A stretch of DNA of 64,000 nucleotides from Entomortierella parvispora E1425 (Eukaryota > Fungi > Mortierellomycota): positions 186,001 to 250,000 of the forward strand of contig BQFW01000008.1 in the NCBI GenBank assembly GCA_020891255.1, read 5' to 3'. The notes below the pieces were generated by a model. That model saw only the letters and a program-made list of their open reading frames with translations. It made no database searches and was not told the origin of the DNA. The translations under genes were made by a program, and so were the position numbers. Position 1 is the first letter of the stretch. Each line of letters starts with the position of its first letter. Shown here one piece after another: positions 1 to 64,000 of this stretch.

Positions 1-148
1 TTTTTTTTTTTCTTTGGGTGGCTTTTGTCCTCATGGCTGGTTCGTTTGTTGCAAAAATAGCAGACCTTCAGCGAGCAAGAGGGCACACATGCAAGGGTTT
101 TCAGGGCAGGGTACTTACGGTTTGTGGGTTTTTTCCCCCTCACGATAG

Positions 149-1454
149 ATGTACCAAGTCATTTACAGTTCAATTGTGATCTGGTGCGCGATTTTGACCA
201 GGATCTTCCTGTCCCGGAAACTGAACAATGTCCAGTGGGTTGCAATTGTGGGAGTAACGTTCGGATTGGCTGTCAGTGCGTTGGGAACGGTTCAGGAGGA
301 CTCGCCTGATGGGCCTGTTCAAAGCTGTAAGTGTCTTTTGCTCTCTCTTTTCATCTCTCCTGCAAGGGGCGATAACAATCAAAGGAGCATGGGCAGGATG
401 GAATGGAAAACGCTGGACAATCAGCAGCCAATTATTAGACCAACGTGTCACAGAGACATGTTCGCGCGGCTGGGTCAACAAACAAGGAGAAAGGCACGGG
501 ACTTTGGGCTAGGGACCGCAGGGACGCAAAGAACGCAGGGACGATGGCAAACAACAAAGAGAGGCAAAGCCTTGGGCGAAGGCGGGGAGAAGCACAGCCA
601 TGTCATCATCGTGCCGTAATTGTGCACGACACGAACACGATCCGATCCAAAGCCCATCTTGTTTTTTTTTTTTTCTTTTTTTCTAAAAAGAATGGAAAAT
701 GAAAAGGCTCAGTTTGTTTTCGAGTTCCACAGGGATTGACCGAGTTGATTTTTTTTCCCTTTGTTGACTAGGGCTGGAAAAGTCGTTTGGGGCGTTGATC
801 ACCTTGGGCGCCACCTTTCTTTACGCGTGCGTCTATGTCCTCTCGGACAAAGTCCTGTCCACGTTCAAACCTACACCCGTCCCGGAAAAAGTCTGCTCGA
901 TGGTCGGAGGCTATGCTGCGTTGCTCACGTTCATCTATCTCTGCGTCTACACCTTTCCCAACTGGCAAACGGAGGTTGTAGAGGTGGTCGAGGCCCATGG
1001 GTCGAACTGGACAGGAATCATCATGGTCTATCCACTGGTCACGATCTCGTCCATGCTGCACTCCTTGAACTATTACGTGCTCTTGTCCAGGATCAACAAC
1101 ATTGCGGTCGGCATCATGCAGTCCTTGAGGGCCGTCTTGGTCTTTGTCATGAGCCACTATCTGTTCTGTGGCATCTCTCAGACGCAATGCTTTAACGAAT
1201 GGAAGTTTATCTCGGCCATCGTCGTCATTGGGTGCGTCACCTTGTTCAGCTTCAGCTCACCACCCAAGGCTGTGGAGGCCGATGCTGCCAATACTACAAC
1301 GGCGTCGATGGATGCTGCTGGATCCCCCTTGTCTGCAGATCCTGAACATTTTGTTTTTCAACAACAACCTCGCTTTGAGGGAAGGACCACAGCTCTTCAT
1401 AGAACCCACTCTCCGATACCCCGACGCAGCGCGTCCTCAGAATACTCGCCATGA
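149..1454 (+). CDS. SLC35/DMT-family (nucleotide-sugar transporter-like, SLC35F6/EamA-type) membrane transporter, 5' partial
   Basis: Exon 149-326 (YQVIYSSIVIWCAILTRIFLSRKLNNVQWVAIVGVTFGLAVSALG) follows an AG at 147-148. GT-AG intron 327-771 joins in frame (PVQS-W-LEKSFGALITLG) to exon 772-1454, which has several hydrophobic helices. Upstream exons lie outside the window. Confidence 0.75.
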
Positions 1455-1803
1455 TTTGCCATTAAAAGAAGGGGATCTATATGTGGAGTATTATATATTT
1501 ATTCATTTGTTTTTTGTATTTTGTTTGAAAAAAAGTGGACGAGGGGGGTTGAGGTGGATATATTATGAAGAGTAGACATACAAAGAAGCAACAACCAAAA
1601 CAAAAAAAGCAGCACCGCACCGTCCACGTCAACAAAAGGCACTCCGGACACTCTGCACGAGGTGTATGACTATATCTCCCGCGTGCCCTTCTTCTTGAGT
1701 CAATGTCGCGTTTTTTTTTTCCTTTTCTTTTTTCCCAGGTTCTTTTGGATATCATTTGTTTATGAAGTTTGTTCATTTTTTTTGTTTCGTTCCTTTTTTT
1801 TTT

Positions 1804-4800
1804 TTACACAACGGCAGACTCTGTCGTAACAGCTTGCCCAGGGCCCAAGATCCCGGCAAAGTCATCACTGGCGCCTCCGGCGGCGACGACCACGCCGTCA
1901 TGACTCGCTCTGCTTTGACTGCTGCTTCGACTGCTGCTGGTACCGCTCCCACTGCCACTACCGCTTCCGCCGTGCATGCTCTCGTCCAGATCATGGCCGT
2001 TCAATGACGTTTCCGCATCTTGTTCCGAGACTGCGCTCAGATCCGAATGACCCGACTGTCCCGTCGCCGTCCTTGAATTCGAGAGCAACAAGGGTGGGGT
2101 CATGACCAAGGTCTTGCCCAACACTTCGCTTCCCGAGTTTTGTCCCTGGGTCGATGCTCCTCCGCCTCCTGCTGACAAGGATGTAGGCGACACGGCAGAG
2201 TTGGAGTTGGTCCGACTTCGGTTACGATGAGGAATCGTGATATTCCGTACAAAATTTTGAGCTCCGCGCAGCATGTGACCCACATGGTTGGAAGGGCTGA
2301 CTGACCCATGATGTTGCGAAGACGCAGGCCGCGCGGGCGGACTCGAGGAGGACGGTGCTGCGAATGGGATCGGCGTCACGCCAAAGCTTGAGACAAACAT
2401 GGGGGGTGAAGGTGCCATCAAAAATGCAGAAGACGGTGATTGCTGTCCAGCCGAGTTCATAGAGGACGAAGAGGTGGTCCGGGAGATGGCCATGGGGGCT
2501 GTGGTCGAAGCCGACAGGTGCTCCTGCTGTCCGGGGGTAGAGGTGGATGATGGAGAGGCCGCGTTCGAGGTGGCTGCCCACTCGCCCGTGCTCGCTTCTG
2601 CCTGTGCAACGTCATCCACTAGCATCGGTTGTGAAGGCGACACGGCAGTTTCCTGAGGCAAGAAGGGTGTTTCGCTAGGCGGCGTAGAAGCGACCACGAC
2701 TTCCATCGCACTGGGTTCAGTCTCTACTGTTGTAGAAATAGTCTCCGGTTCCTGATGCCTTACTGCTGTTTGGTCTTCAGCTGCTTCGGGTGCTTCAACG
2801 CTCGTTTCAGCTGGTGCGATTACGTCTATCACAAAAGTGACGATGCGTACGGTTAGAGATCGTCGTCATTGACTACTGTGCTGCAGCAGCAGCACGCCTA
2901 TGCCTATATAGGTATATGTTCTTACTCTCGACGGGTACTACGGCCGGTTCCTCGATCGGGTCATCGATTTCTACAGTATCGTCTAGATCTGCATAGGTCC
3001 TGCAGAGCGGGCAGTGGAATCCTGGATGGTGCTGAATCAGCATTGGTCGGATACACTTGTAGTGGTATACGTGTGAACAGGGAGCGACAAAAAGGGACTG
3101 GAAGGAGGCGATTCGGAAAAGACAGATGCAGCAGTCGGTCGAGTTGGCAGAGTTGGCGGTCGTAAGCTCACGAATGGCTTTGAGGGTGTTCATTCTGAAG
3201 GGATTCGCCTGTTGCTGCCAGGATCGGTTCAACTCGAGCCTCATCTTGACGCATCGGTAGATCTCTATGAAAAAGTTTTCATGCACAATGACAACAAGGT
3301 GTGGGCATATCCCTGTTAGCAAACCATGGCCATTTTTTTTTCAGGTACCGCGATCGGCATGCCCAAACACAGACAGGCAGTGTCCTGTTGCTGTTCAAGG
3401 GGGGGTTGTTCCTGTGCAAGAACATAGTCTGTTCTTTAGATCCGTTTGTTGTGTGTGTCTGTTCCAACGAGTCGCTCCCTTCCTCGTCTGTCCTGTCGAG
3501 CGAGGTCAGGCCGATCTTGTGACCACAATTTTGTTTTTTTCCTTGTGCACTTTGCGAGATAATTTTTGCCCTTTGCCGCACTGTTCGTCCCTGTCGTCAA
3601 GTTGGCCAGTGTCCGTCTTGTCCTCTGTGCTCTGATCCACGATGGTTTATCCATTCATATATATTCATGGAGATGCCCCAAGCTCTTTTGCAGTTGGCAG
3701 GTGCAGCAAGTGCAGCAGGTGCAGCAGCCAAACCGCACAACAACGACCACGGTCCACTGTTTACCTTGTGTGCCGCCCTGGTAATCCACGCCCAGTTGAA
3801 TCACATCGCCATCCTTGAGCGGTGTTGGTTTGGACTCGACTCCTGGTGGCGACAGTCGAGCGTGGTTCAGAAATGTGCCAGAGGACGACTTTGTGTCCCG
3901 GATATAAAACTTTTGAAGAAGAACGAGAACAGAGAGCCGATTCGATTAGTATCCTTTTCATGCAATTTCGCCCACTTGTGATCACAGAAAAGCGTGCGCA
4001 CGACCAAAAGAAGGGGAAGAGAGAGATGGAGAGATACACGATAGCTCCACCCCCCTGGGCACCACACCACACAACCCACTCCCTTTTTTTCCCAGTTGGC
4101 TCTGTTTTCTCCACCTCTTTGTGTCCCTTCGGAAGGACAACCAATCCATGTCTCTGCCACTGTCTGAGCACACAGCGCCAGGAGTGAGTCCAGCAACAAC
4201 AACAGAAGAGAAAAAAAAAAGAAACTCTTTTTTTTTTTTAAACTTTTGTATGACATGATGGACACAACACACTCACTGGTGCATCCATCCACACACACAG
4301 AGCAGACACAGATGCGCGATATAAAATATCCTTAGTTTCTGCATGACCCAGCTGCCAGCACCCGTCAGGCTCGGGTCTAGTCCCTTTTAGAGCGCGCTCC
4401 TATCGTCACCTCTCTCTCGCTGCCGTCGACCCTGCTTCAGTGCAGCGATGAGCAGGCAACGGAGAGAGTCAGAGGCGAGGGGTGGTTCGCTCTGGGAGGA
4501 CGGCTGCTCCATATTTCCAAACGACCCTGCCTACACCAACCACCCTCAGCATCGGTGAGCAAAAAGATATTCCTGGTGGTGGTTGCGTCCATCCCAAATT
4601 GAGCAAAATAGAGAGCACACAACCCCGAGAGAACAAAGAGGGAAGGGAGGGAGGGAGAGAGAGAGAGAGAAAGAGATAGCGAAAGACTGCACGCGTGCGA
4701 ACCGGATCATGTTGATACTGCCCCAGGACGGAGAGCGAGGCCAGAGCGTGCACCGTGAATGGCAATCAACTCCTGCAGCTTTGCTTATTTTGAGGTTGTC

Positions 4801-5091
4801 AGTTGGTTTTTTTTTGTTTGGATTCTGTTTCCTTGGAGACAGGGTGGTTGGTGTGTGTGTGTGTGTTTGTCTGCGTCTGTGTGGTGGGTGGGCCTCGTGG
4901 GCATGAATCCATCATCATCATGACAGAAAGTACAGCGACAGCGTATAGAGTAGAGAGGAGGGGAGTGGAGACCCTCTGCCAGCAACGATCATGGTCATTG
5001 GTCCATCTGTCCGCCTGTGTCTCTGTCTCTCTGCCGCACAGGGTAAAGCCCTCTCCAGTCAGTCCGTCCGTCAGTCAGTCAGTCAGTCAGT

Positions 5092-5122
<31 letters not shown>

Positions 5123-5809
5123 CCAGTCACTGACGGTCTGTCGGATCGATCGTCCTTGCCGTGCGTGGTCAGAACTGCAACCCTGCGTAAAGGGCAAAGG
5201 TCCAAAAGAGGGCGTATCCGAACAAGCAATGACAACATCACCCATGGCCCTGTTTCTCCACCCATCCACCCTGTCTTCCATGCACCTATTGACGCACTCG
5301 CGCATGCAACAGTTCTGCATGCTTGGCCACCAACTCTCAGGATCAAGAGAAGAGCGGCAAAAAAAAAAAAAAAAAAAAAAGATCCCCTTCCGCTCCCCTC
5401 AAAAAGTTCCAAGCTCCGATTGTCCGAACTTCTTCTCTGGATGTTTCCCATGATCTTTCCAACGTTGCTAAGGGACGACAAAAGAAAAAAAGACACAACA
5501 TACCTTTCCACGCTCTGTATAGATCTCGGCATGTCCACGGGAGACCACCTTGGACTTGAAGGTGACACGGCTGGGGAGGGCCTGCTTGTCTGTGAAGCGA
5601 CCAATCTTGAGGACAAAGCCCTCGGGCACGTCCTTGTCGACGACCTCAAAGTGCAGTGACCGGGGCGCGTCCAGGTGGGGGACGATCCGGATATGGGGCA
5701 CAGCTGGTGCTGTAGAAGTAGCAGCAGCAGCAGGTTCAGTGGCAGTGGGGGAGGTGGCCAAGGTAGCAGAAGCAGGAGCATTGGCCGCTGGGCCAGGCTG
5801 GGAGCTCAT
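1804..5809 (-). CDS. DMA1: FHA + RING-H2 E3 ubiquitin ligase, Dma1/Chf1-like
   Basis: Exon 5809-5504 carries the FHA motifs GR...SKVVSRGHAEI. Exon 3909-3765 reads FYIRDTKSSSGTFLN...LGVDYQGG. The exon from 3264 reads EIYRCVKMR and then RING CCICL...CSHVYHYKC...CPLC. A Ser/Pro-rich last exon ends at the TAA at 1804. Confidence 0.9.
5056..5130. repeat. (CAGT)n/(CCGT)n compound microsatellite inside DMA1 intron 1
   Basis: Directly visible tetranucleotide run cagtcagtccgtccgtcagtcagt... Confidence 0.9.
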
Positions 5810-7117
5810 GCTGGACAATGACAATGGAAATGGGACGAGGAAAGGCAACTTGTGAAGAGGGTGAGAAGTGTGCGAGTGGGAAGAAAGAGAAAAAGAGACA
5901 GAGCAGGTGGTGGTCGTCAAGAGACAGACGAATGAGGCAGGGGTGGCGTAATGGAAGGGAGAAGGAAGGGGAAGAAGGAAGGTGGGGGAGGAAGGGTGAA
6001 GAATGGGTTGATGGGGAACAAGAAGAGAAGGAAAAGACGGGAGAAAACAGACAGAAAAGAAGAAGGAAAGAAAGACAGCACGGACATGGGTTTGCTTGGT
6101 CTTGTTCTCCACAAACACACAACACACAACACACAAACAGACACACACAACATTCACAGACATGTACCTATCTATCCATCCAAACATCCATTCACTCACA
6201 CTCCACCTTTTACTGCTCCGTCCCTCGCGCGTCCTCGTCCAAGGCCTCTTTTCTGTCGGTCGGTCAGGTCGGTCTTCCCTTTCTTGCGCGCCCCTCCTTC
6301 CTTTTCCTCCGCCCTTTCTTCCTTCTTTTTTCCCTCCCTCCTTCCTTCTTTCTTTCCTCTCTTCAGTAAGCAAAAACGACGTAGCCCTCCATTACTGCCC
6401 TGCTCTACTCAACGACCCCATTCCGCATTCTATTCTCCGCACCTTGACCCCCTGCCAGGTCGCCCATATCATGTTGTCATCGCTGTCGTCGATCTGGCCT
6501 GCTAAAAACCAAACAAAAAAAAAAAAAGAAAAAGAGACAAAATAAAAAAGAACAGAGCACATGATGATCATGGTCCGTTTGACGTTGACGATGACAGCTT
6601 TCTTCTTCTACAGCTCCTGCATGTTATGCTGATCATCACCGATACACCGCCCAAAGGGTGAGCCAACCGTATCCACAATTGACTCTGGAGCCAAGTCGGA
6701 ATGGACCGTCTCCGTCCTGCACAAAAATCGCTTTTGGGTATGGTCATTTTTTTTTTCCTCCCACGGGGACAACTGGCGCTCCCAGCCACAGCCAGTGGTC
6801 CAATGTCTCAATTGGTGGCAACAATACACGTGACAAATCGCAGCACAGTCATGTGATCCGATCCCGTGACTCAGGCACCAAAACGCCACCAATTTCATTG
6901 TGGCGCAACCACCCCCAATTGCTCACCATCAAAAATTCCTGTCAAGGCTCACCTCATCCCAGAATTGTCAATTAGTTGTCGCCTGCACAATGTACCTTTC
7001 TTACTTCAGTAAGGTTGGAGCTACATAAGCATGGTCTATTACATTCCATTTCGGATCCCGCCCTCGGCCTTTTTTTCTTTTTCTTTTGTCAAAACCAGCC
7101 CCTGTCATGATGACGGT

Positions 7118-7165
7118 AGCGGTGATGATAGCGGTGATGATAGCGGTGATGATAGCGGTGATGAT
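7118..7165. repeat. 12-bp minisatellite (AGCGGTGATGAT) x4
   Basis: Four perfect copies start at 7118, 7130, 7142 and 7154; intergenic. Confidence 0.95.
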
Positions 7166-7407
7166 GGCCCGCCTTTTTTTTTTTTTTTTTTTGTTTTCGA
7201 AACAGGATAAACCTTCGCGCGGCAATATCTCTTTTTATAATTTTTTTTTTTTTTTTTCATCATGGAATTTTATTTTACGTTGCTTTGCTCGACCCGCAAG
7301 AAAAGGAACACAAAGACATTTGTTTTGGGTTTGTGGACGGTAAATGGCGGGTTGGCTGGGTGTGGTGCGATGAGATGTGATGTGATGTGGTAAAAGGTAT
7401 CAATTAT

Positions 7408-8166
7408 CTAAATGAGAAGAGCAGCGGCAAAGGCCAAAGCGGCAAGAGGCGCCTGGGCAATCAATGAGGAGGCCCCGCTGGACTTGCCCGAAGAAGGAAG
7501 GTTGGAAGCGGTGGGGACAGCGGTAGCACCCGAAGTACCGGTAGCGGCGCCAGTGCCAGTGGTGGCGGCAGTGGCGGCGGCAGTGGCGGCGGCAGTGGCA
7601 GCGGCCTTGGTGCCGGAGGCGGAGCTACCAGCGCTGGCCACAGTGGCAGTCGAGTTGGAAGAAGTAGGAGCAGTGGGCCAGTCCGTGATCTTGAGGGCGC
7701 CCTCGCATCCTGCGTTGGAGTTACCCATGTTGCAGTCGGTTCCGAGCGCCTTGCAGAAACGAATGCACCAGCGGCCAGTGTTGGGTTCAAGCAACTCAAC
7801 AAAGACAGGCCAGCCAGGAGCACGGTTGTCACCAGAGTCAGCATGGATATCGTACTGTCCACCACCGTCAGTGGAGATCAAGCCCACGGCCGCGTCGTTC
7901 ATCAATCCCCAAGCCTGAGTATAAGAGGAAGTCACCAAGAATTGCTTAGTGGCAAAGAAGCTGGAAGGAAGGTTGGCAGCACCAGTGCTGTTGGTGCAGT
8001 GGGCAGTGCTGATGGTCTGGGCGTTGCCGATGATGTCGCCCGCGGGAGGCAAAAGCAAGCAAACAACATCGTCGGCTGGGTTGATGTAGACATTTTGGAC
8101 GGTAGCGCTGATGGTGCTGGCGAAGCCAAGGGCGGCAACGGAAAGGGAGAAGAGATTGATACGCAT
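7408..8166 (-). CDS. Secreted, probably GPI-anchored, 6-Cys protein with DGGGQYD motif (uncharacterised fungal cell-surface family)
   Basis: Intronless 252-aa ORF: signal peptide MRINLFSLSVAALGFASTISA, Cys domain (VCLLLPP...HCT...DGGGQYD...WCIRFC...DCN...GC), Ser/Thr/Ala linker, hydrophobic C-terminus after SSGASS. Confidence 0.85.
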   Translation of the reverse strand: MRINLFSLSVAALGFASTISATVQNVYINPADDVVCLLLPPAGDIIGNAQTISTAHCTNSTGAANLPSSFFATKQFLVTSSYTQAWGLMNDAAVGLISTDGGGQYDIHADSGDNRAPGWPVFVELLEPNTGRWCIRFCKALGTDCNMGNSNAGCEGALKITDWPTAPTSSNSTATVASAGSSASGTKAAATAAATAAATAATTGTGAATGTSGATAVPTASNLPSSGKSSGASSLIAQAPLAALAFAAALLI

Positions 8167-8898
8167 GTTGGAGGGGCTGGGGTAAAGTTGCTGTGTGGTT
8201 GTAGGGGAAGGGGAGAGAAAGGAAGGGTTCGCTAAAGGAGAGAAGAGAAAGCCGAGGGCTACTGTCTTTTAAACCCCTTTTGTACAAGAGTTCAGCCCCG
8301 GTGTCTGCGGCCACCCAAGATTAGACACCAGACGGGCAGTAAGGGCAGGGGGGTGCACAAGTCAAGGCAGGACCCGCGCCGCAAAAGGCCGCAGAGGTAA
8401 CCTTGCAAGAGCAGAGCAATTACAACAGAATGCGATATACAGTATCAACAAGTGAACGCACCAGTAAAGTAGCAATAACCTTTTACCTGTGGTCGCAGCC
8501 CCTCTTTGGGCCGTTATTACATTCAAAAGGAGAAACGCTAAACGGAAATTGGCAGGTACGAATGACGCTCAACCACTGTCCCACAAGTCATACCTCACCC
8601 GACAATATGAAAAAAAACAGAACCAAGAGATTGTCAAGAATAGACTGAGCCCAGCCAAGATCATCCGCCGGACTACACACGAACCTTTTTGGTAATCGCA
8701 GGGACACACACTCAGGTCGCGTTGGACAAGAATAGATTTTTCCCTGTCCAGCAGGACAACCGAGGTTCTTCCGCCCCGCTCCTTCTAGACAAACGCTTCC
8801 CTTCATAAAGGACCTCATTTCCGCCAAAGCCGACTTCTTTCTTCTCTTCGTCTCTCGTTCTCCCTCAGTCCCTCAGTCCCACACCTCATTCTGCCAAT

Positions 8899-10191
8899 AT
8901 GATTGCCCTTCAGACCGCAACTGTGCTGGCCGCAGTGTTCTTGTCGACAGCCAACAGCGCTGCCACTCCCACTGCCAGCTACCTCCCCCAGACATCACCC
9001 ACTTACCTCCCCTCCTTCCCTGCTCAGACTGGTGTCATTACCTCATGGCCTCCAGCCGACCCCTCTGCTCCTTTGCCCTCGGGCCCCCTCTCAACCGCCA
9101 CCCTCACCCTTTCTGGCTACCCCACTATGAACGTACCTGTTGCCAACGCTTCCGTCGATCCCAACATCATTCCTATCATGAACTTGATTGACTGGACTCA
9201 TGTTCCTGACGCACCCGTTACCACCAACACGACCATTGTCCCCGCTGGCGATCCCTACTGTTGGTGGACCCAAGGAGGATGTGTTACCCCCAAGATTAGC
9301 TACATCCCCCCAGATATTTACATCTGTCCTGTTCCTGACACCTGGGGTTTGACCTATGATGACGGTCCCATGTACTACTACCCCGTTACGCCCGAGAACT
9401 CCGTATGGGCCGAGCCCAACTTGTACGACTTCTTGCTCGCCCATAACAACCAAAAGGCCAACTTGTTCTACATTGGTTCCAAGATCATGGGTGCCCCAAT
9501 TGCTGCCCAGCGTGGATTGAACGACGGACACACCATCTGTGTCCACACTTGGTCCCATCCTTTGATGACCACTCTCACCAATGCCGAGGTTGTTGCCGAG
9601 TTCTACTACGGCTTGCGTATGATCAAGGAGGTCCTTGGAATCACGCCCAAGTGCTGGCGTCCTCCATATGGTGATGTTGATGATCGTGTCCGTGCCATTG
9701 CCTGGCAGATGGGTCTGCGCACCATTATTTGGGACCAGGACACCAACGACTGGCAGATTGTCGGTGACCAGGTTGCCCCCACCAGCTCCTCGATCTCTTA
9801 CGCCACCGCCAACAACACCGTTGAAGGATGGATTGCTAACCACGTCAAGGGCAACGATACCCAGCACGGCCACATCACTTTGGAGCACGAGTTGTCCAAC
9901 GCGACCATCACCCTTGCCGAGTTCTGGTTGCCCACCATCCAGAAGTTGTACCAGACCATGCCCGCCACCGCCTGTAACAACATTGCCCAGCCTTACTGGG
10001 AGGAGAGCTTTGTTTACCCGATTCAAGGAGACCAAGCCGTGAGCACTAACGGAACCGCCGTTGGTGGCAGCACCAGTTCTAACGGCACCACGACGCCCAA
10101 GATTGTGTCGTCTGCCGCTACCAAGTCTACTCAGGTCATGGGCTCTGTCATGACCCTTGTTGTAGCTGCTATCATGGCTTCTCTCCTGTAA
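8899..10191 (+). CDS. CDA: Chitin deacetylase (CE4/NodB polysaccharide deacetylase), secreted, probable GPI anchor
   Basis: Intronless 430 aa with signal peptide and all five CE4 motifs (TYDDGP, HTWSHP, RPPYG, DTNDW, ITLEHE), followed by a Ser/Thr tail and hydrophobic C-terminus. Confidence 0.95.
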   Translation: MIALQTATVLAAVFLSTANSAATPTASYLPQTSPTYLPSFPAQTGVITSWPPADPSAPLPSGPLSTATLTLSGYPTMNVPVANASVDPNIIPIMNLIDWTHVPDAPVTTNTTIVPAGDPYCWWTQGGCVTPKISYIPPDIYICPVPDTWGLTYDDGPMYYYPVTPENSVWAEPNLYDFLLAHNNQKANLFYIGSKIMGAPIAAQRGLNDGHTICVHTWSHPLMTTLTNAEVVAEFYYGLRMIKEVLGITPKCWRPPYGDVDDRVRAIAWQMGLRTIIWDQDTNDWQIVGDQVAPTSSSISYATANNTVEGWIANHVKGNDTQHGHITLEHELSNATITLAEFWLPTIQKLYQTMPATACNNIAQPYWEESFVYPIQGDQAVSTNGTAVGGSTSSNGTTTPKIVSSAATKSTQVMGSVMTLVVAAIMASLL

Positions 10192-11260
10192 AAAGTCTTG
10201 GGCCCGATAGGACATCGCGGATACCATCCGCACCTCACCTTTCTATATATTACGCCACTTTACTTGTCATACTACATATATTTAAGCCTTATTTCATAAA
10301 ATAAAAAACTATTACAACCATCACACACTCTTCAATTGCTGATGATCGAGTTAATGGGTTGTTGTTTTCAAGGAGTTTTGTCTTTCTCAAAGTGTCTTTG
10401 TCATTTCCTCGCCGGGGAAAAAAAAGGGGTTGTCTCGGCTGTTTTCTGAGGCATATTTAAAAATAACGTTTCGAGGCCTTCGATGACCAGGGGCACAAAG
10501 GAGTGAGCGCGCCTTTTCCCTGCTGATTGGGATTTATCCGCCCAATGAGAGCGCACGAAATTGTAATTATTCTCAGCAAATGCAGGGACGATTATGAGCA
10601 GGGACATGGGCCCTTTCCTTCTCCACTCCAAAAGAACGCTGCGCCTCTGAGGTTCGGAGGTTCAAAGCGATGGTATGACAGATGGAAAGAGTGGGCTTTT
10701 CTACATGTTCTTTGTGTTTGCCACCCCTTTTGGGCGTCAGTGTTGCCTCCTCTTTCCCCCTGACCCTTTGCGCCACTGATGGGGATGCATGTTCTCCTAT
10801 CTTTTTTCTTTTTTTTTTTTTGTTGTCCACCTTGTTGTGAATAAAGATGTTCCTTTTGAGCCCCCCGCGTAAGTTTGTTGTCAGTCAAATGAAAAACATG
10901 AGCATGTGTACTGTAGTAGTCTACTGAAAAATGTGAATATGAGCTATGTACTGTAGTCTACTGAGCTGTACATGTACCTGACTCGTTTTGCGGGGGGTTC
11001 TGTCAGCAGGATAGGGGTCATTGACGCGCTGCGGGCTAGCACAGCTCTATTTTTAATTGCTCGAAGAATGGTATTGCCATGGATGAAAACAGAAAAAAAT
11101 GTCCACAGGCCGGGGCCGCTCCTAACTCGTAATGGATGTACCCTGTCCATGCGACTATCTTTGGCATGTGGGGTATCACTGAAAGTCTTGTTAGTGATGG
11201 GTCTACTGTATCATACTGTAGTCATATATCATACCCCTAGGGATTAGCCAAGCAGTCAAG

Positions 11261-11965
11261 TTTGCGCCCATGGAGCACGCGTAAACTACAGTACCCGGTT
11301 GAACCATGCACCAGGATACTAAAATTACAGCAGTTTTTTTTTTTTTTGCGTTTTCCCGTTTGATCCGCAAGTGTCTCTGATTGTTTGGTCCCGTCAAACC
11401 TCTTTGCAAAACGCCCTTCAGTCTTGTTTCACCAAATGCTTGTACCGGGTCCTGTCTAACGGTTCATTACAATCAATTTTTACGCCCCTTGGAGCACGCG
11501 TAAACTACAGTACCCGGCCGAACCATACACCAGCTCCTACGCATCCGTTGTTCCAATGATACTAAAATTACAGCCATTTGATCCGCAAGTGTCTCTGATG
11601 GTTTGGTCCCGTCAAACCTCTTTGCGCCCTTCAGTCTTGCTTCACCAAAGTCGGGTCCTGTCTAATGGTCACTACAATCAATTTTTACGCCCATGGCGCA
11701 CGCGTAAACTACCTGATCGAACCATACATCAGCGTCTCCAATCCTTCAGATCCGTTGTTCCAATGATACTAAAATTACAGTACAGCAGTTTTTTTTTTTT
11801 TTTTTTTTTTTTTTCTTTTTTTTGGCGTTTTCTCATTTGATCCGCAGGTGTCTCCGATTGTTGGGTCCTGTCAATTCTCTTTGCAATACGCCGTCCAGTC
11901 TTGCTTCACCCAAACACTTGTGCCGGGTCCTGTCTACCACTTACTCTACTCATTACAATCAATTG
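11261..11965. repeat. Degenerate tandem array of three ~205-280-nt non-coding units
   Basis: Blocks gcacgcgtaaactac, gatactaaaattacag, tttgatccgca(a/g)gtgtctc, cagtcttg(t/c)ttcacc, cgggtcctgtcta and tacaatcaatt recur three times in the same order (units start near 11261, 11480, 11686). Indels between copies break the reading frames. Confidence 0.9.
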
Positions 11966-12029
11966 ATGGCGGTTTATTTTTGTACTTTTGGAGTTGGGGT
12001 CCAGTGAATGATCGGAAGTTGGAGGGCGC

Positions 12030-12362
12030 CTATGACGATGATGACGAAGAGGGGGCTGAAGGCGTAGTGTCCTTGTTTGTACTTGGTTCTGCTGGCGTGG
12101 CTTGTTGATCAGCAGCGGAAGAGGAGGCCGAGCTGGGAGCAATGGCAGCAGCTGTTTTGTCGGCATCGCCTCTCATTTCCGCGGCTCTAGTCTCCTGAAC
12201 GACCTTGTAATCCCATGTTCCTTTGCTTTCTCTGTTCGGACAAGTGGTTGGATACACGTAGTTAGTGTTTCCATCGATCTGCGCTGCTTCACCCCGAAGG
12301 CACCCTAGAGAGAGGTCCATCGCTATCGCGATCAATTGCTTCTGACTCTTTTCTTGTTCCTG

Positions 12363-12393
<31 letters not shown>

Positions 12394-12499
12394 AGGCTTA
12401 CCTCTGGTATTTCTTGAACATGGGTTCCCAAACGTACATGCCAGACATGACACCGACGGTGGCGGCAATGATGACGGGAATATTGCGGTTAAAAGACAT
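12030..12499 (-). CDS. 99-aa single-pass membrane microprotein, PIGBOS1-like
   Basis: Exon 1 12499-12402 reads MSFNRNIPVIIAATVGVMSGMYVWEPMFKKYQ and ends at a GTAAGC donor. Intron 12401-12232 has an ACTAAC branch site and CAG acceptor. Exon 2 12231-12030 is in frame (RESKGTWDYKVVQ...SSSS*). The supplied ORF track does not capture the spliced product. Confidence 0.8.
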
Positions 12500-12562
12500 A
12501 TTAGTGGATGGTGGTCGAGTGAGTCTGGATGAGTCGAAGGCGAGCGAGGCAATGGCTGAATG

Positions 12563-12598
12563 CAGACAGACAGACAGACGGACAGACAGACAGACAGA
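12563..12598. repeat. (CAGA)n microsatellite in the microprotein/PEX2 divergent intergenic region
   Basis: Visible run cagacagacagacagacggacagacagacagacag. Confidence 0.85.
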
Positions 12599-13016
12599 TC
12601 ACCGATCAGGGGAGCGGTGACTGACGGGGGGGGGGGGAACAAGGTAGTTGCATCTAGCGAGGGTGACTTGACCCAGGGATGTGATGTGATTGTGATAAGA
12701 GAGGGCGCCCACTCTTCCCACCCTCTCGATCCGTCCGTCCACTCCCCGGCTCGCCCGTCTCTCCGCCCGTCTCCCTCCACCCGTCCGTCTCTCCGCGCAT
12801 CCATCTGTCTGAACTCACTTTGTGCATCCCTCTTGACTCTCCTCCATCTCTCGGCTGCCTGGATCGCATCGCTTCATCTGTCCGTCCTCTTTCTTCTTCT
12901 CTCCATCCTACCCTGTCCCTGTCCTTCCTCCCTTCGTCCTCTCCTTCTTCCTCTCCTTCTTCCTCTCCTTCTACCCCGCTCTGCACTCCCATTCTCCCTC
13001 TATACCCAACTTGCTC

Positions 13017-13283
13017 ATGACCAACACTTCGCCCTTCTGGGAGCCAGACTGGAAGCGGGTCCAAGCTCCGCTCTCGGCCCTCCGTCGCCAGCTTGCTTCC
13101 TTTCCCTCCCCTCCCCTGCGCATCATGAAAGTCAGTCAACTGGACGCAGAGCTGTTGGACGACGAACTCTTGGAAACCATGAAGGAACAGCTCTGGAGTG
13201 CATTCTCGCTTTTCAAGGTAAACGTTGAAAAAGCGTTGTCATATGATAAATACGCAGATCAGGTTGTACTGACCCATCAGAGC

Positions 13284-13317
<34 letters not shown>

Positions 13318-14578
13318 TTTTTAGCCATCCTTCAAAGAAAAGTTCAAGCCCGAGCTGGCCTTGGCCTTGAACCTGGTCATGTACAAGTTTTCAGTATACG
13401 ACATGGGCGCTACTTACGGATCGCAGCTTCAGAACCTGATTTACAGAAACGAACGGAAGCACAGTGGTGGATGTAAGTCCGAAGGGTGTCTATGTAGATA
13501 ATCTTAATGGCTGTTGGGTCATGCTGCATATCTCTTTTGCTGATTCAAAGGCCATCTTTCTCTTCTTGGACAACAATAGTACAATCGACTGCAAGAGATG
13601 CGCCGTTGACAAAGACACAAAGAATCGCCTATGGCGTCGTTACCGTAGGAGGACAATATGCTATGGAGCGTGTGAACCGCGTAGTGACCGCACAAGGATG
13701 GGGCGAGCTTCCAGAAGACAACATTAAACGGAAGGCATGGAATATTTTGCAGAAGGGCGGCAGTGTTTTCAGGATAGTGTCCTTGATCAACTTTTTGGCC
13801 TTCCTCTATGCCGGAAAGTAAGACTACAAATCGCAGGCTGGTTTCTCGACCATGGGAATCTGAGGACGAAATGCTGATCAGATCTTGCGTCCTACTTTTT
13901 ATTCAATAGATACCGAACCATTTTGGAGCGTGTCCTGTCTATGAGACTCGTCTATGCAGAGCGCAATTCGAATCGTCAGGCCAGCTTTGAGTTCCTGAAC
14001 CGACAGATGGTCTGGCACGCATTCACAGTAAGCTCCTCGTTTCGTTGGCCCTAGGGGGTTGCAGGACTTTTTCATCTGGAGCTGAAAGATTCTAAACCCA
14101 CCTCTCGTTCTGCCCGTCTCTGTTTCTTTAGGAATTCTTGATGTTCTTGATGCCATTGATCAACGTGTCAAAGCTCAAGAGGAATGTAAAGAGGATGCTC
14201 CTGCCTGCAGCACTCATGTCTGCCAACGAGCTTTCAGTCTTGCCAGCTCATATCTGTGCTATCTGTCACGAGAACAACAACGGCGTAACAGCGACCCCAG
14301 GAGCATCAACGTCGACCACGATCCACAACCCTTATATCACCAACTGTGGACACGTGTATTGCTATTATTGTATCAAGACCAAGATGATGATTGACGACGA
14401 ATGGTGCTGTCTCCGATGTGGCAAGAAGGTGGATTGGATTGGTCGACATGTGGAAGTGGCAGAGGACAAGGCGCTTCAGGAAAAGGCAGATAGCGAGGCC
14501 GAGGATGCCGATGACGAAGAGGAGGACGAAGATGTCGAAGGAGAGATGGACGGCAAATTCGACGAGAAGACTCGTTAA
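13017..14578 (+). CDS. PEX2: Peroxin-2, peroxisomal RING finger E3 ligase
   Basis: Five exons with canonical GT-AG introns. Pex2/12 N-terminal motifs (RIMKVSQLDAELLDDEL; ATYGSQLQNL; SFEFLNRQMVWHAFTEFL) and C-terminal RING CAIC...CGHVYCYYC...CLRC. Confidence 0.95.
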
Positions 14579-14917
14579 GATAATAAAGCCGCGTGTAATT
14601 ATAATGGCGTTGAAGTATACTACTATGGTTGATGCAAGACGAAAGAAAGTGGGGGACCAAGGGACAGGTTCCTTGACAAGGTCCGGAGTGATCTGACCAG
14701 AGGCTGAAAAAAAAAGAGGTCACGTGGCAGCTTTCTGAACATGCATAATGCATGTCCCGCGTGGGTCATTTTCTCTTTTTTTTTCTCCCGTTCTCGCCAA
14801 CGGTCCGCATTTCATTCCAGGAGCAGTGTCGGGACATCATCACCAGCAAAGCCGCTCAGCAACAACCCACTCCCATCCCATCTTCTCTGTATTGCTATAC
14901 CAGGACTGACATCTCAT

Positions 14918-17900
14918 ATGAGCTCAACACCCGAGCCAGGCATGGCCGCCGATCCCGTCCCAGGAATGCAGAACCTGGTCATCAACGAAAGTCCTCAGCC
15001 AGTACAGTCGCACGATGAACACGAAGGGGACACGGCTACTAGCGAGGAAGAAGAAGAGGAAGAAGAAGAGGAAGAAGAAGACGAAGAGGAGGAAGAAGAC
15101 GACGACGACGAAGAGGAGGAGGAGGAGGAGGAAGAAGAAGAGGAAGAGTCTGGAGAGGAAGAGACAAGCGAGGAAGAGTCGGATGAGGAAGACGAAGAAC
15201 CAAAACTCAACTACCAACGACTCGGCGCCGGCATCGGAGACATGCTCAAGAAGGACTCTGCCAGTGCCACGACCGTCTCGGACAGATTCCTCGTAAGGAC
15301 AGCTTGACGCGTGCCATGAGCGCGTTTTGTGCAAAGGATTCAATACGTGGTGATTTCTGATGCCTTTGGCTCTGCTCTCTTCCATTTTGAAATAGGCCAT
15401 GGGAACCCACTGGGGTGTGGTACATATCATGGACTTTGAAGGAAACGAGAATCAAAAGTTCCAGGCTCACCAGGCCACTGTGAACGATTTGAGCGTGGAC
15501 CTGGATGGCGAATATATCGCGAGTGCCTCTGATGATGGTAAGATCAGCTTGGAGTCAACTATGGCGACTGTAATATCTCGCCGCATGTACACGGTATCTG
15601 ATGTTTCTCTTTGCTTCATTGCATCTCTAGGCAAGGTTGTCATCAATGGACTCTTCGTGACAGAGAGCCACGTCTTCAACTATAAGCGTCCAGTCAAGGC
15701 CGTAGCTCTGGAGCCTCATTATGCTCGGTCTCATGGCCGTCAATTTGTTTCTGGTGGCATGGCGGGACAGCTCATTTTGAACGAGAAAGGTACATGGACA
15801 TGAGGATATAGCAGGATGCTGTGCACATGTCCTCGAGCAGCGGACGTTGTTCAGAACCAAATTGTACACTCAATGCTCAAACGGTCATCTCGATTTTTTT
15901 TTCTAATAGGCTGGTTCGGGAATCGTGATGTTGTCCTGCATTCAGGAGAAGGACCCATCTATGCCATCAAATGGTGCAGCAATTTGATTGCTTGGTCCAA
16001 CGATCTCGGAGTCAAGATCTACGACACCATGACAGAGCAGCGCATCACCTTTATTGACAGACCTGGTTCAAGTCCAAGAGCTGACCTGTTCAAATGTCGA
16101 TTGTGCTGGAAGAGCGAAACCGAGCTTCTTATTGGTTGGGCTGCGCTGGTCAAGATTGCTACGGTCAAGAACAGGCCAAAGGATCAACTCAGGTCTGGAC
16201 TCCCCGCTCAATATGTTGAAATCACTACCATGTAAGGATGACAGGGAGCTACAGGATTGTCTGGATTTTGGAAGTCGTGGTCTAACAGTGCTTTCGATGG
16301 ATGTCATATAGGTTCCAGACTGACTTTATTGTTTGCGGTATTGCGCCTTTCAAGGACATGCTCCTACTCATGGCTTATATTGTGGACGACATTGATGAAA
16401 TCGCTCATATCAGCGGCGCCGAGGCAAACGAGCGAAAGGTATGTCAGATCGTTCTTTTTTTTTTTTGAACGTTTATATCCCAACGTTGTTTCTACAGCAT
16501 TCTACTGACGCTTGGATCAATTCCTGGTTCAACCTAGCTGGCAAAGAGACCCGAGCTGCGTATCATTAATGCATACAACGAGGAGATTAGCTCGGACGCC
16601 TTGACTGTGCACGGATACGCCCATTATCAAGCAAACGACTACATGTTTGAGAACTTGCCCTCTCAGGATATGTTTTATATCGGCAGTCCCAAAGATCTGG
16701 TGGTGGCTAAGGAGAGAGACTTGGATGATCACATCCAGTGGCTGATGGAGCGAGAGCGATACGAGGAGGCACTTGGACATGCCAGGGAGGCGCAGATTTT
16801 CGGAGGCAGCAAGAAGTACAATGCCAGTGAAATCGGACAAAAATACTTGGGATGGCTTCTCGAACGAGGTAAATTTCCGGAAATGGTGTCCAAGAGTGCA
16901 GACTCTTGTGCTGTATGATTGGCAGTCGCTGATGTTTACTTTTTGATTCTACAGGGGAGTATGACAAGGCAGCAGCTCAGTGTCCAAGCATCCTCGGGTC
17001 CGATGCAGAGCTTTGGGAACACTGGATCTATGCTTTCGCTGAGGCCAGGCAGCTCAAGGTGAGTGTCTATCTACCTGGAATGCTTCCTCGTTGATCAGTA
17101 GGGATGTACTGACCATTATTTTTCCTATTGTAGTCCATTGCTGGATATATACCATTCAAGGAGCCGACACTTAGTGACACTATTTACGAGCTTGTCCTTG
17201 CCTACTTCCTCAAGGATGATCATCAGGTTCGTGTTTAACGTGTCGCAGCAAAGTACTAGCAATGTCGGCTGAGGCATCTTACTGACTGCTCTCGTGCTGA
17301 ACCATAGTCCCTTTACAAGACCGTCATGAGTTTCCCACCTGGACTGTACAACATTCAAAGCGTCACCGTGGCAGTAGAGGATCGCTTGAAGCAAGACAAG
17401 GACAATGTGCTACTTATGGAATCACTTGCAGAATTGTATGATGATTGATGATATAGGAACGCCTCTGCACTCCATTGAGAGAGAATGATTAATCGTTCAC
17501 CATTTGTCACGACTTAGATATACCCGGGATGGCAAGGCAGATCGAGCATTGGAGTACTATTTGAGACTTCGGAGACCCAACGTTTTTGATTTGATCCGTG
17601 AACACGACCTGTTCTCGGCCGTTCGTGACAAGGCAATATTGCTCATGGAGTTTGATCAGTATATTTACGACCAAAAGATCAAGGAGCGGAGTGAGGCGCG
17701 CGCAGCCTTGGCCAAGAACAACAAGGGCGCTGCTGCAGTGGCGGAAGACCAGGTTACAGAGTTGACTGCGGAGGAAGAGCTGGTCAATGGACCGGCAGTG
17801 CAGCTCATGGTTCAACATACAGAGGAGATTCCTGTAAGACAACAAGTCAAATGATGGAGTGCTTTCTGGGGGCTACATGGGTGTCATTGAATGGGCCACT

Positions 17901-19154
17901 AATTGAACCTCTTTTTTTGTTTTTTTTTCCCTATCGCAGATCAAACGCGTTGTGCCTCAATTGAGGAACCAATCCAGGCTGCTGCACATCTATCTGGATG
18001 CGCTCTTCATTAGGGACCCACATCTAGGCTTTGAATTCCATGACCTTCAAGTCGAGCTCTATGCAGCCTATGCCCCTACGAAGCTCATTGACTTCCTGCG
18101 GGCGAGCAACTATTACTCCCTGGAAAAGGTGGGTGACTCGTGCTCAGAACGAGCCTAAAAATATCGCGGCTGAGTTACATGTCATCTTAACGCATGGACT
18201 TTTAAATCCTAAATAGGCTTATCGTGCTTGTGAGCAGAGGGATTTGGTTCCCGAGATGGTGTTCTTGCTTGGCCGCATGGGCAATAACAAGAAGGCTCTG
18301 ATGCTGATCATTGAGCGTCTCGGCGATGTTGAAAGGGTAAACACGACTGAACTCTTCTATTTTTGACCCTTGAGTCCCAACCTTCAAGTTTGCGGGGATA
18401 AACCTGACTCTTTGCATTTCATTCAATTGCATCATCTAGGCCATCAATTTTGCTAAGGAGCAGAATGATGACGACCTCTGGGAAGACCTTTTGAAGTACT
18501 CTATGGATAAACCACGTAAGTTCCAGATTCAAATACGCGCTTGTTTTCTAGACCAGTTCAAGCTGCATCTGATTAGGGGTATTAAGCATCGTCCGCGTTC
18601 TTTGTTTTTTCCCCTGTCTTTTCTTAGATTTCATCCGGGGGTTGCTCCAGAATGTGGGGACTGAAATTGACCCGATCCGATTAATCCGCCGAATCCCCAA
18701 TGGCCTAGAGATCCCAGATTTGCGACCAGCGCTGATGAAGATCCTACAGGATTTCAATCTGCAAATGTCCCTGCGCGAGGGTTGTCGTAGGATCTTGGTG
18801 AGCGATAGTGTGGCGATGGCGGACCAATTGCAGAAATCGCAAAAGAGGGGAATCCAAGTCACAGAGGACACCACCTGCTCTCATTGTCAAGAACCCATCT
18901 TCAACCCGAACGAGTCTCGGGTTCCTGGGGCATCGATTTCGACTTTTGTAATGTTTTTTTGTCGACACGCGTTCCATGACCGGTGCCTGTTCTTGGATGA
19001 GGAAGACACGATGCCCACGATGAAGTCGTCGTTGGCGCGAATCACGCTGAGGGCCAAGGCCAACCATGCAGAGTTGATCCGAGCCAAGCGTGGAAGGATC
19101 CCCTGCCCACTCTGTCAAGATCAGGCCAAGGTCCAGCTGTCGTCGGGTCGGTGA
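14918..19154 (+). CDS. VPS41: HOPS subunit Vps41 (WD40 propeller, clathrin heavy-chain repeat, RING-H2)
   Basis: Acidic N-terminus, then EEPKLNYQRL; MGTHWGVVHIMDFEGN; HSGEGPIYAIKW; DDHIQWLMERERYEEAL; FLRASNYYSLEK; VGTEIDPIRLIRRIPNGLEIPDL; CSHC...FCRHAFHDRC. About 14 exons, with GT-AG junctions wherever traced. Confidence 0.95.
15041..15200 (+). repeat. Coding poly-Glu/Asp (GAR/GAY triplet) tract in the Vps41 N-terminus
   Basis: EEEEEEEEEEEDEEEEDDDDEEEEE... in ORF 14741..15307. Confidence 0.9.
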
Positions 19155-19827
19155 AAACAAACAGCAAAAGGAACATGTCCTTTTCTTGTGTTGACCGCAA
19201 CACGCTTGTATGGTTCTCCTGAAAATAAAAACCCGCAAAGAGAAGACAGCTTGTTGGAATTTCTCATGATTTGCCTATCGTGATCGCACATGCCTGTGCT
19301 CGGACAACGGAACAACTTTTTGGTGAAAGGAAAGGAGCAGATGCCCATTGCAACAAAAAAAAAAAAAAAAAAAAAAAAAAAGGAGGGGTGGGTGGGTGGG
19401 TGTTGTTTGAATGCTCGAAAAGAAGGACCTCCTTGGACTCCACAGCGCGTGTTCTCTCTGAAATCGTAGTGAAGGCACTCAATGCAGGCAAGACGTCGGC
19501 GTTGCATTCATTTTTGACTTTGACCCTTCTTTTCTAAATCTCTACCTCTTGGTTTTTTTTTTGTTATGGAACTGCGCGTGGACTTTATGAAGAATGCGAT
19601 TATATAGATTGTTACATACAAAAAACAAACGGATGCGTGTGTTTTTTCTCTCTCTCTCTCATCTAAGTCCACCAATGAACTGCCCCAACGACAAGAAAAA
19701 AAAAAGGTCATGTCAGTCGCCCATGGTTGTTGCTATTGCTTGTTTCCTATGGTTCTTGTTTTTGGATGTAGGCGTTCCTGATGGCTTTTTTTCTTGTCAT
19801 CTTTCTTTCTTTCTTTCTCCTTTTTTT

Positions 19828-22077
19828 CTAAGCAGCAATGGCCTGCTGCTGCTGCTCGAGTTGTTGTTGTTGTTGCAAGAACAAACGCTCGCCCTCAAGG
19901 ACCGGGTCCTCGACTGGCGGGACCGGTGAAGAAGAAGCACCCCCGGCAGCGTTCAAATCGACCTGGGCCCGGAGTTCCTGGACCTCTAATTCGAGCACGT
20001 GGCGCTGGAAGATCATCTCCTTGAGCTTCTTGTAGGCCATGGCCGAGAGCATCTCAAACTTGTCGCGCGTGTCCTGCATCGCGACCGCGGTGCGGTTCCG
20101 CGCCCGGGTCTCGGCCGCCAGGTGGCGTTCCAGGGCCTTGACTTGGGTCTGGAGCTGATCGTTGTGTTGGCGCAGGACCAGCAGCTCGGCATGCAGTGTG
20201 GCGGCGTCGGCATTCGAGAGGTCGGCCGTGGACGCGACGGTCTCGAGACCTGCTGGGGTCGCCGTGGAAGCCTCCGTCGAAGTAGAGGTCGAGGTCGAGG
20301 TCGAGGTCGAGGTGGAGGTCGACATTGCAACGGCGGCAGCAGCACCACTTTTGGCCAGCGTGGCAGGACTGGAGAGCGTTGTCGTGGTGGCAGTCGTGGC
20401 CGCTGTGGGCTGCGTCAAAGACGCGACCAGGCTGGCCACCTTGGAATTGGGTCGTCCGGTGCTTATCGACACCGACTCTTTCTTGGACCTTGCTGGGGCG
20501 CTCAAAGGGAAGGTGGCGGTGATGGGAGAGGTGGCCGTCTCGGTCGAGGTGGAGGTGCCCGTCTCGGTGGTGCCTGCGATCGATCCAACTCTAGTATGAG
20601 AGAACCCATCTCTGGGCTCTACATCCATCGCGTCCACGGGTTCTGTCTGGGTGTACATGGGTCGTACCACACAGTGCATGGTCTGGATCTGAACATGACG
20701 CACTTTTTTACGCGCTGTTGTCTTTGGGAGGACTACCTCTGCAGGCGCGGTCTCGTCGGTGGATGAACCGTCACCCACGGGTGCCTGTAGTCGTTTCTGG
20801 GACTTGTGGGTAGCGAGTCTTTGGGCAAGGGCCTCTGTGACCGAGGCCTCGTCCATGGGGGGTGCCTGAGCCACGTTGAACTTGACCTTGTTGCTTGCTC
20901 GCTTGGCATTATTCCGGGCCGGATCCTCTGCAGCAGCACCGTTCTCTTGACTCTTGTTCGCTACCACGGCCGAGCGGTTGGGATTATTCGCAGTCGTCGT
21001 AGAAGAAGAAGAAGGAGGAGGAGGAGGAGGAGAAGAAGAAGAAGAAGCAGCGGTACTGGTTCCAGTAACAAAGTCCGTGTCGAGGGCAAAGCTGTCCAGG
21101 AACAAGGGTGCACCGTCCAAGGAAAACTTGGAGGCTTCGCCGTTGGACTGGATGATAATCGACTTGCGTTTGTTGTCTCCACCTATTCCGCTCAAAGGTC
21201 CAGCCTCCTCAATGACCAGCAGACCGCTGGTCAACAACGATGTCTGTTTCGACGGAGAGCCCCCTGGTAGTAGTGGCTCCTCTGCGATCCTGCTGTGTCG
21301 TCTGGGTGTTGTCGATCCAATGGTGCTGCTACCGCTGCCTCCTATTCTGCGTGATGTGGGCATTGCATTCAAGGAGCTCGCGCCCGAGGCCAAAGCCGTC
21401 GAATCCCCGCTCGGACCCGCCCCTCGTTCCACATCCCGGTAATCGACTGCGATCATCACAAACTTTTTGCTGTTGAGGGAAGAAGAGTTGCTCGTGTAAC
21501 TGTCGCGTTGGCTGTTACTGCTGTGGGGGAAACTCGTGCTGAAGCTGCCGTTCTTGATCGTCGACCCACTCGCCGCACTGATGGTGCTCCCGGTCCCGCT
21601 GGGACCCCCAAAAGGGGTGGCCAGGACACTGGATCGCCGACTGCTGCCAAAAACGCCATTGCTACTGCCCAGCGTCAGGCTCCCCGTCATGGTTGAGGTC
21701 CGGATGGACATGGTCGTGGCCATCATGGTATTAGCATGGGCCACCTTGTTGTTGCGACTCTTTTCATTCAAGACCGAGGTCGACTTTCGCGATTTCAAAC
21801 GGGAAAACAAGTTCCTTTTTTTGGTCTTGCCGCCTTCCTCTTCCAATATCTGGGTCAAGGGTGAGGAACGAGGAGGGGAAGGCGGGGGGCCCGTTTTGAA
21901 AAAGTCGACGAGATCTTGGGTCGTACGTCTCTGAGCCTTGTAATCGGCCGAGAGCAAGCCTCCGCCCTCGAAACCGTCGTCATCGCTGTCGTCGTTAAAG
22001 TCCAGTGCTGCGGCCGCTCGAGGTTGAAGGTGGCGGAAAGCAGGGGATTTCATAGGAGGAGGAGTCGCGTTCGTCAT
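19828..22077 (-). CDS. Hypothetical 749-aa intronless disordered protein with C-terminal coiled coil
   Basis: Long ATG-initiated ORF: DLVDFFKTGPPP motif, Ser/Thr-rich body, heptad-rich C-terminus (LHAELLVLRQHNDQLQTQVKALE...LELEVQELRAQV). Confidence 0.8.
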   Translation of the reverse strand: MTNATPPPMKSPAFRHLQPRAAAALDFNDDSDDDGFEGGGLLSADYKAQRRTTQDLVDFFKTGPPPSPPRSSPLTQILEEEGGKTKKRNLFSRLKSRKSTSVLNEKSRNNKVAHANTMMATTMSIRTSTMTGSLTLGSSNGVFGSSRRSSVLATPFGGPSGTGSTISAASGSTIKNGSFSTSFPHSSNSQRDSYTSNSSSLNSKKFVMIAVDYRDVERGAGPSGDSTALASGASSLNAMPTSRRIGGSGSSTIGSTTPRRHSRIAEEPLLPGGSPSKQTSLLTSGLLVIEEAGPLSGIGGDNKRKSIIIQSNGEASKFSLDGAPLFLDSFALDTDFVTGTSTAASSSSSPPPPPPSSSSTTTANNPNRSAVVANKSQENGAAAEDPARNNAKRASNKVKFNVAQAPPMDEASVTEALAQRLATHKSQKRLQAPVGDGSSTDETAPAEVVLPKTTARKKVRHVQIQTMHCVVRPMYTQTEPVDAMDVEPRDGFSHTRVGSIAGTTETGTSTSTETATSPITATFPLSAPARSKKESVSISTGRPNSKVASLVASLTQPTAATTATTTTLSSPATLAKSGAAAAVAMSTSTSTSTSTSTSTSTEASTATPAGLETVASTADLSNADAATLHAELLVLRQHNDQLQTQVKALERHLAAETRARNRTAVAMQDTRDKFEMLSAMAYKKLKEMIFQRHVLELEVQELRAQVDLNAAGGASSSPVPPVEDPVLEGERLFLQQQQQLEQQQQAIAA

Positions 22078-24271
22078 ACTGGAGGAGAATGAGGAGGAGG
22101 AGGAGGGAGAATGAGGAGGAAGGGGAAAGAGAATGAAGAGGAGGTAGGGGAAAGAGAGAGAGAGACAAAAAAGTTGTCCTGATAATTATTGTCTTTTGAG
22201 CGCTGTTCCTTGGGGTCCCAGGAAAAACAAAAGGTCGTTTTTCAGATTGGGAGGGTATATGTGGTTCCTGATGACTGCGGTGATTATCGCTGTAAGGTAG
22301 AAGAGGAATGAAGGAGGGGAAGGAGGAGGAGGAGAAAGTGGATAAAGAGGAATAGGACAGAGGAGGGAGTGGAAGAGAGAGAGAGAGATAAAAAAAAAAA
22401 AAAAAAAAAAAAAAAAGAGAGCCACCAGAGTGTTAATAGAGGGAAACGGGGCAAGGTCAATGTTGAAAATGTGCTTTTTTTTTTTTTTGTTAAATGCAGA
22501 TGATCCGTTGCTGGCTAAGATCGATATTTCCTGTGTCTGCTATTCTTAAAAAAAGTGTGTGTATTGCTTACGTCGTCGTGTGTGGGTGTGGGTAGAGAAA
22601 GCAGGGGAGGGGGGTAATCTGTATGATGTATGGGGGTGGAGAAGGAGGTGGTGGAGGTGGTGGAGGTGGTGTTCCGGGGGGTGTGGAGAGAGATGGAGGG
22701 AGAGAGGGTCAAAGTTCGATATGTATGGTGTGGGGGGGTGGTTGTTTGAACGTTGAACTAGAGAGGAAAAAAAAAAGAGTGGGAAAGTGGAAACACCAAA
22801 AAAAAAAATAGGGAGAGAAGAGAGAAAAGAAAGAGAGCGCGCGCGCGAAGGCCCTACTTCAAGGCACCGGGGGTTTTTTTTTTTTTGTTCAGATGACACC
22901 AACGCGGAGTACCCGTTCTTTTCCGGGGGTGGAGAAAGAAGCGGGAAGAAGAAAGAAAGAAGAAGGAGGAGGATGTGGGGGGGGGGGCCCAAGAAAAGCA
23001 AAGAAGATCGAATGCAGATCGAAAAGGGCGGGGTGGCCCAAGGGTTCAAAGAGATGTCCTTTGCTGACTTACCAGTCTTCAGTTGGGTTGGGTGGGAAGG
23101 CGGGGAGAGACAGAGAGGAAGAAAAAAAAATGTGAAAAAATGACAGACAGAGAGAAGAAGAGAGAAAGAGATGGGATGTAGGAGAGAGGAGAAAAAAGAA
23201 GAGGGGATGGAGGACTTGACGACCTTGCGTCTGTCTGCGTGAGAGTAAAGTCAAGTGGTAGTGAACGAGGAGATAGAATGCAAACACGATTGTTTGTGAG
23301 CGTGATGCAAACGAGACACAGAGAGCTGCAGGCAGGTTGCCGTCCAGGTAGCCAATGGAAGACAGAAGGAGAATGAAGGAGATCACGACTCAAAAAGGGA
23401 AAGGATAGAGAAAGGCGGCAAACAGAGATAGAGAGGGAATGAGGAGGACAAGGAAGGGCGAAGGAGACAAGAAGAAAACAAAAAAGAAAGAAAAGGGAAC
23501 ACCAAGGGGCAGGACCATGTTTGTTGGTCTTCTTTGTCGTCGTCCACGTCGTCCTAGCATCTTCCGGTTCTCTGGTCGTCCTGTCTGTTGGGTCTGTTGA
23601 GCCATCGCCTCGAGTACCTGCCGACAATACCACAATGATGGCGGACGATAGCAAAAAAAAAGGGAATGAATCGAATCAATGGCTCACAGACTGCATTTCT
23701 TTTCTTTTCGCCAGGATATCAGTCGCATCCCTTCCCTTTTTTTTTCGTTACGCGACAGACAACGAACGAAAGAGCAATGTAAACATGCCAAAGACCTGGC
23801 AGGTACCTGAAGATTGTCATGCAAGACGGGACGGGCGACTTTGTCAACCATGTCCTTTTCTCTATTTCTATTTTTTTTCATTTTTCGCTCACGGCTACCG
23901 ATTGCCACGTTCTTGCAAAGGCCCGAGAGAAATCTCATTCCTTGGTAGAGCCGAGAAGGAATCAACGATGTCTCTTCGCTGCCAAGCCGTCAGGACGGTT
24001 AGAAAAAATTGAAGCGCAAAGTCGTTCTGCAATGCAATCTGCGAGAGCAATTGACGCATCAACGCACAGAGTTCTTTGTGCGACTGAAACGCGTCCCGCT
24101 CGTCCCTCCGTCCCCTATCCATGGTCGATTTTCTTGAAACGCGCCTGGACAATGATATCAGGGTATGCATTGCAGCCCTATTTAATTTTCGATGGCCAGT
24201 TCTTTTTTTATTCAAAACAAACAGGAAACAAAAAAACAACACCCTGCCACCCCCTAAACAGTTCTTTCTCT

Positions 24272-27200
24272 CTACGAGCCAAGTTTGGCTGCCATGGCAT
24301 TGAGGCGCATGGTCAGCTCGTGGACCATACCCTCTAACCTATCATTGTTGATCCGAAGGGTGTCCACTTCGGCTTGCATGTACTCAAAGTCGTCCATCGA
24401 CACATACTTTTTGGGGTCTGGGGTAGGCAGTCCTGGATAAGAGGTCGCTCCAGCGGACGCCGACGAAGGAGAGACTGGTATATACTGGTTCGCGGTCGGA
24501 TGGAAGCGAAACAGTTGGTTGGGGTCCATCGTCAGTGGCCTAGGGGGGTTGTTGCTGCTGTTGCTTGCTCCAGGGTAAGGGATCGAGTGAGGTCGTACTC
24601 CAGCAGGGAAAGCTCCGTTCTCGGGCACGGCCTGCGCATTCGAAAACGTGGGTGAGAATGATGCTGGGAAAGCCCTTGGGAACGTTTGACCGGGCGATGG
24701 TTGCGAATGTGAAGAGATGGACCGTGGGCGAGGAGCTCCTTGACTGTGAACACTGCTCACACTGCCGCGATGCTGCTGCTGTTGCATGCTCGTCGGTGAT
24801 TCCACCAATTGAGTAGGGCTGCCACTGACCGTCGAGTCTATGATCGGATGAGTTTGACTTGATCGACGAGATCCGGCCTCGGCTGCTTGCCTACGCTGTT
24901 GATCTAGGAGACTTTCGCGGCGTTTGGCCTTTCGAGATGGCGGCTTTTCAATCCTATTTCCATCTTCATCGTACTGAACTTCGTATTCGTCGTCATCATC
25001 GTCGTCCTGCTCACTCACATCTGTCTCCAGTTGAGCACCAGGCACTTCGAGCGAGAGGGACTTGACTCGTCGCTCAATTCTAAAAAGCAAAGAAAACCAG
25101 CTTTGTGAGTGACATACGGACGAAGATCAAAAAAGTGAAAAAGAGGATACAAAAGTGGCCTAGAGCAACTTACTTGGAATTGGAGTTGCGAATCGAGCCA
25201 AGATCGTCTTCCAGTTTCTGAATTCTATCAGTCAGAGCCTTCATCTCGATCGTAGACTGTTCCCTTTCCTCTGACATTTGTTCGTCCAACTGCTTCAATC
25301 CTTGTTCAAGATCCTGTTTGAGTCCATCAATCTGGTCAGCCATGTCCTCGATCTCCTTGTGGATGAGCTCTTGTGCTTCATGCAAGGGCAAACTATTTTC
25401 CTCCAGACCAAGAATACGACCCTGGAGGTACTGTAGCTTAATAGAGACTCGTCCAAAGGCCTTTTGGATCTTTAGATTCCTGAAACGAAGCTGCTCAACG
25501 CCAAGCCGAGTATCCAGAGTTCGTGTACGGTAGCCTCGCCTGTCATAAAATGAAAAAAAAAATCAATCCCATGTTAGAACTTTTTTTCCAACTCTAGTTC
25601 GTTCAAGTCACCGCTTTGAAAGGAAACATAGGGTACCATCGAGATTGGATAACTGTCGCTGCTCTGTTGCCATCCTTGTGTGCACGGACCCGTCTTTGGA
25701 CAAGTTGACTTCTAAAGACTGCCTGCAACTTGATAACTGCAATCATCTCCTTTTCCGCTGTAAACACGAGGAAAATGATCAGGAAACGGGTTAGAGCAAT
25801 GACTGAAAGAGCAGCAGGACTCGTAGGATAGCAAACAGATCTTGAAACTTACCACCCAGGTCGGCAGTGACAAGGATAGATGGTTTGGGTGCACTGATCC
25901 TCTCGCAACTCTGGAGAAGATCCGTTCTCGTCAGATACTTGAACTTTTTGACATTACGAGCTGGATTCCTGTGCCAAGAAAAGACTTTTTGTTTCTTCAA
26001 TTCGCGTCGAACCTAAATAATCGATTCAATGTCGTTTAATATCATTGGATTCTTCCATGGTGCCAAATATATGACAAGACTTACCAAACATCCACGCCAC
26101 CAAGCCTGAATCATGATAGTCGCGGGTTCATATTGTTCCACCTGGAGCTGCACAAGTCCTCGCATGAATTTACGCATCTCGCGCACTTGTTTTTGAAGTT
26201 TGGAAACCTTGTGAATCAAAACGGGGAACTCATCTCCTTCTAGAAACCAGTGGTAAAAAAAAAAAGGTGGGTCAGCATCCTGGAGCGAGCCTAAAACCCT
26301 TTGGGGGGTGAACATGATGGGTCCTCGTGTGCAGGAAATACAGTAACAAAGGCACAAAGGCTAACCTTCCGAGTACTGCTCCAGATAGACCTGCTCATCC
26401 TGATCCTCCACGGGGAAGAACTCTGTCGTCGAGTTGAGATAAATCCCGTCTTCGTTCAGTTGATTGTCTTGGACATATGAGCGCTGCTCCCCAAATGATC
26501 CGTCTCGGTGTTGACTGATACGACTTTCATCCTTTTCATATCGCAGGGACGAGTTTCCAAAAGGATCCCGGGTGGAAAAGGAGTGGTTGCCCTGGTTGAA
26601 AGACCGATTGGCATTTAGACTGCCATTGCCAATACCGTTGCTGTTGCCGTTGCTGTTCCCGTTTCCGTTCGTCGTTCCGGCGACCAAGAGATGCTGTGTC
26701 TGGGTCGTTTCCGCGGCAAGAGATCCTTTTTCCGTTGCTATTTCGGAGAAGGCAAAATTTCGTTTGCGTCAGAGTGCTAATAGATCTCATGCAAGGAGAC
26801 AGGAAGAAAAAAAAGACCGATAACAGAACGCGTCCAGACACCCATGATTTGCAATGTTGGAGATGGAGAAAGCGTTCGTTATCAATGGTTCGCTTGTTGT
26901 CGTCGATGGTGTGGTGTGGGGTCAAGACTTCGCTCTCCCCCCTTTCCCTCCTTTTTTCCCATACCTGAATCGTTGCCGTGGCCGATCATGTCCCCAGTGG
27001 GCGGTGTCCGAGGCGCAGGCTCGCTCTGCCCCTGTATCGACTCCTGTTTTCGTTCCATGTCTGGCTCTGGAAGGTGCTGCTGCGACAGTGGCGGACTGGG
27101 TGGGAGGGTGCCGACATTACCGGGCTTGATGGGCTGGACGGTGATGTCGAGGTCTTCCACTCTTGAATCCGAGGTCATGGCGTCACAGTCTTTTGTGGTG

Positions 27201-28025
27201 GCGAGGGATGTGAAGGATCCTTTCGAGACGGTTGACAAGGTTACGCTGTGTTGCTGTTGTGTCGAGAGGGTATCGAGACTTGGTGCGGTAGGAGAAGGTG
27301 TTGGGGTCTGTCGCTGCTGCAGTTGCTGTTGGTGAGGAAAGGAGAAAGAAGAACGGGAAGGAAACAAAAAAGAGTAAAGGAGGAGAGAAGAGGTGAGTGA
27401 TTGGATCCCTGGTTGGCTGTGGACATGGGATGTGCATGCCCTGCTCTGGATGAGCACTTTCTTTTTTCACTCTCCCTTCCCGTCTTGCCATCTCATCGCT
27501 TTTGGTTGTTTATGGCAGGGCAAGGTAGGACAGAACAACAAAGAAAGGGCTCATCGTTCGTTCGTTCATTCAGCTCGTTCAGTTTGTTCATCCTTGTCCG
27601 TGTGTACCGCGACATTGTCCTCCCTTTCTCCTACCTGCATCCTCACGAAAGACGCATTATGCATGTATGCCTGCATGTCCATGCAGAGACAGACAGAGAC
27701 AGAGAGGGGCACAGGTACAACAACAATACACAACAGGACACACACGACAACAAAAGAGCAATAAACACACGAAAGGGACAGTAATGAATGGGGCAAGGGC
27801 GCCATTTACCTCCCGTTGGTGGAACATGTCCAGGGCCGAGCTCGAGCTGGCCAGCGACGCGACAGACTCAGGGCGTGGCTTGCTCGGGGCCAGGGACGAG
27901 GTCGACGTGTGGTTTGAGCCAACACCGGCAAAGATCTCCTTTGAATGCGGCCGTGTCGAGGATGAGCCGTTGCGCTCGTCCTTCTTCTTCTTGCTCGAGA
28001 AGAGACCCTTGATGCGCGAACTCAT
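24272..28025 (-). CDS. Hypothetical multi-exon protein with three IQ (calmodulin/light-chain-binding) motifs and coiled coils
   Basis: Exon 1 reads MSSRIKGLFSSKKK...FHQRE and ends at a GTAAAT donor; about 8 exons traced. IQ motifs: IMIQAWWRGCLVRR, IKLQAVFRSQLVQRR, VIQSRW|RGYRTR. Coiled-coil exon LIHKEIEDMADQIDGLKQDLEQ. The last exon ends at the TAG at 24272. Some junctions are approximate. Confidence 0.7.
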
Positions 28026-28817
28026 GGCAGGCTGTGTGTGCGTGTATGTGTTTGTATGTGAGAGTGAGCAGAAGGACTAGAAAAGGCAGACCAGTCTGAG
28101 CCAAGATGGGGGCCGATGCGGAGGCAGATGGAAGGGAAGGAACGGATGGAGATGATGATGATGATGATGTGGTTGTGCAGAGTGAATGGCGCCAAGGGGG
28201 GGAAGGAAGGGAAAGAGAAGGAAGCGGACAAGACTGGACTGGACTGGGCGGGAACAAAAGGAGAATGAAAAGAAGGCGAGTGAGATCCGTCGGTATGTTG
28301 CGGGCAATGCAAATAGCATGTCCTCTTCTCTTGCATATCTCTCCTCCTGTTTCCCCCCCATTCTCTACTCACTCCTCTTTATTCTCCTCATCTTTCTTTC
28401 CTCCCCTTCTTCCTTTCCTTTTATTCCATGACTCTGCCCTGTTCCACAAAAAAGTCGCGTCCGCCGTCGCGTGGATCAATGCATGATTGTAGACGCGTTG
28501 ATTCTCTGCCTCTGAGAGCAGACAAGCAGCTTCTCCCGTTTCAGTACATTCTCATGCCATGTACCTCCACAGGGTTGATCCGGAAAGATGCTCTGCCTGC
28601 CTGGGACAACTGAGCATTCTGGGCCGATCAGCTGTCAACACACCGACCATCTGCTTGCATTCCGCAGAGGCAAACAACATGGGTTCGCCACCCGTTTCTA
28701 CGTCAACCATTGACCACATCCTTCTCCAACCTCTCTAATCAATCATTGAGTACTTCTCAAAAAGATATATTTTTTTTGCTCTATTATGGTTAATGTACAT
28801 AGGACACTTTTTTTTTT

Positions 28818-31103
28818 CTATGCCAAAGCCTCCTCCTCTGAGGGCATCATAGCACGCATGGCCATAGAGTAGACCAAGAATGTAGCCGCGTTGCAAGGGA
28901 ACGCTCTGATCACTGTGGCGTTTGCTCCTCTGAAAAAGACTCGGAAACCTTCCTCCCTGTACAACTGTTTTGTACAATCCCAGACTCCACGGAATTGCAA
29001 CGCCTTGGGTGTTGAATCGTGTTGTGCCTGGATTCTCGTCTTGATCACGTCTGTTCAGCACAGATCAAATCATTTTAGAGTCATTGGTCAGCAGCAGTAA
29101 AAAAAAGGCACGAGAGAGTATGGATCACATCTTGAATCGGTAAAAGTTACCTGTTGGGTATGTGCTCATCCATCCTGCAATTCCAGCAAATCCTCCTGCT
29201 ACAACAAGGCGTCCACTCGACAAATCCTGTGTTCTTTGTCCTTCGGGCGTCAATGCCCGACAAAAAATCTCGTAGCTCAAAAAGTAGGGTCCATAGGACG
29301 TTTCGCGTAGGATGGTCGACCAAAGTCCACGGTAGCACGCGCGAAGTCCGCCCTGCCTGTAAGTTTGTTTGAAACAATCCATGGGTCCTTTGTAAAACGC
29401 GGTTCCAGGTGCGGCACCACCGGCTCCTACTGGACCTTGTTGATTCTGAAGTCTGATCTTGGACAGCTCCATGGGACAACTGATAAAACTGTGTTTGGTA
29501 CATGCCATGAACAAGAGAGAAAGAGAGAGAGACAGAAAGAGAAAGAGCTGTGTTAGTAGGCGACCTTTGAATACAGACATAGACAAAGCGAAAATAAAGC
29601 GTCGATTGACCACGTACCTGTTAACGACGCCAGAACCTGTGCCAGCCAGGAAGATCTGCATCAGTGTTGGATCATCGCCTGGATTCTTCATCTGGATATC
29701 CATGAAGAAGCCATAGACGCCAAAGAGGAGAGCGTTCACAAGCGCGACTCCAACCTGTTTAGAAACAGCAACAGAAGAATTGGTGGCAAAGAAAAATTAG
29801 GTGGAGCTCACAGACAAGTCACATTAGTCCAATGAGAGCGCGCGTGTCAGGTGGGATTTCAGGTCGTACCATTGGGGAAGCCTATTTGTGTTTTGGAGCC
29901 AGATAGACAGTCAGAGAGTCCATGACGAGATTCAACGCCAGCAGGGAAAAAGAGTTGCCCACGGATACAGCGGTAAGAAAAAAGATACAAAAGAAACCAA
30001 GATCAGTTATGAATCTTTCTAGCCCGAGGACAATTGCAATTACCACCAGCTATCAATCCACCTACCATGCCCTTGTACAGCCCTTTGACCTGGATTCACA
30101 AAGAGACGGTCAAGACCGGATCAGATCGGTAGAGTTGGATAGGAAGTGACAATCGATGCCGACCATGGGATCCATGAAGAAGAGAAAAGAGAATAGAAAG
30201 ACGAAGCGGTAAGTACGATTCCTCTGGACCACTTGCACTTTTTTTTGGTGCGACCACACCGTTCCGGCCAAGCACATGGCTTCACGGTTGATCGGCAGAC
30301 TGCTGATAGGAAGCAAAGCCGGGAGAGAAGAGATGCTGCTGCAGTGTACCTTCTCCTGTCGCAATATAGTCGAGAAGCAGTTCCATGTCCCTGAGTACTT
30401 GGCTGCCAGCTCCTTGGACTGCAGCCTAACTTTGACCGTGTCTGACAGAAGAAAAGTGGGAATCATTAGCATTGCCGCTTGGGTGCCGACATGAAGTTTC
30501 ATTCCGAATGCATTCAAGCAAGTTCTTACCCCATGGATGGCCTACACATAGTCCAGCAACGCCTAGAGTCGAAAAAAGATGTGGTCTTGTTTAGTTGGGT
30601 GTCATAACTTCAAAGCCTGAGCCATCGAGAGATGATTCCAGCAGCTAGCAAAGTAGGGTACCTCCTATTGTCCCTGCAACAAAGTTGGATGTCCAATCGT
30701 TTCCGTTAGCTATGACGAGAAGGCAAACAGAAAAAGAAGCAGAGAGGTCAGCACGGTGTGTGTGTGTGTGTGTGGGGGGGTCATCTGGTTAGCTTCACTT
30801 TCGATTGATCGAGCCCTGTGGTCTCCCTGGCCCTTCCGGGAAAGCATCCTCCCGGTATTGGATCCATGATGTAACCTGCGTGCCTTTGTTCAAAAAAAAA
30901 CCTGTGTCTGCTATGCTCTTGCCCAAACCCTTGTGGTCCATGTCCCCCGTCATCCGTCTCTAAAGGTGGATCCGGAAGTCCTGCTTGTCCTTGGATGCCT
31001 GCATCTGATCAACACTGTGCTCAGGGTTCACTTCCAAGAATAGGTGCCAAGGGGCCTTACATTGTTCCTGAAGGAGGGCAATGTTCTCGTCGCAGTCAAG
31101 CAT
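28818..31103 (-). CDS. Mitochondrial carrier (SLC25A29/A45/Ymc-like basic amino-acid/carnitine-type carrier)
   Basis: Three signature motifs: PWDTVKVR, PMELSKIR, PTDVIKTR. Proposed exon 1 31103-31061 (MLDCDENIALLQEQ, GTAAGG donor); exon 2 30709-30662 (NDWTSNFVAGTIG); microexons 30089-30066 and 29881-29870; C-terminus RAFPCNAATFLVY. The substrate is inferred. Confidence 0.9.
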
Positions 31104-31276
31104 AAGCAGAATGAAGAGGAGGGCGACGGTTGGGCGTGGGTTGTAGTGCCGAAAGCAAGGGGGAGCAAGGTCGATATATGAACAAGCGGACGGGCGTTAG
31201 AAGCGGAGTGTAGAGTGGAGAGTGAAGAGTGGGGAGAGAAAGCAAAGGTTGCCTGGGGAGACCAGGGTCTGGAGTA

Positions 31277-31326
31277 TGAGAGGAGAGAGGAGAGAGGAGA
31301 GAGGAGAGAGGAGAGGAGAGAAGAGA
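31277..31326. repeat. GA-rich (GAGAGGAGA/GAGAG) tandem repeat upstream of the carrier gene
   Basis: Visible aggagagagg agagaggaga gaggagagag gagaggagag run. Confidence 0.8.
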
Positions 31327-31892
31327 AATGTCGATGAGGGGATGGGCGATGACACAGATGAGTGATCGACAACAACAACAACAACAAAACAGGATGAGAG
31401 AGATGGGGATGGGGAGCAAAGAAGAGAAGGGGGAAGAGAGACAGAGAGGGAAAGGATCCACACACACACAGAGACACAAGGACAGGACGGGAGGGGGGAA
31501 AAGAGACGCACAGGAAGAGCGAAGGGGGGACTCTGACTGAACTCAATGGCTCGAAATGGCAGGAAGCCCAATTTTCTCACGCGTCTGACTTTTACCTTGC
31601 GGATCATACACTGTCTTTTTTGTCTCTCTCTCTGTCTGTTTCTCTGTGTGTCCGGTCTGTCGGCCTGTCGTCTGGCTCTGCTCACTTGACCCCACTCTCT
31701 CATCTCTCTTTCTACCATCCCCTGCTCCCCCCCGCTCTCAATCTCGTTTTCTGCTATTTGCCCGTTCTTTCCTTTGCGCCAACTCGTTTTCTCCCTTCTC
31801 CCTTCCTCTCTTCTCTTTGTACCTGACTTTGCTATTACAAATACCTTCTTTTTTTTTATCTAAATTGTTGTACAATACGTATATACGCTTCT

Positions 31893-34800
31893 CTACCACC
31901 GAAGCTCCCCCGAAATCAAGCGCAGGAAAATGTAGGCCACACTGCCCACAAACCGGAACGCAGAAAGGAACGCCACTGACCACAGCACAAACGCCAGGTA
32001 GGTCTTGGATCGTGTATCATACGAACCCGTCTGATTCGTTCCTGAATAGGACACAATGCTGACCAGCAGTCCATTCGAGGCGCACCACAGCAGCACCAGT
32101 CTTGTCCTGAATGCCTTGTAGTAGTCCTCCTGTTTCGTCTTGGCGTCTCTCTTCTGGACCTCTTCCTTGGTCTTGTCCCGGAGAGATGCGACCGCCTGTA
32201 GATAGGTGGCGTTGATGTCATGTTCTTGTGTGGGCATGTTCACTGTCACTTCACTGTCTCCTCCTTTGGTAGAGCCCTTGACTGCGCCAAGATCCATGTT
32301 GTCGATAGTATCACCTTTGGTGCCCCAACTGACATCGTGTGTGTTACAAAAGGCATAGACGTTCAGCACGTTCACGTAGCTAAGTTGGAGAACAAGGAAC
32401 CAGGACGAGTGTCAATACCCAGTCCAATTGATCTTCAGAAGGCATAGGAAATTCTGGCTTACCTGGGCATCATGCAAAGGTATTGCACAAAGCTGGTCAC
32501 CATGTGCCATGGCTCAAGATAAAGGACACTTCCAAAGAGGTAGAGTCCATAGGTAGACGCCAACGACAAGATCACATTCCTGAACGTTGGATCCTTGATG
32601 ACTGCATCCAGCGACGTTTCACCAGCGGCCAGCGCATGTGAAATTCCGAGATAAGTCAGCCAGATCGCACAAAAAGTCATGTACGCCATCAAAAAGGCGA
32701 AAAAGAACATGGCGGCGGTATATAGAAACTTGGATCTGATGTCCGAAACACAAAATCTGTTAGAGCAAACGTCTCATGGGGCACCACACAACATTGTCAT
32801 TGTTTATACACTTACCCTGTGGGGCGGTTGCCCATGCTGAGCACAAACACGATAATGACCAAAAACTCATAAAAGTACTTCAGGACAATAAATACGACTT
32901 TGAAAATATCGCTTCGTCCGTATGGACTGTTCTCCGTGAACGTGAGAGAGTTGGCGAGGATGTAGAATGTCAAATAAATATTTGCCTACAAAGAGATACT
33001 GTCAGTTAGAGCGTCTGAGCGAGCTGAGTGATCCTTGATTATGTAGGGAAATACAGGGTGACTTACGATAGCAAACCAACTGAAAAAGATGCTCAAGATG
33101 TTGTACAAAAGCTGCAGATGAAACAATAGTTTCCTATTCATGAAAAGAGGGTATCCCAACGGTCAGGCAGGTTCAGGCCAGATGAACAGGTGGCACATCC
33201 AAGGGGTCATTCTTACCTCCAGTAGGCATGGTCACTTTTGTAGATCTTGCCGAAATGGAAAATCGAGAACAAGGCCACAAAAAATGTACCATTCAGCCAT
33301 CGACGACGTTGACTGATCAGTTCTGGGACCGTATCAGGCACGTCCGTCTCTGCCCAAGCGGCCTTTACGTATCGCAGTGTCCAAGCATAGTTCCGCTTTG
33401 CCACCAATTCGAAACACAAGATACGATCCTCAGCCAGGTACATGTTGGCGTCAAAGATTCCTGAATCTGGCGTTGGTTTCTCTCCTTTGAAGTAACTGAT
33501 GAGCGGGCCCTCAGTTGGTGTCTCTGGTGAAGTCAACAATGCTTTGTATCGATATGCAGAAAAAGCTCCTGGTAATACAGAGATATATCCAATGACAGAC
33601 TCGAGAGGTTTGTCCAAGATGTTGTTCTAAAGTCGACATATTGGTCAGTCCTTGCAATTGAGTCGCTTAGATCATTATCGCAGCATCCACTTACCATCTT
33701 GTACTCAAAGTTCTGAGCTGCCACCAATGGGTTGAGCAAGTTCTTTGCAAGGGCTCCTTTAACAGGCTTAATCTCTCCACAAGCGCCAGCCACGTTCGAG
33801 TTGAGATCAAAGGCCTTCCAGAGTTGGTAGATAGATGTTGGTCCGGGCCTTGTACCCACGTCGAGGAGCACACAGACCCGAGGGTCGATGACGGGTCCGA
33901 ACGCGTTGAAGAACCACCGGTGCGAGTTTAGCTTTTTGGCGTTTTTTTCCTTGAGGCAAAACATCATCTGAACAGGCACATAACCACTGTCGCTATTCTT
34001 GGACTCGACAATCTTCATGTGTGGGTCGATCGTGACCTGTGTGGTGTACTACGATTCGAACACAAAAATAGGCGTCAAATGGCGGAACACAAAAAACAAG
34101 GTCAAAGGGTCGATTTGGCGTTCATCGGCCTCCATGTGGTCATTTTCGGGGGGTCAGAGCTGCATTGTGATTCTGTGGTTACTGTACCTCGTAGACGTGA
34201 GCCTCAACTGGCTTTCCATTGACTTCCCGCTTGGCCACACCCTCTTGGTAGACACCCATGGCTGCAAGGTAATTGTAGACCTGAGTATCGCACTTCTTTC
34301 TCCCGTCGGCAACAATGCAGACGACGACCTTCTCCCATGAGCCCTCGCCCCACGTTTTCGAGTTGTTCCTTGATGCGAGGTGACGGATATTCTTCATGAT
34401 GCCATGCATGGTTTCTGCAAACAGATTAACGTTTTCCTATCGAACGATGAAACAAACAAAATAAGAGCTTGGTGAGTTCCAAAAAAAAAAAAAAAAAAAA
34501 AAAAAAAAGCCGACCCAGCATCAAACTTGATCCTCGGTTCTAACGCCCAAACTAGAGTTGCCCTTCTCCCTTCGTTGTCTCTTGCAGCCCACTTACGTTG
34601 TACATGGTGACCACGATAAAAAGCTCTGTCTCTCGCTTCCACATGGCTGGCCTGAGTGTAAAGTTCTCGGCCTTGAACTGGTCAGGGTCGCAGGTGACGG
34701 CCGAGTACCTCATAAACTCCCATTCCTGGCCCTTCTGACGCGTTTGCTTGACCAGGTAATGAGGAGGGACTGGGCATTCGAGCACAAGGTTGTCGTCTGT

Positions 34801-35343
34801 GAGCTGAACCACCTTTTTAGTTTTGTAACGCCGCTCTTGACGCTCGGGTATCTCGCCTGGGAGCAATGGCGCAGGGACCAGGACTGGGGACTCTGGAGGT
34901 GGAGGGTTGAAATCTTGCAACTGCACCGAATAGACGGGCTCCTCTTCGACCTTGGGTCGTTCAGGTTGAGAGTGTGGGTAGTAAGAGTAGGCATTCTCGG
35001 TGTCAATGTCGGGATTAGAGATGATGGATCGAATGGATTTGCGCGAGATGATTGAGTAAATGGATTGGTGGCGAGTCAGGTCTGACTTGTCCTGGATGAA
35101 GGAAGAGTAGGAGGGGATCTCAAACTCTGGGAGGTCATTGGATGTCTGGCCTGTGGAGGAGGAGAGTGTGGAGGAGGCATAGTTCGAAGTAGCAAACTGA
35201 GGTTGTCCTCTCCTTGCTGCAGCGGGCCGATGGCTGGGCTGATAGGTTGGTCGAGGACGAGAGGAATTGTGATCTGACGATTCGGATTCTGCAATGAGCG
35301 ACAGCTGGTCGTGATCGTTCCTGGGGCGTCTCTGGCGGTACAT
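31893..35343 (-). CDS. CHS: Chitin synthase, division 1 (class I/II-type), GT2
   Basis: [13 protein letters not shown]; IVVTMYNE; CIVADGR; [13 protein letters not shown]; LLDVGT; GGACGE-like AGACGEI; QNFEYK; [10 protein letters not shown]; [14 protein letters not shown]; QRRRWLNG; HDVSWGTKG. Canonical introns. Confidence 0.97.
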
Positions 35344-35996
35344 GGTATGGTGGCAAAGGCATGCAGCCTGTGGAGGAAGAAATGCAGAAGGACGGCGAGA
35401 AGGAGAAAAGAAAAGGTTGAAGACTGGCGAAGAGGGGAAAACGAAGACGAGACAGGGCTTGTCCATCCGCACAACTCTAAATAAATTGGCAGGCTGTTGC
35501 ACTTTTTTGCACGTTGTTTGCGATGGTCGTCCGTCTGTCTTCTTGTCTTGTTGTCTTCCTTGCTTGACGCGCCAGATCGGATGCCATCGCATCGACGCAG
35601 GTTCATGCTTGCAGCCTGACCTTCATCTAGATGACCCCGGTGTCCTTTGCAAAGTGGCGAGTCAAAGGAGATCCAGAAAGACAGCGGCAGGAACAGCGAA
35701 ACGCGAAAGGGCGTTCACCGCGAGCAGGCAGGGCAGGCACAGCGCGCGGTCATGTGATCGATCCATCCGCCCAATGTGTCCGTCCATTCTCTGCTCTCGA
35801 GTCGCAGGCAAATCGCTCTTCGCTTCTTCTCCTCATCGGCATCGCTCTTTTCTCTCTCCATCTCCATCCCCGCGCCACCCTGGTTCTCCCTTCGAATCTC
35901 TTCATCCACTAGCAAACAACTGCTCGAAGGGCACCGTCGCATCCCCATCCATTCACATTCATCCAATCTCTGCTTTAATACACTACACTCCACCCC

Positions 35997-37817
35997 ATGT
36001 CGGCCACCGCCGCCGCCAGTTGGCGGTCCCGAGTGACGAATGTGCCTGCGTTGACAAAGACCCTCGCCACCGTCATGACCGCCGCCACTGCACTCGACCT
36101 CCTCCTTCGATTCAGGGACATGGCCATCGCGAGCCGAGGAGGCGAGAATTCAGACAATGCAGACGCAGAACAGAGACTCGTCTCCCTCCTGGCCATGGTG
36201 CCTGTCAAGTAAGGAGGCATCACCACTTTCTTTTGTTTGCGCATTGCGCCACAGGAGACGCAGAAACGCGTCCAATGTCTTTATGTGCTAATTGTCATTT
36301 ACTCTTTCTAGTGCTCCTTATCGATTCTGGACATTTGCAACGGCTGCATTCTTTGAAAGAAACATTGTGATGGCAAGTCAACATTTGTGCAGCATTCAAA
36401 CGGTCTTACATGGAAGTGGACGGCCCTTGTGGAACGAAGCGAGCGTTGATACTAATACTGCTTCCATCTTTTTCTCCCATTCCGGTCGTCGGATGTTGTA
36501 TTCTTTCGTTAGTATGCTATCAATATCTTTATCCTACTTTCCTCCGGCAAATATCTCGAGCGCGGATGGGGATCACGCGAGTTTTTCAAATACGTGGCGA
36601 TCACCAGCATCGGCCCAATGCTCTGGATCTACTTCACATGTCTGTTCGAGTTTGTCGTCCGCGGGAACGACGAGTTATTGTACGCAGAAGGTTATCGTGT
36701 ATAGTTTTTCCGACGATCGGCGCTTAACTTGAATGCAACGTATTGATCTCAAACTGTCCATTTCCTCAACCATTGTAGGTTCGATACACAGGCGTATGGA
36801 TTGACAAGCGTCATTGCAGGATTTGTGATTAGCTTCAAGCAACTCATGCCGGATCATGTTATCACCTTCTGGGGATTTCTGTCGATGCGAGTTGGGGTGA
36901 GTGGGTCTAACAGAGTCCATGGAATTTAACAGCGGATTGTTGACATTCAAATATCTAACAAAGCTTCCTCTCTTTTGACGTTCAGTCCGTTCCATTACTA
37001 TACACGATCATCATGATCATTCAGGCGATCATCACCCGGGAACAAATTCAGCTTTTGTTGGCGCTCTATGGTCTCAGTTTAGCCTGGCTTTACTCTCGGT
37101 TCATGAGGGTGCAAGATGGAATTCGAGGCGATAGAGGCGAGAACTTTTCCTTCGCGTCATTCTTCCCAGAGTTTGTCCAGTAAGTACAGGCGATATATCT
37201 TGACATTGATCTGCCCAAGTTGCTTTCCAATTGACCTTGGTATTTCCGTTTACACCCAATGAACGCCTTCTAGACCGCCCGTTAAGGCTATCTCGAATTT
37301 TTTCTTTGGCATTCTTGTCAAGCTCCACCTCTTTTCGCCAATAGGATACGGAGGAAGCTTTCAATACGACCTCGAGAATCCTCAAATGGCAGGCATGGGC
37401 CACACTTTTACTCAGCCAGGCAGTCTTAGAGCTGAGGCGGAGCGTAGAAGGTAAGTCAGTACCTTCTTTTGCAGCCACCAAGTTCTTCGGTCATCTTTCA
37501 GCCCCTCCAATTGTTCTAACAACACTGTTTTATCTTTATTGTTTTATTGATGGATCAGGGCGTTGGCATTGAAGGCACTGGACATGAGGCTCCATGCAGC
37601 TGCTGGAAATCATACCCACTTTTCAGGACCTGGACGCTCAAGTCATAAGGGAGGTATGGGATCTCACCCTGGAGCAGCCCCAGTCTCCTTGCTGTCCCTA
37701 TCAGCAGAGCCATTACATGAAGAGGACGAGGAGGAGGATGAGGTTCTTTTTGAAACCTCGGCGCTGGACGTCAATGAGTCTTCAGCCTCCGTCACGGAAA
37801 AAACAAGGACGGATTGA
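35997..37817 (+). CDS. TMEM115: TMEM115/DUF1751-family Golgi rhomboid-like membrane protein
   Basis: Spliced reading: FWTFATAAFFERNIVM|YAINIFILLSSGKYLERGWGSREFFKY; GFVISFKQLMPDH; GDRGENFSFASFFPE; AEAERRRALALKALDMRL. Confidence 0.85.
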
Positions 37818-38597
37818 AAGGAAAGGAAAAAGAAGATACATACCACTGTTTAGCAAGTCAGAACGCCTGTGTAAAATAAAGACTCGCGTTACAAGGGGCC
37901 TCGAGTCTCTTGGAATTGCGAGGCCATACTATGACCGAGCTGAGTTTCGGGACCAAAGGCTGTGCTCAAACACAAACTCTTAATCACACATGCGCCCTTG
38001 CTTTCTTAGCATCTGGACCCCATGGCGATTCTGAGATTCAAGAAGGAAACGAAGACTGCAAAGGCGTGGAAAGAACAGCGGCGATTCAATCGTCAAAGAC
38101 GATTAAGGTGTGAGCAAATGGTTCTACGAATGTTGTGGAGGGAGGGGAAGGAACGGGTGCAAAAAAAGATTTTTTTTGTCCCCCAAAGAGAGTCAAGGCC
38201 TTACCGGGGAATGACGGCAACGAACGGTCAAAGGAGACAATCACTCTTCTCAGGCTAGAGTGAACCGAAGGGTCGATAAAAGTAAAGGGCCATTCGCCAG
38301 TCCAGTCCAGCACGCAACCTAGTTTCGAACCACTGCCCCTGACAACGAATTGATCCTGTTTGAGTGGCCGCTGACTCTTGTGTCAGTCATGTCAGACCCC
38401 GGGTTTGGGGTGTTTGGCGGGAGTCAAGATCACCATCGTAACTCCGGTTGAAAAAGAGAAAAAAAAAGGTGACTGCCTGGTCCCCCTCTACCCGCCCCCC
38501 GCTCATTGACAAACAGGATGCGCTCTTTTTTCTTTTCTTTCTTTTTCCCCACCCACTCTTTCTCCTTTCTTCCCCACCCACCCACCAGTTGCCGACC

Positions 38598-40259
38598 ATG
38601 TCGTTGATCTCTGTCACGTATGGCCTGTCCATCACCACCGTCATCCTCTTTGGTCTCGGTGCCCTCTTTCTCGCCCACCGTCGTCAATCGGTCCAGAAGG
38701 ACACTACAGAGTTCTTCTTGACTGCCCGCCGTTCCGTTCCTGAGCGCACCATCGCCTGGTCCTTCTATGCTTCCGGTGTCGGTGCTTGGTATGTCCATCA
38801 TGGTATCTTGATCAATAACCAGGGTTGATGTCCCAACTCGAACTAACCTGTTTACCTTTGCTCTTATTCTTGTAGGGTTATCTTTGCTATGCCTGCCTAC
38901 GTTGTCTCTGCTGGTATTGTCGGTTTGGTCGCCTACTCTGTCTCTTGCGGTCTCCCCATCTTCTTGGTCGCCCGTGTGGGTGCCGTCCTTCACCGCAAGT
39001 ACCCCGGCGTCCTCTCGTTGGGAGACTTTGTGCACTGGCGCTTTGGTACCATCCCCATGATTCTCGTCACCATCGTCATGTTGTTGAACATGTTCATTGC
39101 CCTTTGCGCCGAATATACCGCCATTGGTAACCTTTTCGAGCAGGTCCTGAAGGGTCCCCGTCTGCCTATTATCGTTGTCGTCGCTGTTGTCACCTCCCTC
39201 TACACCGCCGCTGGAGGATTGTACGTCTCGATTTTGACTGATGTTGCTCAGGGAGTCTTTGGTGTCTTGCTGTTGCTCATCATGGCCGTCTATGTTGCCG
39301 TGACCTTCCGCCCAGAGAGCTTGCCCACTCCTTTGCCTGAGACTTTGGGCGCCAACTACTATGGTTGGGCCGCCTGCGGCGCCATGCCAATCTCTATGAC
39401 CTGTGCCACCATCTTCTCTGAGGGTCCCTGGCAACGTATCTGGGCCTCTGCTGATGAGAAGGCTCTTAAGCGTGGATCCCTCTGGGGAGCTATGGGCTTG
39501 GTTGTTGTCTGCTTCCTCTATGGATTTGGTGGTTTCCTGGCCATGTGGGCTGGATTCCCCTTGTCGGACCCCTATGGATCGACCGGTTTCTTTGACCTTT
39601 TAACTGCTGGCAAGGCCGCAGCCCCCTCCTGGATCCTTGTCATGGCCTCTTTGGCTGTCGTCACCATGAATGAGGGTGCTGTCGATTCGCTCCAGAACGC
39701 CATCGTCGATACTTTGGCTTCCCGCTTCTTCCGTGGACGCTCTGTCTGGTACCCCCGTGTATTGGTCTTCTTGATTAACATCCCTATCGTCTTTGTCTCG
39801 TTGAAGGGCTACAACATCATTGTCCTGTTCCTTATTGGCAACTTGATCTGCACTATCTGCGCCGTTCCTTTGTTGTTGGGATTGGTGGACCGCTTTGAGG
39901 GCTTTATCACCGGCTGGTCCATGGTCTCGGGTATCATTACCGGATTCTTCTCGATTGTCGTGTTTGGTTACGTCAAGAAGGAAAGCATGTCTGAGGGCTT
40001 GCACTACACATTCATCGAGTCTTATGACTGGCCTTCTTTCGTCTTGCCCTTGGTCTTCTCGATCGTTGGTGTCTTCTTGGCGGCTTTCCTCGAGAAGGCT
40101 ATTCGCCTGTCCTTTGGTCTCCAGTACCCCGTCCCATTGGTGATTCCCTCGGAGGCTGCCTCCACTGAGCATGGCGAACAAGGATTGGACTCGAAGGCCA
40201 GCTCCGTCCGCGATATCGAATTTTTCTCCCCCGACAACAAGCCTCTGGCTGCCCATTAG
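38598..40259 (+). CDS. Solute:sodium symporter family transporter (Dur31-like, candidate polyamine/amine uptake)
   Basis: Exon 1 EFFLTARRSVP...SFYASGVGAW, one GT-AG intron (~38790-38876), then a long exon with about 13 TM helices including YTAAGGLYVSILTDVAQG and WQRIWAS, typical of SSF proteins. Confidence 0.85.
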
Positions 40260-41729
40260 GACAAGTGAGGAAAAAAAAGGTGGCTACCTTTTGAAAGGAT
40301 GATCGGTCATCATTACAGGTAAACCTCGACTTGGATCTTTGGTTCTTCCAGATGTTTCTGGCCGTTCATTCTTTCCTTTCCTTTTCATTTTCTTGCTTAT
40401 TTTTTTTCCATCATCCTCTCAAGTCGAGGTTCCATTTCTTACTTTCATTCTTTCATTTTTATTGTCATTTTATCTATTTTTTAATTCTGTTGCATTCACC
40501 TATGGTCGGTGATCTCCTAATCTTCTCAATTCCTTCTCCTCAGAACGGAAAAAAACCACTTGGTATCATTTTTGTTTTTGAATGGTTCTTGTTTCTTTTT
40601 CTTTCTTTTTTTCTTGAGGCTTGAAGGATTCAATTGAGATCGCGCAAGGGGTGCCTGGATTTTCATTGTCGAAAGACAGTGGTCGTCTGGAGCTGAGATC
40701 ATACCCTTATTACCAGACAAGGATAATGCCTGCGATGGGAAAATACGCGCTTTTTCAATTGATGAAAACTTGCAACCAACTCTTTTATTTTATTACATTT
40801 TTTTTCATTTTTTTTTTTTTTCATCCTTTTCGGTAATTCATAACAAGAGGGAAAGGTGGGGGGGAAATGCTTCTTTTGCGTCTCGATGTCCCTGTGAGGA
40901 TCGACTCGGAAATATTCAGTCTAGAAATAAAGCTGTTTCCCTATTGAAAGCTGACATCTCTGCATGGACCGTTCATCTTAAGATAAAAATGATATTGCAA
41001 ATGCTTTGGAATGAACCTAGGATCAAAATCTTGGGGGTGTGATGTTTTCTCAGTTGTACTTCGAGACAAGTAGGATGACTGCAGTATAGGAAGAGTGTTG
41101 ACCCTCGAGATCCTCCTGTCCATGCTGCCACGGTTCATGATCACCAACTGCAAGTACTTATCGTGCAGCCATTTTTGATCGTAAATCAAATAGACTAGAA
41201 CGTCAAGTAGCGATAGTCTGCCCATGTAGACTCCACATTCTTCAGCCGTATTGCAGGTGTACACGAACTGGACGTCTACAGGTGCTCGAGTGAGGGTGCC
41301 TGCATGTCTTTGAGCCAGGCAGCGGCCAAGCTTTCTAACCGTGTCAGGTGACCTCTAGTGACGCGACGTCACGTGCATTTAATCAGGCTCTGGGCAGGCT
41401 GCAGAGTGATGGACACCATCATCTTCCATTGTCGCCTCTTTCTGTTCCTCATACATCCACTCTCCTCCCCTCCTCTGTAAGTTGCTGACCAGGATGCGCG
41501 GCTCAATAGCTTGAGTGAACCCTTTTTGGAGGCAGCAAACGACAATGTCGTGCGCTACATCGACCCTGTTCCTTCTGCAACAACCCTGTGCATCACGCAA
41601 GGACCTTTGCTGATGAATGCTACCACCATGACCTGCTCTCCTTCTCTTTCTCTCCTCCACCCCACTCACCCCCTCTCCGTCTCTCCTTTTGACTCCATTC
41701 TAGTCCCGACACATATTTCCTACACCACC

Positions 41730-42910
41730 ATGGACGACTTCTCCTTTGACGCGCCCTCGTCCTCCAACAAAAAGACCGACTTTGGCTCTGATGACCCCAC
41801 CGCCGACTTCTTGGCGCGTGAGCAGGCCATCCTCGGAGGAGATGCCGACTTTTTGGCTGGACTCTCTTCAGGATCGGCCGTGACCTCGCCCGCCGACTTT
41901 GAATCCAACTTTCCCAGCTTTGCAGACCACGACGCTGGCCTCTCGAGCCCCCCTCAGAGCTCTAGCCATGTTGTGCCCTCGATTGCCACCGTCGCAGCAG
42001 ACAATGATGATGACTTTGGTGCCTTCCACAGCGACTTTCCCGCCATCGAGACCACGGAATCGGTCCCTGTCAGCCAGGTAAGAAGAAGGAGCCTAGAGGG
42101 AAACAAAAGGACGATTCCTTTGAAGAGGACAACTTTTGGAAACACAACGTGGATGGTTCAAAAATGGATGGCAGGATGAATTCTTAACCCGCAATGCATT
42201 TTGTCGTTTGTTTTATAAATAGCCCTTTGAGGCCAGCATCCCCATCCAGGCCACTGGCATGAGCAACGGATTCCAAAGCCCAAGCCCCACCCTCGACCGT
42301 ACACCCCAGTTCAAGTCCCAGGAGGTTCCTGAGGTCGTCCTGTAAGTGCAGACGTGGACCAATCACTTGTAAAACAGCCACACGGGAGCAACGAACTCAT
42401 CCATTTTATTCCGTTCTTGATGGATAGTGAATGGCGCAACAAGCAGGCGGCTATTATTGAGGAGAAGGACGCGCGTTCAGAAGCTAAGCGTTTGGAGACC
42501 ATTGGCGCTGCTCGTGAAGAGATTGATCGTTTCTACGAGGACTACAACCAAAAGAGATCCAAGGCGATCGCAGAGAACAGGTAAAATCAGCAAAAGCAAT
42601 GTCTTCTCTCCTAGGAGCAGACCCCCACTTTTTTTTGGATCTTGTTACAAAAACATCTAACTAACTCTGGATTCACAAAATCAATTGCATTGTTTTTCGT
42701 TTTTGGCACCACAGGGACAAGGAGGCTGAATTCTTGGCCAAGCGTGATGATGTCTCTTCAGGAACACAGTGGGAGCGTATTAACCGTCATTTGGATACCA
42801 GCCCCACCGCTGCGGCCGCAGCATTGAAGAGCGGTCACCGCGACACTAGCAGGATGAGAGAGTTGTTGAGAGACCTCCAGAAGGATCCCAACGCTCCTGG
42901 TCAAAAGTAA
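41730..42910 (+). CDS. CLC1: Clathrin light chain
   Basis: DFLAREQAILG; EVVLEWRNKQAAIIEEKD; YEDYNQKR; QWERI; RMRELLRDL; four exons with GT-AG introns; TAA at 42908-42910. Confidence 0.93.
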
Positions 42911-43384
42911 AGAAGAGTTGTCAACAACAACAACATGGGCCATGGAACGATGGAAACTCAAACGATAAAGATACATCGACACAATACCAAGATATGGCGG
43001 GGAAGTTCGATCGAAACATTCAGGACTGGATCCATACAACGAGTAAATCAATTCCTCCTTTTTGTTCTTTTTTAAAAAACAATTCGTTGTATGACGCCTT
43101 GTATAGGCTTTGAATGGGCATTGTATGGCACTACATGAACCTTGTGGAGTTGACCCCATAGGAGCTATGATGCTCATTTGAACAGACGCCTGTTCAGTCC
43201 AAATTCTGAAGTTATCCATTGACTCGAAAGCAGGCGTGGGCGGGGAGATGTGAGAAAAAAAAGAGGTCTATATTACGAATTTATTGGGTCATGAAAAAAT
43301 GTATATGCAAAAAAACAGTGGTATTGTGAATGGATGGATATGCATAAAAAAGAAAGAGTCGTTTCTGTCGGTCCATTGCTTCAT

Positions 43385-44745
43385 CTATGCCTGTCCGACC
43401 TTGTTGCGGCCCTCCTCGCCGTCAACATCCTGTTGGGTCATGGGAATATAAGTGGGCTTGGTGTTGGAGTTCATCTCCTTGTCCTTTGCGTAGGTGTAAA
43501 GGGCACCTCCTCCCAAGATCAAGACGATGCCCATAAGACGGCCAGCCGTGATATCATCGCCAAAGCAAAAGTATCCAAGAAGGGTTTGAAGACTACATGG
43601 CCAAATCAAATCAATCATTAGAAAAACCCAAGTCGACCCAAAAAAAAAGAGATAGCAAACAAACAAGTGACGTTTCACAACGACAAGAATAGACAAAGAC
43701 ACTTACACTCCACGGACAGCTCCTGAGATCATGTGGGTGGTAGGCGATGTCTTTGAGATTTGCATGAATCCAGCCAAGTTGACCAAGAATCCAAAGATAC
43801 CGGTAACAAACGCCGCAAACAAGAAGCTGTAGAATCCCTGGATGCCCTCCTCCGCGAACTGAGTGGAGATGACGGACATTTCGCCGCTGAGGAAGATGAT
43901 GGGGGTCATGGCCATGAAGGAGAGGGCGTTGTTGTAGTAGACGAGATCCAAAGAAGAATTGTTGACAGCCACCAGTGACTTTTTGATCACAATCGCATGC
44001 AATGACGTTGTGATGGAGGACACCACGCCGAAAAAGACGCCCAACTGCGAAACGTTCAACTCTGAGGTCACACCAGTATAGAATCCGCAAAAGACCACAA
44101 AGCATGATCCCAAGACGAGCTTGGAGGAGGGTTGGCCCAAGAGAGCATAGGCGAAGATGACAGTGAACGGCAAGACCAATCCTCGTGCAATCTAGATGGA
44201 GAGGAAACCAAAGGTTAGCTTTTTTAAAAAAAGATAGTGCATCAACCGCTGTGGTCTCTCGGAGTTGTTTTTCCGCAAAATTTTTTTTTTTTTTTTTTTT
44301 GGAATGATTGGATGAAGATCTGTACCTGGTAGAAAGAAGTCTCGACATAGACCAAGCAAAGAGTGTTGACACCAAGTCCAAGGACGTTGATGGCAATCAG
44401 AGGGATCAAGGCCTTGGCAACATCCTTTTGGAGGTGGGGCATCTTGAGCATTCCTGCACTATCGGTGGCCCTCAAAAGGACGACGGCGATCAACATCTGG
44501 CACCAGAGCAAAGTCCAGGGGATTGACAAAGTGTTCAAGGCCCACTATTGAGAATCAAGGCAAAGCAAGAAGGCATTGTTAGGTCAAAGGATAGACAGAG
44601 GACATGACCAACAGGTAGTATCCAAAGGGTATGAAGGCTGTACCTTGTTGACGCTGACCATGACCAGGGCAGTGACCATGTAAAAGCCAACAGTGAGGAT
44701 GACAGCCTGGCGCTCAGTGAGGCCCAGCTTGTTGACGGTGGACAT
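43385..44745 (-). CDS. GDP-fucose/GDP-sugar transporter (SLC35C1-like, TPT family)
   Basis: FYMVTALVMVSVNKWAL; NTLCLVYVETSFYQIARGLVLPFTV; YYNN; QISKTSPTTHMISGAVRGVLQT; four exons. Confidence 0.88.
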
Positions 44746-46402
44746 AATGAGAGAAGAAGAAGAAGAAGAAGAAGAGAAAGAGAGACGCAGACGGATTGAA
44801 AGGAAGGATGAGGGAAGGAAAAGAAGATGATGAGAATAGACAGGAATGAGGATGGACTGGATGCAACAAAGAGAGAGAGAGGGAAAAAAAGGGGTCCAGA
44901 GAAGACCAAAATATCTTTTACATTTTGAGATTGAGGCAACGGGCGAAAGAGGTGGGACCAAGCTGTGCCTGGAATTAGTGTCTATCTGTATCTGTGCCTG
45001 GAAATAGTGTCGAGTCCTTTTTTTTTTTTTTTTTTTTTTCTTTCTTTCTTTCGTGGTTCTCTCTCTCTCCGTCTATGTTTGCCACCAATTGACTTTTCGG
45101 ATGGACATCAAAGCAGCACTGGGACATAACATGGACATGGGCATGGACAAACAACACAGTGCAAAGGAGTGAAAGGCAACAAGGACAAACGATAAAGGAA
45201 TAGTCCCGAGGACGAGGCTAGAGGACAGAGGACTAGGACTGAGCGCAAAGACCGAGGACAAAAGGCATCACCATTATCACCATGCCTTCAATCATACGTG
45301 GCCAGCAACAGCACCAGAGAACTGAGCGACCAGGTGATGGGTCAGCCTGGCCAAATGACCATGCTCCTCCTCCTACCTTCAAAATGTCTTCTCTTTCCAA
45401 TGCCATCTCTTTTTCCTTCCACAACGCCTGACAACAAAACTTGAAAAGATGTATGAATGGCACTGCCACCTCTACAACTCGTCACCTTTGGTCAACGCTT
45501 CGTGGCATTGCAGATGAAGATATCCAAAGGAAAAGAAAATGACTGGAACGGAGGCTAGGAGACCAGCAACGTTGATTTTTTGTCAAAGCAAAGGACCACC
45601 TGGAACAGCGCCACATTTTAGTTACCATGGCATGGAGTTCGAGTTGTAGAGCCGAAGAGGCCAATGGCGTTTCTTGTCGTCAGCCCACTGGTGCTGCCAT
45701 ATTTTTCCGTCCTCCTCAATGTCACCACTGGCGCCGTCTCCAACATCACCTGCAGCTTTACGGGACGGATGTGTCCCTTGATGTTGTCTCCCACCTTCCT
45801 TCTCCTTTTCCACCGTCGCCATCCATTCCCTTGACTTCCATGGCCCTTGTTCCTTGCTTTCCACTAGCGCGCTTCCCTCTAAGGGCACCCCTCTAGCGTC
45901 ATTTCCATAGATATAAAAAAAGAAATTGGAAGAAAAGCATGTATGTAGCCGGTTCCTAGCCTCCTACCTTTTTTCGCGTCAAGTCCCTAGATACAACCTA
46001 AACGCCAGTACCCGTCTTGTCCCTGTTGTTACTTCCAGATCTCCCTGAGAGTTGTACAGAAGCAATAAAAGTTGACTCAAGTGTGGATAGAGGGTGCCAC
46101 AACACCCCTCTACCAATCTTTTTTCACTCGACCAGACAGCATCATCCTCAGCAATAAGTGCGATTAGCTCCAGAAGCTGACGCTAGGAACGACAAATAGG
46201 CAACCGCTAGATCCCAGATCCCGACCCCTTGCCTCCCTTTGCCTCCCCTTGCCCTGATGTTCCCACTGGCTTTGATTCACTAGTGCTGCTGCTGCTCTCT
46301 TCTCCAGTCCCTGATCATTTGCCATCTCCGTTTTTTTTTTTCCCAACTGAACTACTCCTTACCTTTCGATATCCTTTTTTTTTCTCCGCCATTCTTCTCG
46401 CG

Positions 46403-46410
46403 TATAAAAG
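46403..46410 (+). promoter_or_regulatory. TATA box of the small secreted protein gene
   Basis: TATAAAAG lies about 200 nt upstream of the ATG at 46603 and is followed by a putative 5'UTR intron 46497-46602. Confidence 0.55.
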
Positions 46411-46602
46411 GAAGCCGTGCCAACTCTGCATCCTATCATCAAGCTCAAAGTCACCCTCCGAAAAACAACTTGCAAAAACCCCTCCATACTATCACAGTAA
46501 TCACAAAGTAAAAACAACACTCCTGAAATTTTGCTACTTGTTGCCAAACTGGAAAAAGAAGAAAAAAAAAGACATGTCCACTAACAGCATTTATCCCATT
46601 AG

Positions 46603-47040
46603 ATGCGCATCAACTACTTTGTTGTCCCATTGTTCACTTTGGCTGCAGTGATGGCTGATCCCACAGAGAAGCAGCTGGCAGCGGACATCGATGCCATCCT
46701 TTGCGACCTGAAGGCACACACCCCTGAATGGTATAGCTGTGTTTCCTGTTGCCAAGGAAAGCTCCCCTACGAGACCCACGGCAATAAAAATCCCTATGCC
46801 GAAACCAGGGACGTGTTGTACAAGGATCCCGCATTCAATCAAAACACTCAAGACCAGGAGTGCAAAGAACGAGATGCCTTTGTGGAACAGCTCAAGGTGA
46901 ACATGCTTGATCTGAAGAGCGATTTGAAGGCTGCCTATTCTACAGCAGCAGGAATGCAGACTTTCTTTGAGAAGAAGTATGAATGTTTCCTAGGATGCAA
47001 CAAAACCCCCATTGACACCGCCGCTTGCACGGGATTTTAA
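46603..47040 (+). CDS. Small secreted cysteine-rich protein (145 aa, 8 Cys), no recognised family
   Basis: Signal peptide MRINYFVVPLFTLAAVMA; Cys at 34, 46, 49, 50, 87, 128, 132 and 142; TATA box upstream; AATAAA at 47073-47078. Confidence 0.8.
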   Translation: MRINYFVVPLFTLAAVMADPTEKQLAADIDAILCDLKAHTPEWYSCVSCCQGKLPYETHGNKNPYAETRDVLYKDPAFNQNTQDQECKERDAFVEQLKVNMLDLKSDLKAAYSTAAGMQTFFEKKYECFLGCNKTPIDTAACTGF

Positions 47041-50000
47041 TGAGCTACCATAGCCTTACTACCTCGCTATAGAATAAAGCTATAAGCTATAGTTATATCA
47101 GCTATGTAATGGAACTCAAGGGGACATAGGCTGTCCTTGTGAAGAGCTAGGCAATGGGTCTAGAACAATGGTTTGAGATAGTGACCCAATGTGCGAGGGA
47201 GCGATACGGCGCGTGCGCACTGCGCCCATTAGGCGTACCATAGATATCGCACAGCCCCCAGCACAGCGGCCAAGGGCAGCCACTGGACAGAGGCGCCTGC
47301 ACAAATAGACAATGTCCAGGCTAGACAAGAGAGGGAAGCAAGGTCCAAGGCACATATGAGAATGCTTAAATAACAAAAATGAACCTTGTCCTTGTGTTGA
47401 CCTGGCTTACGGCCAAAGGGCGATGTTTGCTATTACAGTTGACCGAATTCACTTTGCCGCGCACTGGCATGACAGTAGCAGAATATAGAACCCTCCCTGA
47501 TGCTTCTCCTGATGGAACAGGAAAAGTATGCAAAGCCTTCTTTTCTAAATCGCGACCATGACTCGGACTTTTGCCATTGCTGGAGAATCGTAGGTCCGTC
47601 CTACGCAAGACAGGTAGTCGAAACGGCCCGCAGATTTGATCATCGAAAGTGAACCAGGGACCTTTGGGCAGGGTTCGCCAGTGGTGGGTCTCTCTGTGGC
47701 AGGCTCGGGTGCTGCTCAGCATGGGCTGAGACCTCTGACCCTCGTCGTCTATCCCACCGACGGTCCTTGTGATCCTGCCCACCTTCGTACGTGTGCAATG
47801 CATGAACCTGTACCCAGTTTAGCACATTGCTCGGGGGGGAATAAGTGTCACTGGTGTAGATCAGGTCCTCGGACCGACCCCCTTTGCAACCGAGAGGTTG
47901 GACACAGAGAAAAAAACACACGCGGAAGCACTCCATTGTCATTCCCTTCGCGTCACTTTTTCCGTCCTTCACCAAAGCAAGACCCCGAGGGCACCCTCCC
48001 TGCTGGACACCACGGAAGCAGGTATTGAACACAAAGTGCAAAGTCGGACATAAACATACGGCCCCACGCAATGCAATGCAATGCAACACAAACTCGAGGT
48101 GCAATTGACAGTTGAGTTTTTTTTCCTAGCTCTTGGATCGAGTGGTCTTCTATCCCTCTATCGTTCACTCAATGTCTTTTTTTCCTTTCGCCCCTTTCTC
48201 AATTCAAAACAGCTGCGACAATGCGAGGAGGGGGTAGTCAGAGTAATACTCTAATGAGCAACAAAGAGAGAAAAAAACATTGAGATCGAAACGCCGTTAC
48301 TGCTTCACATCCAGAAGTACAACAAGAAGGAAAAAAAACTCTGGCAAATATCACGACCAATCAGACTAAAGGTGAACCCAGCGCCCAGTTGGCTTTGAGT
48401 GGTGCGTGCTTTTGAGTTCGAAGGTAACCCGAGGACATGGCACCGTCCCTTTTGAGATTTTTCAGAAAAGGAACAAAAACGGCCCCATGTTACTGTTTCC
48501 CGAATTCCCTTTTTGACTGTTTTGTGTCCTTTACGGACGAGTTGGCTTATTGGCACGCGCTCGCAGACTGTGGTGCTCGGTCTTTCGGTCTGTCGAGTGG
48601 TTTTCGATCTGGCTGGTGCTTCCATCCCGCAGTGACACCTTTTGTCATATACTTATTCAAGGCCAGCGCGCCTTTTGGGCTGGCACCTGATAGCGACCCA
48701 AAAGGCGCCCCCGAAAAAAGAAAAGAAAAGAAAAAAAACGCCAAGATGTTCAACCAAAAAACATGGGCGCAAGTTGCGCTTTGCATAGCTAACCAATGTT
48801 TTTTTTTCCTCTCTTTTTTGGCCACTCCAATGCAGTGTGGCTAGAAAGGTCCTTTGGTCTATTTCTCGATCAAAGAGGAAAGAGAGCAAACGATCGGTTG
48901 AGAGAGTGTCTCCTAAATGACATGAATAATTTTTTTGCTCATTCATCATCATCTTATTCATCCTGCGGCCCTCAGTCCATTAAAGCACATCCTGCAAGCA
49001 CGATAGGCAAAAGGGCAGACGTGGGCCTGTGTCGTTGGGGACGTTCCTTTGTTGAGCTCATTGCTCTGTTACTGACTTTTGTTTTCTTTCCCTCCCTATT
49101 GACGTTGTCCGTGTGTTCAACCCTCGCCGACAAAGCGAGCGGTATGCCAACTTTTTTTCCCATTCAGTCGAGTCATTCGTTTGTTCTCCGGGGTGGAAAG
49201 GGATCCCCATGTCATTGCCAAATCAACCAATGCCACACAGGAAAAAAAAACAGACTCATTGGAGGGAAGCAAGGGCAGAAGAAACGGAAACGGATTGTTC
49301 GGACGAGAGATTTGGGTCGTTCGTAGATGTTGGTCAAAGACAGCAATGCAACATTGCTGTCAAGAACGAAAGAGATGGCCGACTTGATCCCCATTACTCG
49401 CCGCTAGAGTCGGTCCTTTGAGCAAAGGGCTTATTACTACCTTTCTGCTTTGGTTCTTGGCTGCCAACTTCCTTGGATCCGCGTCCAGGAACGTGTGAAC
49501 GACGATGAATGATCTTTTCTGTTATAAAGACGCCCGTTACCCTGATGCTCCTCTGTTTTTCTTTTCTTCTTTTTTCACTTTGCTTCTTCTTGATCGCACT
49601 CCGTTTTAACTTCTTCCTCTTCGCTGCAATTCCATTCATTTTCTTCTTAACTCGACAATCATCCTCCTTTCCCCCCCATCTTGTCACCGTCTTTTTCCAG
49701 CCTAGCCGTTAGGAACCCCTGCAACTTTTTTTGTGCCCTGTATACCACTAATCTCCACCTGCACGCGTCTACTATTCACCTTAATCTTCCCTACCCCTAA
49801 TATCGTCGACAGCACCCGTCAACAGCCCTCAACCTGTTTTTTCCCTGGTTCTCCTGTCCTTATTGACTTGTCACCCAAGGTTGCAGAACCTCCTTTATCC
49901 TTACAAATCCACACCTTGAACTCCTGCACATCTCAGCAGACCTGTCATCACCCTTTTGGACTGAAGTTCTGCAAGTTCTTTGCAAAAAAAAACCTATCTT

Positions 50001-52520
50001 GCACCACACCCCACTTATTTGCCACATCCGATCGCTTCTAGGCTTCTGACTGTAAGGTATGTGGTTCATTTTCAACTTCTCTCCACCCTACTTTTTGGAC
50101 CCAAGTATATATTTTTTTTTTCGTCATTGGACCTAGTGCATCATCTATGCACGCGCTGAACAATAGTGAGAAGTGCAGGTCGCAAGCTGCATTGATGAGC
50201 CCAAGGTGCGACATGCACGGTTGAGCCTCTGACGGGGGATTGTTTTTGTTTATGTTTTTTTTTTGGTCCTGCAAGGGTTTTTTTGTACGTCAACAGCGTC
50301 CTTGCCTCCCCTGATTGCAATTGGGCTTCCCCCTGTTTCCTCTTTGGTACTCTTTTGCCCTTTTGATATCTGAACCGTCTTCGGCGGGCTGGTACGCTGG
50401 TGTCCCCTTGATACCCACAAGAACCCCTTGCCGTCTTCCCTTTTTCTCGTATCTCTCTCTCTCTGTGTGTGTCTTTCCCTCTCTCTTTTTCCCTTCCTGC
50501 AAACCAAACCAAAGCATTACACAAAATGTTGCAGGATTTGGTTTGTGTCCCATGGGGTTGACTGCCGCCCTTTTTATTTGTGTGAGGATGTTTCCTTATT
50601 GGAACAGTTGGCTCTTCTTTGTGTTGCACGTCATGGGCATCATGGACGTTTTCACGCAGAGGGTATTGTCTGCTGCTGCTGCCATCCTCGCACCCCTCTG
50701 TCTTTGTCCCCCTTTGTCCTTTCGTTCGCCCGTCTGCCTGCCCGCCTGCGTGCTTGCATCATTCCATCTCCCTTCAGTTACCTCGTGCCTCCTTTTTTTT
50801 TTTTTTTTTTTTTTTGACTACAAAGAGCGGAGCGGGCCTATTGGAATCCCATCCTATTTATCGCCTCTACCCTTTATTATGGCGTCTCTCTCTTTCTCTC
50901 TCTTACCTCTCCTTCCCCTCGGGCTGCAGCTCTCAATATTGCCTCCAAGAAAAAAGGGATTGGTATGAGAGTCATTCACCTTATCCCAATGGGTTTGGTC
51001 AGCAGCCTTGTGAAAGAGAGAGCGAGAAGGAGAAAGTAATTGGACCATGGGCAACACCGATTAACTAGATCCTCAGTCGTTTGCTTGCACCTCGTGGTCA
51101 ATATTGCTTTGGGGATGAGAGAGATCTGGCCCACCTGTACTATCGTCTCCAGTTGTATGGGTTCCGCGGACCAGTGCTGCTCACTGGGATGTGGTGCAAC
51201 CTAGCTATTGACATATCCAGCTTGGTGCACACCTCCCTCACACTTTCCGCAAATTGGGTTGTCCATCTGAAAAAAGAGAGAGAGAGACAGAAAAACACTT
51301 TATCCACACATCCACACATCCACTCCACATACACACATCCGCCTTCCCGCGCGCGCGCTGACCACACCAATGATGCACGACACAGCGGAAAGACCTATCC
51401 TTTTTTTCTTTCTTTCCTTCCTGTCTTACCATCTGCGGTTTTGTTGATGTCGCACAACAAGATATGTCCTTTTTAGAAGAGAATCTATTCTTTGCACACA
51501 TCTTGACCTGAAGGCAGGCCCTGGTTCATGCATTCGTTTGTTGGGAACCCATTGTTTGGTGTCACCGATCCCCACTCCCTGCCTGCTTGTTGTCGCTCTT
51601 TTTTTTTTGCAGGAAGGAACCCCATTGGAGTCTTGTTTTCTTTCCCCATCCTGATTCCTCCTTGATCGTCCCCTTCTTGTCCTCCTTCTTCCCCCCTTCC
51701 AGTACCAGCTCTGTGGTTTGTTCGTCTATGCGGAATCCCTAACTCGTCCTTTTGTTTCTTTTCTCTTTTGTCTCTCACTTCCTTTCTGTCGGACGTCGAT
51801 AGATCCATCTCTTTCTATCGTTCCTTTCGCTTACACTCTTCAGCCCCCTCTCCTCTTTTTGTCTTTTTTCTCCTCCTCAAGGAAACACACAAAAAACACA
51901 CATCACCAAGAAGAAAGGGAAAAAAAACACATTCTTCCATCTTCTTCGACCCTCCCTCCTCTTTCTTCGACCTCCTCGATCGTCCCTGCAACGAACGCCG
52001 TAAGGACCTCCTCATCTCTTTCTCCTTCTTTCTCTCTTTCGTTCTTTCTCTCTTTTTTTTCCCTTTCCCACATTTTCCTCCTTTCTGCTCTATTTTTGTT
52101 GCTTCCTTCACCTCCAGGACACTCAACTCTCTCACAGTCTTTGTCTGTCGTCTGTCAATTACCGAACGCGCAACTCACCTGAAAAAAAAAATTCTTCTCT
52201 CTCTTCTTTTACTTTTTTTTTTCTCTCGCCGTCTTCCGTCATTTCTCCAGAAAAGCAGTAGGCTCTATACCCTTCCCCCTCTCACTCATTCTTCTATCAT
52301 CCGACATTGTTCACCCGTTCGCTCGCTCGCCCTTGACCGGTACTTGCGACACTACATCATCACAACACATCACATCCCCTGCCTTCGTGACACCAGCGCC
52401 GTCATCCTTCTTGGGACGCTTTCAAAATATTGATCCAGGCACCAGAACAAAGACCTTCACAACAACCCTCACACAACAAACTCAAAAGGAGATCCAACTT
52501 TTTCACAAAAGACAGCAAAA

Positions 52521-55500
52521 ATGTCGTCCAACAAGAGCCCCACGCCGGAACTGAAGGTTGACCAAGATTCACAACAACAACAACAACAACAGGATGTAGG
52601 CTCAGCGGCGGCAGTGGCAGACTCCTCCCTCACATCCTCGACCACCCCGTCTTCTCTATCACTCTACACGGCCGCATCGGCCCATGGCACTGCCACTTCC
52701 CTCCACCCCTCTTCTTCTTCCACCCTCGCCACTGCATCAGCAGACCAAAACTCTTTTGTACAGCAACAACAGGATTCCACCATGTTTTACGCCAATGGAT
52801 CCAATGGATACTTGCCCACGTCGACGGCCCAGCAGCAGCAGTCGAATTTGCCCCTTATCAGCTCCCCTTTGGCCATGAACTTTGGCAATAGCCAAAACGG
52901 CGGCGGTGCCTCCTTGGCTTATGGAAGCAGCAACGGCAACAGCAGTAATGGCCGTTCCTCCGCTGCTTATTCTTACAGGAGTCGTAACCGACGGGATTCT
53001 TTCCAATCTGGAGCGGCCGCCGCCAACCTGACCTTCTCCCCCCCTTCCAACTACAGCAGTCCCTCGAGTTTGACGGCTGGTAGTTTGGTCTTCAATGGCT
53101 CGGGTAATCAGAACCGGTTCTCACATCTGTTGAACACCCCAACGGGGGGTGCGGGACCCAATGGAAATCAGCGCACGCGGTGTTTGAGCACCAGCAGCAT
53201 GGATAGCAACGCTAGTTCGGTGGGGTTCAGTCGCTTGACAGGGAACATGGCCTCCTTGAGTGTCCAGCATCCTCAACACCAGGTCTCGGCCACGAGTTCA
53301 CCCTATCAATCTTACAGCTCGTCCCCCCAGTCCGCCGGAGGATTCCAATATCATTATTCACAACACCAGCAAACACAACAACACCATCAGCAGCAGCAAC
53401 AACAGCAATCGACCGCGTCTGCTTCCCCCTCCTCAACCTATCCTTATCAACAGCAGAGCCCCTTTTCGAGCCCAATCCACTCACAGCCGTCGGCGGTGGC
53501 TCAGGGTTACGATTCCTTGTCCATGGTGGCTGCCTCCTTGACGGGCACCATGTACGGGTCTACACCCCCAGCAGGATCTGCTTCGGACCTCCTGTACCCC
53601 TCTACTTCCTCTAATGCCACGGGGACATACGGACATGTCACCTCCACACCATCTCAACAGCCTGCTAGTTACACCAGTCCCTCGACCAGACCCGTTCCAT
53701 TCTCCTTGGCCCCTTCGTCCTATTATGACCAAGATCCCACCCGTTTGTTGCAACAGTTGGAGTTGAACTATGAGACTACTTATGGCGATCAACAACAGCA
53801 GCAGCAACAACAACAGCAACAATCGAGACAGTACTCGACAGATCACCACCAAGGCCAGACGTTATCCGAGCATGGATTGGGAATCGCCATCTCTGGAGGC
53901 ATGGTCCGAGCCGCGGGTGAGGAACAAGGAGAGAACGGTGGACTCGTGTCAACGCAGGATATGGATGGAATGGGATCCAACCCAGTGCATCTTGCCTCGC
54001 CCACCTCCCCTTCTTCTCATTTGAACATGAAGCAACTGAAGCGCGGTAGCACCTCCTCTGTCACGGGTGCAGCCGCCGCCGCCGCGACGGCCGCTGCAGA
54101 GGCTGCCTCGGAGGAACCCCACGCGGTGCTGAGTGAGGATGGAAAGACGGTCAAGTACTTGTGCAGCAAATGTCCTCGAGGTGAGTTGGCCAAACAGTTT
54201 TGGGGGGACCAGGGCTCTATTTTTTTTTTTTTTTTTTTAGTTCTCGCGTTTTGCCACCAAACCTTCTTTTGGGTCCTTGCGCCACACATCGCGCAGTTTT
54301 TGTTTCATGACACAGAGGGTCGAGGGCCCTTGCCTTTGACCCTTTTGGTCGACGACAAAACGACATGTTTAGAGTGGTTGCTTTTTGTTGTTGTTGTTGT
54401 TGTTGACTGTGTGTGTGCACAGACAGGGGTTGGGATGGGGAAGAGGCTGTGCGTGTTTGTCCAACTGTTTCAGACTTGGGATGTAACTCGATGTACTCAT
54501 CATCAACATTCTCTCATCCCTTCTCTTGTCCTTCCTCTCCACCCCTTTTAGATTTCACCACAAAGTCCAACCTCAAACGACACTTGGAGAACATCAACAT
54601 CCACAAGTAAGTCCCTTTTATTTTCCTGGTCCTAGTCGCTCTTTTAATGTCATGGTCTCTTGGTTCTTTTTGTACTTACTTTTTTTTCTTTCTTTCTTTC
54701 TTTCTCTCCTCTCTGTCAACCCACGAGCAGCACCCCCTATGAACGCACTCGCGATCAAAAGCGCTGGCAAGGTCATGAAAAGAAGCAGGCCAGTCGTGCC
54801 GAGACCACGTTGAGGATGCGTCGCTGGCGCCAAGCCAACCGTGAAAAGAGTAAGGCCCCCGCGGGCCCACCTCGACCCTGTCTTTGTACTGCTTTCTCAT
54901 TTCATTTTATTCTTGATCACAACACTAACTCGTCCTCGTCCATCTCCCCTATTCATCGTCTTCCTCTAGACAAATTCAACGACATGCGTTGCCGTGTCTA
55001 CAGAAACGCCAAAGACAAGTTTGGACCCGAGGAATCCGATGAGAAGGAGGCCTGGATCCAAGCCGAGATTGAAAAGCGCAAGGGCATGTTGTTGCTCCGC
55101 CACAGCCGCAAGGCCGGTTGGAAGGGCGTGGGCGTGCCCAACGCCAACGGACCCCATGGGTTTGATTCTGAACAGTCTTCTCCCTTGACGGGAGGAGGAA
55201 ACCCCGGGGATCTGTCCGACGGTCGGTTTCAGAATGGCATGAACAACAACAATGGCAACAACTCGTCCTTTTTCAACTTTTCCTTCAGCGGGGCCATGAA
55301 TGGTCATTCCATCCCTGCCTATGGCTCTGTTGGCGGCGGTGGTGTCTCGGGTGGGAGTATGTATGACGAGAACGCCATCCGGGAGGACGGACTGAAGGAA
55401 GGGGACCGCAAGTTTATCGAGTTGCTCAAGACTGAGAATGGACCTCGTCGTCGTCGCTCGCGCCAGGCCATGAATGCCACCATCAACCGTGAGCAACAAC

Positions 55501-57071
55501 AACAACAACAACAGCAGCAGCAAAACATGGTCGATGGAAACAATCTCCATAATGAAGACGGTCTTGGATCCATGGTCACCCGGAGCAGCAGCGGTAACCA
55601 CTTGATGATGTCCTCCTCTGGCTCTCGCAACAGCCTTTCGGGTGGTAGCAACAAGAAGCGTAGGAGCCGCAAGCAACGTTCCATCTCTGAGGCCCACACA
55701 ATGATGCAACGCCGTGCCATCGCCGGCACCAGCCCAGCCACGCTTGGCACCGGCAGCGGATCCCTCTATAGTATCAACAACTATATGGATGCGTCAACGG
55801 CTTCTCCCTCGGACCAGCGATTGCAAGAGTTGTATCAGGGTGTGTACCAGACCCGGTCCTTGTCCCAGACGCTGATGATGAGCAAGCAGCAGCAACAGGG
55901 TCAGCAGCAGCAAGACTCGATGGAGTCGATCGTGACCGGCTTGGATGTCCAGTCTTCCTCGGGCAGACAGCCCACGGGAGGACTCTATGGCGACCGCGAG
56001 CTGTCGGGTTGGATCGATTACAGCAACAACGGCGGCGGCAACAACAACACGGCCTCGTCCCCTGGAGCGTCTCGCCAGTACCCGTTTCCTGAGATGACCT
56101 CGATGGATGCCAGCCACGATGCTTCTTCTACCCCATTGACCCCATCGACCGTGCGAGACCGTAAAGGACTGGCCAAGGCTGCTGGTATCCGCATTGACAT
56201 TCCTCACCATCAAAAGGAGACCTCTGAGTGGATGATGATGGACGACAACATGGTCGGTGGATCCGCTACGACGATCGAGTCCCAGGGCAGCAGCGTCGCC
56301 AGCCACTCAAAGTCGTCGCCCCAGTCCGCCAACTCGACGCTCCAGTCCCCCATGCTCTTGAACCACCAAGTCCCTCAACAGCAGCAGCAGCCACAGCCGC
56401 AGCAGCAACATAGCCACCACACAACCTCGCACCACCATCCATACCATCACCACCCTTACCACATCCAGGACTCGCAGGCCGGTCTGATTGATGCCACGTC
56501 TTCAGCCCACTACAGCCTCAAGATGGCCACCACCGGTGGGTTCATGTCGCGCTCTAACAAGCACCAGATCCTACACAAGGCTGCCAGCCATGATATGTTC
56601 TCTGGGTTCCCTACCCACCAGCAACAGCAACATGGCACCTATGGATCCTATGGAAACAACAACAACACGGGCTCTGGATATCCTCTTCAGCCCTATTACG
56701 GTGCTTCCACACCCGCGACGACCGGCTCGACCGGCTCGGGCTCGTTCTCCCTCGCCCAACAGGCCCAAGTCCGGTCCATGCAAAACGCCCAGGGCTTGTT
56801 GTCGCACAACTCGCACCTGTTGAACCATCACTCTTCAGCGATGGCCCACCAGACCAACGGAACTACGGGCGGCAGTGGTGGTGGCAGCGAGATTGATTAT
56901 TTCACCACCTTGGTGTTGCCAGCGGTTGGGGACATCTCGGTCTCTTCTGGAAACAGCGGCGCCTCGGGTGCATCTTATGGCAATGGAGCCGAGATGCCTA
57001 ATTACTTGACTCGTCAACAGACTGTCGCGCCTCGTCGTCATAGCACCCAACTCTCGAACCTCTCCATGTAA
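52521..57071 (+). CDS. Large Gln/Ser-rich putative transcription factor with C2H2-like finger and DUF3020-like basic helical domain
   Basis: Splicing (introns start at 54181, ~54607 and ~54850) gives YLCSKCPR|DFTTKSNLKRHLENINIH|NTPYERTRDQKRW...TTLRMRRWRQANREK|NKFNDMRCRVYRNAKDKFGPEESDEKEAWIQAEIEKRK. The flanks are long and low-complexity. Confidence 0.8.
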
Positions 57072-57076
57072 AAAAG

Positions 57077-57109
<33 letters not shown>

Positions 57110-57374
57110 AACAGAAAAGTAGTCTTCCAAAAGGGAAAAACACAACAACAACACAACAACTCTCCAGTTCGTACATTTAGCTGTATCATTAATAAAAATA
57201 CTGTTTGTAATACACATCGAGAAGGGGTTGTTTTGGTTTATTTGAAAAAAACAATGCAAAATGAACGAACAGAAACGTTGGAGGTCAGACATCAAAGGGT
57301 CTAGGAGAGGAGAAGGATGTGACATTGAGAAAATGCAAAGAGTCGGAACCATGAAGGAGTTAAAATTACAGAGT

Positions 57375-59116
57375 TCAGTCGCGAGCTTCAGGGAACTCGG
57401 CCGCGATCTCTTCTTCCAAGGACGCCCTCCGCTTGGCCAAGACGTCGTTTCGGGCCTTGCACTTTTGGACTTCGGCTGGCCAGTTGGTCTTGACAATCAC
57501 CCACAACTCTCCAAGAGAAACCATCCAGAGAGCTAGACAGAGGGCGGACCAAAGACCCTTGAGACCAAAGTCCATCTTGAAGGCGAGAATGTATCCGATT
57601 GGGAAAGCGACAACGTAGTAGGCAATCAAGTTCAAGTAGGCGCCCAGGTGCTGCAATCCGACACCACGCAAGACACCGCCGCCGACACCGGCAATGCCGT
57701 CACTGATCTGGAACAGGGCCACCAAGGGCAAGACCATGGCGACGGTGCTGACAACATCCTCGTCCTCGCTGAACAAACGACCCCAACGGCCCTTGAACAA
57801 GATCAACATGGTCGAGTTGAACATGCCAAAGAGAATTGCCAACGCAATCGAAACTCGACTCGCCACCTTGGCCGAACGATGGTCACCCTTGCCAATCAAG
57901 TTGCCCACGCGGTTCGATGCCGCAATCGAGATACCGAAAGGAATAGTATACAACAGACCTGAAGTTTGGACAACAATCGACTGAGCCGCCAAAGCTACCG
58001 TTCCGAGGTAAGAGGCCGCCAAGGAGACGACCTCGAAAGCCCACCATTCACTGCACACCATAGCGACACCTGGGATCGCAAGCTTCAAGAAAGCAGGCCA
58101 TCCAGTCAACGAGTCCCGGGTCCATCCGCCCCATCCTTGGTATCCATCCACGAATCGGATATAGAGCAACAACAGGATCAACATGTTCCAGTACGAGATT
58201 GAAGTCGCGATAGGGGCGCCAATGTATCCAATGCCGATATACTTGTTCCAGACCAGCATGTAGTTGAGAACGACGTTGATGGGCGACACGATCAAGAGCA
58301 CATACGTACTGGCGTGCATGTTTCCTTGGGCTTGCAAGTACTTCTTGACGCACTCAAAGATCAAGAAGGCGGGGGCCCCAGGCAACAATCCGCGCAAGAA
58401 AAGAGCCGCATGCTCAGCAAGAGCAGGCTCCTGTCCCAGCAGCAAGAAGAGGTACTCTGATGATAACCAGACTCCAGCAATGGGCACAAACAGGAGCATC
58501 AAGACAAGGATGGCGCGTTGAAGATGAAGGCCAAGGGTATGAGGGTGGTGACTCGTGTACGATTGAGAGCAGAGAGTATCCAATGCCGTGGCTGTTCCCA
58601 ACGACACGGACCAGCCAGTGACAGCAGCAAACATGGAAGCGAGAGAAGAAGCAGCCAATTCTAGAAAAAAAAAGACATGAGGATGTATATGTTTAGTCTT
58701 TGCTCTATTTCCTCCTGTCAAAGGGGATGTCTTTTCCAGCTCCAAAGTGCTAGTCGATCCTCAATCTGCCAGCGCCTGCTAGTCCATAGACTTGTATCGG
58801 TATTGTTCCTTTGCTGCAGCGACCACCACTGCTGCAATTTTGTTCCCATTCCTGAGTTGAGTTGCAGACTGATTCCGTTACACAGCGTCGTTCTCCACAG
58901 ATGACGCCAAGAGAGAGATAGAGACCGTGCATGCACTTAATCTTGCTCTCTCTTCTGGATCGTGCATTCTTTTTGTCCTGCCTTGCTTGCAGCTCTGATC
59001 GTCACTGTCCCATTGTCCCCAAATAGTTCTCCATCCTGCTGTGTCCGTCTTCTTGTCCAAAAGAAGCCTCCTTCTCCTCCCTGCCATTCACCCGGGGCTA
59101 AGGTTCCACTGCGGCA

Positions 59117-59147
<31 letters not shown>

Positions 59148-59652
59148 GCCAAAAGTCCGAGCAATAAAAAAAAAGCTTACCGATCGATCCCAAGTGGCCC
59201 AAAGACACCAAACTGGCAAGTTGGAGCGAATTCTGAAGAACATAGGTCAACACGACAGGACCAGAGTACTTCAACAGGATATTGAACTCGCGGAGCGTAA
59301 GCTCCTTGAGCGAGAGGAAAGCGCTCTCGCTCCGGACCGAGGTCTGGTCACTTCCGCGGCGGCGGCCTTGCTCCAGCAGGGTCTCGGTCTCATCGCCCGA
59401 GACTGAAGTGTTGGCAGTAACATAGGAGGCAGTCGAGCCGTCCGAGGTATAAGAGGCTCCGGGGTGGAGAAACTGGGGTGTGGTTTGGTGGTCTGACTGC
59501 TGCTGTTGCTGTTGTGCTGAGGTAGGGGCCTTGGAGATCAAAGGTGAGCGCTCCGAGACTGTGGGGAGGGTGGACTGGTGCTGAGGAGGAGGACTCGGGG
59601 GGAAGGCATGGTCATAAGCCTGCTCGAATGAGTGCTTTGGGAATGAGGACAT
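57375..59652 (-). CDS. MATE-family multidrug/toxin efflux transporter (Erc1-like)
   Basis: Exon 1 59652-59181 (...LQNSLQLASLVSLGHLGSI), intron 59180-58661, exon 2 ELAASSLASMF...ALDTLCSQSY; KKYLQAQG; CSEWWAFEV; SNRVGNLIG; FQISDG...GGVLRGVG; NLIAYY...GLKGLW. Confidence 0.95.
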
Positions 59653-60979
59653 GTTGAATGTCGCTCGGATGAAGAGATTAAAGCGGAGTCAATGAAGAAT
59701 GAGCGTTGAATCTTTGAAGAAGAAAAAGGGATGAATTATTCAGTCGTAGTCCAGCAAGCGAATGAGAGAGCGACGATGGCACAGGGGAGAGACAGACAAA
59801 GAGAGACCAGAAAGAAGAGAATAAATAAAAAAAAAGAAAGAAGGAAGGAGAGGAAGGAAGGGAAGAGGGTCAAGGGAAGCAGGAAGGGAAGCAGGAAGGG
59901 AAGGGAGCAAGGTGACAAGAAGAATGACAAGAAGAATGACAAGAAGAAAAAGAGAAAAAGGAAAAAGAAAAAAAGAAAACAACAAAAGTGCTCCTTTGCC
60001 CTTCTTGAATCACGGTTGCAACGACAATTTTTTTTTTTTTTTTTTTTTTTTTTGTTCTTTATTTCAAGGCCAGTCCGCCCCCCTCTTTGATCTTGGATCC
60101 TGATTCTGATCCGTCGGCCAGCGGGGCGGGACAAAGGGTGAGTCCGACTCAGAGTCAGATAACCACTGCCATGGGGGCTCCCAGGGGCAAACCGGATGCC
60201 CGACGCCCCCTCATGACTGGCCAGGATCCAGACCAAGAAATCATCCATCTCCATGTTCTTTGTTTTGTGCTCAGTCTCGGTCCATCTTCCTCTCGACCAA
60301 AGCTTCATAGGCAATAGTGCCTGGCAGATCGGGCTGTTTCTGGTTCATCCAAACGGACACAAAGAAAATGATCTTCACAAACGAACAGGATTGATTGCCA
60401 CATTGTCGTTCGATCAAGAAAATAAAATAAGAACTCCCCGCTGTTGGCGCAACACCTTAAGGTCCCCGTTGCGTGGACATGGTCAACGAACGTTCTGAAC
60501 TTGTGATCTTGATGACTGAGAATGAGTGACCCAAAGTGGATGAGAGCACAGCGGAGAATATTATTTATTCAACCAAAAAAAAAAAAAAAAATCTTTCCTG
60601 TGGCTCGACAGCGGATCTTTTTGACATATTTTTTTCATCCTCCTCTTTCCAACAGCTGTTCCCTCTCTTTCTCAATGGGTCCAACAGCAACAGTCGATCT
60701 GGTCTGTGCGGTCGGTGGCGAAATCGATCCCTTGCACCAATCAGAGCGTAGTCCATAGGGAGAACCAGGAGCGATCTATCCCGGACTCTGCCCTTTTGCC
60801 TTGCCTTCGTTTTTATACCAACAGCATGCTTCCCTCTCTTGTTCAAGTGGTCTTTATTACGAAAAAAAGTGCGAGTGTCCTGCGCAAAGCGAAAGATCTA
60901 TGTTTCGGAGTGGTTCTGGGATCGTCGTCAAGATGCCACTTCTCTCTATGTTCGTACGCAATCCCAATGAGCGCTCATC

Positions 60980-62577
60980 TCAATCCACCACGTCCGCATC
61001 GTCGTCGTCGTCCGCATCGTCGTCCTCCATCAGCTCATCCACATCTGCCTCGATCTTAGCTTCGTCCTCATCTTCCTCTTCGTCTTCATCATCCTCGCCT
61101 TCGTCGCCCTCTTCGACCTCATCATCCTCAACGTCAGCTTCGTCCTCCTCGACGTCAGGAGTTTCTCTCATGTCCACATCAGTGTCATTCGGCTCTGTCT
61201 TTGTTGCTCCGGGTCCTGTATTGTGTTCCCTATCGTAAATCTCAAGTTCAGCCAGGTACCGCTTCCGGTCGTCCCTGGCCAAGTTCACATATTTCTAAAA
61301 ACGAACAACACCAAACAGTTAGAAAGTGTGTGCCATGATGTCATCGAGTCCCATAGAGCGAGATGCTCGATCAAGTCGTAAGCGCTCTACCTTCTTTTCT
61401 TCTGTAGTCAAGTTCTTCCACTTTTGACCAAGATGACGTGCGAGTTCATAGTGGCTGTTGCCCTGACAAATCTCCTTGGCCTCTGGTCGGTGCATCTGTG
61501 AGAAAATGAAGAAGGCATTCGAAGGTCCACGAGGAGCATCTGGTCCGCGAGGTCTCAAACGTCTGTTGCTGGTGGACTTTTTGGGTACCCCTGCAGCTGC
61601 ACGTGCGCCACCAACTTTGGCGGATGCGCCACCAACGGTCGATAAAGGGGAAGGACGTTCCTTAACAGACAGCAAAGCGTTTCCAGAAACTCTTGACGGT
61701 GCTGGTGGTTGATGGTATTGTTGCGATGGATGTGGTTGTTGTGGTCGAACAGTCCGCATGGGTACCTGTGTCCGTGTTGAGTTTGAGGCAGTTGTGGCGT
61801 GATACGGAGCAGGTCGTGCCCGGGGGGAAGGTGTCGATGATGAACGAGTTTGTTGCCGCTGCTCCAACTGCACGTCGTCCAGTCTCTCCTGCAAAAGCCT
61901 GTTTGAAGCCAAATGATCATTCAAGGAGTCACAGTCAGAACGAGTCTTTTTTTTTTTTTTTTTTTTTTTTTTTCTTGGATCCAATAGTCAGTCCTTGAAG
62001 ACAAATGATCTGAAGGAGGCTTAAAGACAAATAACAAATCAGTGAGGGAATAATTAAAACAAGGGCAGCCTTACCCTCGTTCAACACGCAGTCTTCGGAT
62101 GTCGACTTTGGCTTTGACCAGTTTGATGTTCAAGATGTCGTTGTCCTGCGTGACCATGAACAACAAAGGGGAAAAACAAGAAAAGAAAAGAAAAAAACGT
62201 CAGTCAGTGCAACCAGAGCGTTACCAGATCGTCCCTAGTCACGAAACTTCTGCTCCCCTGTGCAATCTCCACGAAGCTAGATTTGCTCTGGAAGAATAAA
62301 GGGAAAATGCGATGGACAAACACACCGACTAACAGAGAGACGCCCCTACCTCCTCAATATCTCGAACCCTGCGCTTCAGATCCTTGTACTTTCGGCGGTA
62401 TTTCGCCTCTACTCGCAAGCGACGCACACACGTACGCAACACACAAAGAACGATGCACTGGTTAGTTACACTGTATTTCATCATCAAGGAGGAGTTCTAT
62501 CAGTGTCTCTGTCAAGCTGCAATAAGTTTACCTTCAGCCGCGGAGGGCGGGAGTGCGTTGTTGCCACTACTGAGCAT
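60980..62577 (-). CDS. HMG-box protein with N-terminal coiled coil, Nhp10/Nht1 (INO80 subunit)-like
   Basis: Spliced reading: MLSSGNNALPPSAAE|EAKYRRKYKDLKRRVRDIEE|DNDILNIKLVKAKVDIRRLRVER|GLLQERL...; HMG box PDAPRGPSNAFFIF...HYELARHLGQKWKNLTTEEKK|KYVNLARDDRKRY; acidic tail. Confidence 0.82.
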
Positions 62578-63534
62578 AGAGGGAACGCTTTGTGGGGAGG
62601 AATGGAGGTCTGTCACGGTGGGTGGGTAGGTGGGTGGGTGAGGCAGGTGAGCCTGAGCTAATGGTAATGGGAGAGGGAATGTGAGTGTAGAGTGGGAATG
62701 AGGGATGCACGAGGGGCGACCTGAGTGAGTGTGGGTGGTGGGTGGTGGGGTGAGATTAGAGAGTGGAGGGCAGGGGGGAGCGTAAGAAGAAGAAGACGAG
62801 GGGAAATGAAGGGAATGGTGGGCAAGAGGGCGAATGAATGAGAGAAGGGGAAAGAAGAAGCGGAAGAGGGGAGAGGAAAGACGCAACGACGTACTGAGAG
62901 ACTGAGAGAGATTGGGAGATATTGAGAGACACCCTCCAGAAAGACGAAGGGAGGAAAGACACACGCAGAAACACACCTTCAGAGAAGAGGACGAATCTCT
63001 TGAAATCAACGAGGGCGTGCCACAAGGAGATCCACTCAATCAGTTCAATCCCCTCACTCACCCTTGCCTGGGGTTGGGAACAGAGACCAACCAACAAGGT
63101 TGAAGGAACAAAGGAACAAAGGGAAACCACCCTCTCTCTCGCTCTCTCTCTTTCGCTCTGTCTTTGTCATGGTCTGGTCCTTTTTTTTTCCCTTCCTTCC
63201 TTTCCTTCCCTTCCCTTCCCTTCCTGTCCTTTCCCTTTCTTTTTCCTTCTCGTCCCTTTCCTTCTCGACGTGATGGATCGATTTGATTTGATCCCCTTCC
63301 TTCTTTTTTGTCCTTGCCGTTTTTTCTTGTCCTTCTCTTTTCTTTTGCCGTCCCGCACAAACAAACGTGCTCTCTCCTTCGAATCGCAAAATAACAATCT
63401 TTGTGTGCTCACCATATCTTCAACATCTTCACTATCATTACTGCAAACCTCGTCGTCACCCTTGGAGAGTTCTACGTTTTTTTGGACCAAATCTTCTTTT
63501 ATTTTTACATTCGCAAAAAAGTACTGTACGTCAA

Positions 63535-64000
63535 TCAAATCTCGGGATGTTTCTTGTTCTTGGGCTGTATCCGTGGTGAACCATGCTGTGCAAAGACATT
63601 TGAGGAACTTTGGCCTGGATGTCCAAAAGACTGTTGATGTTGGACTGAGCTCTGGGGCGGGTATTGGTGGTGTTGTTGCTGCTGCGGGACGCCGTCCATC
63701 GGAACAACGGTAAAATGGTTACCAGGGGTATATGTAGGAGGTGCATCGTGTTGCTGACTATGTTGGCTGTGCTGCTGTTGAAGGGTAGGCTGCTGGCTGG
63801 GATGCTGTTGCGATTGGGGTGTGATCCGGGGTGGTTCTGGTCGCACAATGTGGCTCGCGCTATTGTCGCCGTTTCCCATCAAACTCTGAGACGAAGAAAG
63901 GTTCTGAAGACGCGACTCCTCCTTCTCAATCTCGTCTGCGACCCAAAGCGCAGCCCCCACAATGTTGGTCCACATGAAAAAGAGGTTTGCCAGTGGGATC
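63535..64000 (-). CDS. 3' end of an EI24/Rrt8/Lds-like membrane protein (partial)
   Basis: The frame is open from the window edge: IPLANLFFMWTNIVGAALWVADEIEK, which resembles the C-terminal helix of this family, then a Gln/Pro-rich tail ending HPEI*. Confidence 0.55.
   Translation of the reverse strand, partial: IPLANLFFMWTNIVGAALWVADEIEKEESRLQNLSSSQSLMGNGDNSASHIVRPEPPRITPQSQQHPSQQPTLQQQHSQHSQQHDAPPTYTPGNHFTVVPMDGVPQQQQHHQYPPQSSVQHQQSFGHPGQSSSNVFAQHGSPRIQPKNKKHPEI

Follow-up and report, generated by a model that had tools for sequence, protein, structure and literature searches.

The best-described relative of the gene analysed here is human PIGBOS1 (PIGB opposite strand 1), which encodes a protein of 54 amino acids, lies opposite PIGB and has its coding sequence within one exon. 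Its product, PIGBOS, is reported to sit in the mitochondrial outer membrane by way of a signal anchor, its C-terminus facing the cytosol, a topology based on split-GFP and biochemical data (PMC6814811). PIGBOS oligomerises, requires residues 30-36 for binding of the ER protein CLCC1, and dampens the unfolded-protein response (PMC6814811). According to a 2026 preprint, it also takes part in ER-to-mitochondria calcium transfer, again via the C-terminal region. One domain of CLCC1 is a homologue of yeast Brl1/Brr6 (PMC13061601), so that fungi have a candidate partner family. In the founding paper (Chu et al. 2019), PIGBOS was said to have no homologues (PMC6814811). A further small fungal mitochondrial protein that enters the comparison is yeast Ecm19 (YLR390W), which is reported to promote Dnm1-dependent fission and to affect redox gene expression, mRNA binding being another of its reported functions (PMC12642899).

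The locus described here lies on the minus strand of a 64,000-nt stretch of DNA from the soil fungus Entomortierella parvispora (Mortierellomycota), referred to below as the window. Its product shares with human PIGBOS1 the Pfam family PF23670 and a single N-terminal helix at about residues 7-29 (the human transmembrane segment being placed at 7-29; PMC6814811), and its conserved core of about 55 residues is similar in length to the whole human protein. Both proteins carry the pattern G-x3-G-x-Y-x3-P in the helix region, followed by a conserved charged segment, the animal side of this comparison being taken from the Pfam profile and the human helix string quoted with the original prediction. 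By eye, that string is identical to the fungal helix at 7 of 20 positions. Unlike its human counterpart, the fungal protein has an extra disordered tail of 43 residues rich in Ser, Ala, Thr and Pro, and an intron interrupts its coding sequence. The synteny known from human is likewise absent at this locus, as no PIGB/GPI10 gene lies opposite the fungal gene.

Gene model and conservation of the intron

The gene occupies positions 12030-12499 on the minus strand and comprises two exons and a 170-nt intron, giving a protein of 99 amino acids, of which exon 1 contributes 33 residues and exon 2 contributes 66. Translation starts at the ATG at 12499, the earliest start codon past the upstream in-frame stop on this strand. 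The coding part of exon 1 (12402-12499, 98 nt) comprises codons 1-32, beginning with the start codon, and the first two bases of codon 33, and thus encodes a short N-terminus, the transmembrane helix and the beginning of the juxtamembrane motif. The intron (12232-12401) interrupts the reading frame in phase 2. It has a G|GTAAGC donor at 12401, a branch site matching the fungal consensus ACTAAC at 12266-12261, 30 nt ahead of the acceptor CAG at 12234-12232, and a run of 29 T inside (T29, 12363-12391). Exon 2 runs from 12231 to 12030, including the TAG stop codon at 12030-12032. Its conserved beginning (12177-12231) completes codon 33 with a single base and encodes residues 34-51, with the ESKGTW motif and the start of a second helix, and its distal part (12033-12161) encodes the low-complexity Ser/Ala/Thr/Pro tail, residues 57-99, which is variable in length and sequence and predicted to be disordered.

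A database search with exon 2 retrieved the NCBI entry EMPS_05724, 'hypothetical protein EMPS_05724 [Entomortierella parvispora]' (P0001 in our numbering), which is letter for letter the 99-residue product; scripted excision of 12401-12232 from the genomic stretch reproduces it exactly. The original prediction of two exons with clean splice signals and a product of 99 amino acids is therefore correct in every particular. Alternative open reading frames overlapping the locus on both strands gave no Pfam family match, the sole weak hit falling below the cut-off on an open reading frame in the frame of exon 2. A search of the intron and its flanks against Rfam for snoRNA or other RNA families returned nothing near the thresholds. 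As the intron sequence is moreover not conserved, an RNA gene within the intron was rejected.

Selection on the coding sequence was evaluated by aligning the window with the loci of Gryganskiella, Linnemannia and Podila, so that four Mortierellaceae species were compared including E. parvispora. Over codons 1-56, pairwise differences at codon positions 1, 2 and 3 amount to 15.8, 8.6 and 48.8 %, respectively. Within the intron, 52 % of aligned sites differ and indels are numerous, and its length ranges from 111 to 170 nt; in these four species the exons are conserved and the intron sequence has diverged. In a wider set of 15 Mortierellaceae orthologues (94-115 amino acids), residues 1-51 vary little or not at all, and this conservation passes the splice junction without a break. 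The stretch from E34 to W39 as well as Y41, V43-Q45, T47, R48 and E51, all encoded by exon 2, show no variation in these 15 proteins, which past about residue 56 turn into the variable Ser/Ala/Thr/Pro tail.

The position of the intron is kept while its sequence has diverged in loci L001, L002, L003, L004 and L007. A phase-2 intron in the Arg codon after Y-x occurs in Umbelopsis nana (Mucoromycota) and Piptocephalis cylindrospora (Zoopagomycota) as well as in the four Mortierellaceae; the same codon and phase were counted in seven species, and three fungal phyla are represented. Comparison of L004, L007, L005 and L006 further showed that the Jaminaea gene (Basidiomycota) is intronless and that the Diplodia gene (Ascomycota) has two introns at other positions. 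Because the intron is common to Mortierellaceae, Umbelopsis and Piptocephalis, absent from Jaminaea and not found at this position in Diplodia, it is, judging from these alignments, old and was lost or moved in Dikarya. It follows from this cross-phylum comparison that the 12402/12231 junction, named in the original prediction as the point to be verified, is both old and conserved. Purifying selection and the conserved intron support the predicted gene model, and the comparative data are strong evidence that the two-exon gene for a putative single-helix membrane protein of 99 residues in the PIGBOS1 family is real.

In public sequencing runs, the best share of sampled words from the locus was 0.06, and four such runs gave no contig there; this 6 % of word matches probably stems from the T29 and (CAGA)9 repeats. 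The latter is a microsatellite at 12563-12598 that, together with a C11 run at about 12625, lies in the presumed 5' leader or promoter. In Podila verticillata (L002:3001-3414), the orthologous intron has a GC donor (cagag|GCAAGG) rather than GT, at the conserved position.

Membership of the PIGBOS1-like family

The Pfam family PF23670, 'PIGBOS1-like', has a curated gathering cut-off of 27 bits and a profile of 54 positions, equal to the length of human PIGBOS. Exon 1 alone scores 44.6 bits against this profile (E 1.6e-11). The full protein reaches 51.6 bits (E 1.1e-13), with residues 1-48 aligned to profile positions 1-49 of 54; the match therefore continues into exon 2. All 15 Mortierellaceae orthologues match the family as well, and over residues 1-56 they are 73-91 % identical.

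The word search reached no further than Mortierellaceae. A search of 1.84 billion representative proteins with a profile built solely from Mortierellaceae N-terminal domains (A3) returned 22 proteins at E values up to 0.001 and extended the range to six fungal phyla. The named matches outside Mortierellaceae (E 2e-7 to 9e-4) come from five further phyla: Mucoromycota (Umbelopsis, Absidia, Hesseltinella and Pilobolus), Glomeromycota (Entrophospora), Zoopagomycota (Piptocephalis), Basidiomycota (Jaminaea) and Ascomycota (Diplodia and Aspergillus). Wherever a precomputed Pfam assignment is on record for a protein matched by this profile, it is PF23670. One match, the 376-residue P0025 with internal repeats, was rejected as a false positive.

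An alignment of 20 fungal sequences from six phyla (A4, from which P0025, P0018, P0019 and P0022 were left out) shows G16, G20, Y22 and P26, in P0001 numbering, to be invariant in all 20, with R5, P8 and A12 nearly so. In most of these sequences [LF]-x2-Y follows, with G-T-[WFY] a short distance beyond, the G-T-aromatic motif being common to most fungal relatives. The pattern G-x3-G-x-Y-x3-P-x-F-x2-Y, originally put forward from a comparison with the human helix, is thus recovered in its core across fungi.

On the animal side, the nearest neighbours listed in the Atlas include PF23670 clusters from Basidiomycota, Ascomycota and Chordata, the chordate clusters having a feature score of 0.84. 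Ranked by structure, a chordate 'protein PIGBOS1' cluster comes first (TM 0.51/0.52 over 41 residues). Animal proteins were absent from the returns of the word searches, which need shared 5-mers, and of the HMM search, which is limited by library size. What ties fungi to animals is hence the curated Pfam profile together with the Atlas clusters rather than sequences aligned directly, and these data support a family that would span fungi and chordates. Within it, the locus is almost certainly the E. parvispora orthologue, with a profile score of 51.6 bits against a cut-off of 27, and the proposed kinship with PIGBOS1 stands as a statement of homology. No paralogue was found in the window, and a search of solved structures gave no relative, the best E value of 0.25 being noise.

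Several family members have C-terminal ends of their own. Jaminaea and two further relatives (P0026, P0027 and P0037) have in common the end K-T-G-D-G-K-V-V, and Diplodia and two further relatives (P0032, P0033 and P0035) carry Trp-rich ends; such lineage-specific additions may be second functional motifs. P0030, a protein of 72 amino acids from a 1-kb contig with no taxon on record, is a family member with an Asn-run tail. If it is not fungal, the PIGBOS1-like family may extend past the groups named here.

Predicted membrane topology and possible functions

The protein has one hydrophobic segment, residues 7-23, with a moderate Kyte-Doolittle maximum (mean 1.91), in agreement with the single N-terminal transmembrane helix that had been proposed; the helix string originally quoted corresponds to residues 12-31. 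From hydropathy, the alignment and a low-confidence AlphaFold2 model, the predicted helix is placed at residues 7-24 (12428-12481, minus strand), where it contains the packing motif G-x3-G as part of the invariant G16-x3-G20-x-Y22. One Arg precedes the helix and four basic residues (K29, K30, R33 and K36) follow it, a charge pattern that fits a signal anchor. The AlphaFold2 model (mean pLDDT 50) has helices at residues 7-33 and 41-62 and a disordered tail; it was not used for fold searches, because its confidence is too low. Beyond the membrane segment, the strongly conserved and positively charged juxtamembrane stretch Y-x3-P-x-F-K-K-Y-Q-R-E-S-K-G-T-W is split by the intron, and a second helix reaches to about residue 60, after which the variable disordered tail follows. 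In profile coordinates, residues 30-36 of human PIGBOS correspond approximately to fungal residues 29-35 (K-K-Y-Q-R-E-S), which are invariant or nearly so in Mortierellaceae.

The explanation that accounts best for these features overall is, more likely than not, a small type-I-like signal-anchor protein. By analogy with human PIGBOS, its helix would probably serve as an anchor in the mitochondrial outer membrane, leaving the C-terminal part exposed to the cytosol. The helix could also self-associate via G-x3-G, although we lean slightly against this step. Rather unlikely, yet specific enough to be named, is binding of the cytosolic juxtamembrane segment to a putative partner in the ER or nuclear envelope, perhaps a member of the Brl1/Brr6 family. 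A role of the fungal protein at organelle contacts, as originally proposed, would be carried over from human PIGBOS.

The same family could have another job altogether. In that case the protein would be a factor of the inner membrane, or of both membranes, that assembles or stabilises complexes III and IV together with an Rcf1/HIGD2A-type factor, and it would have no part in signalling at ER-mitochondria contacts. When proteins co-purifying with human PIGBOS1-FLAG were quantified, HIGD2A was enriched along with subunits of complexes III and IV and metabolite carriers, and the authors of that work tie PIGBOS1 to OXPHOS assembly (PMC8664129). These co-purification data fit an inner-membrane role, and single-helix microproteins of similar size include many respiratory-chain factors (PMC7066179). 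On the other hand, the split-GFP and biochemical experiments place human PIGBOS in the outer membrane with its C-terminus in the cytosol (PMC6814811), and the fungal protein does not have a presequence-like N-terminus. We regard this respiratory role as the leading alternative, though an unlikely one.

A second alternative would make the family identical to, or close kin of, yeast Ecm19, so that its fungal members would act in mitochondrial division. An Atlas cluster named 'Protein ECM19' (about 88 amino acids, Ascomycota) indeed lies near P0001 in feature space, just behind the PF23670 clusters, scoring 0.86 against the full-length protein and 0.81 when residues 1-56 are taken; scores below 0.9, however, are leads only by the tool's own rating. 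The cluster moreover does not carry PF23670, no protein named Ecm19 is among the matches of the exhaustive HMM search (1.84 billion proteins) or of the word searches, and the fission and mRNA-binding functions of Ecm19 (PMC12642899) have no counterpart in the PIGBOS literature. As no mammalian orthologue of Ecm19 is known (PMC12642899), a link between Ecm19 and PIGBOS would be new, but it is most unlikely on these data.

Scarcely tenable, finally, is the idea that the two-exon model is an annotation artefact in which a chance, unexpressed open reading frame of 33 codons happens to look like a hydrophobic Pfam profile: biased matches to profiles of transmembrane segments can occur, yet the strong third-position substitution bias of the core against an unconstrained intron, the conservation running over the junction into exon 2, the intron codon and phase kept in three fungal phyla, the orthologues in six phyla and the want of any Pfam match above cut-off among overlapping open reading frames refute it as far as comparative data can.

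A more far-reaching reading would be that PIGBOS1 is a mitochondrial microprotein of ancient opisthokont origin, that its fungal members work with the membrane-remodelling family Brl1/Brr6, the fungal kin of CLCC1, and that Ecm19 may be its diverged budding-yeast form. This combination is very unlikely. If true, fungal genetics would offer a tractable model of the human PIGBOS-CLCC1 axis, and Ecm19 would acquire the mammalian counterpart it lacks. Because the family spans Mortierella to Aspergillus, has four invariant residues and contains an old intron, questions about PIGBOS could be taken to fungal genetics, among them outer versus inner membrane, CLCC1 versus a respiratory-chain partner, and the job of G-x3-G.

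Annotation status and genomic surroundings

The gene had originally been described as hidden, which did not prove to be the case, and its link to the PIGBOS1 family is not new either. NCBI annotates EMPS_05724 exactly as modelled, and more than 40 Mortierellaceae assemblies contain annotated orthologues. PF23670 already takes in fungal proteins, more than 50 fungal records carry it, and Ascomycota database entries are named 'PIGBOS1-like domain-containing protein'. Since the gene is annotated, the Pfam family includes fungi and automatic names exist, both the locus and the family link were already known, and with gene and family assignment public, the picture of this locus hardly changes. No paper on fungal PIGBOS1-like members was found in the open literature searched.

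The expectation that gene callers would easily miss such a gene stood up in part. Among the database models of Mortierellaceae orthologues, several are plainly flawed: in P0018 the N-terminus is falsely extended and the model runs on into the intron, the first exon of P0019 is spurious, the junctions of P0022 and P0016 are displaced, and P0002 and P0065 are single-exon fragments. In view of these six models, 'easily mis-called' is a fair description, and gene callers treat this small two-exon gene unevenly.

Upstream and divergently oriented from the gene, at about 13125-14578 on the plus strand, is a multi-exon gene for a Pex2/Pex12-type RING peroxin (PF04757, E 3.8e-10, plus a RING finger). 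The head-to-head pairing with a Pex2/Pex12-type gene recurs in Gryganskiella (L003), while a mitochondrial carrier takes the place of the peroxin in Linnemannia (L001) and Podila (L002). Directly 3' of the gene, at 11267-11913, a unit of about 218 bp occurs two to three times in tandem, the copies being 82 % alike. The array ends with a run of 35 T (T35, 11789-11823), has a second T run inside (about 11335-11348), and could represent satellite DNA or else a small non-autonomous element. Past the array, on the plus strand at 8899-10191, lies a gene for a polysaccharide (chitin-type) deacetylase (PF01522, E 1.6e-24), the product of which has a signal-peptide-like start and a hydrophobic end resembling a GPI-anchor signal.
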